Below are positions 1 to 64,000 of a stretch of DNA of 64,000 nt, piece after piece. Location of the stretch: assembly GCF_963921235.1 (NCBI RefSeq), contig NC_086108.1, positions 74,340,001-74,404,000 on the forward strand. The letters are read 5' to 3'. The position numbers were made by a program, and so were the translations under genes. The notes under the pieces were generated by a model that did no database searches, had not been told where the DNA came from, and saw only the letters and a list, made by a program, of their open reading frames with translations. Source of the DNA: Mobula hypostoma (taxonomy: Eukaryota). Position 1 is the stretch's first letter. Each line of letters opens with the position of its first letter.

Positions 1-2533
1 TGTTGTTTAAAACATTCCATCACAGTGGATTAAATTTGGCTTTTTGTTACACTGATCAACAGAAAAAAATCTCTTGTGTCAAAGTGAAAGCAGGTCTTTA
101 CGAAGTGATCTAAATTAATTACAGATATAAAACAAAGTAATTGGTTGCATCAGCATTCACCCCCTTCAAGTCAGTATTTAGTAGATGCACCTTTGACAGC
201 AATTACAGCCTTGAGTCTGTGTGGATTGGTCTCTATCAGCTTTGCACATCTGGACACTGCAATTTATCCCCATTCGTCTTTAAAAACCTGCTCAAGCCCT
301 GTCAGATTGCATGGGGACAGTGAGTGAACAGCCCTTTTCAAGTGCAGCCACAAATTCTCAATTGGATTGAGGTCTGGACTGTGACTTGGCCACACCAGGA
401 CATTATCTTTGTTTTTTTAAGCCATTCCTCTGTGGCTTTGCCTTTATGCTTAGGGTCATTGTCTTATTGCAAAACAGATCTTCTCCCAAGGCACAGTTCT
501 CTTGCAGACTGCATCAGATTTTCCTCCAGTATTTCCCTGTCTTTTGCTGCATTCATTTTGCCCTCTACCTTCACAAGCCTTCCAGGGCCTGCTGCAGTGA
601 GGCATCCCTGCAGCATGATGCAGCCATCACAATGCTTCACAGTATGGATGGTGTGTTTTTGATGATGTGCAGTATTTGGCTTATGCCAAACATAGCATTT
701 CGTCCAATGGCTAAAACTCAATTTTGGTTTCATCAGAATCAGGTTTATTAACATTGGCACGTGTCGTAAAATTTGTTAATTTAGCAGCAGCAGTTTGATG
801 CAATACATAATATAGAAGAAACAAAATAAAATAATAATGAATAAGTAAATCAATTACGGTATATGTATATTGAATAGATTAAAAATCATGCAAAAAACAA
901 ATAATATATATTAAAAAAGTGAGGTAGTGTCCAAAGGTTCAATGTCCATTTAGGAATCGGATGGCAGAGGGGAAGAAGCTGTTCCTGAATCATTGAGTGT
1001 GTGCCTTCAGACTTCTGTACCTTCTACCTGATGGTAACAGTGAGAAAAGGGCATCCCCTGGGTGCTGGGGGTCCTTAATAATGGACGCTGCATTTCTGCG
1101 ACACCACTCCTTGAAGATGTCCTGGATACTTTGTAGGCTAGCACCTAAGATGGAGCCGACTAAATTTACAACCCTCTGCAGCTTCTTTCAGTCTTGTGCA
1201 GTAGTTCCCCCCCCCCCCCCCGCCAATACCACACAGTGATGCAGCCTGTCAGAATGCTCTCCATGGTACATCTATAGAAGTTTTTGAGTGTGTTTGTTGA
1301 CATACCAAATCTCTTCAAAATCCTAATGAAGTATGGCTGCTGTCTTGCCTTCTTTATAACTTCATCGTTATGTTGGGACCAGGTTAGATCCTCAGAGATC
1401 TTGACACCCAGGAACTTGAAGCTGCTCACTCTCTCCACTTCTGATCCCTCTAGGAGGATTGGTATGTGTTCCTTCATCTTGCCCTTCTGGAAGTCCACAA
1501 TCAGCTCTTTCGTCTTACTGATGTTGAGTACCAGGTTGTAGCTGTGACACCACTCCACTGGTTGGCATATCTTGCTCCTGTACACTCTCTCGTCACCACC
1601 TGAGATTCTACCAACAATGGTTGTATCTTCAGCAAATTTATAGATGGTATTTGAGCGATGCCTAGCCAGACAGTCATGGGTATATAGAGAGTAGAGCAGA
1701 CCACAGAACCTTATTTCAGCTGACTTATGACTTTCTCATGTGCATTCTGGCAAACTCCAGCCGAGATTTCGTGAGAGTTTTTTTTCAAAATGGCTTTCTC
1801 TTTGCCATTCTCCCATAAAGCTGTGACTGATGAAGCACCGGGGCAACAGTGTTGTCTTCTATCTCAGCCACTGAAGCTTGTATCTCTTCCAGCGTTGTCA
1901 TAAGTCACTTGGTGGCCTCCATCACTAGTCCTCTTCTTGCACGGTCACTCAGATTCTGAGGACGGATGCTCTAGGCAGATTTACAGCTGTGCCATATTCT
2001 TACTATTCCCAAATGATCAACTTAACCATACTCCAAGGGATATTCAGTGACCTGGAAATTTTCTGTATCCATCTGACTCCTGACTTGTGTTTTTCAATAA
2101 CCTTTTTGCAGAGTGGCTTGGAGTGTTCTTTTGCCTTCATGGTGTGGTTTTTCCCAGGATACTGACTTGCCAGCAGTTGGACCTTCCTCATGCAGGTGTA
2201 TTTTTTACTACAAATCAATTGAAACACTTTGACTGCACACGGGTCTCCAAAAATAGATCTCCATTTAACTAATTATGTGACTTCTAAAACCAATAGGTTG
2301 CACCAGTGATGATTTGTTGTCATATTAAAGGGAGGTGAATGCTTATGCAATTGATTATTTTGTGTTTACATTTATAATTAATTTAGATCACTTTGTAGAG
2401 ATCTGTTTTCACTTTGACACAAAAGAATCCTTTTCTGTTGTCAAAAAGCCAAATTAAGTTCACTGTGAGTCACTGTTGTGAAACAATAAAACATGAAAAC
2501 TTCCAAGGGGGTGAATGCTTTCTATAGGCACTG
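1..2533 (-). mobile_element. Tc1-family DNA transposon with long (about 200 bp) IR/DR-type TIRs, decayed and interrupted by a LINE
   Basis: Transposase remnants on minus (MKAKEHSK..KVIEKHKSG at about 2003-2140; TVKH..GCIML.GC..AAGPGRLVKVEGKMNAAK at 464-730); positions 1-167 are an inverted copy of about 2327-2490; right end CACTG|TA at 2533; left end lies just outside the window. Confidence 0.9.
737..1698 (-). mobile_element. Rex1/Babar-type LINE, 5'-truncated, inserted in the Tc1
   Basis: RT C-terminus LNISKTKELIVDF..FKFLGVKISEDLTWS..FYRCTMESILTGCITVWY; Tc1 sequence resumes at cagaccacagaacc. Confidence 0.85.
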
Positions 2534-3235
2534 TATTTATAGTGAAGGGTCTCGTACAGGAGGTTGGTTAACTTGGTTGGAGCACATGGAACTGAATATG
2601 TACTGACATGGACTGAGAGCTGGTTATTGGTCAGAAAGAAGAGTGTGAATAGTTGACAGCCTGCGACCAGTGCCAATAGGACCCAAGATAATTACTATAT
2701 TTGGTAACAATTTGGCTGAAGGAATAAACTGTTATGCTTCCAAGTTTACTGATGATGCTAAACCAGATGAGGGTGTGAAAATGTAATGAAGATTCAGGGT
2801 TATAGAAATGTTGCATTAGTGGGTGAGAACATCACAAATGCAATATAATGTGGAAAGAGGGTATCTGCTTCATTGCACAATAGGAAAGCAGAATAATTTT
2901 TAAATGATGATTGAGTGGGTAGCATTGAAGTTCAAGGTGACCTGGTTGACCATCATGTAGGATGGCAACTACTATGTTATCTTTTATTACAATTGGACTT
3001 GAATACAGGAATAAGGAAAATTACTGCAATTATACTATAACTGTGAGGCTGTGTGAGACCACACATGAATTTTAGTCAGCAATTTCCAACTCCTTGCCTA
3101 ATGTGTGCCTTCCTGAGAAGGAATGCAGCAAAAATTCATTACAACAGGAATTCTGCAGATGCTGGAAATTCAAGCAACACACATCAAAGTTGCTGGTGAA
3201 CGCAGCAGGCCAGGCAGCATCTGTAGGAAGAGGTG

Positions 3236-3273
3236 CAGTCGACGTTTCAGGCCGAGACCCTTCGTCAGGACTA
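3236..3273 (-). ncRNA. Second identical minimal hammerhead motif in the inverted pLTR
   Basis: Exact reverse complement of 4353-4390. Confidence 0.8.
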
Positions 3274-4352
3274 ACTGAAGGAAGAGTGAGTAAGGGATTT
3301 GAAAGTTGGAGGGGGAGGGGTAGATCCAAAATGATAGGAGAAGACAGGAGGGAGAGGGATAGAGCCAAGAGCTGGATCATGGGACAGGAGGTCCAGGAAG
3401 AAAGACAAGTGGGGGGGGGGACCCAGAGGATGGGCAAGAGGTATATTCAGAGGGACAGAGGGAGAAAAAGAGTGAGAGAAAGAATATCCCACCACTAAGC
3501 ACATCTTTCCCTCCATCCCACCACTAAGCACATCTTTCCCTCCCCCCCTCTCTCTGCATTCCGCAGGGATCGCTCCCTACACAACTCCCTTGTCCATTCG
3601 TCCCCCCCATCCCTCCCCACTGATCTCCCTCCTGGCACTTATCCTTGTAAGCGGAACAAGTGCTACACATGCCCTTACACTTCCTCCCTTACCACCATTA
3701 CCACCATTCAGGGCCCCAAACAGTCCTTCCAGGTGAGGCAACACTTCACCTGTGAGTCGACTGGGGTGATATACTGCGTCTGGTGCTCCCGATGTGGCCT
3801 TTTATATATTGGCGAGACCCGACGCAGACTGGGAGACCACTTTGCTGAACATCTACGCTCTGTCCGCCAGAGAAAGCAGGATCTCCCAGTGGCCACACAT
3901 TTTAATTCCACATCCCATTCCCATTCTGACATGTCCATCCACGGCCTCCTCTACTGTAAAGATGAAGCCACACTCAGGTTGGAGGAACAACACCTTATAT
4001 TCCGTCTGGGTAGCCTCCAACCTGATGGCATGAACATCGACTTTTCTAACTTCCGCTAAGCCCCACCTCCCCCTCGTACCCCATCTGTTACTCATTTTTA
4101 TGCACACATTCTTTCTCTCACTCTCCTTTTTCTCCCTCTGTCCCTCTGAATATACTTCTTTCCCATCTTCTGGGTCCCCCCCCCACTTGTCTTTCTTCCT
4201 GGACCTCCTGTCCCATGATCCTGTCATATCCCCTTTTGCCTATCACCTGTCCAGCTCTTGGCTCTATCCCTCCCCCTCCTGTCTTCTCCTATCATTTTGG
4301 ATCTCCCCCTCCCCCTCCAACTTTCAAATCCCTTACTCACTCTTCCTTCAGT

Positions 4353-4390
4353 TAGTCCTGACGAAGGGTCTCGGCCTGAAACGTCGACTG
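4353..4390 (+). ncRNA. Minimal type I hammerhead ribozyme motif in the Penelope pLTR
   Basis: TAGTC-CTGACGA-A-GGGT-CTCG-GCCT-GAAA-C-GTC-GACTG: core boxes intact, stem I TAGTC/GACTG, palindromic ACGT stem III. Confidence 0.8.
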
Positions 4391-4759
4391 CACCTCTTCC
4401 TACAGATGCTGCCTGGCCTGCTGCGTTCACCAAAAATTCATTACACTGGTTCCAGAGATTGTAGGTTAGCTAAATGATGAGAAATTGAGTAGACTGGGAT
4501 TGATTTGAAGATTAAGAAATCTCACTGACACTCATCAAATTCTTTCAGAGCTTGACAGGCTAGATGAGGGAGGATGTTTCTCATGACTGATGAGAAAGGA
4601 GCTCAGGACTGATGTTTCAGAATAAAGTGTTCAGGATTTGAATGACAGTTCTTCACTAAATAGATGGTGGATCTTTGGAATTCTGTACCCTGGAGAACTG
4701 TGGAGGCTCAATAACTGGGTTTATTCGAAATAGGATGATAGTTTTTTGGGCACTGGGTG

Positions 4760-5500
4760 ATGGAAACCTCCAGTAAAATGACGGTGCTCACACACAGTGA
4801 CTTCTACAGGGATAACCAAAGGTGTTATTGTCCCCTTTTCAAAAGTTACTTTTTTACAATCACGAGATCCTGCTGGACATTAAGAACTTAAAGTTCTGCG
4901 AGTTGCTCATTGGCAGAGAAACGGAAGGAATTGGACTCGGTGTGGATCGTGCTGCTGCCTGCATCAAAGAGGGATTGGAGGAGTCAGTGCATGAAGGTGA
5001 TGTGCAGTCTAACAGCAAGTGATCATCTTGTGGTGGCAAGACCCTGTTGGACATAGCTAACGTAGAATGTTGCAAGTCCTACTCACTGGCGGACTGCAGG
5101 GGAGCTGTGTGCCCTTGGTGATAGCGACAACTGTGCTTCAAGCTGCGGTGTTGCCTGTTCACAGCTATCTAGGAAAGAGGCATTGGTGCGCTCCACCAAG
5201 TGCCAGAGGCAGTGTGGCATGATGTCCAAGCTGGAGTTGGTGCTGCCCACCCCTCCGGTGTTCGTTCAGCAGAAGACAAGCCATATTGTGTTCAACTGCC
5301 TGCTGCTGCAACATTCATGGACTCAGGGACCTGCACTATATTTTTGCTTGTGTGACTGTATTTTACTGCTATCTTATGTGCTAGATGTGCCTTTTGCTGT
5401 TTATGACCATCAGTGCTCTGTTTTGCACCTTGGCCCCAGTAATGCTGTTTAGTTTGGCTGCAGTCATGTATGGTTGAGTGAGAGTTAAGCTTGAACTTGA
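4760..5500 (+). repeat. Unclassified non-coding repeat with a Rex-like 3' tail
   Basis: Ends in (cttgaa)n tail like the Rex fragment tail at about 41215-41252; no coding similarity seen. Confidence 0.4.
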
Positions 5501-5599
5501 AGGGAGGTGGTGCAGGAAAATGGAGATCAGATAGAAGATCATTGAAGGAATAAGTGAGAGAGTGGGATCTGAGCCAATAAGAAGAAGCAAGGTGTAACT

Positions 5600-8500
5600 G
5601 GAGGGGCCATTTTAGCATGGGCCAGGGTTAAGGTGGGAGGCTTTGGCAGAACAGGTTTCAGAGAGAATAGACGGAGGCTAAGGATGCTTCTGAGTCATTT
5701 GGAATAATTTATTTTGATTGTAAAAGTTAGGGCCGAAGGTATAAGAAGTTCAACAGGAAGAGGCTGAGTAAGTGACTCGGGTGAGTTTGAAACTCAAAGG
5801 TTTCAGAAAGAAATCAGGGATAAGTGCAGGTAAGTTTTTTTTTGTTGTCTTTTTTGGTCCTTAATTCAGTGTAGGCAGGGTAGTAGAGAGGTGGTGGAAT
5901 GCCCCTCCTGTTAATATGTGGAATTTCAGGGTACCTAACAACCTCCCTGATGACTGCATCTGTGGGAAGCGCACTCCTGACTGACAAAAACCTCACAGAT
6001 GAAGCTTTTACTGAGGTGGTCACACCAAGAGTGCAGGCTTCAGATAAGTAGATGGGTAGAGTAAATAGTGCAGTGCTCCCTATGCCCGTTTCTCCTCAGC
6101 TACAAGTATAGCCCTTTGGATACTTCTGGGGTTGGGGGGGAGTAAACTATCAGGCCACAGCAGCAGCAAATGGACTTGTGGCACTGTGGCCATGCTTCAG
6201 GGAAGAGGCTCAAGAACCAAAGGAATCCAAGGTAATAATCTTCGGATTACTCTTGATGCTACGTGCTAGTCAGGGCAGAAATAGGATGATAATAGAGATG
6301 AATGAGTGGCTGAGTAATTGGTGCAGGTGGTAAGAGTTTCAGCAGGGAAGGGTAAAGTCAAACAGAACGATAGTGGTAGGAGAATCAATAGTTAGGGGGA
6401 TGGACAGGAGATTCTATGGCTGCGAACGAGAATTCAGGATGATACGTTGCCTTTCTGAGGCATCACCAGTGGAAAGGATGAGCAGTTTCAGCATCCTGGG
6501 TGTCAACATCTCTGAAGGTCTATCCTGGGCCCAACATGTTGATGCAATTACAGTGATGGCATGATAGCAGCTACATTTCATGAGGAGTTTGAGGAGACTT
6601 GGTATGTCACCAAAGACTCTCGTGAATTTCTACGAATGTACTTTGGAGAGGTTGCATCACCAGCTGGTGTGGAGAGGCCCCTGCACAGGATCGGAAAGAG
6701 CTCCAGAAAGTGTAAACTTAGCCAGCTCAGTCATGAGCACTAGCAAAAGGCGATGCCTCAAAAACATGGCGTCCATCATTAAAGATTCCCCCCCCCCCAC
6801 CGCGCCCCACTTCATCCAAGACACACCACCCTATTGCCACAATCAAAGAAGACGTACAGGACCCTGAAGGCACACATTCAACATTTCAAAAGCAGTTTCT
6901 CCCCCTCCACCATATTTCTGCATGGATAAGGAACCGACGTACACTGCCTCACTTTTTTCCTTTTTTATTGTTCTTTCTGCACTACTCATTTAATTGAATA
7001 TTTTAATGTATATTCTTATTGTAGCACAGTTCTTTTACTATTATGTATTGCAATGTACTGCTGCCACAAAACAACAAAATTCATGAGATACAATGTCAGT
7101 GATACTGTATCTGATTCTTATTCTGATTCAGGAGTTAGGGTCCAGGATGTCTCAGATCAGCTAGGGAATATTCTCAAGGGAGAGAGTGAGCAGCTAGAGG
7201 TCATGGGGCTCATTGACTCTAATGACAAAGGTAGAAAGGAGGAAAGAGATCCTGTGGAGTAAGTATGGGGAGTTAGGAGCGGGTCTGACGAGCTATGGTA
7301 ATCCAAGGTAATGATCTTTGGATTACTCCTGGTGCCATGTGCTAGTCAGGGCAGAAATCGGATGATGGTACAGTTGAATGAGTGGCTGAGAAATTGGTGC
7401 AGGGGGTAGAGTTTCAGCCTCTTGGATCATTGGAACCTCTTCTGGGGCAGAGGTAACCTGTACAATAGGGAGGGGTTGCTCCTAAACTGGAGGGGAACTA
7501 AGATCCTGGCTGGGAAGTTTGCTAGTGCTACTAGGGAAGTTTATACTAGTTTGGCAGGGGGATGCAAACCAGATGGTGGAAAAAGTGGAAGGATGAAGAG
7601 GAAGATAGATGTCAGGGACAGTAAAACCAGGCAGGAGCAAAGTAATAGGAATCATGGAATGGATAGTTTGAAGTGTATGAATTTTAATGTTAGGGATATT
7701 ATGGTTTAAGGTGATAAACTTAGAGCATAGATCTACGAAGCTGTGGCCTTATAGAAACTTGTTTGAGAGAGGGACAGGAATGGCTGCTTCAATGTCCCAG
7801 GGTTTTTCGATGTTTTAGAAAAGATAGGGAGGTAAAAGAAATGGGAGAGTTGCACTACTAATCATGGACAATATCACACAGCTGCAGTCATAGGGGACAG
7901 AATGGAGGTCTTGTACACTGAGTCTGTATGGGTAGAATGCAAAAACAGAGTGCAATCACTCTGATGGGATTGTACGACAGACTCCCCCAGCAGCCACCAG
8001 GAGACCGAGGAACACGTGCAAGCAGATGAAGGAAAAGTGTAAAATCAATAGGGTTGTTGTCATGGGGAGCTTCAACTTTCCTAACATAAATTGAGACCTT
8101 CTCAGCACAAGTGGTTTAGAGGGGGCAGAATTTATTAGGTGCATCCAGGAGGGTTTTTTAAGTCAAAATGTAAATAGTCCAACAAGAGGAAGGTTTGTAC
8201 TGAGCCTGGCCAGGTCACTGAAACTTCTGTGGGTGAGCAGGTATGGAACAGTGACCAGAACACAACACCTAAAGTTTTAAGTTAGCTACAGATAAGGATT
8301 AGTATGGTCCTTGTGGGAGAGTATTAAACTGGAGCAGGGCAAATTAGGGGAGCATGAGGCAGGAACAAGGGAGAGTTAATTGGGAACAGCTGATTTTGGG
8401 CAGGTCTCCATCCAACGTGTGGAGGGTGTTTAAAGAGCAACTGCATAGAGTGCAGGACAGGTGAGTTCCAGTCAGAAGGAAGTTCAAGGAAGGCAAAATA

Positions 8501-10270
8501 AGAGAAGCTTGGATGTCAAGAGAGATGATGAATTTTGTCAAGAAAATGGAAAAGGATGTCAAGCTTAGGAAACAAGAATCACCTGAGCCCTTGAGTATCA
8601 TAAGGAAGACTGGAAAGAACTCAGGAATAGAATGAGGAAATCCAGGATGGGCCATGAAAAGTCCTTGGCAAGTGAGATTAAAGAGAATCTCAGGGCATTC
8701 TATTCAAACATCAAGAGCAAGAGGCTAAGTCCACTCAAGGGTAATGGAGAGAACATTTGCTTGGATGTGGAGGATGTGGGTGAGCTTCTTTACATCAGTA
8801 TTTACCAAGGGAAAGGACATGGAGTATAGGGAGATCAGTGCTGAGCATATTCATATACTAGAGCATTTCAAAGTAAAGGAAGAGGTAGTTTTGGGTCTCC
8901 TAAAGAGCATTAAGGTGGATAAATCCCTGGGGCCTCATGGGATATACCACAGGATATTGAGAAAGGCTAGAGAAGAGATTGCTGGGGCTTTGACCAATAT
9001 TTCTGTCCTCTCTAGCCACAGGTGAGGTTCCAAAGGACAGGAAAGTAGCTAATCCAAGAAGGGAATCCTGGAAGCTGTGGACCAGTGAGCCTCACGTCAG
9101 TGGAAGGGATGTTACTGGAGATAATTAAGGATCGGATTATTGAGCATTTGGAAAACCATGGCCTAACTGGGGAGAGCCAGCATGGTCTTGTGCAGTGCAA
9201 ATCATGTTTTACGAATTGAGATTTTTGATAAGGTGACCAGGGTGATTGATGAAAGTAGAGCTGAGGATGTTTACATGGATTTTAGGAAGGCGTTTGACAA
9301 AGTCCTTCATGGGAGGTTCATCCAGAAGATTAAGATGCATGAGATCTATTGAGAATTGGCCATTTGGATTCGGGACTGGCTTGCCCATCAAAGACAGAGT
9401 GTAGTGGTTGAAGAGACCTGTTCTAGGAGGAGATCCATGATTACTGGTGTTCCACAGGGACTTCTGTTGTTTGTGATAAATATAAATGAGCTGGATGAAA
9501 ATGTCGATGGATAGGATAGTAAATTTGCAGATGATATAAAGACTGGTAGATAGCATACAAGATTGACGAAGAATACAGCAGAATTCAGATGAGTTGCAGG
9601 TATAAGTGGAGAAATGACAGATTGAAGTGTTGCACGTTGGGTTGGATGTAAAAAGACAGTACAGTGATAAGGGAAACACCCTTAACAGTGTTGATGAGCT
9701 GAGGGATATTGGGGTGCAAGTTCATAGCTGCCTGAAAGTGGCTACACAGGTTGATTTGGTGGTTAAGAAGGCAGATGGCATACTTGCCTTTATTAGTCAA
9801 GGCAATGAGTTCAAAAGTCGGGAATTTATGTTGCAGCTTTATAAAACTCTAGTTCAGCCGCATCTGGAGTATTGCAAACAGTTCTGGTCACACTACTAAA
9901 GGAAGGTTGTCGAGGCTTTGCAAAGGGTGCAGAAGAGGCTTACCAGGATGCTGCCTGCATTAGATGACGAGAAGTTGGACAAACATGGGTTTGTTTTCTC
10001 CAGAGCAGTGGAGGCTGAGAGGAGATCTGATAAAGTTTTATAAGATTATGAGAGGCAGAGATAGAGTAGACAGACAGTATCTCTTCAACGTACAGGGTTG
10101 GAATGTCTAATACGAGAGGGTATGCACTTAAGGTGAGATGGAGGGTAATTTCAAAGGAGATGTGAGGGGCAAGATTTTTTTTAAACACAGAGTGATGGGT
10201 GCTTGGAATATACTGCCTGGGCTGGTGATAGAGGAAAATACATTAGATACATAGAGACTTTTAAGAGATG
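5600..10270 (+). mobile_element. Near full-length but decayed CR1 LINE (ORF1 with esterase-like domain, ORF2 APE-RT)
   Basis: ORF1 remnants VVGESIVRGMDRRF and DHWNLFWGRGNLYNREGLLLNWRGT; ORF2 remnants LKCMNFNVR, IKVDKSLGPHG, LYKTLVQPHLEYC; 3' end resumes at about 12795-12953. Confidence 0.85.
6460..7128 (+). mobile_element. Rex1/Babar LINE 3' fragment inserted in CR1 ORF1
   Basis: VERMSSFSILGVNISEGLSWAQH, RSLRRLGMSPKTLVNFY; (tctgat)n tail. Confidence 0.8.
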
Positions 10271-10274
10271 TTAG

Positions 10275-12790
10275 ACCATAAGATGTAGGAGCAGAAGTAG
10301 GCCATTCAGCCCATTGAGTATGGCTGATCTAATTCTTCCAGTCATTCTCACTCCCCTGCCTTCTCCCAATACCCCTTGATGCCCTAGCTAATCAAGAACC
10401 TATCTATCTCTGCCTTAAATGCACCCATTGACTTGGCCTCCACAGCCGCACATGGCATCAAATTCCACAGATTTACGACCCTCTGACCAAAGTAATTTCT
10501 CCGCATCTCTGTTCTAGATGGACATCCTTCAATCCTGAAGTCGTGCCCTCTTGTCCTAGACTCCCCTACCATGGGATATAACTTTGAAATATCTAATCTG
10601 TTCAGGCCTTTTAACATTCGGAATGTTTCTGTGAGATCCCCCCCATTCTCTTGAACTCCAGGGAATACAGCCCAACAGCTGCCAAACGTGTCTCATTTGG
10701 TAATCCTTTCATTCCTGGAATCATTCTCGTGAATCTTTTCTGAACCCGCTTCAATGTCAGTAAATCCTTTCTAAAATAAGGAGCCCAAAGCTGCACACAC
10801 TGCTCCAAGTGTGGTCTCACGAGTGCCTTATGGAGCCTCAGCATCACATCCCTGTCTTTATATTCTATACCTCTAGAAATGAATGCCAACATTGCATTCG
10901 CCGCCTTCACCACTGACTGAACCTGGAGGTTAACTTTAGGGTATTCTGCACAAGGACTTCCAAGTCCCTCTGCATGTCTGCATTTTGAATCCTGTCCCCA
11001 TCTAAATAATAGTCTGCCCATTTATTTCTTCCACCATAGTGTATGACCATACACTTTCCAACATTGTATTTCATTTGCCACTTTGCCCATTCCCTAAACT
11101 ATCTAAGTCTCTCTGCAGGCTCTCTGTTTCCTCAACACTACCTGCTCCTCCACCTCTTTGTATCATCGGCAAATTTAGCCACAAATCCATTAATTCCATA
11201 CTCCAAATCATTGATATATCTTGTAAAAAGTAGCAGTCCCAATACCGACCCCTGTGGAACTCCACTGTTAACTGGCATAGAATAGGATACCTTTATTCCC
11301 ACTCGCTGCTTTCTACCGATCAGCCAATGCTCCACCCATGCTAGTAACTTCCCTGTAATTCCATGGGCTCTTGCCTTGCTAAGCAACCTCCTGTTAAAGG
11401 CCTTCTGAAAATCCAAGTACACCACATCCACTGCATCTCCTTTGCCTACCCTGCTTGTAATTTCCTCAAAAAATTGCAGTCGGTTAGTCAGGCAGGATTT
11501 TCCTTTCAGGAAACCATGCTGGCTTTAGCTTATCTTATCATGTGCCTCCAGGTACTCCATAATCTCATTCCTAACTAACGATTCCAACAGCTTTCCAACC
11601 ACTGATGTCAGGCTAACAGGTCTTTTGTTTCCTTTCTGCTGTCTCCCACTCTTCTTAAATAGTGGAGTAACATTTGCGATTTTCCAGTCATCCGGTACAA
11701 TGCCAGAATCTATCAATTCTTAAAGGATCATTGTTAAAGCCTCCACAGTCTCTCCGACTATTTCCTTCAGCACCTGAGGGTGCATTCCATCAGGTCCAGA
11801 AGTTTTATCCACCCTCAGACCAGTAAGCTTCCTGTGCACCTTCTCAGTTGAAATTTTCACTGCACATACTTCACTTTCTTGACACCCTTGAATGCCTGGT
11901 ATACTGCAAATGTCTTCCACTGTGAAGATTGATGCAAAATACGCGTTCAGTTCCTCTTCCATCTCTGTCTCTCATTATAATACCTCCAGCGTCATTTTCT
12001 ATTGGTCGTATTTCTACCCTCAACTCTATTTTACCCTTTATATACTTAAAAAAGCTTTTAGTATCTTCTTTGATATTAATCACCAGCTTCCTTTCATAAT
12101 CCATCTTTTCCTTCCTAATGACTTTCTGAGTTTCCTTCTGCAAGTTTTTAAAAGCTTCCGAATCCTCTATCTTGCCACTAACTTTGGCTTCATTGTATGC
12201 CCTCTCTTTTGCTTTTACTTTGGCTCAGACTTCACTTGTCAGCCATGGTAGTGTCCTTCTTCCATTCAAAAATGTCTTCTTATTTGGAATATATCTGTCT
12301 CACACTTCCCTCATTTTTTGCAGAAACTCCAGCCATTTCTGCTCTGCTGTTCATCCTGCTAGTGTCCCTTTCCATTTAACCTTGGCCAGTTCCCCTCTCA
12401 TGCCATTGTAATTTCCTTTATTCCACTGAAATACTGACACATTGGAATTTAGTTTCTCCTTCTCAGATTTCAAAGTGAACTCGATTATATTGTGATCACT
12501 GTTCCCTAATGGTTCCTTAACCTTGAGCTCTTTTATCACCTCCAGATCATTGCACAACACCCAATCCAGCACAGCCGATCCCCTGGTGGACTCAACAACA
12601 AGCTGTTCTAAAAAGCCATCCCTCAGACATTCTACAAATTCTCTCTCTTGAGGTCCAGTATTGGCTGGTTTTCCCAATCGACTTTCATGTTAAAATCCCC
12701 AACGATTATCATGACATTGCCCTTCTGACATGCCTTTTCTATCTCATGCTGTAATTTGTAATCCATATTGCAGCTGCTGTTTGGAGGCCT
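10275..12790 (-). mobile_element. CR1 LINE ORF2 (APE end plus RT), inserted antisense in the older CR1
   Basis: EFVECLRDGFLEQLV, GPDGMHP, DWKIANVTPLFKK, DVVYLDFQKAF, SGVPQGSVLG, KFADDTK, RPHLE. Confidence 0.92.
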
Positions 12791-13548
12791 AAATTTAGAT
12801 AGGTATGTAAATGTAAGGAAAATGGAAGGATATGGATATTGTGTAGATGGACGGAATTAGTTTAGTTCACAATTTGATTGCTAATTTAATTCATCTGGCA
12901 CAACATTGTGGGTTAAAAGGCAAGTTTCTGTGCTGTATGGTTCTATGCTCTATCAGCCCAAATACCTTGACAAATGGTGGAGTAGGTTTCATTCTTAAGA
13001 TTTGGGAAATCTGTTGAAGTGCATTACATTTGGAAGCCAGAGGTCGAGGGAATGAGTTATTTATAATTCATATTTTGTCATTCTGGAGTATTTTCTCACC
13101 AGGTGACCAAACCAGACTTCAGAATAGCCTTGTGTGAATCAAGGATCACTAGGACAATTTGCCTTTGGCAACTGTTTTATTCAATTTTCTTTTATAGGTG
13201 AATGTGTTTAAGAAATGTTGTTTCAGAAAACCTGCTATCTTGTCAATTTTTCTTGCAAAAACTGTAGATTACTGCACCTTTCGATCAATATATATTGGAT
13301 TACAAAATAAAGCCTCAGCACAGCTAATTGATAAATTTCACAATTGGACCAGTTTCCAGAAAGTGTAACTAAAAGTCTGCTCCAGAGATATTGACTTCAA
13401 AATTCTCACAACAGTCATGTTTTTTTCTTTATTGTTACAAGTTTATGACCCTTTTTTTTGACCCTTTGTTTTCACTATATATATTCTGCAGCATTTCATT
13501 TCTAACAATAGATTACTGCATTTGATTTTTTGCTATTCTTTCATTTAG

Positions 13549-13611
13549 TTTCACAAACTACAGATGTCAATTGAAGGAAGCTTGCCCACGTATAGATCTT
13601 GGCAAGAGGAG
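13549..13611 (+). CDS. CCDC17: CCDC17 coding exon (first one visible in the window), FHKLQMSIEGSLPTYRSWQEE, phase 0/0
   Basis: Pyrimidine tract ending tcatttAG; donor GAG|GTATGT; 63 nt, open, in phase with the next exon; non-repeat sequence. Confidence 0.7.
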
Positions 13612-14059
13612 GTATGTAAAACCTTATGGTTTTCTTACTTAGGTTGGTTGCTATATGCTGTGTAAATCAACATGAGCCTCATTTTGAGATTCCAATTCAC
13701 ATTTCCTTTCCACTTCAACTAAACACAGACAAAAGTGACTTCAAGTTGCTCCTTACAAACAAGGAATTTAGTAAAGGAGGCCATTCAGCCCCTCACTAAC
13801 CTTTCAGTACAATAACCAGCCCAAAGCTAATCCTCTTAGCTTTAGGTTGATTATTGTACTGAAAGCTAATTTTCTTTCTGTATTCCCATGATATTTCCTT
13901 ACTTCAAATATTTATGCACATTTCCTTTAAAAATACAAGTGTCTTTGTGTTGTTCACTCAATGTCAAAACATTTATGGATGTCTGCATAGAAATTTGGCC
14001 TTCTCATTTAAAATATATATTGTAAATACCAAAATGCTGAGTGAAATTGTATCAGTTAC

Positions 14060-14862
14060 AAGTATGGCTGGAAAAGTGCAGATGGAGTTTAACTTGTGGA
14101 AGTGTCTAGTGATGCACTTTGGAAGGCCAAATGAAAGGAAAATACAGAGAGTTTATAGCATTAAGGTAGAGAAGGAACTTGAAGTCCAGTTCCATAGCCC
14201 CCTGAAAGTGACTACACGACTGAATAAAGTGGTAAAGAATGTGCACAAACTTGCTTGCCTTCACTGAAAGGGGTGTTGAGTATCAGAGTTAGGATGTCAT
14301 GCTGTAGTTATATACCACTTCAGTTAGACCACACTTGCGTGCAGTTCTAGTTTCCTAATGAATAAAGGATGTGAAGACTGGAAAGGGTGCAGAGTATATC
14401 TACAAGGATGCTGGCTGGATTAAAGGATACAGGCTATAAGGAAAAGTTGCTCAAACTTGCCTTGATCTCCCTGCACTGTCAGGGACTGAGGAGAGACCTG
14501 ACAGGATTTTAAAATTACTGTATGAGAAACACAGATGGGGTAAACAATCAGAATCTTTTCCCTGAGGTAGAACTGTCTAATAGAAGAGGGCATGCTTTAA
14601 AGGTTGTGTGGAGTGTGGTTAGTTTAAAGGTATTCTTTACAGTTTTTTTTAACACAGACTGGTAGGTGCCTGGAATGGATTACCAGGGGTTGTAGTGGAA
14701 GAAGGCAGTTTGGTTGAGTTTAAGAAGCATTTTGATGGAGACAAATATGGAATGAAAAGATGATAACACAAGAAGAGGACACAGTGCAAATTGACATCAA
14801 GGCTAGCACAGCATGATGAGTCGCTGGCCTATCCAACGTTATGTTGTTCTATTTATGTTCTA
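14060..14862 (+). mobile_element. Degenerate CR1 3' fragment
   Basis: QMEFNLWKCLVMHFGR remnant and CR1-like 3' UTR/tail. Confidence 0.7.
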
Positions 14863-14885
14863 CTGAAAATTATCTTGGAGAAATA

Positions 14886-15767
14886 GACATAGACATACTT
14901 TATTGATCCCGAGGGAAATTGAGTTTCGTTACAGCTGCACCAACCGAGAATAGAGCATAAATATAGAAATACAAAAACCACAAACAATCAAACAACAATA
15001 TGCAAACTATGCCAGATGGAAATAAGTCCAGGACCAGCCTATTGGCTCAGAGTGTCTGACCCTCCATGGGAGGAGCTGCAAGTTCGATGGCCACAGGCAG
15101 GAACAACCTCCCATGACGCCCAGTGTTGTATCTTGATGGAATATGGCCGGTGTCCAACAGCAAAAAGTTTAATATCTGGGCTACAAGCACGTTCCTCGAT
15201 CGTAATATGACCAGGATTGCACCATCCGTTGTTAACCAGAACAGCAAGACCCTAACTCCTTTACGCTTACCGCTCTCAGTGCACTTCCAGTCAGCCCGAA
15301 TGGTCTGGAAGCCCTCCATGGAAAAGTTTGGTCGGGTATGTCCACGTGCAGTCCAAGTGGAGAACTCCTCTTCTCCATAAGTCTCTGTTGTCTCGACCCG
15401 GTCCTCTTTCTTCGCCTTTGTGATCCCCCTCTGCATCCTCTGTGTGTTTTCCTCCAGATTTCAGCAGGGGTGTCCGCCGCTCTGTTTGCTAAACCGGCCG
15501 GCATAAGCGCAATCAGCTGGTCCCTGGAATAAACAATGGGACCATACTGCTGCCCTGCTAATGAGACGTGTCCGAATGTAACTATTTCCAACGCTAAAAA
15601 CCCAAATAAAACTCTCTCCACCAGCACGTTAGACAGGGTGCAGCTTCAATGTGTTACTATGAAAAAAATACAACAAATAACATAAGTTAAAAAAGTAAGA
15701 AGAAAAAAGTAAGAAAACTAGTCAGAACAGCTGTAACAGGCTGGATGCACGACCAGCGCATGCGCAC
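14886..15767 (-). mobile_element. Internally deleted Rex1/Babar-type element (5' end joined directly to 3' tail)
   Basis: IVYSRDQLIAL leader and APE remnant EGFQTIRAD..ESGKRKG, joined to a 3' UTR with tttccctcgggatcaataaagtatg like the Rex copies at 45530 and 50370. Confidence 0.7.
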
Positions 15768-16583
15768 AAAGATACAGGATTAGTGATGGAGCAGTGAAAT
15801 GTAAAATGGATTAACCAAAGAGAAATAGAAAATTGGTGGACAAATGGTGGACATTTTGGCATGATAAATTTTCCATTGTCTTGCATGAAAAGAAGTTGGA
15901 GAGGATGAGGTTAGGTATTTGAGAAACTAGTTGAAAAGAATATCCTTTTGTCTTTGCTGAGCCTGCTGATTATCTTACTTTATGAGCCTTGATCCATTCT
16001 TTTAAAAAGCACAAAGAATGGATCATTAATGCATGAAAGGATAACATAAGATCTTTAAATTTTCACTAATATCTAGAAGTGGATACTGTAGCAACCACAG
16101 GTGCTCCTGCTTGATGGTATTCAGTTACTCTCGATGAGATGAAGTTGTTAATTCCAACTTCCATCTCTAGAATATGGAGTGAATTTAAAAATTGTGTACT
16201 CTGTAAATTTTTAAAAACATGAAAATTTGTTAAATTTTCTCAGTTTTCTTGAAATTTGTTGTCATGAAGACTTTTAAAGCTTTGTGAAGTTGTATTAATC
16301 AATGTTCTCAGCAAGCATATTGTGCTTGGATCCACCCTTGGTTCTACATCCTCCCTTTGCTTGAATCTCAGATGTATAGGGTAATCTTGGCTTAATTTAC
16401 ACAGCATTTGTTACTGAATAGTTTTGTCACACTTGCAGTGTCTAATTGATGCATAACAATCATGTTGGTAATATTGGTAAAAACAATTATGTGCGATAAT
16501 TCAAGAAAATTGACAGAATTTATTTTGTGGAAGTTCATCTCCTAAGAAAATTTAAACTTTTAAAATAAATAAATATTTAATAG

Positions 16584-16713
16584 TCTGAGGTGAGCCCCAG
16601 AGTGCAGAGAGAGTGGGAACACCTGGAACGTGTACGAGAAATAGCCGAAATGCATGGCCGTTATTTGGCAGACATTCAAGCTCGTAACAGGGAACTGGAG
16701 GAGCAAAGAGATG
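16584..16713 (+). CDS. CCDC17: CCDC17 coding exon, SEVSPRVQREWEHLERVREIAEMHGRYLADIQARNRELEEQRD (coiled coil)
   Basis: taatAG acceptor, ATG|GTAAGG donor, 130 nt, phase 0/1, heptad-like composition. Confidence 0.85.
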
Positions 16714-17493
16714 GTAAGGAGCTTTATACAATCTTGCCTTTAATTGCCAACTGAAATGGACTTAGCTTTAATTAACATTCATTCTTTAGTTATAACAAAT
16801 ATATGTAAATAAAAGTAGAGTTTAATTATCAATTCTCTTAGAGAAGCATCAGGAAGTTCTTCTGGGATCAACAATAACACCATGTTCCCTTCAAGGTGTG
16901 CACCATCCTGACCTGAAAGTTTGTTGGCATTCGTTCGTTATTGCTGGGTCAAGATCCCAGTGAAAACAGCAATGATTGAGCCTTGTGTTAGTCAGAAAAA
17001 GAGACCTATCACCATTTAGAGTCCAATTGAAGATGAGCATTTTATTCTCTTTTTGTTAGAACCAGCCACATCTCCTTAATAACCTATGACAAAAATTGAA
17101 ACTTTTAAAAAAAAATACCATAGGACATAGAACAGTACAGGCCCTTGGGCCAACGATGTTGTGCCGATCTTTTAACCTACTCCAAGATCAATCTAACCCT
17201 ACCTGCCCACATAGCCCTCTGTTTTTCTTTCATCTAAGTGCCATATAAGAGTATCTTAAATGTTCTTAATGTATGTACCACCCCTGGCAGTGCATTCCAC
17301 ACACTCACCACTCTCTGTGTTTTAAAAAAAAGAACCTCTCTCTGACGTAATTTCCTCCAACCACCTTAAAATTATGGCCCCTTGATTTACTGTTTCTGTT
17401 ATGTTTAGTAACTTCAAAATGTTATCCTAATTCAAATGAACTCCAACTCCACTGAGCATGCATCTCAACTATATACATCACATGCTATATGAT

Positions 17494-17692
17494 GTTGTTA
17501 GGTTGTCATCAACTCATGGCGACGCTATACTGTAGTTGTCCATAGGTAAGGTTTTCGTGGCAAGATCCGGAAGTAGATTGCCAGTCCTTATTCCACACAG
17601 ATACTGCTGCTGCCCAGGTCAGGACCCAGTCGGATTTGATCTCAGGGCCATCTGCCTAGAAGTCTGGTGCTGATGCCATTACACCACCGGCC
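17494..17692 (-). mobile_element. tRNA-derived SINE with an RTE/BovB-like tail
   Basis: Minus-strand head ggccggtggtgtaatggc (A-box-like); plus strand gttttcgtggcaagatccggaagtagattgcca resembles RTE/BovB-type 3' regions. Confidence 0.6.
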
Positions 17693-18394
17693 ATATGTTA
17701 TATAATACAACTCCCATATACAGGCACCCACAGAATAGGAAATTTTAAATCGTTCCATTCAGGCCTAAAGACTTGATCACTATAGAGGCTTTCGTATTCT
17801 TGTAGGATAATGTCTTTCCTGACAAGGGAGGTCACTCTGCTTGGCAGCTGAGACTTGTGACTGGGTAAACTATCTCAGATTCTGAGGCCACCTCCATGGT
17901 GGTTGGAGGAGTTGACTCTGAGACTACAGGAATTGGTTCTAATAGCTCTGGACACCTGTATTCTCCCTCCATTTTCTTCTGGTTTGTGCATCTTGATCTT
18001 GGGAAAATGTATTTAGTTCACTAGAGTATTGTCTTATTAATCCTTCTACTGCTTCCTTTACAATCTGATCTTTTCTCTTGGTTTCCTCATCCACAACATC
18101 ATCTGATGAATTTTCTGTTTTCATACCTCCATTGACTCCTTTCTTTTCAGCCTTCCATTCATCAAGCTGGGCTCTGTTCTGCTGTTATATGCAACTACCT
18201 TAACAAGCAGCTTTTCATCTCCCACTTGAAGTTCATGCAATAACTTTAATGCATACAAAGTAGATTTTGGTTCTTTATACTCACAAAAGCTGAATGCTTA
18301 CAACTTTGCTGAAGCTCCTTAAACTCTCTGTCCGCTTAAAACCCAGCCCATTTCATAAGTAACTGCCTCATTAATATATCAGCTTTCTCAGATA

Positions 18395-18660
18395 CAGTGG
18401 CATGCAAATGTTTGGGCACCCCGGTCAAAATTTCTGTTACTGTGAATAGCTAAGCGAGTAAAAGATGAACTGATTTCCAAAAGGCATAAAGTTAAAGATG
18501 GAACTGTAAAAGTAGAAATAAAAAAGTTTTCTTGCTTAAAATATTAAAGAAATGTGCCATCTTTAACTTTATGACTTCTGGAAGTAAGTTCATCTGTTAC
18601 TTAGCTATTCACAGTAACAGAAATTTTGACTGGGGGTGCCCAAACTTTTGCATACCACTG
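18395..18660. mobile_element. Tc1-type MITE, 266 bp, about 105-bp TIRs, TA flanks
   Basis: TA|CAGTGGCATGCAAATGTTTGGGCACC...GGTGCCCAAACTTTTGCATACCACTG|TA; almost wholly palindromic. Confidence 0.9.
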
Positions 18661-19769
18661 TACGTTACCTACAAAGACTGCTGCAGTCAGACCACTGCTT
18701 TTGAGTAGCATAGTCCTTCCATGGACAAATATGCTTTCCAGCCAAAAGCATAGAGGTTGGCACCAACACGTGTTTGCTCTCTGTTTGGGGAACGGTTCCT
18801 GGTGTTTGACATGGGAGACAGTTGTGGAATCATCCAGTACCTTTCTTAATTCGCTTTCAGTTGACTTTATTGCAGGGGATGTGGCATGCAAATAGTAGAT
18901 GGATCTCCAATCAAGTTGTAGTTGTCTCAGCCAATCACATCCCCACAATGTTAGTTCTCCTGTTTTTACCACAGACAAGCCCAATGTGGCTTGTTGGTCG
19001 TTGTATTTCACTGTATTGAATGTCATTCCCACAGGAATTATCTTTTCTCTAGTATAAGTTCTTAGTTGGATATCTGCAGGTTCCAGTTTAGAATCTTTGA
19101 AATGCCTCTCAAACTCATTTTGTGGAATGCCTGAAGAAGCTGAACCTGTGTCCAATTCCATATTAATTTACCACTTCTGGTGTAAGCCCTATTGCTTGTT
19201 AGTTTTCACATTGTAAGTCTGAAGGCTAGTCAGTTTGGTGTCACACTCATCACTATCAGATTTTTCATTAACAGCATGCAGATTAGTGCTCTTTTTGAAA
19301 CTGCAACTTGACTTTTTAGCTTTTTCTTCTCCCTGTCCAATCCATTTATTTTTGTCTGCCCAACATGCTCCTGGTATGTGTCCTACTTTGTTGCATTTTC
19401 TGTAAGTTTTACCCTTAAACCTGCATTGGTCTGGTGCACGTGAACCTTTGCTACAATGGTAACACAATTTATTCAGCATAGCCAGTTTCTGTTTAGATGT
19501 TGCAATTTTCTTCATGCTCACTTTCATTCTTGACTGTAATTCAATTGTGTCTCGGCTGTTTCCATTGAAACAACAATTTCAACTGTTCCTTTAAATGTAA
19601 GCTGTACTTCAGCTAGGAGCTGTTTTTGAATGTTTTCTCATAAGATTCCGCTAACTAAACAATGCCTCAATGCATCAATAAGTCCATCATTGAACTGATA
19701 GTGCTCAGACAATCCCTTCAATTAAGTGACTTATGTTGAAATGGACTCCCCTTCTTTTAGATTGCATGA

Positions 19770-22550
19770 GACTATAAGATTTAGGAGCAGAAAAAGGCCA
19801 TTTGGCCCATTGAGTCTGCTCCGACATTTCATCATGGGCTGATCCAATTCTTCCAGTCATCCCCACTTCCCTGCCTTTTTCCCATACCCTTTGATGCCCT
19901 GGCTAATCAAGAATCTATCTATCTCTGCCTTAAATGCACCCAATGACTTGGCCTCCACAGCCACACGTGGCAACAAATTCCACAGATTTACCACCCTCTG
20001 ACTAAAGTAATTTCTCCGCATCGCTGTTCTAAATGGATGTCCTTCAATCCTGAATTCATGCCCTCTTGTCCTAGACTCTCCTACCATGGGATATGACTTT
20101 GCCATTTCTAATCTGTTCAGGCTTTTTAACATTCTAGGAGATCCCCCCCTCATTCTCCTGAACTCCAGGGAATACAGCCCAAGAGGTGCCAGATGTTCCT
20201 CATATGGAAACCCTTTCATTCTTGGAATCATTCTTGTGAATCTTCTCTGAACCCTCTCTAATGTCAGTATATCCCTTCTAAAATAAGGAGCCCAAAACTG
20301 CACGCAATACTCCAAGTGTGGTCTCACAAGCACCTTGTATAGCCTCAACATCACATCCCTGCTCGTATATTCTATACCTCTAGAAATGAATGCCAACATT
20401 GCATTTGCCTTTTTCACCACCGACTCAACCTGGAGTTTAACCTTTAGGGTATCCTGCACAAGAACTCCCAAGTCCCTTTGCATCTCTGCATTTTGAATTC
20501 TCTCACCATCTAAATAATAGTCTGCCTGTTTATTTCTTCCACCAAAGTGCATGACCATACACTTTCCAACATTGTATTTCATTTGCCACTTCTTTGCCCA
20601 TTCCCCTAAACTACCTAAGTCTCTCTGCAGGCTCTCTGTTTCCTCAACACTACCTGCTCTTCCACCTATCTTTGTATTATTGGCAAATTTAGATACTAAT
20701 CCATAAATCCAATAGACATAGAAACCATAGAAAAACTACAGCACAGAAACAGGCCCTTTGGCCCTTCTTGGCTGTGCCGAACCATTTTCTGCCTAGTCCC
20801 ACTGACCTGCACACGGACCATATCCCTCCATACACCTCCCATCCATGTATCTGTCCAATTTATTCTTAAATGTTAAAAAAGAACCCGCATTTACCACCTC
20901 ATCTGGCAGCTCATTCCACACTCCCACCAATCTCTGTGTGAAGAAGCCCCCCACTAATGTTCCCTTTAAACTTTTCCCCCCTCACCCTTAACCCATGTCC
21001 TCTGGTTTTTTTCTCCCCTTGCCTCAGTGGAAAAAGCCTGCTTGCATTCACTCTATCTATACCCATCATAATTTTATATACCTCTATCAAATCTCCCCTC
21101 ATTCTTCTACGCTCCAGGGAATAAAGTCCTAACCTATTCAACCTTTCTCTGTAACTGAGTTTCTCAAGTCCCGGCAACATCTTTGTAAACCTTCTCTGCA
21201 CTCTTTCAACCTTATTAATATCCTTCCTGTGATTTGGTGACCAAAACTGAACACAATACTCGAGATTCGGCCTCACCAATGCCTTATACAACCTCATCAT
21301 AACATTCCAGCTCTCATACTCAATACTTTGATTAATAAAGGCCAATGTACCAAAAGCTCTCTTTATGACCCTATCTACCTGTGACGCCACTTTTAGGGAA
21401 TTTTGTATCTGTATTCCCAGATCCCTCTGTTCTACTGCACTGCTCAGTGCCTTAGCATTTACCCTGTTTGTTCTACCTTAGTTTGTCCTTCCAAAGTGCA
21501 ATACCTCACATTTATCTGTATTAAACTCCACCTGCCATTTTTCAGCCCAGTTTTCCAGCTGATCCAAGCCCCTCTGCAAGCTTTGAAAACCTTCCTCACT
21601 GTCCACTACACCTCCAATCTTTGTATCATCAGCAAATTTGCTGATCCAATTTACCACATTATCATCCAGATCATTGATACAGATGACAAATAACAATGGA
21701 CCCAGCACTGATCCCTGTGGCACACCACTAGTCACAGGCTTCCACTCTGAGAAGCAATCCTCTACTACCACTCTTTGGCTTCTTCCATTGAGCCAATGTC
21801 TAATCCAATTTACCACTTCTCCATGTATACCTAGCGACTGAATTTTCCTACTAACCTCCCATGCGGGGCTTGTCAAAGGCTTTACTGAAGTCCATGTAGA
21901 CAACATCCACTGCCTTCCCTTTATCCACTTTCCTGGTATCCACCTCGAAAAACTCCATAGATTGGTCAAACATGACCTACCACGCACAAAGCCATGTTGA
22001 CTCTCCCTCATAAGTCCCTGTCTATCCAAATGCTTGTAGATTCTGTCTCTTAGTACTCCCTCCAATAACTTACCCACTACTGATGTCAAACTTACTGGCC
22101 TATAATTTCCCGGATTACTTTTCGATCCTCTTTTAAACAACGGAACAACATGAGCCATTCTCCAATCCTCTGGCACCTCACTCGTAGACACTGACATTTT
22201 AAATATTTCTGCCAGGGCCCCTGCAATTTCAACACTAGTCTCCTTCAAGGTCCGAGGGAATACCCTGTCAGGTCCTGGGGATTTATCCACTTTAATTTGC
22301 CTCAAGATAGCCAGCACCTCCTCCTTTTCAATCTGTACAGTTTCCATAATCTCACTGCTTGTTTTCCTTAATTCCATAGACTTCATGCCAGTTTCCCTAG
22401 TAAATACAGACACAAAAAACCCATTTAAGATCTCCCCCTAATAGTCTAAATCATTGACATACATTGTAACAAGCAGCAGTCCCAACACTGACCCCTGTGG
22501 AACTCCACTGGTAACCGGCAGCCAACCAGAATAGGATCCCTTTATTCCCT
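19770..22550 (-). mobile_element. CR1 LINE (same subfamily as 10275-12790), interrupted by a younger CR1
   Basis: 241-aa RT C-terminal ORF 19857-20582; remainder at 22440-22550. Confidence 0.88.
20716..22439 (-). mobile_element. Young CR1 LINE, 5'-truncated
   Basis: RT ORFs 21478-22413 and 20911-21390; AATAG duplicated at 20711-20715 and 22440-22444; closely similar to 52070-53417. Confidence 0.92.
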
Positions 22551-22590
22551 TTATGATAGACTTTCGAAAGAACAATGCAGGTGTATTACA

Positions 22591-22623
22591 AGGTTCCACC
22601 GAGATTTGAACTCTGATTGCTGG
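22591..22623 (-). pseudogene. 3' half of tRNA-Gln (no CCA)
   Basis: Minus strand CCAGCAATCAGAGTTCAAATCTCGGTGGAACCT versus vertebrate tRNA-Gln 3' half CCAGCGATCCGAGTTCAAATCTCGGTGGAACCT (2 mismatches, consensus from memory). Confidence 0.75.
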
Positions 22624-23049
22624 TGGTATGATGACATATGCAATTTACATATTTATACATGTAACCCATAATGAATTATTTAAATGAGCAAGAATGTTTA
22701 ATCAAACAATATAGATACATGATTTCTCAAACGTTATTGAAATATTAAATACACAACAATTTCTCCCTTGAGAAAATGTCGCTAGATGTCCATTCTATCT
22801 ATGCCTATTATCATTTTATACGCTTCTATCAAGTCTCCTCTCATCCTCCTTTGCTCCAAAGATAAAAGCCTTAGCTCACTTAGCCTTTCCTCATAAGAGA
22901 TGTTCTCTAATCCTGGCAGCATCCTGAACGATCTCTACACCCTCCCATATCCTTTCTATAATAAGGTGACCAGAACTGAATGCAATACTCCAAATGTGGT
23001 CTAACAAGACTTCTATAGAGATGCAATATTTTATTTTTTATCCCCCAAG

Positions 23050-23203
23050 AAATCCATCAGCGGCTAGAAGAGCTTTCATCTGAAGAGCAGTTCACAATCC
23101 ACATTGAACAGATGTTGCTGGAGCTCAAGGCAAAGGAGGAGAGGAACCAGCAGTCTCTGGAGGCACTCCGAGAGCAGATTGAACACCTTCATATGGACAC
23201 TGT
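23050..23203 (+). CDS. CCDC17: CCDC17 coding exon, (E)IHQRLEELSSEEQFTIHIEQMLLELKAKEERNQQSLEALREQIEHLHMDT
   Basis: ttttttatcccccaAG acceptor, GT|GTGCGT donor, 154 nt, phase 1/2, coiled-coil sequence. Confidence 0.85.
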
Positions 23204-23859
23204 GTGCGTATAAATGTCAACATTAATTTTGTTTTGTTCTATTAATTATTCAGTAAGTGTTCCTGTTGGCCTTAATTTCTTTTACTACTTTTGTGACATT
23301 TATGGTTTTTCTGGAAAGCCAAACAAAAATATATTGGTTTGGATCTTACTCATAAGTGGAAGCATGCGTTAGGAGGTTCCATGAATGCAAACGCAAACTG
23401 GCTTTGGGATGCTAAATCTGTAATTTTTGTTCCATAGTTTCAGTTAAGATGATCAAATTTCATCTTGACAAGATGCCCCATTTTTTTAATCCTGAGAGAT
23501 ACGTATTTCTCAGTTTCTCTGCCAAGTTGGACCTAGCTAAGTTTCATGAACTAATTATTTAGTTAGGGATTTTAGGATAATGGATTTAAAACAAATGACA
23601 ATGCAAGTTCATTTAAGTTCACAGAACATAATTTTTAACTTTTGAATATTGTAATTAATGTTAGCCACAAAATATTTCTAAAAGAATTTATATTTTATTT
23701 TTAAATGTTTCAGCAACATTTAGGAACTGTTAAATCACCTTCGCAGCTTTTGTAATCAGTGAAAGTTGTGACAACACATGCTGTCCCTCAAATCCTTCAG
23801 GCCCTTTAACTCACTGCTGGAGGCACGGCCATTGCCCAGGCTAAATGGCTTTGGTAAAT

Positions 23860-24440
23860 TAGTTTATTATTATCATGTGTACTGAGGTACTGTACAATGA
23901 AAACTTTACATGCTGTCAATCTAGATGAATTCATTACAATAGTGCTTGGGTAATACAAGGTAAAACAGTAAGAGTTTATAATAAACTGTTACAGTGCAGG
24001 GAAAGTGCCGCATAGGTAGACGGTAAGGTAAGAGATCCAATGACCAAGTTGCTGAAGTCAAGAGACCTTGAGTGGAGTGGGTATGTGCTTTCAGGCATTG
24101 TATCTTCTGCCAGATGGAAGACAGGGTACCTAGGGTGGGTAGAGTCATTGATTATGCTGACTGCTTTTCTGAGGCAGCTGGATGTGTAGATGGAGTCCCA
24201 TTGAGGGAAAGCCTTTTTCCATGATGTGCTGAGCTGTGTCCACAACTCTGTGACTTTTGCAGACATGGGCAGAGCGGTTGCCATACCAAGCAATAATGCA
24301 CCCAGATAAGATGCTTTCTATGCTGAATTGATAAAAATTGCAGAAGATCAAAGGGGCATGCCAAAATTCCTTTGCTTCTTGAGGAAGTGGAGGCACTGGT
24401 AGTTTCCTTAGCCATATTGTCATTGTGGTTGGACCCGTAT
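23860..24440 (-). mobile_element. Degenerate Rex1/Babar 3' fragment
   Basis: NFYQFSIESILSGCIIAWYGN remnant. Confidence 0.7.
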
Positions 24441-24509
24441 TCAAAACTGTAGATGTAGTTTTATGTATTCTGGCAATATTTTGATGCAAATATTCTACTT
24501 GTTAATAAA

Positions 24510-25600
24510 GCCATAGAGACAACAAACACTACAGCATAGAAATAGGCCCTTTGACCCATCTAGCCTGTGCCAAAACATTAATCTCCCTAGTCCCATAGCA
24601 CTGCACACCCCTCTCATCCATGTACATATCCAAATTTTCATTAAATGTTGCAATCAACCTGCCATTCACCACTTCCAAGCAACACAGACAAAATGCTGGA
24701 GGAACTCGGCAGGCCAGGCAGTATCTATGGGGAAAATGCACAGCTGATGTTTTGGGCTGAGACCCTTCAGCAGGACTTGCACTAGCACTTCATTCCACAC
24801 TTTCATCACCCTCTGAATGAAGGTTTCCCCACCTGTTCCCCTTAAACATTTCACCTTTCACCCTTAACCTATGATCTCCAGTTGTAATCTCACCCAACAT
24901 CAGTGGGAAATGCCTGCTTGTGTTTTTCCTGTCTATACTCCTCATAATTCTGCATATCTCTATCAAATCTCCCCTCAATCTTCTACATTTTCTCAAATAA
25001 AGTCCTAACTTATTCAACCTTTCCCTATAACTCAGATTCTCAAGTTCCTGCAACATCCTCATAAACTTTCTCTGCACTCTTTCAATCTTAATTACATCTT
25101 TCCTGTAGGTTGGTGACCAAAACTGCACACAGTACTCCAAATTAGGCCTCACTGACATCTTATGCAATTTCAACATAACTTCCCAACTCCTGAACTCAGT
25201 ACATTGTTTCATGAAGATCAGTGTGCCAAAAGCTTTCTTTGCAACCGTATCTACCTGTGATACCACTTTGACAGAATTACATAAGACCTACCCTGACTGG
25301 TCCTCCCAAAATGCAATACATCATACTTGTCTGCATTAAATTCCATCTGCCATTTTTTTTTTAGCCCAGTTTTTCCATCTGCTCCAGATCCTGCTGCAAG
25401 TTTTGATAGTCTTTCTCACTATCTACTTCATTCCCGATCTTGGTGTCATCCTCAAATCTGATGATTCAATTTACCACATTATCATGCAGGTATAGATGAC
25501 AAACAGCACTGATCCCTATAGTATACCACAGGCTCCAGCCAGTGAGACAAACTTCTCTTTGGCTTCTTCTGCAAAATCAATGTCGAATCCAATTTACAAA
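24510..25600 (-). mobile_element. CR1 3' fragment containing a short Penelope pLTR-derived piece (about 24680-24777)
   Basis: ORF 24790-25266 VRPNLEYCVQFWSP..LRGDLIE. Confidence 0.85.
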
Positions 25601-28600
25601 ATGCTTGTAAAAAGAAAAAATGTGTTATGGAAGAAATTTTAAAAACATAGAACAAAGGAAGCTGAAATTAAATACAAGATAGATAAAAGTAAATTAACAA
25701 ATATTATGAGATCTAGTAAAAGAAGTTATTATAGTAAATTATCTGAGAATAATAGAAAAAATATTAAAAATACTTGGAGATTTTAAAATGAAATTATTAA
25801 AAAGGATAAAAGAAAAACAATTTACCCATATTACTTTAATTCAAACAATAATATGGTAATAAAGGATACTAATTTGGTTGCAGATAGGTTTAATGATTTC
25901 TTTGTTAATGTGGGAACTAAATTAGCTAAATCAATTACTGAACCCAGCAATAAAGATGGAGCAAATAGCAATATTATCAATATAAACACTTACACTATGT
26001 TTATTAGAGCAACTGAGGAAAAAGAAATAATTGATACAGTATATAAATCAAAGAATAAGAAATCAACAGATTGGAATGGATATGATACGTATTTAATTCA
26101 AAACATCATTGACTGTGTTGTGAAACCAGTGACTCATATTTGTAATCAGTCTTTGATTGCTGGAAAATTTCCCAATAAAATGAAGATTTTACTACAAAGC
26201 TGGAGATAAACATGTATTTTCAAATTATAGACCAGTTTCTTTGCTCCCACAGTTTTCCAAAATATTGGAAAAAGTATTTGTAAGAAGGTTAAGTGATTTC
26301 ATAACAAAACATAATATAATCTGTGAACAGCAATATGGTTTCAGAAAAAAACAGAACCACTACAATAGCATTAATAGATTTTGTAGAAGAAATATCAAAC
26401 GTTATAGAAAGAAACAAATACACAGTGGGAATATTCCTTGATCTTAAAAAAGCATTTGACACCATTGACCATAAATTATTATTAACAAAATTAGAAAGAC
26501 ATGGTATTAGAGGGGTGGCACATGACTGGTTAAGTAGTTATTTGGAAGACAGGTATCAGTATGTACATATAAACAACTCAAATTCAAAACTTTTGAGGGT
26601 AACTTGTGGGGTTCCACAAGGTTCAGTGCTTGGTCCATTGCTGTTCATTTTGTATATAAACAATATCTGTATGGTCTCTCAGACATTAAAATGTATATTA
26701 TTTGCTGATGATATAACTATATTTTGTAGTGGGGAACATCTGAAACAACTTTTGGATACAGTGGAGAAAGAACTAAAAATTATAAAGAAATGGTTTGATA
26801 CTAACAAATTATCACTGAATCTAAGTAAAACTAAATTCATAATATTTGGAAACCATGTACCAAACTCATATAGTAAACTTAGAATAAATGATGTTGAAAT
26901 TGATAAGGCATCTGAAACAAAATTTTTAGGAGTGGTAATAGATAATAAACTAAGCTGGAAACCACATATAAATCATGTCAAAGCAAAAATGTCAAAATCT
27001 ATGAGAATACTGTACAAAGCGCAAAATTTCTTAAATCAAGAATCTTTGTATACATTATACTGTTCACTTGTAGTCCCATACATGACTTACTGTGTGGAGG
27101 TATGGGGAAATACATAAGAAACAAATAAACTCATTTTTTCTATTCCAAAAAACAGTCATTCAAATTGTAAATAAGACAAGTTATTATGAGCCAACCAATC
27201 CACTATTTATTCAACTAAACACTTTAAAATTCAGAGATTTTGTAGATTATAAAATAATATAAATTATGTATAAAGTAAAAAAATGGACAGCTACCACAAA
27301 GTATCCAAAGGTTTTTTTAAAATGAGAGAAGGTTAACATGATTTGAGAGGAGCATGTATATTTCAAAAACAAAGGATAAGAACAAATGTGAAAATTCATT
27401 GTATTTCAGTCAGAGGGGTGAATCTATGGAACAGTTATAGTGAGAATCTAAAAACATGCACCACACTTAAGTTTAAAAAATTATTTTAAAATAATTTCAT
27501 CTTCAGAAAGATAAAAAGAATGGAGGATTAGCTTTACCAAATTTTAGATTTTATTATTGGGCAGTTAATATAAGAAATCTTACATTCTGGTTATATTTCA
27601 TAAATCGTGAGGATTCCCCGATGTGGGTTTCTTTAGAAGCTAACTCTGTTAATAAATGTTCTATTATTTCTCTTCTTGGATCCTCACTCCCCATGGCTCT
27701 GAGTAAGTTAACTGGTAATCTGGTAGTTAAACACACTATGAGAATTTGGATATAATTCCGAAAATACTTTGGCTTATTGAGATTTTCTCTTTCGAGTCCC
27801 ATTTTCTCTAATTATTTTTTTAAACCCTCTATGATTGATGTGACTTTTAAAGAATGGGATAGATTAGGTATTAAATGTTTTCAGGACTTGTTTGTAGAGG
27901 GAAGTCTCTTTTCGTTTGAACAACTGTCAACTAAATATAGTTTACCAAAAGCTCATTTTTTTCAATACCTACGAATAAGAGATTGTTTACAGTCTCAAAT
28001 AAGTACATTTCCTAAAAGTCCTGATAAGAATCTACTAGATGTAATTTTTAATTTGAAACTTTTTTATAATAGATTTATATCTAATATTTATAATATGCTG
28101 CTGGGAATGAGAAGTGTTCATTTAGAAAAATTAAAGATCTTTGGGAACAATATTTATAGACTTCAATTTCTGAGGAAACTTGGAATCAAATTTTGAAATT
28201 GGTTAACACTTCATCGTTATGTGCCTGCCACTCTCTCCTATAATTTAAAGTGGTCCATAGGGCCCATATGACCAAGGATAAGTTGTCTCGTTTTTATTTA
28301 GATATTTATCACAATACAGAGATATGTAATAATGGAAAAGCTTCACTCATTCATATGTTTTGGATATGTCCGAGTCTTGGAAAATATTGGAAAGAAGTAT
28401 TTCAAACTTTCTCGATACTTTTTAAAGTAAACTTTAAGCCTAATCCTTTGACCGCTTTATTTGGTATTGTTGGAGGGAAGGATATTATTTTGGAGTCATC
28501 TGACTTGCACATTGGCTTTTATTTCTCTTATGGCCAGAAGGACGCTCTTGCTTAAATAGAAAGATGCGGCCCCTCCTATTCACGCTCAATGGTTACGTTA

Positions 28601-29250
28601 TGTGATGTCATGTTTAAATTTAGAGAAGATTCGATGTTCAATCTCTGAATCTAGTCAAGACTTTCAAACATTGTGGGGACCTTTTCTGGAATTATTTTCA
28701 AAACCTTTGATTTGTTGTTAAAGCACAGATGATGACTAATATTTCTTTTCCTTTTTTTCTTTACTAATCAGCTTCGGTCTTGGCAGTGGGTTAGATTTTT
28801 TCAATGTAATAAAATTATTATATTTCAATGTTATGAATTAATTAACCTGTATGAATATAGGGTAAGGAGTCTTTATATGCAATTTAGTATAATGTATTGA
28901 TCTATGTATATATATTTTTTTCCCTGTACTCTGTTTTCTTATAAGTAAATTAATAAAAGTATTGGAAAAAGAAAAAAATAATTTAATGAACAAATACAAA
29001 ATACATGATTTAAAATGAATGGGAGTAATGTAAATAAATGATACTTGGAATGGGATTTTGTGTTAAAAGATTATGAAATTTTTTGTTTTGATATGATGAT
29101 TGACACCAAATATGTTGTATAAGTAAGAGGGGAAGGCGTAATAAGCTGTAGCTTCAGCCTACACTCTTTCGGTCTGTTTTAAAGAATATCCGTGTTTTTT
29201 TGTTGTAATTTTGCCATTATTATATTAAAATAAAAAATAAAATAAAAAAA
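25600..29250 (+). mobile_element. AT-rich L2/CR1-group LINE (Crack/Daphne-like), interrupted by an L1
   Basis: RT ORF 26323-27117 GIFLDLKKAFDTIDH, TCGVPQGSVLGPLLFILYIN, LFADD, YCVEVWGNT; (aaaat)n tail at about 29227-29250. Confidence 0.8.
27498..28974 (+). mobile_element. L1-clade LINE 3' fragment with A-rich tail and 10-bp TSD
   Basis: KKNGGLALP/YYWAVN, VHRAHMT and C..CNN..ASLIHMFWICP zinc-knuckle remnant; AATAAA then A-rich tail; AAAATAATTT at 27488-27497 and 28975-28984. Confidence 0.85.
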
Positions 29251-29254
29251 TACT

Positions 29255-30445
29255 ACCTCATCTGCAATGTGCAGTGAGACTCGTAGCAAGAAGAGGCTGA
29301 CAATGGGTCAACAGGATGAGCTGCAACATAAAGGGTGGATAAACCCAAGAAAAGGTGAATACAGGACCAAATGTGTTATATGTGAATCTGCACAGTATAT
29401 GGAATAAGGCCAATGATCTTGTAGCACAGTTACAGATTGGCAAGTAGGATGTTGGCATCACTGAATCATGGCTGAAAGATTATAGCTGGGAGCTTGATGT
29501 CCAAGGACACACATTGTATCAAAAGGATAGGCAGGAAACACAGTGGGTGGCATGGCTTTGTTGGTAAAAAAAAGGATGAAGTTAAATCATTAGAAAGAGG
29601 TAACATGGGGTCAGAAAGTGTTGAATCTTTGTGGATAGAGTTAATGAACTGCAAGGTTAAAAAGACCCTGATGGAGTTGTATACAGATCCTCAACCAGTA
29701 GTAAGGATGTGGTCTACAAGTTACATGTAGAAAATGCATGCCAAAAGGGCAATAGTCATGGGGGGTTTCAATATGCAGGTAGAGTGGGGAAAATCAGGTT
29801 GGTGTGGGATTCCAAGAGGGGGATAGCTTTTTAGAACAGCTCATGGTTGAGCCCACAAAGGGATCAGCTATTCTGGATTGGGTGTTGTGCAATGAACTGG
29901 AATTGATTAGAGAGCTTACAGTAAAAGAGCCTCTAGGTGTAAGTGATCATAATATGTTTGAAATTTGAAAAGGAGAAGCTAAAGTTGGATGTTTCAGTAT
30001 TCCAGTGGAGTAAAGGAAATTATAGAGGCATGAGAGAGGAGTTGGCCAGAATTGATTGGAAGAGAACAGCAGGGATGGCAGCAGAGCAGCAATGGCTGGA
30101 ACTTCTGGAATCAATTTAGAAGCCACAGATTATGTACATCTCAAAGTGGAAAAAGTATTCTAAAGGCAAGATGACACAACCGTGGCTCACAAGAGCAGTC
30201 AAAGCCAACATAAAAGCAAGAGAGAGGGCTAAACAATAGAGCAAAATTTAGTGGGAAATTAGGGGATTGGGAAGTTTTAAAATACCATCAGAAGACAACT
30301 AGCAAAGTAATTAAGAAGGTAAAGGTGAAATACAGCAGTAAGCTAGACAGTAATATTAAAGAGGAAGAGGATACCAAAAGTTTCTTCAGATACATAAAGT
30401 GTAAAAGGGGGGCAAGAGTAGATATTGTTCCACTGGAAAACGTAC
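29255..30445 (+). mobile_element. CR1 ORF2 5' (endonuclease) fragment, decayed
   Basis: GITESW and SLWIELMNCK remnants; GDFN-like and LDWVLCN-like segments. Confidence 0.75.
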
Positions 30446-30603
30446 ATCCTGGAACTCTAAAATAATCCTCTAAAAGATTTATCTCCCAAGCACTCACTAT
30501 GAACGTTTCACCTGAAAATCATTCTACTCTTGCCTATTTCACAGGGTAAATCTGTTCTTTAAATTCTGCAATTTACTAATTTGTAATTATGTCCTTGTCA
30601 TAG

Positions 30604-30720
30604 TGTCAAACAGAATTCAGTCAAAGTTTCGGAGAACTCTTCAGTGGAGAAAAAAGAACATAAAGTGCCCGTTCCTGTGGTGTCATTTTCCAGTTCTGAA
30701 AGCCTATCTGCTGAAATAGG
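30604..30720 (+). CDS. CCDC17: CCDC17 coding exon, (V)VKQNSVKVSENSSVEKKEHKVPVPVVSFSSSESLSAEI(G)
   Basis: ccttgtcatAG acceptor, GG|GTTAGT donor, 117 nt, phase 2/2, joins both neighbours in frame. Confidence 0.8.
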
Positions 30721-30979
30721 GTTAGTAGAAAGATCATTTGAAATATTGCTAGAATGCAAAATTATTTGCCTACTGGTGAAATTGATCATCTTTTTCTGTA
30801 CTGAAGCCATAATATTCAGAATTCTATAATTTGCATGTCTGGTGAATCAGCCATTTATTGTTGCTCTAGTACTGACTCTGGAAAGTGTCACCATATGCTT
30901 CCATCCAGTATGATAAACAACTGTTCACTTCTACTCTGTTTTCTGGCACATGGCCTTTCTGCTGTCCATGTTAATAAGT

Positions 30980-31730
30980 GGAAAGGTGCGTTGGTGAGTT
31001 TGCAGATGAAGCAAAGATTGGTGGTGTTTTTCTTTTTATAGTGTAGCAGATTGTTGCAGCTTACAATGAGACATCGGCAGAATGCAGAGCTGTGCTGAGA
31101 AGTTGCAGATAGACTTCAATTCAGAAAAGTGTGAAGATAAACTTGTAGGCAGAGTACAAGTTTAATGGCATGTTTCTCAGCAATGTGGTGGATCCTGTGG
31201 TCCAAGTCTAGAGATCTCAAATTTGTTTGAGCAAGTTGAGAGGGTGGTTAGGAGGGTGTCTGGTGTGTTGGCCTTCATTGGACAGGGGATTGAGTTCAAG
31301 AGCAATGAGGTAATGTTGCAGCTCCAGAACACTGTATTTGGAGTATTGTGTTCAGCTCTGGGCACTTTATGATAGCAGCATGCAACCTATCCTTAAGCTT
31401 GGTTTTTTCAAACTTTTGTGTCATCTGCCCAATGGAAAGGGAGAAAGAGATAGTGACCAGGTGTGAGGGTCATTGATTCCTTTGGCTACCTTCCTGGGGG
31501 AAAGGGAAGGGTATATTGAGTCAATGGAGAGGGATGCTGTTTTTCCATGCTGGACAAAGCTCTGCAATTTCTTAAAGACTTTGGTACAGCAGTTGCCATA
31601 CCAAGCTGTAATGTACCTGAATAGGAATCTTTCTATTGTGTATCTGCGAAAATCAGAGTGGGTCAATGGGCCCACTTTTTATCAGTTTTTCTTAGCCTTC
31701 TGAGGAAGTAGAAGTGCTGTTGTATTTCCA
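30980..31730. mobile_element. Degenerate CR1 fragment (+, about 30980-31375) and Rex fragment (-, about 31420-31730)
   Basis: gagtttgcagatga/gagtattgtgttcag remnants; YTIERFLFRYITAWYGN remnant. Confidence 0.6.
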
Positions 31731-32035
31731 GCTTCCACATACACCGTCTCATCAGCATTTCTCTTATCAGCCTTCTGTTGCCTTGAAAAGGAAGCCAATG
31801 TTAAAAATAATCTTAAGATTCCTGAGTCCTGAGTATTTGATAAACTCTTGATTTACTATCTGTGGGTTTAATTTCCTTGACACAAATAGTTAAATGGAAA
31901 AATTAAAATTCTAAGTACCAGTACATCTGTGGAAAACTCATACATAAGAACTTTGGTTTGTTTAGTTCTGTACTGTATCAAGAACTTTTCTTCACCGGCG
32001 AAGGACAGCTTAGATTGATGAACATGGGCCAATAA

Positions 32036-32243
32036 GCTGGCCTGTGGTATAGTGGCATTCACACTGGACTTGGAGGCAAGTGGTCCCGGGTTCGAATCCG
32101 GCTGGCTCGTGCATGCTTTCCATCTGTGCTGGGTTGTGCGTCGAGCTAGCAACTCAGCCTCATAAGAAAACAGACAAAAAATGCTAAAAAAAAACGGCAA
32201 GGTTACAATCCAATGCGCCACAAGGTGCGGAAAGGAACAACAA
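32036..32243 (+). mobile_element. tRNA-derived SINE
   Basis: A box tggtatagtgg, B box ggttcgaatcc, (caa)n tail; does not form a full cloverleaf acceptor stem. Confidence 0.75.
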
Positions 32244-33362
32244 TATGGACCAATGCAATTATCAAAATCAAGACTTTTCTTTGAAACAAGTAGGCTAAGC
32301 CTATCTGACAAGATATAATGAAGAAAATATTATAAAGATTGTACATTCAGTCATTAATATTTGACAAGGACATGGCCTAGGCAGCCAATGAAGAACTGAG
32401 CATTCAGGTTATACCATGTCTACAGCAGTCAGAAGTATAATGGGTAGTGTCAGTGAATATTGGTGCCAGAATATTGTAGACAGCTTCTGCAGTAAGAGGA
32501 GGAGGAAGTATCATTGTCATTAGCTGAACTGATGAGACTATATTTGGTCCAAATCGATGATCTAAAGAACTGTTGTACACAACATCTATCGGCTATATTG
32601 GGGGAATGTGAGTTAAGTAATTTAAGTGATTAGTAATAATGCTAAGTGCACTGATAGTAATTGCACAAAGTACCTTGTTAAAGAATGGTATCATTTGTCT
32701 TCCATATATAGCAAAGTTGAACTTCTGTAAGGCAAAGAGAGGTTGTCAAGATACCATCTCTCACAGTAGCAATGGTTCAAACAGTTTGCTGCCATCCTGT
32801 CAAATTTTGTTAAAGCAATAATGACAAGATTTCATATTTGGTGTCTTTTGCTCATTTTAATATACAGTCTCCACTTTTTTATTCATCATTCATATCAATT
32901 CCAGTAGAAATTCCCAGATATAATGGCTGTTGGTGAGGAACTAATGAATGGCTGTCACATTCCCAAACACCTCTACTCCAGATCCATTCAAATTGGACAG
33001 AAAATTCTGTCTCCTTCTGTTGACTGAAGTCTTGAATGTTATGTTGTAAACAATCAAATTTGATGCACCTAGAACCTTGTCTCATCCAATGTATTCTCCT
33101 GTTTACTTTGCTTCAAGGCATCAGCAACCAAAGTACTTTCTGAATGTTTCCATATTAAATGCTGTTTGTTCAAGTGAGAAATGAAGGATTTGGATGAAAG
33201 AATTCCAAGCTTTTTCTTGGTGCAAGCTATCTACAGTCTGACATTTCTGAGAACCACTTTGGTCCAATGCAGATGTCATAGTGGCAAGTTAAAACTGGAG
33301 ATTCAACAAATTTTTACATTCAGATAAAAATTAGATTTCTGAATCATAGTTTCTTCTTTCAG

Positions 33363-33490
33363 TGCACTGAAACTACTCTACCTTCAGAATGGTGGAAATG
33401 ATCCTGCTATACTTGCCCAGATGAATGGCCTTCAGGCAGAGGCTCAACTTCTGGAGAAGTCCATTCGACAACCAAAAGAGAGAAAGAAAA
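33363..33490 (+). CDS. CCDC17: CCDC17 coding exon, ALKLLYLQNGGNDPAILAQMNGLQAEAQLLEKSIRQPKERKK
   Basis: ttcttctttcAG acceptor; AL..Y...GG.DP..L.Q motif resembles CCDC17 as I recall it; weak GTCTGT donor chosen because it keeps phase 1. Confidence 0.85.
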
Positions 33491-33602
33491 GTCTGTAAAA
33501 TTTGTCAAATTTTTAGAATCCAACTGTTTTTGGAATATTGAATGTTGCAGTTGAAATGATGTTTGTCCTGCCTAACAGGATCTATTATGTTCTTGAATAC
33601 AG

Positions 33603-33725
33603 AACATGAGTCACCTCATAAGTCACTGGATGCTGAGCTCCTGGCTGTGGAACTTGAGAACCAGCTCCTGGAAGATGAAATACTGAAACTTAAATTTCAA
33701 AGAGAAAGGAGGAAGCCTGTTGATG
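33603..33725 (+). CDS. CCDC17: CCDC17 coding exon, (K)HESPHKSLDAELLAVELENQLLEDEILKLKFQRERRKPVD
   Basis: tacAG acceptor, G|GTAGGT donor, 123 nt, phase 1/1; EL..VE.EN..LE.EIL.L coiled-coil motif. Confidence 0.88.
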
Positions 33726-33934
33726 GTAGGTCCTTGGCTGTCAGAAATGGGGCTCACCCATGCTACATGAGTAATTTAACATAATGTACTTGAGTAACTA
33801 TGGAGATCATCCTACTATTTAGAGGATTTCTGAGCTAAGTAAGCAATTATTGATAAAATACTTAGTAAATTTGCAATTTTCATTAAACTAAGATGAGCTT
33901 GATATAGCACTGAGGAAGAAGTTTTTAAGTTTTG

Positions 33935-34668
33935 AAAAAGTACAGAGAAAAATTATAAAGATGTTGCTGGGACTTGAGCGCCTGAGTTATAGGGAAAGGT
34001 TAAATATGTTCGGACTTTTAAAAAATTTTGTTTTATTTTTACTTAGTGTTACAGCTTGGTAGCTGGCTCTTCCGGCCAAATGAGCCTGAGCTGCCAAATT
34101 ACACAATGTGACTAATTAACTTTCAAACCCATATGCCTTTGGAATATGGGAGGAAACATAAGCACCTGGAGGAAACCCATGTGGTTGTGGGAAGAACATA
34201 CAAACTCTTTACAGACATTGGTGGGAATTGAACCCAGGTCACGGACACTGAAACAGCGAACTGTTGTGCTACCATGCCACCCCCACCTTTTTTCCTTGGA
34301 GCAGAGAAGAACGGGGAAAGAATTGACAGAGGTATTTAAAATTATGAGGGGATAGACGGGGGTAAATGCAAACAGGCTTTTTCCTGCCAAGGTTGGGTGA
34401 GGTTAGAACCAGAGGTCATAGGTTAAGGTGAAAGATGATATATTTTAGGGGAACCCGAAGGGGAACTTCACTCAGGGTGGAGCAAATGTGGAATGAGCTG
34501 CCGGTGGAGGTGTTGGATGTGGATTCATTTGCAACATTTAAGAGAGATTTGGATAAGTACATGGATGGAAGGCTATGGAGGCTGACGGGGCTAGGCAGAG
34601 TGACAGTTCAGCAAGGACTAGATGAGCCAAAGGCCCTGTTTCTGTGCTGGGGTGCTCTATGACTCTAA
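33935..34668 (+). mobile_element. CR1 3' fragment with a V-SINE/HE1-like SINE inserted antisense (about 34030-34285)
   Basis: CR1 3' UTR ending ctctatgactcta; SINE with tRNA head and gagtttgtatgttct..gggtttcctccaggtg V-domain-like core on minus. Confidence 0.75.
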
Positions 34669-36234
34669 ATTCTCTCTCCTATAATTATGAAATTAACATC
34701 TTCCTGGCTGCAAGGCTCATACTGGAATAACTTGGTGAATTCAGAGTAGTCAGGGTGATGAAGGTTAAAGGACTGTTCGACAACAAGGACAAGGGAGATA
34801 GCTCCTGAATCTGACCATACGATCAACCTTGTAATTTACATTTATTGACGCATTACTTTTGAGTGGTAAAGTAGCTTTGTTACGCCACCATTTATTAAGA
34901 AAAAACAGAAGATAAAATTAATATCTGAATTTATTAGTATCTATGGTCAGACCTGGAAAACTATAGAATTCCTAAATGCAACAGGAGAAACTATTCCTGA
35001 ACTTTATTTAGAACTAGGTTGTAACACAAACGGAGAGGTTGTAGTGGGAATAGGAAAGGATGTCCAACAGGTTCCATACTGTCAAGGTTAACTAGAGAAC
35101 AATTTTCCTAACTTCCTTCTAACTGATTCTCTGTAGAGGAGACTGCACCTTGACAAGAATTATAATATATATGCATGAACTGTTGTTTCACCTGAAACAA
35201 ATGGGATTTTTAAAAAAAGACTCCATGTGGTTGTGTTAAAGTCACATCAGTGAAAGCTGTCATGCTGAAGGATGAATAAACGTGAACCAAAAGAAGAAAA
35301 ATAAATGCAAGATGTGTTTTTAATTATGGAGAACAGAATAAATAGCAAAGCAGAGATCTATTGCTGTTCCTCTGAGGGTATAAATTGTATAAATGTTAGT
35401 TGAAGAAATGTCAAAGTATTTTTGAATGGCCAGCATTCTTTGTCAAAAGAATTTTAATTATGATGATGTCAAAATACCAGAATGAGCTATACTCAATTTA
35501 AAATGTGTTTTAAGTAAATTTATGTATGTATATCTATTCAATTACTTTTAATGAAATTTGCTCTATATACTGTAAGCATCTCAATAGATTTTTGAATAAC
35601 AATTTTACATTATTGAAATATAGTTGCATCTGTGTCCTTCAAAGAACAGATTCCTTCCAGTTAAGCTCAGTTGTGATGTAACAAAGCTAGACCATTAATT
35701 GATTGGTCTACCTCTTCTTTGATGTGGATGCCATTGTTTCTTCTTGCTAATTTATGCATGTGCTGTGCCTTAAATTGTAGCTAATTAAAACATTTTAAAG
35801 CTGCTGTATTTTTCAGTCCTAAAGCATGAAAATACATCGACTTTGAGGAAATAAGAAATATATCCGTCCTAACATTTCTGTTAGTGAAGTTTGTTGAAAT
35901 CCTATCTCTTGTTAATTGTATTTTTTTACAAATATTAAATAAAATATTTCGGAATAGAAAAAGTTGTTTGTTGTTAATAACTTAATATTCAGTATTTTTG
36001 AAAATAAAAACTAAGGAACATGTATTGAGAAAGGGTTGATCTTTTTATAAACATAGTTCTCACTACAGAACCATGCAACCATTTCCATAATCACATTTAT
36101 TTAAAACTACTTCTTCACTCACTAAGCATGAATGACATATTGTTTGATGTCATCTTGGTTTGAGATTTTCAATCTCTGGATTAGAGAAGCTATCATATTC
36201 AAGCCAGCATACAGAGATTTATATAATCATTTAA

Positions 36235-38172
36235 TTTCAAAGTTCAAAAAAATATTATCAAAGTACATGTCTGTCACCAGAGACAACCCTGAGATTAATT
36301 TTCTTTTGGGCATACTCAGTAAATCCATAACCATAATGGAGTCAATGGAAAAACTATAGCAACATGGTATACAACCAGTGTGCAAAAGACAACAGACGGT
36401 GGAAACACAAAAATAAATAATAATAAATAAGCAATGAATATCGAGAGCATGTGACGAAGAGTCTTTGAAAGTGAGACCATAGGTTGTGGGAACATTTCAG
36501 TGAAGTTATCCCCTTTGGTTCAAGAGCCAATGGTTAAGGGGTAAAAACTGTTCTTGACCCTGGTGGTATGAGTCCTGAGGCTCCTGTACCACCTTTGTGA
36601 TGGCAGCAGTGAGAAGTGAGCATGACCTGGGAAGTGAGGGTCGCTAATGATGGATGCTGTTTTCCTGCAACAATGGTCCATGTAGATGTGCTCAGTGATG
36701 GGGAGGGCATTTTGTGCTAGACTGGGCTGTATCACCTACCTTTTGTAGGATTTTCGGTTCAAGAGCATTGGTGTTTTCATACCAGGCTGTGATGCAGCCA
36801 GTCAGTATACTGTCCACCACACATCTATAGAAGCTTGTCAAAGTTTTAGATGTCATGCTGAATCTTCGCAAACTCTGAAGGAAGTAGAGGTGCTGCCGTG
36901 TTTTCTCCGTATTTGTACTTAGGAGATGGGCCCAGGACAGGTCCTCTGCAATGCTAACACAGAGGAATTTAAAGTGGTTGACACTCTCCACCTCTGATCC
37001 CCCCGTTCCTCAAGGGCCTCTGGTTTCCTCCTCCTGAAGTCAGTAATGAGCTCCTTGGTCTTGCTGACATTGGGTAAGAGGTTGTTGTTTGGGCACCACT
37101 CAGGCAGATTTTCAATCACCCTCCTCCATGCTGATTTGTCATCAGCTTTGATTCAGCCTACGATAGTAGTGTCATCAGCAAACTTGAATATAGCATTGGA
37201 ACTGTACTTGGCCACGCAGTCATTAGTGTAAAGTGAGTAGAGCAGGGGGCTAAGCAGGTATCCTTGTGGTGCACCTGTGCTGATGGAGATTGTGGAGGGG
37301 ATGTTGTCACTAATCTGAGCTGACTGGGGTCTGCAGGCGAGGAAATTGAGGATCCAATTGCACAAGGAGATATTGAGGCCAAGGTCTTGAAGCAAATTGA
37401 TTAGATTTGAGGGGATGGCAGTATTGAATGCTGAGCTGTAGTCGATAAAGAGGATGCTGATGATTTCTTTGCTGACCAGATGTTCCAGGGTTGATTGAAG
37501 AGCCAATGAGATGGTATCTGCTGTTGTCCTGTTGTGCCAGTAGGCAAATTGGAGCAGATCCAAGTCACTTCTCAGGTAGGAATTAATATCTTGCATCAAC
37601 CTCTCAAAGCACCTCATCACTGTAGTGCTACTGGATGATGGTCATTGAGGCAGATTGCCCGACTCTTCTTAGGCACCGATGTTATTGAAGTCTTCTTGAA
37701 GCAGGTGGACACCTCAGACTGCCAAAGCGAGAAGTTAAAGTTATCATTGAACACACCAGCCAGTTGATCTGCACAGGTCTTTAGTACTTGGCTAGGAATC
37801 CCATCTGGGCCGGATGCTTTCCATAAGTTCACCATCCTGAAGGATGCTCGCACTTTGGCCTCAGAGACTGAAATCGCGGAATCACTGGGGGCTGTGGGAG
37901 GCTCATGTTGGTTCCTCCATGTTTTGACAGTCAAAGTGAGCATAATGGACATTTAGGTAATCTGGAAGTGAAGCCCGGTTGTTGCCAATGCCGCTTGGTT
38001 TTACTTTATTACGAGGTGATAGCCTTCAAGCCCTGCCACAACTGTTGAGCATCTTTCATTCATTCAAATTTAGTCCGGAATTGCCACTTCACCCTTTAGA
38101 TGGCTTTCCGGAGATCATACGTGGACCTCTTGTAACTGTCTTGGTCACCAGACTTGAATGCCTATGGTTTCA
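36235..38172 (-). mobile_element. Rex1/Babar LINE, decayed RT
   Basis: KASGPDGIP, LQFAY, LFIDYSSAFNT, STGAPQG, FKFADDTT, LYFLQSLRRF. Confidence 0.88.
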
Positions 38173-38352
38173 GACTGGTGAAGAACTTCGGCACAAAACA
38201 TCAACTGTTTACTCTCTTCCATTGATGCTGCCTGACCTGGTGAGTTCCTCCAGCATTTTGTGTGTGTTGCTTATTATCATTGACATGTGTTGTGAAATTT
38301 GTTGTTTTGCAGCAGCAATACATAAAAGCTATAACTTACAATAAGAAATATA

Positions 38353-39158
38353 CAATCAGTGGCCACTTTATTAAGCACCTTCTCTACCTAATAAAGTGGC
38401 CACTGATTGTATATTTGTGATCTTCGGCTGCTGCTGCCCATTCACTGCAAGCTTTGATGTGTTGTGCATTCACAGATGCTCTTCTGAATATCACTGTTGT
38501 AACGTGTGGTTATTTGAGTTATTGTCATCTTCCTGACTGCTTGAACCAGTCTGGCCATTCTCCTCTGACCTCTCTTATTAGCAAGGCATTTTCACCCACA
38601 GTACCAGTGACCCAGGTTCAATTCCCGTTACTGCCCGTAAGGAGTTTGTACATTCTCCCCGTGACTGTTAGGTTTCCTTCAGGTACTCCAGTTTCCTTCC
38701 ACAGTCCATAGATGTTGGTAAGTTTATCGGTCTTTGTAAATTGTCCCATGTTTAGGCTAGGACTACATTAGGGGCTGCTGGGCAGCACAGCTCAAAGGGC
38801 TGAAAGGGCATACTCCACACTACGTTTCAATAAATAAATTAATCCCACTCACTGGATGATTTTCGTTTCTCGCACCATTCTCTGTAAACTCTCGAGACAG
38901 TTGTACATGAAAATCCCAGGAGATCAGTAGTTTTTGAGATACCCGATCCACCCCATCTGGCACCAACAGACATTCATGGGTAAAGTCACTTAGACCATTT
39001 TTCTTCCCCATTCCAGTGTTTGGGCTGAACAACAACTGAAACTTTTGATCAATTCTGCATGACTTTATGCATTGAGTTGCTGGCACGTGATTGGCTGATT
39101 AGATATTTGCATTGACGAACAGGTACAAGATCGTACCTAATGAAGAGGCCACTGAGTG
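38353..39158 (-). mobile_element. Non-autonomous Tc1 derivative with a nested V-SINE-like element (about 38600-38835, +)
   Basis: TIRs TA|CAATCAGTGGCCACTTTATTA..TAATGAAGAGGCCACTGAGTG; HTH remnant MGKKNGLSDF on minus. Confidence 0.8.
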
Positions 39159-40599
39159 TGTACATATATATATGTTTGTATAAATCATAGTCCTTTTATG
39201 TGATTTGATGCTGATATTTAACTGTCATTTAACTTCTTAATAGACATTATTTTAAATTATCTTTAAATGTAATGTCATTTACAAAATCATTTTGTGGAAA
39301 ATGGGCTGGAATTATCTAAGTGTGACTCATCTGAAGTTAGTTGCTTGCTAAGACAGTGAATTTATCACCAGTTGCTATAGATCATTGTTGTCCCAAACTG
39401 CAGGACCTTATGGATGTCAAGAGATGTGTGATTCCTGTGTATTGTGCCTCCAGCCATTGTTAGCAATTAGTCTTCCACATTTAGTGCAGGAAGGTATTCT
39501 TCTGTTCTGATGATCCCAAGTTACTCAACAGTGCTTGTGGCAGGAAAAGTAGTTGTACACCTCTAGATATATATTGGCTTAGCAGCTCATACTGCTTCCT
39601 AAGTTTGCTTGGCATTCCACAACCGAGATGTAACAGCTTGCTCCAATTCATAACTCGCCTTAGTCAAAGGTCATGCTCCAAGAGTTGTCCATGTATGAGC
39701 ACTTGTCCTTCCATGATAATCATGCTTCAAAACTCTAGCAGCTCATGCACTGCAGAAGCATCTTCCCATGAGGTAGACAGTCTTTGATCATCTTGTTTCA
39801 AGTTATTTGTGATAATTATGATCAATGTTTCTTGTGGCAATGCATTTCTATGTGCTAATAATCCAGAATTTGTTGACACAAGGTATAATGTAAAACTTAA
39901 GTACAGAAATTCATGGCTTTACCGGTGGCTTTTTAACATCATCAGGATTACTACTGGGTATAATCTTCTATGTGCCTACCACAGGAGGTCAAATCTTAAA
40001 TTATTCTTCTAATATTAAATGACCATTTAAAAGGAATGTTGGTTGAAGCACCAAAGAATTGGAAGCCAACAATCAGGCATAGTTCATTCATTATTGGTGT
40101 GAGGGTACAATTATAAAACTACTTCACAGAAAATGTGGCTATTTGGCCCACTAGACCTTTGGCAGTTCTTTAAAAGACACATACAATTAATTACTCTCTG
40201 CATGGTTATTCATTGTAGACAATTACATTTTACCTGTTTGCGTATATTTTTCTTTAGCTTTTGACAGTTAATATTTCCACCAGCTCTGCAGAAAGCATTA
40301 CATTTTTATAGGCTTTTCAAATGTGGTGACGAGAGCAGAGATAAATCCAAAATCAGGATGTGTATACGTTGTAATACTTAACTGTAAAATGTGTCAATAA
40401 TTTAATCGTAATTGATCTGAAACAAAATTTCTTAACGCCTCACACATTCCATTTCATCTGAATCCTGTATTGTGACAGCGTGCTTAATTTCTAAAAAATG
40501 TTTAAAGCTATATTCTTTCTGATTGATCAGTCAATGCATGACTTTCGTATTTTTGAGTTTCTTCAAAACATTTTGTATTGTTGGTATAGACAGAATTTA

Positions 40600-41590
40600 T
40601 CAGAATCAAGTTTATTATCACAATCATATGTCATGAAATTTGTTGTTTTGTGGCAGCATTACAGTGTAACGCATAAAATTACTGTAAGTTGCAATAAGAG
40701 TATATAAAAAATAAAGAAATGGTACAGAAAGAGGGCAAAATAGTAAGGTAATGTTTATGGCTTCACAGACCATTCAGAAATCTGATGGCAGAGGGGGAGA
40801 ATTTGTCTGCCCGCAGGATCCTTTATCTCCTCCCTGATGGTAGTAATAAGAAGAAGGCATGTCCTGAATGGTGAGGGTTGTTCATCTTCCTGAGGCATTT
40901 TCTTTTAAAGATGTCCTCAATGGTGAGGAAGATAGCATTAGGACAAGGACTGTTTGGATGGTAAACAGTTTCTTCACTCAGGCTGTGAGACTACTTGTCA
41001 CCACCTAGGTCTCATCACTTATGAAGTTCCAGTAGTGTTATACTGTACTTTTTGACTATTGTTGCAAATGCACCTTATGCTAAGTGTAAGTTTTCTGGAA
41101 TATATTTTATTACTTAATTTCTTTGTGGTAATATTACTTCATGTGTTGTGTGTGAGTTATAAGTACTGTGTTGAGTTTCTTGTCTGGAGAAACGTCGTTT
41201 AATTTGGCGATATACATGTGTATGATTGAATGACAGTAATCCTGAACTTGAACATAGTGGAGCTCACTGAGATTGCAACCTTCTGTAGCTTTTTCCAATT
41301 CTTTGCAGTTCCGACCCCATACCAGACAGTGATGCAACTGTCTAGAATTCTCTCCACCGTGCATCTGTTGAAATTTGCTCGAGTTTTTAGTGCCATATCC
41401 AATCTTCTCAAACTCCTACGAAGTAGCCACTAGTATGCCTTCCTTGTGATAGCATCAATGTGTTGGGGCCCAGGATAAATCCTTCGACATGTTGACACCC
41501 AAGAACATGAAGCCGCTCATCCTTTCCACTGCTGGTCCCTTGTGAGGACTGTTGTGTGTTCTGCCAATATTCCCTTCCTGAAGTCAACAA
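40600..41590. mobile_element. Rex1/Babar 3' fragments in both orientations
   Basis: ANFNRCTVERILDSCITVWYG remnant on minus; (atcaga)n and (cttgaa)n tails. Confidence 0.65.
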
Positions 41591-42095
41591 TCATTGTAAC
41601 GTTTATCATTGCAAGTAATTTATGTCTTTATCCACCATTAGACAAACAATTTTAAAATGCATTTATTCTCAATAATTTGCATTTTCTTTGTTGCATTGTT
41701 GTTGACTTGCTCTTTTTTCTCCACAGATGGCAGCATGTGCCTTAAAAAAACGAACTGGTGCTCATGGTATTAGTTTGGTGTTAAGGTTCATTATTCCATT
41801 AAAGGGAACAATCATCAAACCAGGCTTAAAGTTAACTGAAAAATGTTAATATTAATATTGGATATCCAAAGTGAAGAGATGCTTGTGGATATTATTTTCA
41901 TTTTAATAAATACAAAGATACTAACAAATGGTCACATCTTTGTGTTTTACAGACTATAAATCCAACCGCTTGTAAAGCGATCCAATATTTGTATATGAGT
42001 AGGACTATAGAAATGCAAGTTGGCATTATAGAGAATTTGCTGACGGGAGTAAATACTATCTTGAACAGTGAAAGGTATCTTCTGATTTATTGCAG

Positions 42096-42313
42096 ACCTG
42101 GAAAAGGAGATACAGGAGATGCAGCGTGAACACGTAAACAAAATGAGTGACCTGCAAGCAGAAATTGAGATGCTAAGAAGTGAAACACACAGAATGCGAA
42201 GAGGATTGAGGTCACCTCCTCATATGCCTCAGCCTCCACTTCCTCCACCACCTCCTCCTCCTCCTCCTCCCCCCCAACTAGGTCCAAACCAACATGCTTG
42301 GGTTCCACATATG
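42096..42313 (+). CDS. CCDC17: CCDC17 coding exon, (D)LEKEIQEMQREHVNKMSDLQAEIEMLRSETHRMRRGLRSPPHMPQPPLPPPPPPPPPPPQLGPNQHAWVPHM
   Basis: tttattgcAG acceptor, ATG|GTAAGA donor, 218 nt, phase 1/0; coiled coil followed by a polyproline tract. Confidence 0.88.
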
Positions 42314-42705
42314 GTAAGAACATTTCTTTCTTGTACCAGTTACAAAACTGATTGTTTTTACAGAAAAAGAATTAAGATTTCACCTTTTAAACTATTTCTG
42401 ATAGGATTAGTTGGTGTGCTTGATATGAAAGGGTCACTATAGTTTAAGTAAATTTATTTAGGAATTGTTTAATGGGACTTGATTAAATATTCAATTTGGA
42501 CTTGTTGAGAATAATCATATAAAAGCTGATTTTCATAAAGCATTTGTCATGAATTCCACATTGTTGCTGATTTGTTATTTCAACTTCATGGTAAAAAACT
42601 ACGTAACTTATAAATATATGTAAAATTGTGTTCATGGTCTTGTGTCGCACAGCTGGCATATACTTTTCTTGAAATATATCTCCTGTAACACAAATCAATT
42701 TAAAT

Positions 42706-42918
42706 TCACACAAAATGCTGGAGGAACTCGGCAGGCCAGGCAACATCTATGGTCAAGAGTACAGTCAATGTTTCAGGCCAAAACCCTTCAGCAGGAGGGT
42801 CTCAGCCTGAAATGTCAACTGTACTCTTTTCCATCGATGCTACCTGGCCTGCTGAGTTCCTTCAGCATTTTGTTTGTGTTGCTTGGATTTCCAGCATCTG
42901 CAGATTTTCTCTTGTTTG
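42706..42918. repeat. Fold-back pair of Penelope pLTR-derived ends
   Basis: About 42706-42790 is an imperfect inverted repeat of about 42795-42880. Confidence 0.75.
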
Positions 42919-43407
42919 TGAATCAATTTAAATTCAGTCTGGAATGATTGGAGGGAAATTATCCTTTTTTGCTTCATGTTTTAAAAAAGTAGAATTAAAG
43001 TATATTAATGTATTGCCAAGATTAATATTATAGCTGTCCTTGTCATTTTTATCCTTTTCCACCATTTGACTAAGCTACGTTAGAGGGCATCCATTCTCTT
43101 ATAGTTTGCATTTTCTTCTCTACGTTTTGGTGAACTTGGCATTTCTCTACTGCAATGGGACATGATATCATATACTGTATATTAAAAAATGACTTTATTA
43201 CTCAAATTAGTAGCAAGTTTTCGGTTAAGGTTCCTGATGCAGTCAGGGGGCACATCAGCAAAGTAATTTGAAAAATAACTGGAAAAATGTTGATACTAGT
43301 ATTGCAGATCCAAACTGAGTCTTTGCATCCTTCAGAATGAGTGTCTCATACTTTGAATTGTCTCAAAACATAATCATCCTGAGATATGCTGATTACCTAT
43401 TTTAAAG

Positions 43408-43493
43408 GGCAACACAAGACCTCAGACGCCTCTGATTGTCAAGCATTTCCTGGATCCTACAGATGCTTTGGGGCCTGCCCCCTATGATCCAGT
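43408..43493 (+). CDS. CCDC17: CCDC17 coding exon, GNTRPQTPLIVKHFLDPTDALGPAPYDP(V)
   Basis: tttaaAG acceptor, GT|GTAAGT donor, 86 nt, phase 0/2; LGPAPYDP motif typical of CCDC17. Confidence 0.9.
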
Positions 43494-43977
43494 GTAAGTA
43501 CTTGCAGATTATAAACAATTGAATCTATCTGTCAACTATGACTGGTTCTCTGCAAGTGCTTGATGCACAATTGTCCATTGAGCTATCATTTTCCAGTTTC
43601 TGATGATCATTTCCTCAAGAAATTCAGTTTTCACTTTTCTGATATGCTGTGGTTCTCACCAGATTCAGATTATAATTTTTTTCTGGTGAGTATTTAATAT
43701 CTTTACTTTCCAATGCACTGAGCTATTTTAACAGCCAATTCTTCATTTGACAATAAAGGAAAACAAATATGATTTCAAATTAAGGCTTCCTGAAAGAGTT
43801 ATTAGAGTTAATGGGGACATAGTGGGACCAGTGCATTTTGGCCCAATTAAGCGTCTGTCCCAATCAGCCAAAGTTTCATGGAAATAGTGAAAAAGGTATA
43901 AAAAAAAGACAAACTACCATTTAACTGAGTAACAAACCATGTATTTAACTGAAATACAAAATAAATTAGAACACCAT

Positions 43978-44450
43978 CAAAAGTGCAGAGAAAATTTACA
44001 AGGATGTTGCTGGGTCTGGAGGATCTGATTTATAAGGAAAGATTGAATAAGTTAGGACTATATTCCTTAGAACATAGAAAAATGAGAGGATATTTGATAG
44101 AAGAATACAAAATTATGAGGGGTAAAGATAGGGTAAATGTGAGCAGGATTTTCCACTGAGGGGTGGGACTACAACCAGAGGTCAAGGGTTAAGGGTGAAA
44201 GGTGAGAAGTTTAAGGGGAACATGAGGGGAAACATCTTCACTCAGAGAGGTGTGAGATTGTGGCATAAACTGCCAGTATAAGTGGCCCATGCCATTTCGA
44301 TTTCAATGTTAAAGAGAAGTTTGGATAGGTACATGGATAGCAGGGATATGGAGTGCTATGGTCCTGGTGCAGGTAATTGGGAGTAGGCAGATTAAATGGT
44401 TTTGGCATGGACTAGATGGGCCAAAGGGCCTGTATCTGTGTTATACTTTT
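43978..44450 (+). mobile_element. CR1 3' fragment (preceded at about 43800-43975 by a possible DNA-transposon remnant)
   Basis: gtgcagagaaaatttacaaggatgttgc..atgagaggatatttgatag; CR1 3' UTR. Confidence 0.7.
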
Positions 44451-44506
44451 CCAGAAGGCATCCATTTCCTCTTTAATATTATACCATAAGACATAGGAGC
44501 AGAACT

Positions 44507-45565
44507 GTGGTGGATGCTTCTCTGGTGTCATGGATTCTTGATTACCTGACTGGCAGACCACAGTACGTGTGCTTGCAACACTGTGTGTCCGACAGAGTGA
44601 TCAGCAGCACTGGGGCTCCACAGGGGGCTGTCTTCTCTCTCTTTCTCTTCACCATTTACACCTCGGACTTCAACTACTGCACAGTGTCTTGTCATCTTCA
44701 GAAGTTTCGGGATGACTCTGCCATATTTGGATGTATCAGCAAGGGAGATGAGGTCGAGTACAGGGCTAATGTAGGAAACTTTGTCACGTAGTGTGAGCAG
44801 AATTATCTGCAGCTTAATGTGAAAAAGACTAAGGAGCTGGTGGTAGACCTGAGGAGAGCTAAGGTATCGGTGACCCCTGTTTTCATCCGGGGGTCAATGT
44901 GGACATGGTGGAGGATTACAGATACCTGGGGATACGTATTGACAATAAACTGGACTGGTCAAAGAACACTGAGGCTGTCTACAAGAAGGGTCAGAGCCGT
45001 CTCTATTTCCTGAGGAGACTGAGGTCCTTTAACATCTGCCGGACGATGCTGAGGATGTTCTACGAGTCTGTGGTGGCCAGTGCTATCATGTTTGCTGTTG
45101 TGTGCTGGGGCAGCAGGCTGAGGGTGGCAGACACCAACAGAATCAACAAACTCATTCGTAAGGCCAGTGATGTTGTGGGGATGGAACTGGACTCTCTGAC
45201 GGTGGTGTCTGAAAAGAGGATGCTGTCTAAGTTGCATGCCATCTTGGACAATGTCTCCCATCCACCACATAATGTACTGGGTGGGCACAGAGGTACATTC
45301 AGCCAGAGACTCATTCCACCGAGCTGCAACACAGAGCGTCATAGGAAGTCATTCCTGCCTGTGGCCATCAAACTTTACAACTCCTCCCTTGGAGGGTTAG
45401 ACACCCTGTGCCGATAGGCTGGTCCTGGACTTATTTCATAATTTACTGGCATAATTTACATATTACTATTTAACTATTTATGGTTCTATTACTATTTATT
45501 ATTTATGGTGCAACTGTAACAAAAACCAATTTCCCCCTGGGATCAATAAAGTATGATTATGACTA
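44507..45565 (+). mobile_element. Young Rex1/Babar LINE, 5'-truncated, inserted into the tail of an antisense CR1
   Basis: ORFs 44507-44791 and 44899-45417; near-identical to 49353-50398. Confidence 0.9.
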
Positions 45566-45569
45566 CTAA

Positions 45570-46700
45570 CTGGGTCATTCAACCCATCGAGCTTGCTCTG
45601 CCATTCCATCATGGTTGATTTATTGTACCTCTCAACGCCATATTCCTGCCTTTTCCAAGTAACCTTTGACACCCTTCTAATCAAGAACCAACCTATCAAC
45701 CTTGGCTTTAAATACACCCGATCATTTGGCCTCCACCACAGTCTGTGGCAATAAATTCCACAGATTCACCCCCCTCTGGCTAAAGAAACTCCTCCTTATC
45801 TCTGTTCTAAAGGAACATCCTTGCAGTTTGAGGCTGTTACCTCTGGTCCTAGGCTCTTCCATTATTAGAAACATCTTCTCCGCATCCAATCTGTCCAGGC
45901 CTTTCAATATTCAGTATGTTTCAATGAGATCCCTCCTTATTCTTCTAAACTCCAGTGAATACAGGCCCAGAGCCATCAGATGCACCTCATGTGTTAACTC
46001 TTTTATTTCTGAGATCATTTGCATGAACCGCTTCTGAATTCTCTCCAATGTCAACACATCGTGTCTTGGATCTGGGACCCAAAGCAGCTTACAATACTCC
46101 AAACAATGCTTAAAGCCTCAGCATTATATCCTTACTTTTATATTCTTGTCCTCTCAAAATGAATGCTAATATTATATTTGCCTTTCGTACTACTGATTCA
46201 ACCTGCAAGTTAACCTTTAGGCAATCTTGCAAGACCCTTTGCTCCTCTGATTTCTGAATTCACTCTCCATTTAGAACATAGTCGATGTCTTTATTCCTTT
46301 TACAAAAGTGCATGATCATGCACGGCACTGTATTCCATTGGCAACTTTTTTGTACATTCTCCTAATCTGTCCAAGTCCTTCTGCAGATTTGTATCATCTG
46401 CAAACTTAGCCAAAAATCATCAATTCTATCATACAGACCATTAACATATAATATGTTAAGTAGTGGTCCCAATACTGACTCCTGCTGAACACCAACCAAT
46501 GAAGGCCCTCTTTATTCCCACTCTTTCTCTCCTGCCAGTCAGGCTTCTGTCCGTGTTAGCATCTTTACTGTAATACCATGAGCTCTTATCTTGTTTAGCA
46601 GCCTCATGTGTGGCACCTTGTCAAAGACCTTCTGAAAATTCGAGTACACAAAGTCCATTGACTTTCCTTTATCTATCCTGCCTGCTATTTCCTCAAAGAA
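45570..46700 (-). mobile_element. Decayed CR1 3' part (tail at about 44485-44505)
   Basis: FQKVFDKVPHMRLLNKIRAHG; LGLYSLEFRRIRRDLIETY. Confidence 0.8.
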
Positions 46701-47007
46701 CGTGATAATGAGTCGCACAATTTTTCTTTGCATTGTTGTTGATTTGCTGTTTCACCTCTACGTGACTCCACAAGATGCAGCTTTGAAACAACTACCTTCT
46801 AATTGTAAGGGGTTTCTTCTTGTATGTTACTGTATATGTTAATTAAAGTGGCTTCTTTGTGATGTTAAATGCTGACAAAGTTCTCCAGCTAGCAATTTGC
46901 TTGGGTTATATTATTGATAACAGAGCGAATGAACCAATGGGTGTCCATGTTATTCTTTCTTGGGGTGATATTCTGTCTCATATGGCTGGGAAACGGGGGT
47001 TTCGGCA

Positions 47008-48449
47008 GGGAGTTGGAGGAGAGACCGGGAGGACGACGGGGAGCTGGAGGGGAGACCGGGAGGACGACGGGGAGTTGGAGGAGAGACCGGGAGGATGACG
47101 GGGAGTTGGAGGAGAGACCGGGAGTTGGAGGAGAGACCGGGAGGACGGCGGGGAGCTGGAGGAGAGACCGGGAGGATAACGGGGAGTTGGAGGAGAGACC
47201 GGGTGGACGACGGGGAGCTGGAGGGGAGACCGGGAGGACGACGGGGAGTTGGAGGAGAGACCGGGAGGACGACGGGGAGTTGGAGGAGAGACCGGGAGGA
47301 CGACGGGGAGTTGGAGGAGAGACCGGGAGGACGACGGGGAGTTGGAGGAGAGACCGGGAGGACGACGGGGAGTTGGAGGAGAGACCGGGAGGATGACGGG
47401 GAGTTGGAGGAGAGACCGGGAGGACGGCGCGGAGCTGGAGGAGAGACCGGGAGGACGGCGGGGAGCTGGAGGGAAGACCGGGGGGACGGCGGGGAGCTGG
47501 AGGGGAGACCGGGAGGACGGCGGGGAGTTGGAGGGGAGACCGGGAGGATGACGGGGAGCTGGAGGGGAGACCGGGAGGACGACGGGGAGCTGGAGGGGAG
47601 ACCGGGAGGACGACGGGGAGCTGGAGGGGAAACCAGGAGGACGACGGGGAGTTGGAGGGGAGACCGGGAGGACGACGGGGAGTTGGAGGAGAGACCGGGA
47701 GGACGACGGGGAGTTGGAGGAGAGACCGGGAGGACGACGGGGAGTTGGAGGGGAGACCGGGAGGACGACGGGGAGTTGGAGGAGAGACCGGGAGGACGAC
47801 GGGGAGTTGGAGGAGAGACCGGGAGGATGACGGGGAGTTGGAGGAGAGACCGGGAGTTGGAGGAGAGACTGGGAGGATGACGGGGAGTTGGAGGAGAGAC
47901 CGGGAGTTGGAGGAGAGACTGGGAGGATGACGGGGAGTTGGAGGAGAGACCGGGAGGACGACGGGGAGTTGGAGGAGAGACCGGGAGGATGACGGGGAGT
48001 TGGAGGAGAGACCAGGAGTTGGAGGAGAGACTGGGAGGATGACGGGGAGTTGGAGGAGAGACCGGGTGGACAACGGGGAGCTGGAGGGGAGACCGGGAGG
48101 ACGACGGGGAGTTGGAGGGGAGACTGGGAGGACGACGGGGAGTTGGAGGAGAGACCGGGAGGACGACGGGGAGTTGGAGGAGAGACCGGGAGGACGACGG
48201 GGAGTTGGAGGAGAGACCGGGAGGATGACGGGGAGTTGGAGGAGAGACCGGGAGGATGACGGGGAGTTGGAGGAGAGACCGGGAGGACGACGGGGAGTTG
48301 GACGAGAGACCGGGAGGACGACGGGGAGTTGGAGGGGAGACCGGGAGGATGACGGGGAGTTGGAGGAGAGACCGGGAGGAAGGCAGGGAGTTGGAGGAGA
48401 GACCGGGAGGACGACGGGGAGTTGGAGGAGAGATCGGGAGGATGACGGG
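47008..48449 (+). repeat. 31-bp G-rich purine minisatellite, about 1.44 kb
   Basis: Unit GGGAGTTGGAGGAGAGACCGGGAGGACGACG with point variants and occasional 19-bp short units. Confidence 0.97.
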
Positions 48450-48719
48450 CGTGCTGGGAGTGCTCTGGTTCATCACTTTGGGTAGTCCCGAGCTGCGAGT
48501 CGAGGGGGTCGGAGCAGATCGCAGGGAGAAGAAAGGTCTCGAGCTCCAACTGTGTGTGCACGGAAAAATTGAACTTTGATAGGTCTGGCGCCTTTTTTTT
48601 TCCATGCCCTTTTGTATTGTACCTCTATTAATCTCATAATCCTAGTGAGATTTATAAAGTGTAATTTGTAAAACGTACATTGTGTGCTGGCTGATGATTG
48701 ATGTTTGAAGCCGAATCAG

Positions 48720-50398
48720 GTGGCATTTGCACAGCAACCGATGGCCCAACCAACACATGTTCCACTCTCCCCTCCTACCCCTCCTCACAGTCCCCCACCC
48801 TGCTCTCATGACTATACCCCTTCCCCACATGAAACCACCATGATGGGCTTCACAGCTCTACAGGTGAGAAGACAGTTGAAACGTCTCAACCCAAGCAAGG
48901 CTGCAGGACCGGATGGTATCAGTACCAGGGTGCTCAAAGCCTGTGCCCCTCAGCTATGTGGAGTACTTCGCCATGTCTTCAACCTGAGCCTGAGGCTCCG
49001 GAGGGTTCCTGTACTGTGGAAAACGTCCTGCCTCGTCCCTGTGCTGAAGACGCCGCGCCCCAGCAGCCTCAATGACTACAGACCGGTGGCATTGACCTCC
49101 CACATCATGAAGACCCTGGAGAGACTTGTTCTGGAGCTGCTCCGGCCTATGGTCAGGCCACACTTAGATCCCCTCCAGTTCGCCTACCAGACCCGACTAG
49201 GAGTTGAGGATGCTATCGTCTACCTGCCGAACCGTGTCTACGCCCACCTGAACAAGCCAGCGAGCACTGTGAGGGTCATGTTTTTTGACTTCTCCAGTGC
49301 GTTCAACACCATCCACCCTGCTCTGCTGGTGGAGAAGCTGCCAGCGATGCAGGTGGATGCTTCCCTGGTGTCATGGATTCTTGATTACCTGACTGGCAGA
49401 CCACAGTACGTGTGCTTGCAACACTGTGTGTCCGACAGAGTGATCAGCAGCACTGGGGCTCCACAGGGGACTGTCTTGTCTCCCTTTCTCTTCACCATTT
49501 ACACCTCGGACTTCAACTACTGCACAGAGTCTTGTCATGTTCAGAAGTTTTCGGATGACTCTGCCATTGTTGGATGCATCAGCAAGGGAGATGAGGCTGA
49601 GTACCGGGCTACGGTAGGAAACTTTGTCTCATGGTGTGAGCAGAATTGTCTGCAGCTTAATGTGAAAAAGACTAAGGAGCTGGTGGTAGACCTGAGGAGG
49701 GCTAAGGTATCGGTGACCCCTGTTTTCATCCAGGGGGTCAGTGTGGACATGGTGGAGGATTACAAATACCTGGGGATATGAATTGACAATAAACTGGACT
49801 GGTCAAAGAACACTGAGGCTGTCTACAAGAAGGGTCAGAGCCATCTCTATTTCCTGAGGAGACTGAGGTCCTTTAACATCTGCCGGACGATGCTGAGGAT
49901 GTTCTACGAGTCTGTGGTGGCCAGTGCGATCATGTTTGCTGCTGTGTGCTGGGGCAGCAGGCTGAGGGTAGCAGACACCAACAGAATCAACAAACTCATT
50001 CGTAAGGCCAGTGATGTTGTGGGGATGGAACTGGACTCTCTCACGGTGGTGTGTGAAAAGAGGATGCTGTCCAAGTTGCGTGCCATCTTGGACAATGTCT
50101 CCCATTCACTACATAATGTACTGGGTGGGCACAGGAGTACATTCAGCCAGAGATTCATTCCTCCGAGATGCAGCACAGAGTGTCATAGGAAGTCATTCCG
50201 GCCTGTGGCCATCAAACTTTACAACTCCTCCCTTGGAGGGTCAGACACCCTGAGCCAATAGGCTGGTCCTAGACTTATTTCCTGACATAATTTACATATT
50301 ACTATTTAATTATTTATGGTCTTATTACTATTTAATTATTTATGGTGCAACTGTAATGAAAAGCAGTTTCCCCCGGGATCAATGAAGTATGACTATGA
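48720..50398 (+). mobile_element. Young Rex1/Babar LINE, 5'-truncated, RT nearly intact
   Basis: 358-aa ORF with KAAGPDG, YRPVALTS, LQFAY, FFDFSSAFNT, STGAPQG, KFSDD; one in-frame TGA at 49779; (tatgac)n tail. Confidence 0.93.
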
Positions 50399-51241
50399 GT
50401 AAGTGGGAGACAAGGTTGGGCTGTGGACGGGGTTTCCCCTAGATAAATACGAGCCAATATAGCTGAGCGTTACATCGTATTTTGGCCCACTCTCCCTTGG
50501 CATTTGCCGTACCTCTCAAGATAGAATCCATTGTTTCTTAATAGGGAAAGGAAAGCTATGTTACTAAATGTTTGCATGCAAGTTTCTCAGGCATCCAGTG
50601 GCATAAACAAATATGAAGCAAAAGAAAAATATTTAAAATTTGCTGTGAATTTGCTGTAGGGGCAAGGAAAGAGAAAAACCTATGAAATGTCTAAACTGGC
50701 AACTAACAGGGTTGCTAATCTCATCCAAGGATTCACATCAGATGGACTCTGTGAAAGTGTGTTTGTTTTATGCTTGTACTAGTTATAGTTCTGTCCTAGA
50801 TATTGGTATGTATAGCAGTGTGCATAAATGCAAACTTCTGGAGCTTCTCATCAGAGAAGCTCCAGTTTTGAAATTATATTAAAATGACAAGTCCATCCAG
50901 TTTAAATGGTACATTGTCACTCTTTAACATTGTAATGATGACTTTTTTTATTTTGTTGGCTTCAACCCAAAAGCCAGCACTTGTATTGGTAATTAACTTT
51001 CATATTTGATGTCAGTAAAAGAAATAATGGCTTTATTTATATCATATAGTACAAAATCATTTCCAATTTATGAAAAAACAGAAGTTTTTGGACAATCTCC
51101 ATCACTCAGTTACTGAAGGTAATCCATTCAGGTGCAGTGCATGGTTTCTTTTGCATTCATCTTTATTAGTTCTATAACTTGTCCTTCCTGTGATATCTAA
51201 CTGATATAATGTTTGCGTCAAATTGATGTCTTTAATTCTAG

Positions 51242-51457
51242 GGCAGGTTTTGTCGTTTTCTATGATTTCCTTCTTGGCCTTGACCCAACCTACCGGCTCA
51301 TCCGCCTCGTTACTGGTTTGTACAATAATGGACAGGAGATGGGGAAACCTTCTGCCTTGCCTCCTGTGTGCTGTGAAATGGGAAATGGGCCTCACAACAT
51401 GTCAGAAGGACTTAAGGGCAACTTTGGAATTTTGTCTGCAAGGCAACCAGTACCAAG
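51242..51457 (+). CDS. CCDC17: CCDC17 coding exon, AGFVVFYDFLLGLDPTYRLIRLVTGLYNNGQEMGKPSALPPVCCEMGNGPHNMSEGLKGNFGILSARQPVP(R)
   Basis: ttctAG acceptor, AG|GTAAAA donor, 216 nt; AG.V.FYDFL.GL and IL..RQPVPR motifs match the conserved CCDC17 C-terminal domain. Confidence 0.93.
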
Positions 51458-51984
51458 GTAAAAGTGATTCAACAAGTATCTTGTGTGACCAAGATAGTTC
51501 TGTTTATATTGTGCGTGACTTGTCCTAAAATTAAATTGTTGAAATGGAGTATACCTAATATAGAGTTGTGACAGGAGCTGACTAGAATTCAGTTCTGATA
51601 TACCAGTTTAACTTTACAGATTGACATATTTCTTTTCTGTTTACCTTATTTCTAGAAATAGTTTTAAAAAATGAAATTTGCACATGAAGTGCTGGTATTA
51701 GTGCTAGTGAATGAAGTTTTTCAAACCAGATCTAGTTCTTACTTTTACAATTTAAATACAGTTTGAAGTTCCTCCTAAAGAGCCAATAAAGTCTACCATT
51801 AACTCCTGTCAACTTCAGGATTTTTTACCTTCTGATTTACAATGTCCTCCAATCCCCTTGATTTAAATCACAAACAAGCCACATCAGAAATGACAGGGTT
51901 ATTGAGTTATATAAAATTGAGAAGTACAGGAAATGTAGACTCATATCAGAGGTAGATAACATGAGAGAACACAGGTTTGGGGTA

Positions 51985-53645
51985 ACACACATTTAAAAAT
52001 GCTGGTGAGCACAGCAGGCCAGGCAGCATCTATAGGAAGAGGTACAGTCGACATTTCGGGCCAAGACCCATAGAAACCATAGTAACTACAGCACAGAAAC
52101 AGGCCTTTTGGCCCTTCTTGGCTGTGCTGAACCATTTTCTGCCTAGTCCCACTGACCTGCACACGGACCATATCCCTCCATACACCTCCCATCCATGTAT
52201 CTGTCCAATTTATTCTTAAATGTTAAAAAATAACCTGCATTTATCACCTCGTCTGGCAGCTCATTCCATACTCCCACCACTCTCTGTGTGAAGAAGCCCC
52301 CCCTAATGTTCCCTTTAAACTTTTCCCCCCTCACCCTTAACCCATGTTTTTCTCCCCTTGCCTCAGTGGAAAAAGCCTGCTTGCATTCACTCTATCTATA
52401 CCCATCATAATTTTATATACCTCTATCAAATCTCCCCTCATTCTTCTACGGTCCAGGGAATAAAGTCCTAACCTATTCAACCTTTCTCTGTAACTGAGTT
52501 TCTCAAGTCCTGGCAACATCCTTGTAAACCTTCTCTGCACTCTTTCAACCTTATTTATATCCTTCCTGTGATTTGGTGACCAAAACTGAACACAACACTC
52601 TAGATTCGGCCTCACCAATGCCTTATACAACATCATCATAACATTCCAGTTCTTATACTCAATACTTAGATTAATAAAGGCCAATGTACCAAAAGCTCTC
52701 TTTACGACCCTATCTACCTGTGACACCACTTTTAGGGAACTTTGTATTTGTATTCCCAGATCCCTCTGTTCCACTGCACTCCTCAGTGCCTTACCATTAA
52801 CCCTGTATGTTCTACCTTGGTTTGTCCTTGCAACGCGCAATACCTCACACTTGTCTGTATTAAACGCCATCTGCCATTTTTCAGCCCATTTTTCCAGCTG
52901 GTCCAAGTCCCTCTGCAGGCTCTGAAAATCTTCCTCACTGTCTACTACACCTCCAATCTTTGTATCATCAGCAAATTTGCTGATCCAATTTACCACATTA
53001 TCATCCAGATCATTAATATAGATGACAAATAACAATGGACCCAGCACTGATCCCTGTGGCACACCACTAGTCACAGGCCTCCACTCAGAGAAGCAATTCT
53101 CTACTACCACTCTTTGGCTTCTTCCATTGAGCCAATTTCTAATCCAATTTACCACCTCTCCGTGTATACCTAGTGACTGAATTTGCCTAACTAACCTCCC
53201 ATGCAGGACCTTGTCAAAGGCCTTACTGAAGTCCATGTCGACAATATCCACTGCCTTCCCTTCATCCACTTTCCTGGTAACCTCCTCGAAAAACTCCAAT
53301 AGATTGGTCAAACATGACCTACCACGCACAAAGCCATGTTGACTCTCCCTAATAAGTCCCTGTCTATCCAAATGCTTATAGATTCTGTCTCTTAGTACTC
53401 CCTCCAATAACTTACCTAATACCCTTCATCAGGACTAACTGAAAGAAGAGATAGAAAGAGATTTGAGAGGAGGAGGGAGAGATCTGAAATGATAGCAGAA
53501 GACAGGAGGGAGAGGGATGGAGCTAAGAGCTGGAAAGCTGATTGGCAAAAGGGATACGAGGCTGGAGAAAGGAGAGGATCATGGGACGGGAGGCCTAGGG
53601 AGAAAGAAAGGAGGAGGGGAGCCCAGGGGATGGGCAAGGAGTTAT
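51985..53645 (-). mobile_element. Penelope pLTR fragment split by a CR1
   Basis: 51985-52069 and 53421-53645 are colinear with the inverted pLTR at about 3175-3440. Confidence 0.8.
52070..53417 (-). mobile_element. Young CR1 LINE, 5'-truncated, RT ORF 356 aa
   Basis: QHGFVRGRSCLTNL, DFSKAFDKV, SGVPQGSVLGPLLF, KFADDTK; catagaaaccatag tail. Confidence 0.93.
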
Positions 53646-53887
53646 TCTCCCTCTGTCCCTCTCACTATAACTCCTTGCCCAACCTCACCACGCTCACACT
53701 CTTTGTAGCAATACATTCTTGTCACTTTTTCAGTTCTGTTTAAGAGTGCTTGATCAAAAACATCAAATTCCTATTGCTCCATCAGCACTGATGCTGCCTG
53801 AGCTGCCCAGAGTTCCATCATCTTCTGTGTTTTGGAAAAGATCATAAGTCCTTTATCTTTTTATGCTTTCTTTGTTTATGTTAACAG

Positions 53888-54110
53888 AGTGCGCCCTGCC
53901 CTTGGAATCTCTCTGGTATTTGAGCTCCAAGCAGCTGGAGGCTTTGATCCATATGGCCTGGAAATTCAGCGACTGGTTTCCAGAGGCTGGGCAAAGATAG
54001 TTGTGTTTGATAATCACAACCAAGTTATCAGTGGCAGATGGAAAGTTCCAATACGATCTCTACCAGTAAACCCGTCCCTCACGACTAGCCAACTCAATGG
54101 AATTCCTCAG
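53888..54110 (+). CDS. CCDC17: CCDC17 coding exon, VRPALGISLVFELQAAGGFDPYGLEIQRLVSRGWAKIVVFDNHNQVISGRWKVPIRSLPVNPSLTTSQLNGIPQ
   Basis: taacAG acceptor, CAG|GTACAT donor, 223 nt, phase 2/0; SGRW..P.R.LP..PSL...QLNGIPQ signature. Confidence 0.93.
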
Positions 54111-54519
54111 GTACATTTAGATGATATTTTGATTTCTAAACAAAAAAAGCACAACTGTTTTATTTAAGACCTATTCACATTAATAATCTTGCTGCTGCAG
54201 GTTTAAGGCTGACGATTTAAAAATAATTTTAAATGCACAAGTTCTTTCAATCCATCTTTGCAAAGTACCTTTTTGTCTTGCTTTCACCTTGTATCTTTGC
54301 CCTTCCTCGTGAACCTCAAAAATTCTGCCTCAATGTAACAATTCTAATATTGTACATCCTGAAATGCTGAATTTAGTAACAAAGTTGTAACTTCCGTGGG
54401 GGCCCCCAAAGAGACATTACAGAATTATTAGCAGTTTCCACCAGGATAAATCTGCAGCTGATGAGTAAGCCATTGAAGTTTCAATGTGACTGGGACTTAG
54501 ACACATGTACGATTGAATG

Positions 54520-55505
54520 CTGAGCTTTATAACCTACAGATCAGTGGATGAAGCTACATTTATCTCAACACAGTGTCCAGGAAAGAAAAAAGAAAGGCAG
54601 CACAATCATCAACCCCTAAATCACCCCTCCCCGCACAAAAAAGGGAAGAAAAACAGAACAAGCACATCAAGCTCCCAAGTTTCTTCTCCCGCACAAAAAT
54701 CAAACTAAATGAACAGGCACGTTGACACCCCAAATCCCCCCTTCCCCCACACAAAAAAACAAGAAATATTGGGTGAAAAATACAGAATACAAAAAAACTA
54801 TAAGACTGGAAAAAATAGTTTATAGTCCAAGTCCAAAACACAGAAAACTTGGGCAACATTTTCCAGGCACAGTGGCAGGCTCTCCCCTCTCCAGTGGCGT
54901 AGCAGAACAATCCTCAGTGGTCAACGGCAGGCGGCCGCTGTTCACCTTCTGGATTCACCTCGATGTTTCAATCTCCCTCATTCCCTTAATTGGCAAACAA
55001 TGGAAGCTTTTATCGTCAAGATGGAATCAAATATTGGCTTGCGTCCCGTCCCACAGCCTGAATATCATGAGGTTTGCGCACGCTACCTCTGCCTCCTGGA
55101 ATCTTCTCGGAGACTGCAGAGCGCTAAAGCACCCAAACGATTTCCAAACTTCTGCATTTGCCTGAGTATTTCAACCTCCCTCGTTTCTTTATTTGGAGAA
55201 TAATAGAAGGTTTAAGCAGTGAAATGGAATTGAACATGCTCGCTCCTTGTCCCATGGCCTGCCCGTCATGATGTTTATGCACGCTGCCTCTACCTCCCAG
55301 AATCCTCTTGGAGACTGCAGAGTGCTGGAACAACCAAACAATCCCCAAACTGCAAATCGCAGGTTCCATCGGTTCTAAAATCACATCCAAGATGAAAAAA
55401 ACAAATGCAAAAGACATGAGTGAAGTGAAATGTATGGTTTCATGATCTATCTAGAGGATGTTGACTGAAGGAGTATTGTACGCAAGTGACATCTTGACCA
55501 GAAGT
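54520..55505 (-). repeat. Unclassified non-coding LINE-like non-autonomous element
   Basis: Minus-strand 5' end aagatgtc..; internal direct repeat (gaatc..ggagactgcagag at about 55100 and 55300); CpG-rich; no coding similarity. Confidence 0.4.
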
Positions 55506-55894
55506 CAAGAAGTTTTAATTATTTTGTTTCTAATAAGCTATTTTAATAATTTTTTTTGAAAATGCCAGCCAGGGACATTGGAAAGTTTCTAAATGGCTCA
55601 TAGCTTTAACCTGAGCCAATTGGAGCTGAAAGTTTGTAAAGCTGTTCTGAAGCTTGGACCTCAGTACTGCAACAATTGAAGCCTTCGTGCCCTAAGACTT
55701 TGAGGGTGCAAAGTCCAGCAAGGTCAACTCCACATCTTGACCTGGAGTTGGTGAACCAGAAACTCAGCTGGAAACTCCAAGCAATGAGCCAAATCCAGCA
55801 CAATGCAGTGTGTATTTTTAAAAATTATCCTTAGTATTAGATGCAGTTTGAAGTCACTTTGGGAATCATTCATAATTGTCAGAATTTATTTTAT

Positions 55895-56182
55895 TTTACT
55901 GATACAGTGCAGTGTAGGTGCTTCCAGTCCTTTGAGCTGTTCAACCCTCAACAACCCCAATTTTAACCCTAACCTAAACACAGGACAATTTACAAAGACT
56001 CATTTAACCTACCTGATACACCTTTGGACTGTGGGAGAAAACCAGAGCACTTGAGGAAAACACACGTATTTCACAGGGAGGACGTACAGATTCCTTACAG
56101 AGGACACCAGAATTGAACTCTGAACTCCAACACCCCAAGCTACAATAGCATTACACTAGCCACTACGCTACTGTGGCACCCT
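55895..56182 (-). mobile_element. V-SINE/HE1-like SINE
   Basis: tRNA head gggtgccacagtagcgtagtgg, B box gagttcaattc, V-domain-like core. Confidence 0.75.
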
Positions 56183-56370
56183 AAGTTAAGAAGTTTATAA
56201 GTTACAGGTGTTTCCTTGAAGACTGTGATAGTGAGAAGAGAAGTTGTGTATTGCTTTGTGTATACTTAGATAGCAAAGTAATGCAACATGCAGATTTTGT
56301 GTTTTTAGGAAAACTCTTTACAGACTATTTACAGTCTTCAGTAAATGTTTATTTCTATATACTTGCTTAG

Positions 56371-56505
<135 letters not shown>

Positions 56506-56907
56506 TGAACTTCCAAGGCAGCAATAGCAGAAATTGATGGCCATCCTACCATTCCTGAGTAAGAAAAGCATTCGGGCAAATTGAGCTCTAATCTGATGCA
56601 AGGCTTCAACCCAAAACATTGATAATTCTTTTCCTCTGACAGCTGCTGTTCTGCTGATTTCCTCTAGCAGACTGTTATTTGAGCTGGAAACACATTCTAG
56701 TTGTGTTGTAGACAAAGCCTCTTTCTTTACAAAAAGAGCTACAAGTCTTTCAGAAGATCTAGTTTTCAGTTCTAGTTTATTCTAAGCTGATAGAAAAAAT
56801 GATACATTGATGAAGTTTATATATCTGTAAAAAAAAAAGCAGGATTATGCAGTGTAATGATTATGCAGTGCAGTTATATGAAGGATAATAGTTGTTTCTA
56901 TTTATAG

Positions 56908-57069
56908 GTGGCTGGCCGTTCTGTTCCTCCTGAAAATCTGCCTCCTCCTCAATTCCTCTCTTATCACACTTCTCCAGCTCATTATCACCCTCTCACTTCT
57001 CACACCGGTCACGTTGACCTCCCTCCCAATGATGGACACAGTGACCTCCGCAAATCCAATCAAAGGTGA
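56908..57069 (+). CDS. CCDC17: CCDC17 last or penultimate coding exon, VAGRSVPPENLPPPQFLSYHTSPAHYHPLTSHTGHVDLPPNDGHSDLRKSNQR*
   Basis: tttatAG acceptor; in-frame TGA at 57067-57069 overlaps a possible donor AG|GTGAGA; AATAAA at 57161. Confidence 0.8.
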   Translation: MAGRSVPPENLPPPQFLSYHTSPAHYHPLTSHTGHVDLPPNDGHSDLRKSNQR

Positions 57070-57611
57070 GAGTGAGAAAGAGTAAGATTGATCCTTTCTT
57101 TGACTTCTCTTGGTATCACGATCTGAACTCACCATGGTTAAGCCCGAAAAGATTTGCATTAATAAAATAAAAATAACTTGTAGAAAGATCATTTTCATGA
57201 TTATTACAAATAAAGTTTTCTCATATGAGATAATCTCATTCAAAGCAAAATCATATGTTGTATTTATAGTGGAAAATGTGATGTTCAACAGGTTTGTAGA
57301 ATCTCACTGCATTTTATTTAACAATACACTATATAGGGATGTCTGCTCCGAAAGTACTTTTACCTTGTTTTTGAAATTCAGTTCAGTTAAACAATTGTGA
57401 AAGATCACATCATGTTTGTTACTGATGTATTGTTCTAATCCTAGTTTTAATAAAAAATATTTTCTTTAAAGATGTTTTAATTGAATCAAATCTGTGTGTT
57501 ATAATTGAATCCACTGTTCTGTTTTGGAGTTGTGAAGTGAAAAGTACTGAGAGTTTCAGTAGAGCAGGCAGCATTGCAGATCAATAACCTTTTATCGGTT
57601 TCCATCAATTG

Positions 57612-58405
57612 GTTCAAATGGTTCAAATTAATATCAGAGAATGTATACCGTATGCAGCCTAAAATGGTTACTCTTCACAGAGACACCCATGAAACAAGAA
57701 ACCCCAAAGAATAAATGATAGTGATATCAGAACCCCAAAGCCCCCCCAAGCACAAGTTGCAGCAGAATCATCGACCCCCCCCCCACTTGCACCAGCAGAA
57801 GCTCCAATCCCCCACCATGCAAGAAATGGAAAAAGCCCCCAGAGAGACTTTGATCTAGAGGCCATCAAAAACTGCAGTGCATAACTCAGAACTTCAGTAT
57901 CTCACACCAGCGGGGAGAGCGAGATTGCTCCTGCAACAACGAGGGCAGGAGGCCAGCAGCTCACTGTTCCAATGTTACAATCTTCCGCATCGCTTCTCCA
58001 GGCTCCCTGACTCGGGGACCAACAGGCTCTCCCCCTGTATCAAAAGAGTGAGAGGGATCACTCAAGTACAGGGGCTCCTTCCAACAGCAGCACTCACCGC
58101 CTGCTTCCCCGATGTTTCAGTCAGGGAAATCGGCAAGGAGCCGGATTGTCTGCAGGACCACCCCCTCAAGGTGCATGTCTTCCAAGCCACTCATGGAGAT
58201 ACTGAATCACAAGGCTGCATGGCCTGTACGAAAACTTGCTGCTTGCAGAGAACTGTAGTTTGAGCTGCAGCTGTAGATCACAGACTCCAACAGAATCCCA
58301 GCCACCTTGAAAAGAAAAGAAAGACACGAGAAAGGAAGAATAAGCTGTTTCGGGGATGGTCTGGAAGAAGTTGTCTGGGTCTACAAAAACCTCTTATGCC
58401 ATCTT
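57612..58405 (-). repeat. Unclassified non-autonomous element with a Rex-like tail
   Basis: Minus-strand 5' aagatggc; tail ttcaaattaatatcagagaatg like other Rex 3' ends. Confidence 0.4.
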
Positions 58406-58700
58406 TCCTAGTTCCTCCCACTGTCAATCAGTCATTCAACATTTTAAAAAAAACTTTTTTTTTGAGAATACTGTTTAATTTGCTGAATATTTGTAGTATT
58501 TTCAGTTTTAAATTGATCTTCTTGTACATACATTCCAACTGGAACTGAAGTGTCACAAGTACATTTGGATCAATTTTGCACCATACTCAATGTGACCTTC
58601 TCAGTATTTTTCATTGTTTTGTTACATGTAGATTGGGAGATAAGACCTATACACCAGATTCCAAGAGTTGTCTCACTAATGCCATGCATATTTTTTCTAA

Positions 58701-60297
58701 GAAAGGGAGTTTGTGGAATGCCTCAGAGATGGATTCTTAGAGCAGCTTGTATTAGAGCCTACCAGGGAGAAGGCAATTCTGGATCTTGTGTTGTGTAATG
58801 AACCGGATTTGATAAGGGAACTTGAGGTAAAGGAGCCATTCGGAGGTAGTGACCATAATATGATATGTTTTAATCTACAATTTGAGAGGGAAAAGGGAAG
58901 ATTGGAAGTGTCAGTATTACAGTTGAACAAAGGGGACTATGGACACATGAGTGAGGAGCTGGCAAAAGTTGACTGGAAAGATACCCTAGCAGGGATGACA
59001 GTGGAACAACAATGGTAGGTATTTCTGGGAATAATACAGAAGGTGCAGGATCAGTTCATTCCAAAGAAGAAGAAAGGTTCAAAGGGGAGTAAGGGGCGAC
59101 CGTGGATGACAAGGGAAGTCAAGGACAGTATAAAAATAAAAGAGAGGAAGTATAACATAGCAAGGATAAGTGGGAAGCCAGAGGATTGGGAGACTTTTAA
59201 GGAGCAACAGAAGATAACTAAAAAGGCAATACGGGGAGAAAAGATGAGGTACGAAGGTAAGCTAGCCAAAAATATAAAGGAGGATAGTAAAAACTTCTTT
59301 AGGTACGTGAAGAGGAAAAAATTAGTTAAGATCAAAGTTGGGCCTTTGAAGACAGAAACAGGTGAAATTATTATGGGGAACAAGGAAATGGCAGATGAGA
59401 GGAACAGGTACTTTGGATCTGTCTTCACTAAGGAAGACACAAACAACCTCCCAGATGTAATAGTGGCCAGAGGACCTAGGGTAACAGAGGAACTGAAGGA
59501 AATTTGCATCAGGCACAAAATGGTGTTGGGTAAACTAATGGGACTGAAGGTTGATAAATCCCCAGGGCCTGATGGTCTGCATCCCAGGGTACTTAAGAAG
59601 GTGGCTCTAGAAATCGTGGATGCATTGGTAATCATTTTCCAATGTTCTATGGACTCAGGATCAGTTCCTGCAGATTGGAGGGTAGCTAATGTTATCCCAC
59701 TTCTTAGGAAAGGAGGGAGAGAGAAAACAGGCAATTATAGACCAGTTAGTCTGACATCAGTGGTGGGGAAGATGCTGGAATCAATTATAAAAGATATAAT
59801 AGCGGCGTATTTGGATAGCAGTGGCAGGATAGGTCTGAGATAGGCGAGACTGTCATATGTTGAAAGATTGGAGCGACTGGGGTTGTATACACTGGAATTC
59901 AGAAGGATGAGAGGGGATCTGATTGAAACATATAAGATTATTAAGGGATTGGACATGCTCGAGGCAGGAAACATGTTCTCGATGTTGGGGGAATCCAGAA
60001 TTAGAGGCCACAGTTTAAGAATAAGGGGTAGACCATTTAGAGCGGAGTTGAGGAAAAACTTTTTCACACAGAGGGTTGTGGATCTGTGGAATGCTCTGCC
60101 TCAGAAGGCAGTGGAGGCCAATTCTCTGGATTCTTTCAAAAAAGAGTTAGATAGAGCTCTTAAAGATAGCGGAGTCAAGGGATATGGGGAGAAGGCTGGA
60201 AAAGGGTACTGATTGTGGATGATCAGCCATGATCACAGTGAATGGTGGTGCTGGCTCGAAGGGCTGAATGACCTACTCCTGCACCTATTGTCTATTG
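58701..60297 (+). mobile_element. CR1 LINE with an internal deletion removing the RT core
   Basis: ECLRDGFLEQLV..KSPGPDGLHP..NYRPVSLTS jumps at about 59835 to ERLGLYTLEFRRMRGDLIE; (ctattg)n tail. Confidence 0.9.
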
Positions 60298-60409
60298 AGC
60301 CTATACTTTTCTAATCAAATCCTCATGCTAATTTTTAATTACAGTGACACTCAGTTTTCTTAGAATACTATCTTTACCAATCATTCTAATCTTTTTTTTA
60401 TTGTTTATT

Positions 60410-61150
60410 GTCATTAAGATACAGCATGGAATAGGCACTTCTTCCTCTTTGAGCCGCACCACCCAGCAATCTCCCAATTTAATCCCATCCTAATCACAGG
60501 ACAATTTACAATAACATACTGACCAACCAGTATGTCTTTGGTCTGTGGGAGAAAACTGGAGCACCTGGAGGAAACTGATGTGGTCAGAGGGAGAACGTAC
60601 AAACTCCTACAGACAGTGCCGGGAATTGAACCTGTGTCACTGGTACTGTAAAGCGTTGTACTAACCACTATGCTACCAGGCCGCACTAAAAATTTCTGAC
60701 CATTGAAAAGGAAACATATATTTTCTACCAAAGTAGATGTCTTCAATTTTCTTTTTGCTTTTCACTACCTTTCATGTGCTCTATCTTTGCCTATTCACTT
60801 ACCTGTTCATAACCCCCAGAAGCCTCCTCTATTCTCCACTCAGCTTCAATTAGCAACCAACTTTGTGTCTTCAAATGTGGATAAATGGCCCTTGGTATCC
60901 TCATTCAAATCATTAAGTTTTGAAGGTTATGAACCCCCGACAACCCCAATGTAACCCTAATCACAGGACTATTTACAATAACCAATTAACCTACCTGGTA
61001 GGTCTTTGAACTGTGGGAGGAAATTATAGCACTCGGAGAAAACACACACATTCCGTGGGGAATACGTACAGAGACCCCTTACAGAAGATGCCTGAATTGA
61101 ACTCCGAGCTGTAATAGCATTGTACTAACTGCTGCGGTACTGTGGCACCC
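60410..61150 (-). mobile_element. Two V-SINE/HE1-like SINE copies (about 60410-60685 and 60935-61150)
   Basis: tRNA heads with B box ggttcaattcc/gagttcaattc and V-domain-like core. Confidence 0.7.
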
Positions 61151-61154
61151 TTAC

Positions 61155-62190
61155 AAGGACCAAGCAAATTCATGTCCAAGCTCTTCGTCCTGGTACTCAG
61201 CACCTCTCTTCACAACACCTCTGCCACAATTATCCTCAGGATTGGTGTCCCACTAGGCTGCATCCTCAGCCCTCTACTCTCTCGCTTTGTATGCCCAGAT
61301 TCCACACTAGCTCCATCTACAAATTTGCAGATGATACTGCTGTAGTGGTCTGTATCTTAGGTAATGGTGAGTCAGAGCACTGGAAGGAGATAGAGATGCT
61401 AGTATCATGGTGTCATGATAACCTTTCCTTCGAAGTCGGCGAAGGCACGGTAGGGGGGCAGTGCACATGCTGCTGTTTACATCAGTGGTGCTGATGTTTA
61501 GAGGGTTGAGAACCTCAAGATCCTTGGGAGGAGCATCAGCAATATCCTGTTCTGGTACAACCATATTGATGTCACGGCCAAGAAAGCTCACCAATGCTTT
61601 TACTTCCTCAGGAGGCTAAGGAAATGTGGCATGTCCCCTTTGACCTTCACCAGATTTTATTGATGCACCAGAGAAAGCATCCTATCTGGATGCATCACAG
61701 TTAGGTGTAATAGTTGCTCTGCTCACAACTATAAGAAATCGTAAGGAGTTGTGGGCACAGTTCAGCACCTCACTGAAATCGGCCTCCTCTCCGTGGACCC
61801 TGTCTACACTCTTGCTATCTTGGCAAAGCTGCAGGCATAATCAAATGCCCCACCCACTCTTAACATTCTCTTCCCACTCCCCACCCCCATCAGCCAGAAG
61901 ATACAAACACCTGAAATCATATACCACCAGGCTCAAAGGCAGCTTGTTATATAGCTATTAAACTGTTCCTAAGTATGATGAGATGAAATCTTGACTTCAC
62001 AAACTAACTTATTATGAACTTGCCCTTCATCTCCTGCAATGTACTTTCTCTTTATCTGTGACACTTTGTTTTGCATTCTGTTATTTTTTCACTTTGTACT
62101 AATTCATTGCACTGTTGTAATGAATTGATCTGTATGAACATTCAAGACAAAGTTTTCACTACATCATGGTACATTTGACAATAATGAGAC
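61155..62190 (+). mobile_element. Degenerate Rex1/Babar 3' fragment
   Basis: IGVPLGCILSPLL, SSIYKFADDTAVV. Confidence 0.75.
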
Positions 62191-63834
62191 AATTTATCCT
62201 AAACTTAGAAATTATTATATTCATTTCATTAATCAAATCTCAACCTACATCCATATATTACTCCTTGTCCCCAACCTCTAATTGTTAAATTTTACATCAG
62301 ACTGCAAAAAAGAGCTTGCAACCCTGTCAAGACATTTACTCTAGTCACTCATTTGATATCTCCTCTCCCAAATCTTTGATACTGACTAGCAGAAAGGACA
62401 AGGCAGTGGGTATGTTGGCAGTTGTTGGTTGTTCTCCATCTTCATTCTGGTTTTGAAATTTATTGTTATTTCTTTGTTGCTGAGAGTAATTCCTAGAGCT
62501 GCTTACGCAAAAGTACAAAAGAACCTTCAGCAGAGGGTCTGCTGTAGTTCAGGAACGTCTCTGACTGAAGTGTCTCCTGTAGTCTTTTCCATAGATGCTG
62601 CCTGGCCTGCTGAGTTTCTCCAGCATTTTGTGTGCGTTGCTTGGATTTCCAGCATCTGCAGATTTTCTCTTGTTTGTCATTGGCAATTTATTTACATAAA
62701 TAAATATTCAACTGAAAATATTATTTAAACACAATTCATCCTATTTTTGGAAGGCAAATCCAACACACACTTTCAGATTCCATCTTAACAGCAAATTCAT
62801 GGATGAATTCCCAAGTGGATTTAGAAATTCTCTAATGCGGCTCTTTGACATGATGATGTAACACATGACCGGGCAGAAGATCTGACATCACAGCAAAGTT
62901 GCAGAGATTTTCTTGATTCTCATGAAGGGGTTGAGGGTTCTATTTTATTTTAACCTTATGGCAATTAAATTGCTCTTGCATTTACTATACACCATTGTGC
63001 GGCAGTGCGTTTATCAGCAGGAATCCTCCATGTCAGATTGCAAGTCAGCACCAACATCGAGAGGAAGAATTACTCAAAAGCCAATTAATTGGCAGCCTTT
63101 CCAATGACTTAAGGGAGAGAAGGGAATGGAGTGAAAAGAATCCCAGGTACAAACATGAAATGGAATCTACAGGCAAGTGAGAGAGTTGTCCAAAGCCCAA
63201 CTTCCCTTTTTACAGCTATCGAGCTGTGTCAAGAGGAATCCCCTTTACCAGGACTTCAGTCTAAGTCCCCTTAACTTCCCAAGAAGAATTCCTTGGGTAT
63301 GGGAGGTAAACAGTTGTATTATCATCATTAGGGATAAATGACTCCAGTGAGAAGATGATGGTACACATCATAATGGTTTGATCTTAATGCTGGACAATTT
63401 TTCAGAATAGCTCCAAAACACTATTGAATGTAAGTAGCAAAGGCCATAAAAGTCCAAATATCTGTTTTGTTTTCTGCATTACTTAAAATGATAAATATAA
63501 ATACAGGCAAGAGGTTAGTTAAACTTTGATTGAAAGACCTTGATCTTGTGCAGTATTGCATTCTTGACTTTAGGAAAGTTATTGGGTCTGTTCACATTGA
63601 AGTAAAGATTTAGTGAATTAATAGGACGCAGGTATAAGGTATGGGAACAACTTGTAAACAGGCTTTTTGAATGGAACGAGAAATAATGCAGCATCTTAGA
63701 GAGCAGACTGCAGCTGAATAGTCAGAGCAGTAAGACAGGGCATCATTTGGCTAGTAGTTATATGCTCTACAAAGTAACCCAAAGTTAAAACTCCCAATAG
63801 TTTCAGAAAACTAAAAAAATTGCTAATTTGTATA

Positions 63835-64000
63835 CTTACGTGGTCTGTAGATGTGTGTTGGAAAGTATATTAACTGGTTGCATCATGGCCTGGTATGGAA
63901 ACACCAGTGGCCTTGAACAGAAAATCTAACAAAAAGTAGCAGATACGGCCCAGACCATCACAGGTAAAGCCCTCCCCACCACTGAGCCTATCAAAATGGA
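63835..64000 (+). mobile_element. Rex1/Babar fragment running off the window end
   Basis: tgtagatgtgtgttggaaagtatattaactggttgcatcatggcctggtatgg encodes CRCVLESILTGCIMAWYG. Confidence 0.7.

What the first reader, a model, noticed from the sequence alone, without database searches (positions are those of the whole stretch)
4353..4390. Intact minimal hammerhead ribozymes in both pLTRs of a young Penelope insertion
Seen: CUGACGA and GAAA boxes, stem I UAGUC/GACUG, stem II GGGU-CUCG-GCCU after one extra A, and a loopless palindromic stem III (ACGU). Predicted cleavage is after GUC at 4385. An exact antisense copy sits at 3236-3273. Known: Penelope-like elements carry minimal type I hammerheads thought to cleave as dimers through a palindromic stem III, and an extra A between A9 and G10.1 occurs in some natural hammerheads. 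Inference: if this region is a CCDC17 intron, the sense copy is transcribed in the pre-mRNA and could be masked by pairing with the antisense copy.
Basis: partly seen in the sequence, partly recalled or inferred. Interest (0 to 1): 0.72.

Follow-up and report, generated by a model that had tools for sequence, protein, structure and literature searches.

The report
Ordinary Penelope-type hammerhead, recent ray insertion
The motif is the already described minimal hammerhead self-cutting RNA motif of Penelope-like jumping genes, present twice in opposite orientation in one recent, truncated insertion that likely lies in a CCDC17 intron of a ray, where it is predicted to be paired up and inactive.

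Summary
Observation confirmed. The 38-nt motif at 4353-4390 and its exact antisense copy at 3236-3273 are the only two descriptor matches in the window (0 of 500 shuffles give two). They sit in a 1,287-nt, 5'-truncated, Neptune/Nematis-type Penelope-like insertion with an inverted arm, a one-sided tail of about 50 nt and a 15-nt target duplication. Two related species carry the empty site, so the insertion is recent. The extra A, palindromic stem III and opposite-strand pairs are all in Cervera & De la Pena 2014. Corrections: stem II closes G10.1·U11.1, probably CpG decay, in both arms. The two motifs are antisense, so they cannot be each other's dimer partner. The intron placement is inferred. 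Folding predicts the motif is buried by the inverted arm and by a local upstream hairpin. Cleavage was not tested, and covariation could not be tested. This scan has already noted this family many times on other DNA of this genome (81 notes fit the look-up). One side lead: an acceptor-like CAG just before helix I carries the strand that locks the core, so splicing might gate the ribozyme. This is weak and untested.

The parts
3129..3143 (+). Left copy of the 15-nt AT-rich target-site duplication; its last 3 nt could also be read as tail
   Evidence: Exact repeat with 4431-4445; contigs of organisms B and C join 3128 to 4431
3144..3193 (-). Tail of about 50 nt, present only at this end of the insertion
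   Evidence: The right arm stops at 4432, which pairs with 3194; one-sided tails of 30-40 bp are a PLE hallmark
3194..3485 (-). Inverted, 5'-truncated copy of the element's 3' end (left arm)
   Evidence: Matches 4108-4432 with 5 substitutions in 291 aligned nt and three indels (3, 1 and 31 nt)
3236..3273 (-). Antisense copy of the minimal hammerhead
   Evidence: Identical to 4353-4390
3486..3543 (+). 29-nt tandem duplication at the 5' truncation point of the sense copy
   Evidence: family D5, 100% identical
3515..4059 (+). C-terminal fragment of the PLE ORF: CX4CXXC linker (3646-3672), VIY-Cys-Cys-YIG GIY-YIG endonuclease (from 3766), stop at 4057-4059; no RT
   Evidence: Pfam GIY-YIG E 0.0021, 18.7 bits, below the 22.6 cut-off; 93% identical to a Mobula protein; relative P0012 carries GIY-YIG above cut-off and RVT_1 below cut-off
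4060..4430 (+). Pyrimidine-rich 3' UTR / pLTR of the sense copy; 4431-4432 are shared with the target duplication
4339..4369 (+). Predicted alternative hairpin that pairs the upstream UCAG with the CUGA box; includes an acceptor-like pyrimidine tract ending in CAG at 4349-4351
   Evidence: MFE fold; pair probabilities 0.77-0.91 in three contexts; 18 of 20 pyrimidines; composition control
4353..4390 (+). Minimal type I hammerhead motif, predicted cut after C4385, helix II closed by G·U
4431..4445 (+). Right copy of the target-site duplication
13549..13611 (+). First CCDC17 coding exon found in the window (residues 101-121 of P0002); the insertion lies about 9 kb upstream, in the inferred preceding intron
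   Evidence: tblastn

Best explanation
The motif is the standard minimal hammerhead of a Penelope-like retroelement (Neptune/Nematis-type by its linker), copied twice in opposite orientation into one recent, 5'-truncated insertion, and it is likely a passenger that does not cut the CCDC17 pre-mRNA it probably sits in. Shown: motif, inverted arm, one-sided tail, 15-nt target duplication, empty site in two relatives, endonuclease fragment without RT. Inferred: the element's protein nicked an AT-rich site and began reverse transcription at two internal points about 50 nt apart in the tail hairpin, as shown in vitro for the anole element, which gave a long left end and a short right end. Predicted: in host RNA the antisense arm is transcribed first and pairs with every base of the sense motif. 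Without that arm a local hairpin still buries the CUGA box. No second sense-strand intact motif is in the window for dimer cleavage, and helix II is weakened by G10.1·U11.1. In the parent element the motif most likely acts as a slow, dimer- or protein-dependent ribozyme that is not needed for insertion.
For: Descriptor and shuffles. TSD and arms. Empty sites: X5 record 17 joins 2615-3128 to 4431-4890, X9 record 24 joins 2600-3128 to 4431-4694, while X1 records 1 and 6 cross both junctions with 0 differences. Endonuclease motifs. Whole-insertion fold pairs 38 of 38 motif bases with the antisense arm at p>=0.997; helices I and II fall from mostly 0.87-0.98 (isolated 38-mer; outer helix I pair 0.55) to <=0.01 with native flanks. 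Helix II -2.0 kcal/mol against -3.7 for the C11.1 relative at 52058-52069. Literature: a min-HHR monomer was inactive and dimers weak (PMC4209133); the anole PLE ribozyme cleaves only with the PLE protein, its mutants still insert, and no RNA-seq reads start or end at the cut site (PMC11167929).
Against: No cleavage data exist for this family. Nearest-neighbour folding ignores tertiary contacts, proteins and kinetics, and it also disfavours the double-hammerhead fold itself (-11.5 against a dimer MFE of -30.3 kcal/mol), so it cannot separate live from dead min-HHRs well. G10.1·U11.1 is not disqualifying: 8 of 56 rows of Cervera Fig. S3 have it (counted by eye), though all with 6-7 bp helix II. 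The motif's family is extremely abundant (296,200 contig records of X1 were laid on the stretch), so dimer partners in trans could exist.
Confidence: 0.85

Rival explanations
1. The sense copy is active in vivo, cleaving the CCDC17 pre-mRNA as a dimer in trans with other transcripts of this abundant family or with help from the PLE protein.
For: Core boxes, GUC and the ACGU palindrome are intact; it is sense to CCDC17; the family is very abundant; the anole ribozyme is protein-assisted.
Against: Predicted duplex of about 290 bp with the arm transcribed earlier; local locking hairpin; weak helix II; low in vitro rates for min-HHR dimers. A cut inside an intron would in many cases not stop splicing (own knowledge).
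Confidence: 0.05
2. In the parent element the ribozyme is gated by splicing or by the transcript's 5' end. The CAG at 4349-4351 is a 3' splice site (or initiator), and removing the upstream strand releases helices I and II. The same edge sets the 5' ends of the tiny copies. This insertion is an unspliced, locked copy.
For: In D. virilis Penelope the intron ends at the 5' end of helix I. The tract has 18 of 20 pyrimidines, more than any of the CCDC17 acceptors scored (7-17), and 5 of 1,952 + strand YAG sites reach this. The upstream strand pairs the CUGA box at p 0.77-0.91. 8 of the 15 joints shown have an arm starting at positions equivalent to 4341-4368 and none at 4386 (mapping). The 42.7-kb pair's left arm starts at the position equivalent to 4356, just after the second AG.
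Against: The UTR is 79% pyrimidine and 51 of 273 20-nt windows reach 18 of 20, so the acceptor score is largely compositional. No donor was located; no joint from a donor to 4352 or 4356 is among the 15 shown (3,074 hidden). An upstream UCAG with a foldable loop occurs in only 5 of 56 Fig. S3 rows (by eye), two of them probably related. RT stalling at a hairpin would explain the breakpoints equally well.
Confidence: 0.12
3. The motif no longer works even in the source element: the family spreads with decaying hammerheads, and the U11.1 variant was mobilised because cleavage is irrelevant to insertion.
For: Both arms share U11.1, so it predates the insertion (or was homogenised). Six other in-window copies that cover the column read CG (1), CA (2) and TG (3) at 11.1-12, a CpG-decay pattern. 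Ribozyme mutants insert normally in vitro; Naiads thrive without canonical HHRs.
Against: The family-wide frequency of U11.1 is unknown (no row among 40 shown, 186 hidden). G·U closure is natural in 8 of 56 published rows. The core boxes are intact in this young copy.
Confidence: 0.25

Closest known systems
Minimal type I hammerheads (min-HHR) of metazoan Penelope-like elements (Cervera & De la Pena 2014, PMC4209133; main text parts 1-2 of 4 and all 3 parts of the supplementary PDF read)
   Same: CUGANGA plus one extra nt, GAAANNUH, palindromic 15.2-16.2, no loop 3, helix I of 4-5 bp, location in the pLTR, and opposite-strand pairs in truncated elements (there about 100-700 bp apart; Cotesia bracovirus example).
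   Different: No cartilaginous fish among the 56 rows or Table S1. Helix II is 4 bp with two G·U pairs, including 10.1·11.1. The pair here is about 1.1 kb apart.
Canonical EN+ PLE insertion architecture, Neptune/Nematis clades (Craig et al. 2021, PMC8557442; passages read)
   Same: [quoted passage not shown]
   Different: Tail about 50 nt rather than 30-40. The target is AT-rich but not a (TA)n microsatellite. No RT here, so no tree-based clade call.
PAc, Poseidon of Anolis carolinensis (Frangieh et al. 2024, PMC11167929; parts 1-2 of 4 read)
   Same: Hammerhead upstream of a tail hairpin, two element ends, AT-rich target.
   Different: Different clade; internal RT starts and protein-assisted cleavage are shown there and only inferred here.
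Drosophila virilis Penelope pLTR with intron ending at helix I (PMC4209133 main text; Schostak et al. 2008, PMC2377424, passages)
   Same: An acceptor-like YAG lies immediately 5' of helix I.
   Different: No donor, transcription start or spliced RNA identified here.

Membership tests
PLE min-HHR | CUGANGA(+N) and GAAANNUH core boxes with helices I and II of at least 3 bp | tested here: met
   published descriptor
PLE min-HHR | Extra nucleotide between 9 and 10.1 | tested here: met
   A4365
PLE min-HHR | Palindromic positions 15.2-16.2 | tested here: met
   ACGU 4381-4384
PLE min-HHR | G10.1-C11.1 pair (highly conserved, not universal) | tested here: not met
   G·U in both arms; C in 3 of 6 other in-window copies; G·U in 8 of 56 published rows (by eye), so this does not exclude membership
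PLE min-HHR | Located in the pLTR of a PLE | tested here: met
   293 nt downstream of the GIY-YIG stop codon
PLE min-HHR | Compensatory changes in helices across the family | tested here: inconclusive
   No genome held; window copies are decayed; variant table cut; 0 of 97 metagenome loci belong to the family
PLE min-HHR | Self-cleavage as a dimer or with protein help | not testable with these tools
   Needs an in vitro assay
Rfam hammerhead families | Covariance-model match | tested here: not met
   No hammerhead hit at E<=1 in 1-12000; expected for a motif without loop 3 (inference)
EN+ Penelope-like element | [quoted passage not shown] | tested here: met
   Pfam hit below cut-off here, above cut-off in relative P0012
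EN+ Penelope-like element | RT domain upstream in the same ORF | tested here: inconclusive
   Absent here through truncation; P0012 has RVT_1 at E 9.3e-05, below cut-off
EN+ Penelope-like element | Inverted 5'-truncated partner and one-sided tail | tested here: met
Neptune/Nematis clades | CX2-5CxxC linker upstream of the endonuclease | tested here: met
   CX4CXXC at 3646-3672
Neptune/Nematis clades | Placement in an RT phylogeny | not tested
   No reference PLE set available in session
Penelope/Poseidon clade | Absence of the CX2-5CxxC linker | tested here: not met
   The linker is present
Non-LTR retrozyme | Tandem head-to-tail non-coding units, each with a hammerhead | tested here: not met
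   Inverted pair around a coding fragment; definition

The most novel reading that the evidence does not exclude
The ray Neptune-type hammerhead is splice-gated. A 3' splice site (or initiator) sits 1 nt before helix I, as the intron end does in D. virilis Penelope, and the strand it removes is the one that locks the catalytic CUGA box. Unspliced RNA, the form copied into this insertion, would be protected from cleavage, processed RNA would be cleavage-competent, and the same edge would explain why tiny copies start at the ribozyme's outer border and not at its cut site.
Probability: 0.12. Interest if true: 0.6.

Novelty: new member of a known kind. Interest (0 to 1): 0.13.

Why it matters
As it stands it matters little: it is one more copy of a described motif in a very abundant family. 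Its modest value is as a dated, clean insertion with an empty orthologous site, which shows target duplication, tail and inversion at base resolution, and shows that a template with a G10.1·U11.1 ribozyme was copied recently. If the splice-gating lead held, it would offer a mechanism for the open question of what PLE hammerheads do and why PLEs keep introns.

Tried and rejected
No whole genome is held, so there are no copy counts or covariation of my own. Metagenome scan with a tail motif: 97 loci, 0 of 97 family members, best matches cover little more than the motif. Protein searches with the read-through of the hammerhead region, meant to read the 11.1 state from gene models: 0 of 7 candidates passed, and 4 hits matched only the low-complexity start of the query, ending before the hammerhead core. 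Mapping 13 endonuclease-bearing gene models on the element gave no use of the 4352 or 4356 acceptor. Run search: no RNA holder listed; the guessed RNA run X11 has little or no cover on the unique flanks, which is no evidence either way on transcription. Lünse et al. 2016 (PMC5785218) is not held; I saw only its citation and a review's passage on it (PMC6765202). Three paper searches for this motif in sharks or rays, or for PLE acceptor plus hammerhead, gave no paper describing this family in their listings. The 2026 preprint 10.64898/2026.07.22.740005 (part 1 of 5 and passages) reports hammerhead retrozymes in one chondrichthyan; its supplements were not seen and may list this family. Rejected: cis-dimer between the two copies (opposite strands); chance motif; retrozyme (no tandem); arms from different templates (5 differences against 3.3 expected from the A-B flank divergence, P=0.23, so not needed). 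The FsrA hit (E 0.26) is noise.

Full report
1. Observation. The window shows the motif as described: helix I at 4353-4357/4386-4390, CUGACGA at 4358-4364, an extra A at 4365, helix II at 4366-4369/4374-4377, GAAA at 4378-4381, palindromic ACGU at 4381-4384 and C17 at 4385. The reverse complement of 3236-3273 is identical. A descriptor modelled on the published min-HHR descriptor finds exactly these 2 sites in 64 kb; 500 dinucleotide shuffles gave a mean of 0.01, 5 with one hit and none with two. Rfam has no hammerhead hit in 1-12000.

2. The insertion. A 15-nt exact repeat flanks it at 3129-3143 and 4431-4445. Laying contigs of four public runs settles the borders. One contig of organism B and one of organism C each join 3128 directly to 4431, that is, the empty site with one copy of the repeat. 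Two contigs of organism A cross the left and right junctions with no differences. That run may be the source of the assembly, so it is not independent support. The B contig differs from the window at 11 letters and 3 gaps in 977 nt, so the insertion postdates a recent split (inference; precise loss in two species is unlikely). Inside, from left to right: a tail of about 50 nt (3144-3193, - strand), an inverted 5'-truncated arm (3194-3485), a 29-nt tandem duplication, and the sense copy to 4432. The arms differ by 5 substitutions in 291 nt and three indels, compatible with the flank-based age (3.3 expected, P=0.23). The sense copy holds only the end of the ORF: a CX4CXXC linker and a GIY-YIG domain with two cysteines between VIY and YIG. 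Pfam scores it below cut-off; a longer relative passes. By the definitions in PMC8557442 (passages) the linker marks Neptune/Nematis, not Penelope/Poseidon. The closest proteins are from rays.

3. Host context. Five chondrichthyan CCDC17 proteins map to 9-12 exon-like matches each on the + strand from 13549 to about 57070. Residues 1-100 of the full-length homolog P0002 have no match in the window, so the upstream exons probably lie before position 1 and the insertion is in an intron, with the 4353 copy in sense. This is inferred, not shown.

4. Would it cut? The two copies are antisense to each other, so neither strand's transcript carries two ribozymes, and no other intact motif is in the window. 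Folding the whole insertion pairs 38 of 38 motif bases with the left arm at p>=0.997. That arm is transcribed first, so capture during transcription is plausible (inference). Without it, native flanks drop helices I and II from mostly 0.87-0.98 to 0.01 or less, because 4339-4351 pairs with the CUGA box and the 5' strand of helix II. Helix II is worth -2.0 kcal/mol against -3.7 for a natural C11.1 relative in the window. Against over-reading: the same model scores the double-hammerhead fold at -11.5 against a dimer MFE of -30.3, so it disfavours the active form regardless; and G10.1·U11.1 occurs in 8 of 56 published min-HHRs (by eye), including the S. mansoni Sm1 row, though with longer helix II. 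Six other in-window copies that cover positions 11.1-12 read CG once, CA twice and TG three times, which points to an ancestral CpG. Because both arms share the U, it predates the insertion or was homogenised. Its family-wide frequency could not be read: the variant table shows 40 rows, hides 186, and has none inside the motif.

5. Comparison with what is known. They found no monomer cleavage and low dimer cleavage for the S. mansoni motif tested. The extra A in a viroid hammerhead is in PMC3705267 (passage). Craig et al. describe the inverted arm and the one-sided tail (passages). Frangieh et al. 2024 (PMC11167929, parts 1-2 of 4) show two internal RT starts that make the tail, AT-rich targets, protein-assisted ribozyme cleavage that is dispensable for insertion, and no RNA-seq ends at the cut site. 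No cartilaginous fish is among Cervera's 56 rows; a 2026 preprint reports hammerhead retrozymes in one chondrichthyan. This scan's own notes (AI-written, unchecked) already describe the family many times in this genome.

6. One side lead. A pyrimidine tract ending in CAG lies 1 nt before helix I, with a second AG at 4354-4355. It has 18 of 20 pyrimidines, more than the CCDC17 acceptors scored, and 5 of 1,952 + strand YAG sites reach this; but 51 of 273 windows of this UTR do too. In D. virilis Penelope the intron ends at the 5' end of helix I (intron details in PMC2377424, passages). The strand such a splice would remove is the predicted lock on the core. Of the 15 best-supported joints shown for the family (3,074 hidden), 8 have an arm starting at positions equivalent to 4341-4368 and none at the cut site. 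The 3271-to-4356 joint occurs in all three non-RNA runs, and the 42.7-kb inverted pair in the window also starts one arm at the 4356 equivalent. No donor or spliced form was found, the joints have short sides (18-32 letters), and RT stalling at a hairpin is an equal explanation. I give splice or start-site gating 0.12. One paper search for it listed a single review, which I did not read.

7. Verdict. It is a young, non-autonomous insertion whose ribozyme motif is predicted to be silent. Interest 0.13; new member of a known kind.

Noticed in passing
window 51984-53690: An older copy of the same element (- strand) is split inside helix II of its hammerhead by an insert of about 1.36 kb (52061-53422) that is 94% identical to 20709-22080, with a short GGGT duplication at the break; its 3' half keeps C11.1.
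   Followed up: partly
window 42692-42936: Tiny head-to-head pair of decayed hammerhead ends with a 16-nt AT-rich target duplication and a tail on one side only; the arms start at positions equivalent to about 4356 and 4366.
   Followed up: partly
window 24676-24777, 38175-38272, 62557-62673: Three more decayed short copies of a related subfamily, apparently beginning near the 5' edge of the hammerhead.
   Followed up: partly
window 3486-3543: Perfect 29-nt tandem duplication exactly at the inversion junction, suggesting a restart of reverse transcription.
   Followed up: no
window 3567-3955 and 4352-4460: Sense-strand cryptic splice signals within the insertion (donor-like sites at 3733 and 3752; acceptor-like at 4352 with a donor-like site at 4461 in the flank). 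Several ray gene models in public databases (named DIPK1C X2, mucin-2 X2, CHID1 X1, ULK1 X2, NMUR1) contain pieces of this endonuclease, either exonisation or annotation error.
   Followed up: partly
window 3839: This copy has A where most laid contigs read G (86% of depth in X1); this puts His in the RxxEH-type motif where the database relatives have Arg.
   Followed up: no
window 3194-3485 with 4108-4432: A duplex of about 290 bp is predicted in the host pre-mRNA; it would be a candidate ADAR substrate (own knowledge), not testable with contigs.
   Followed up: no
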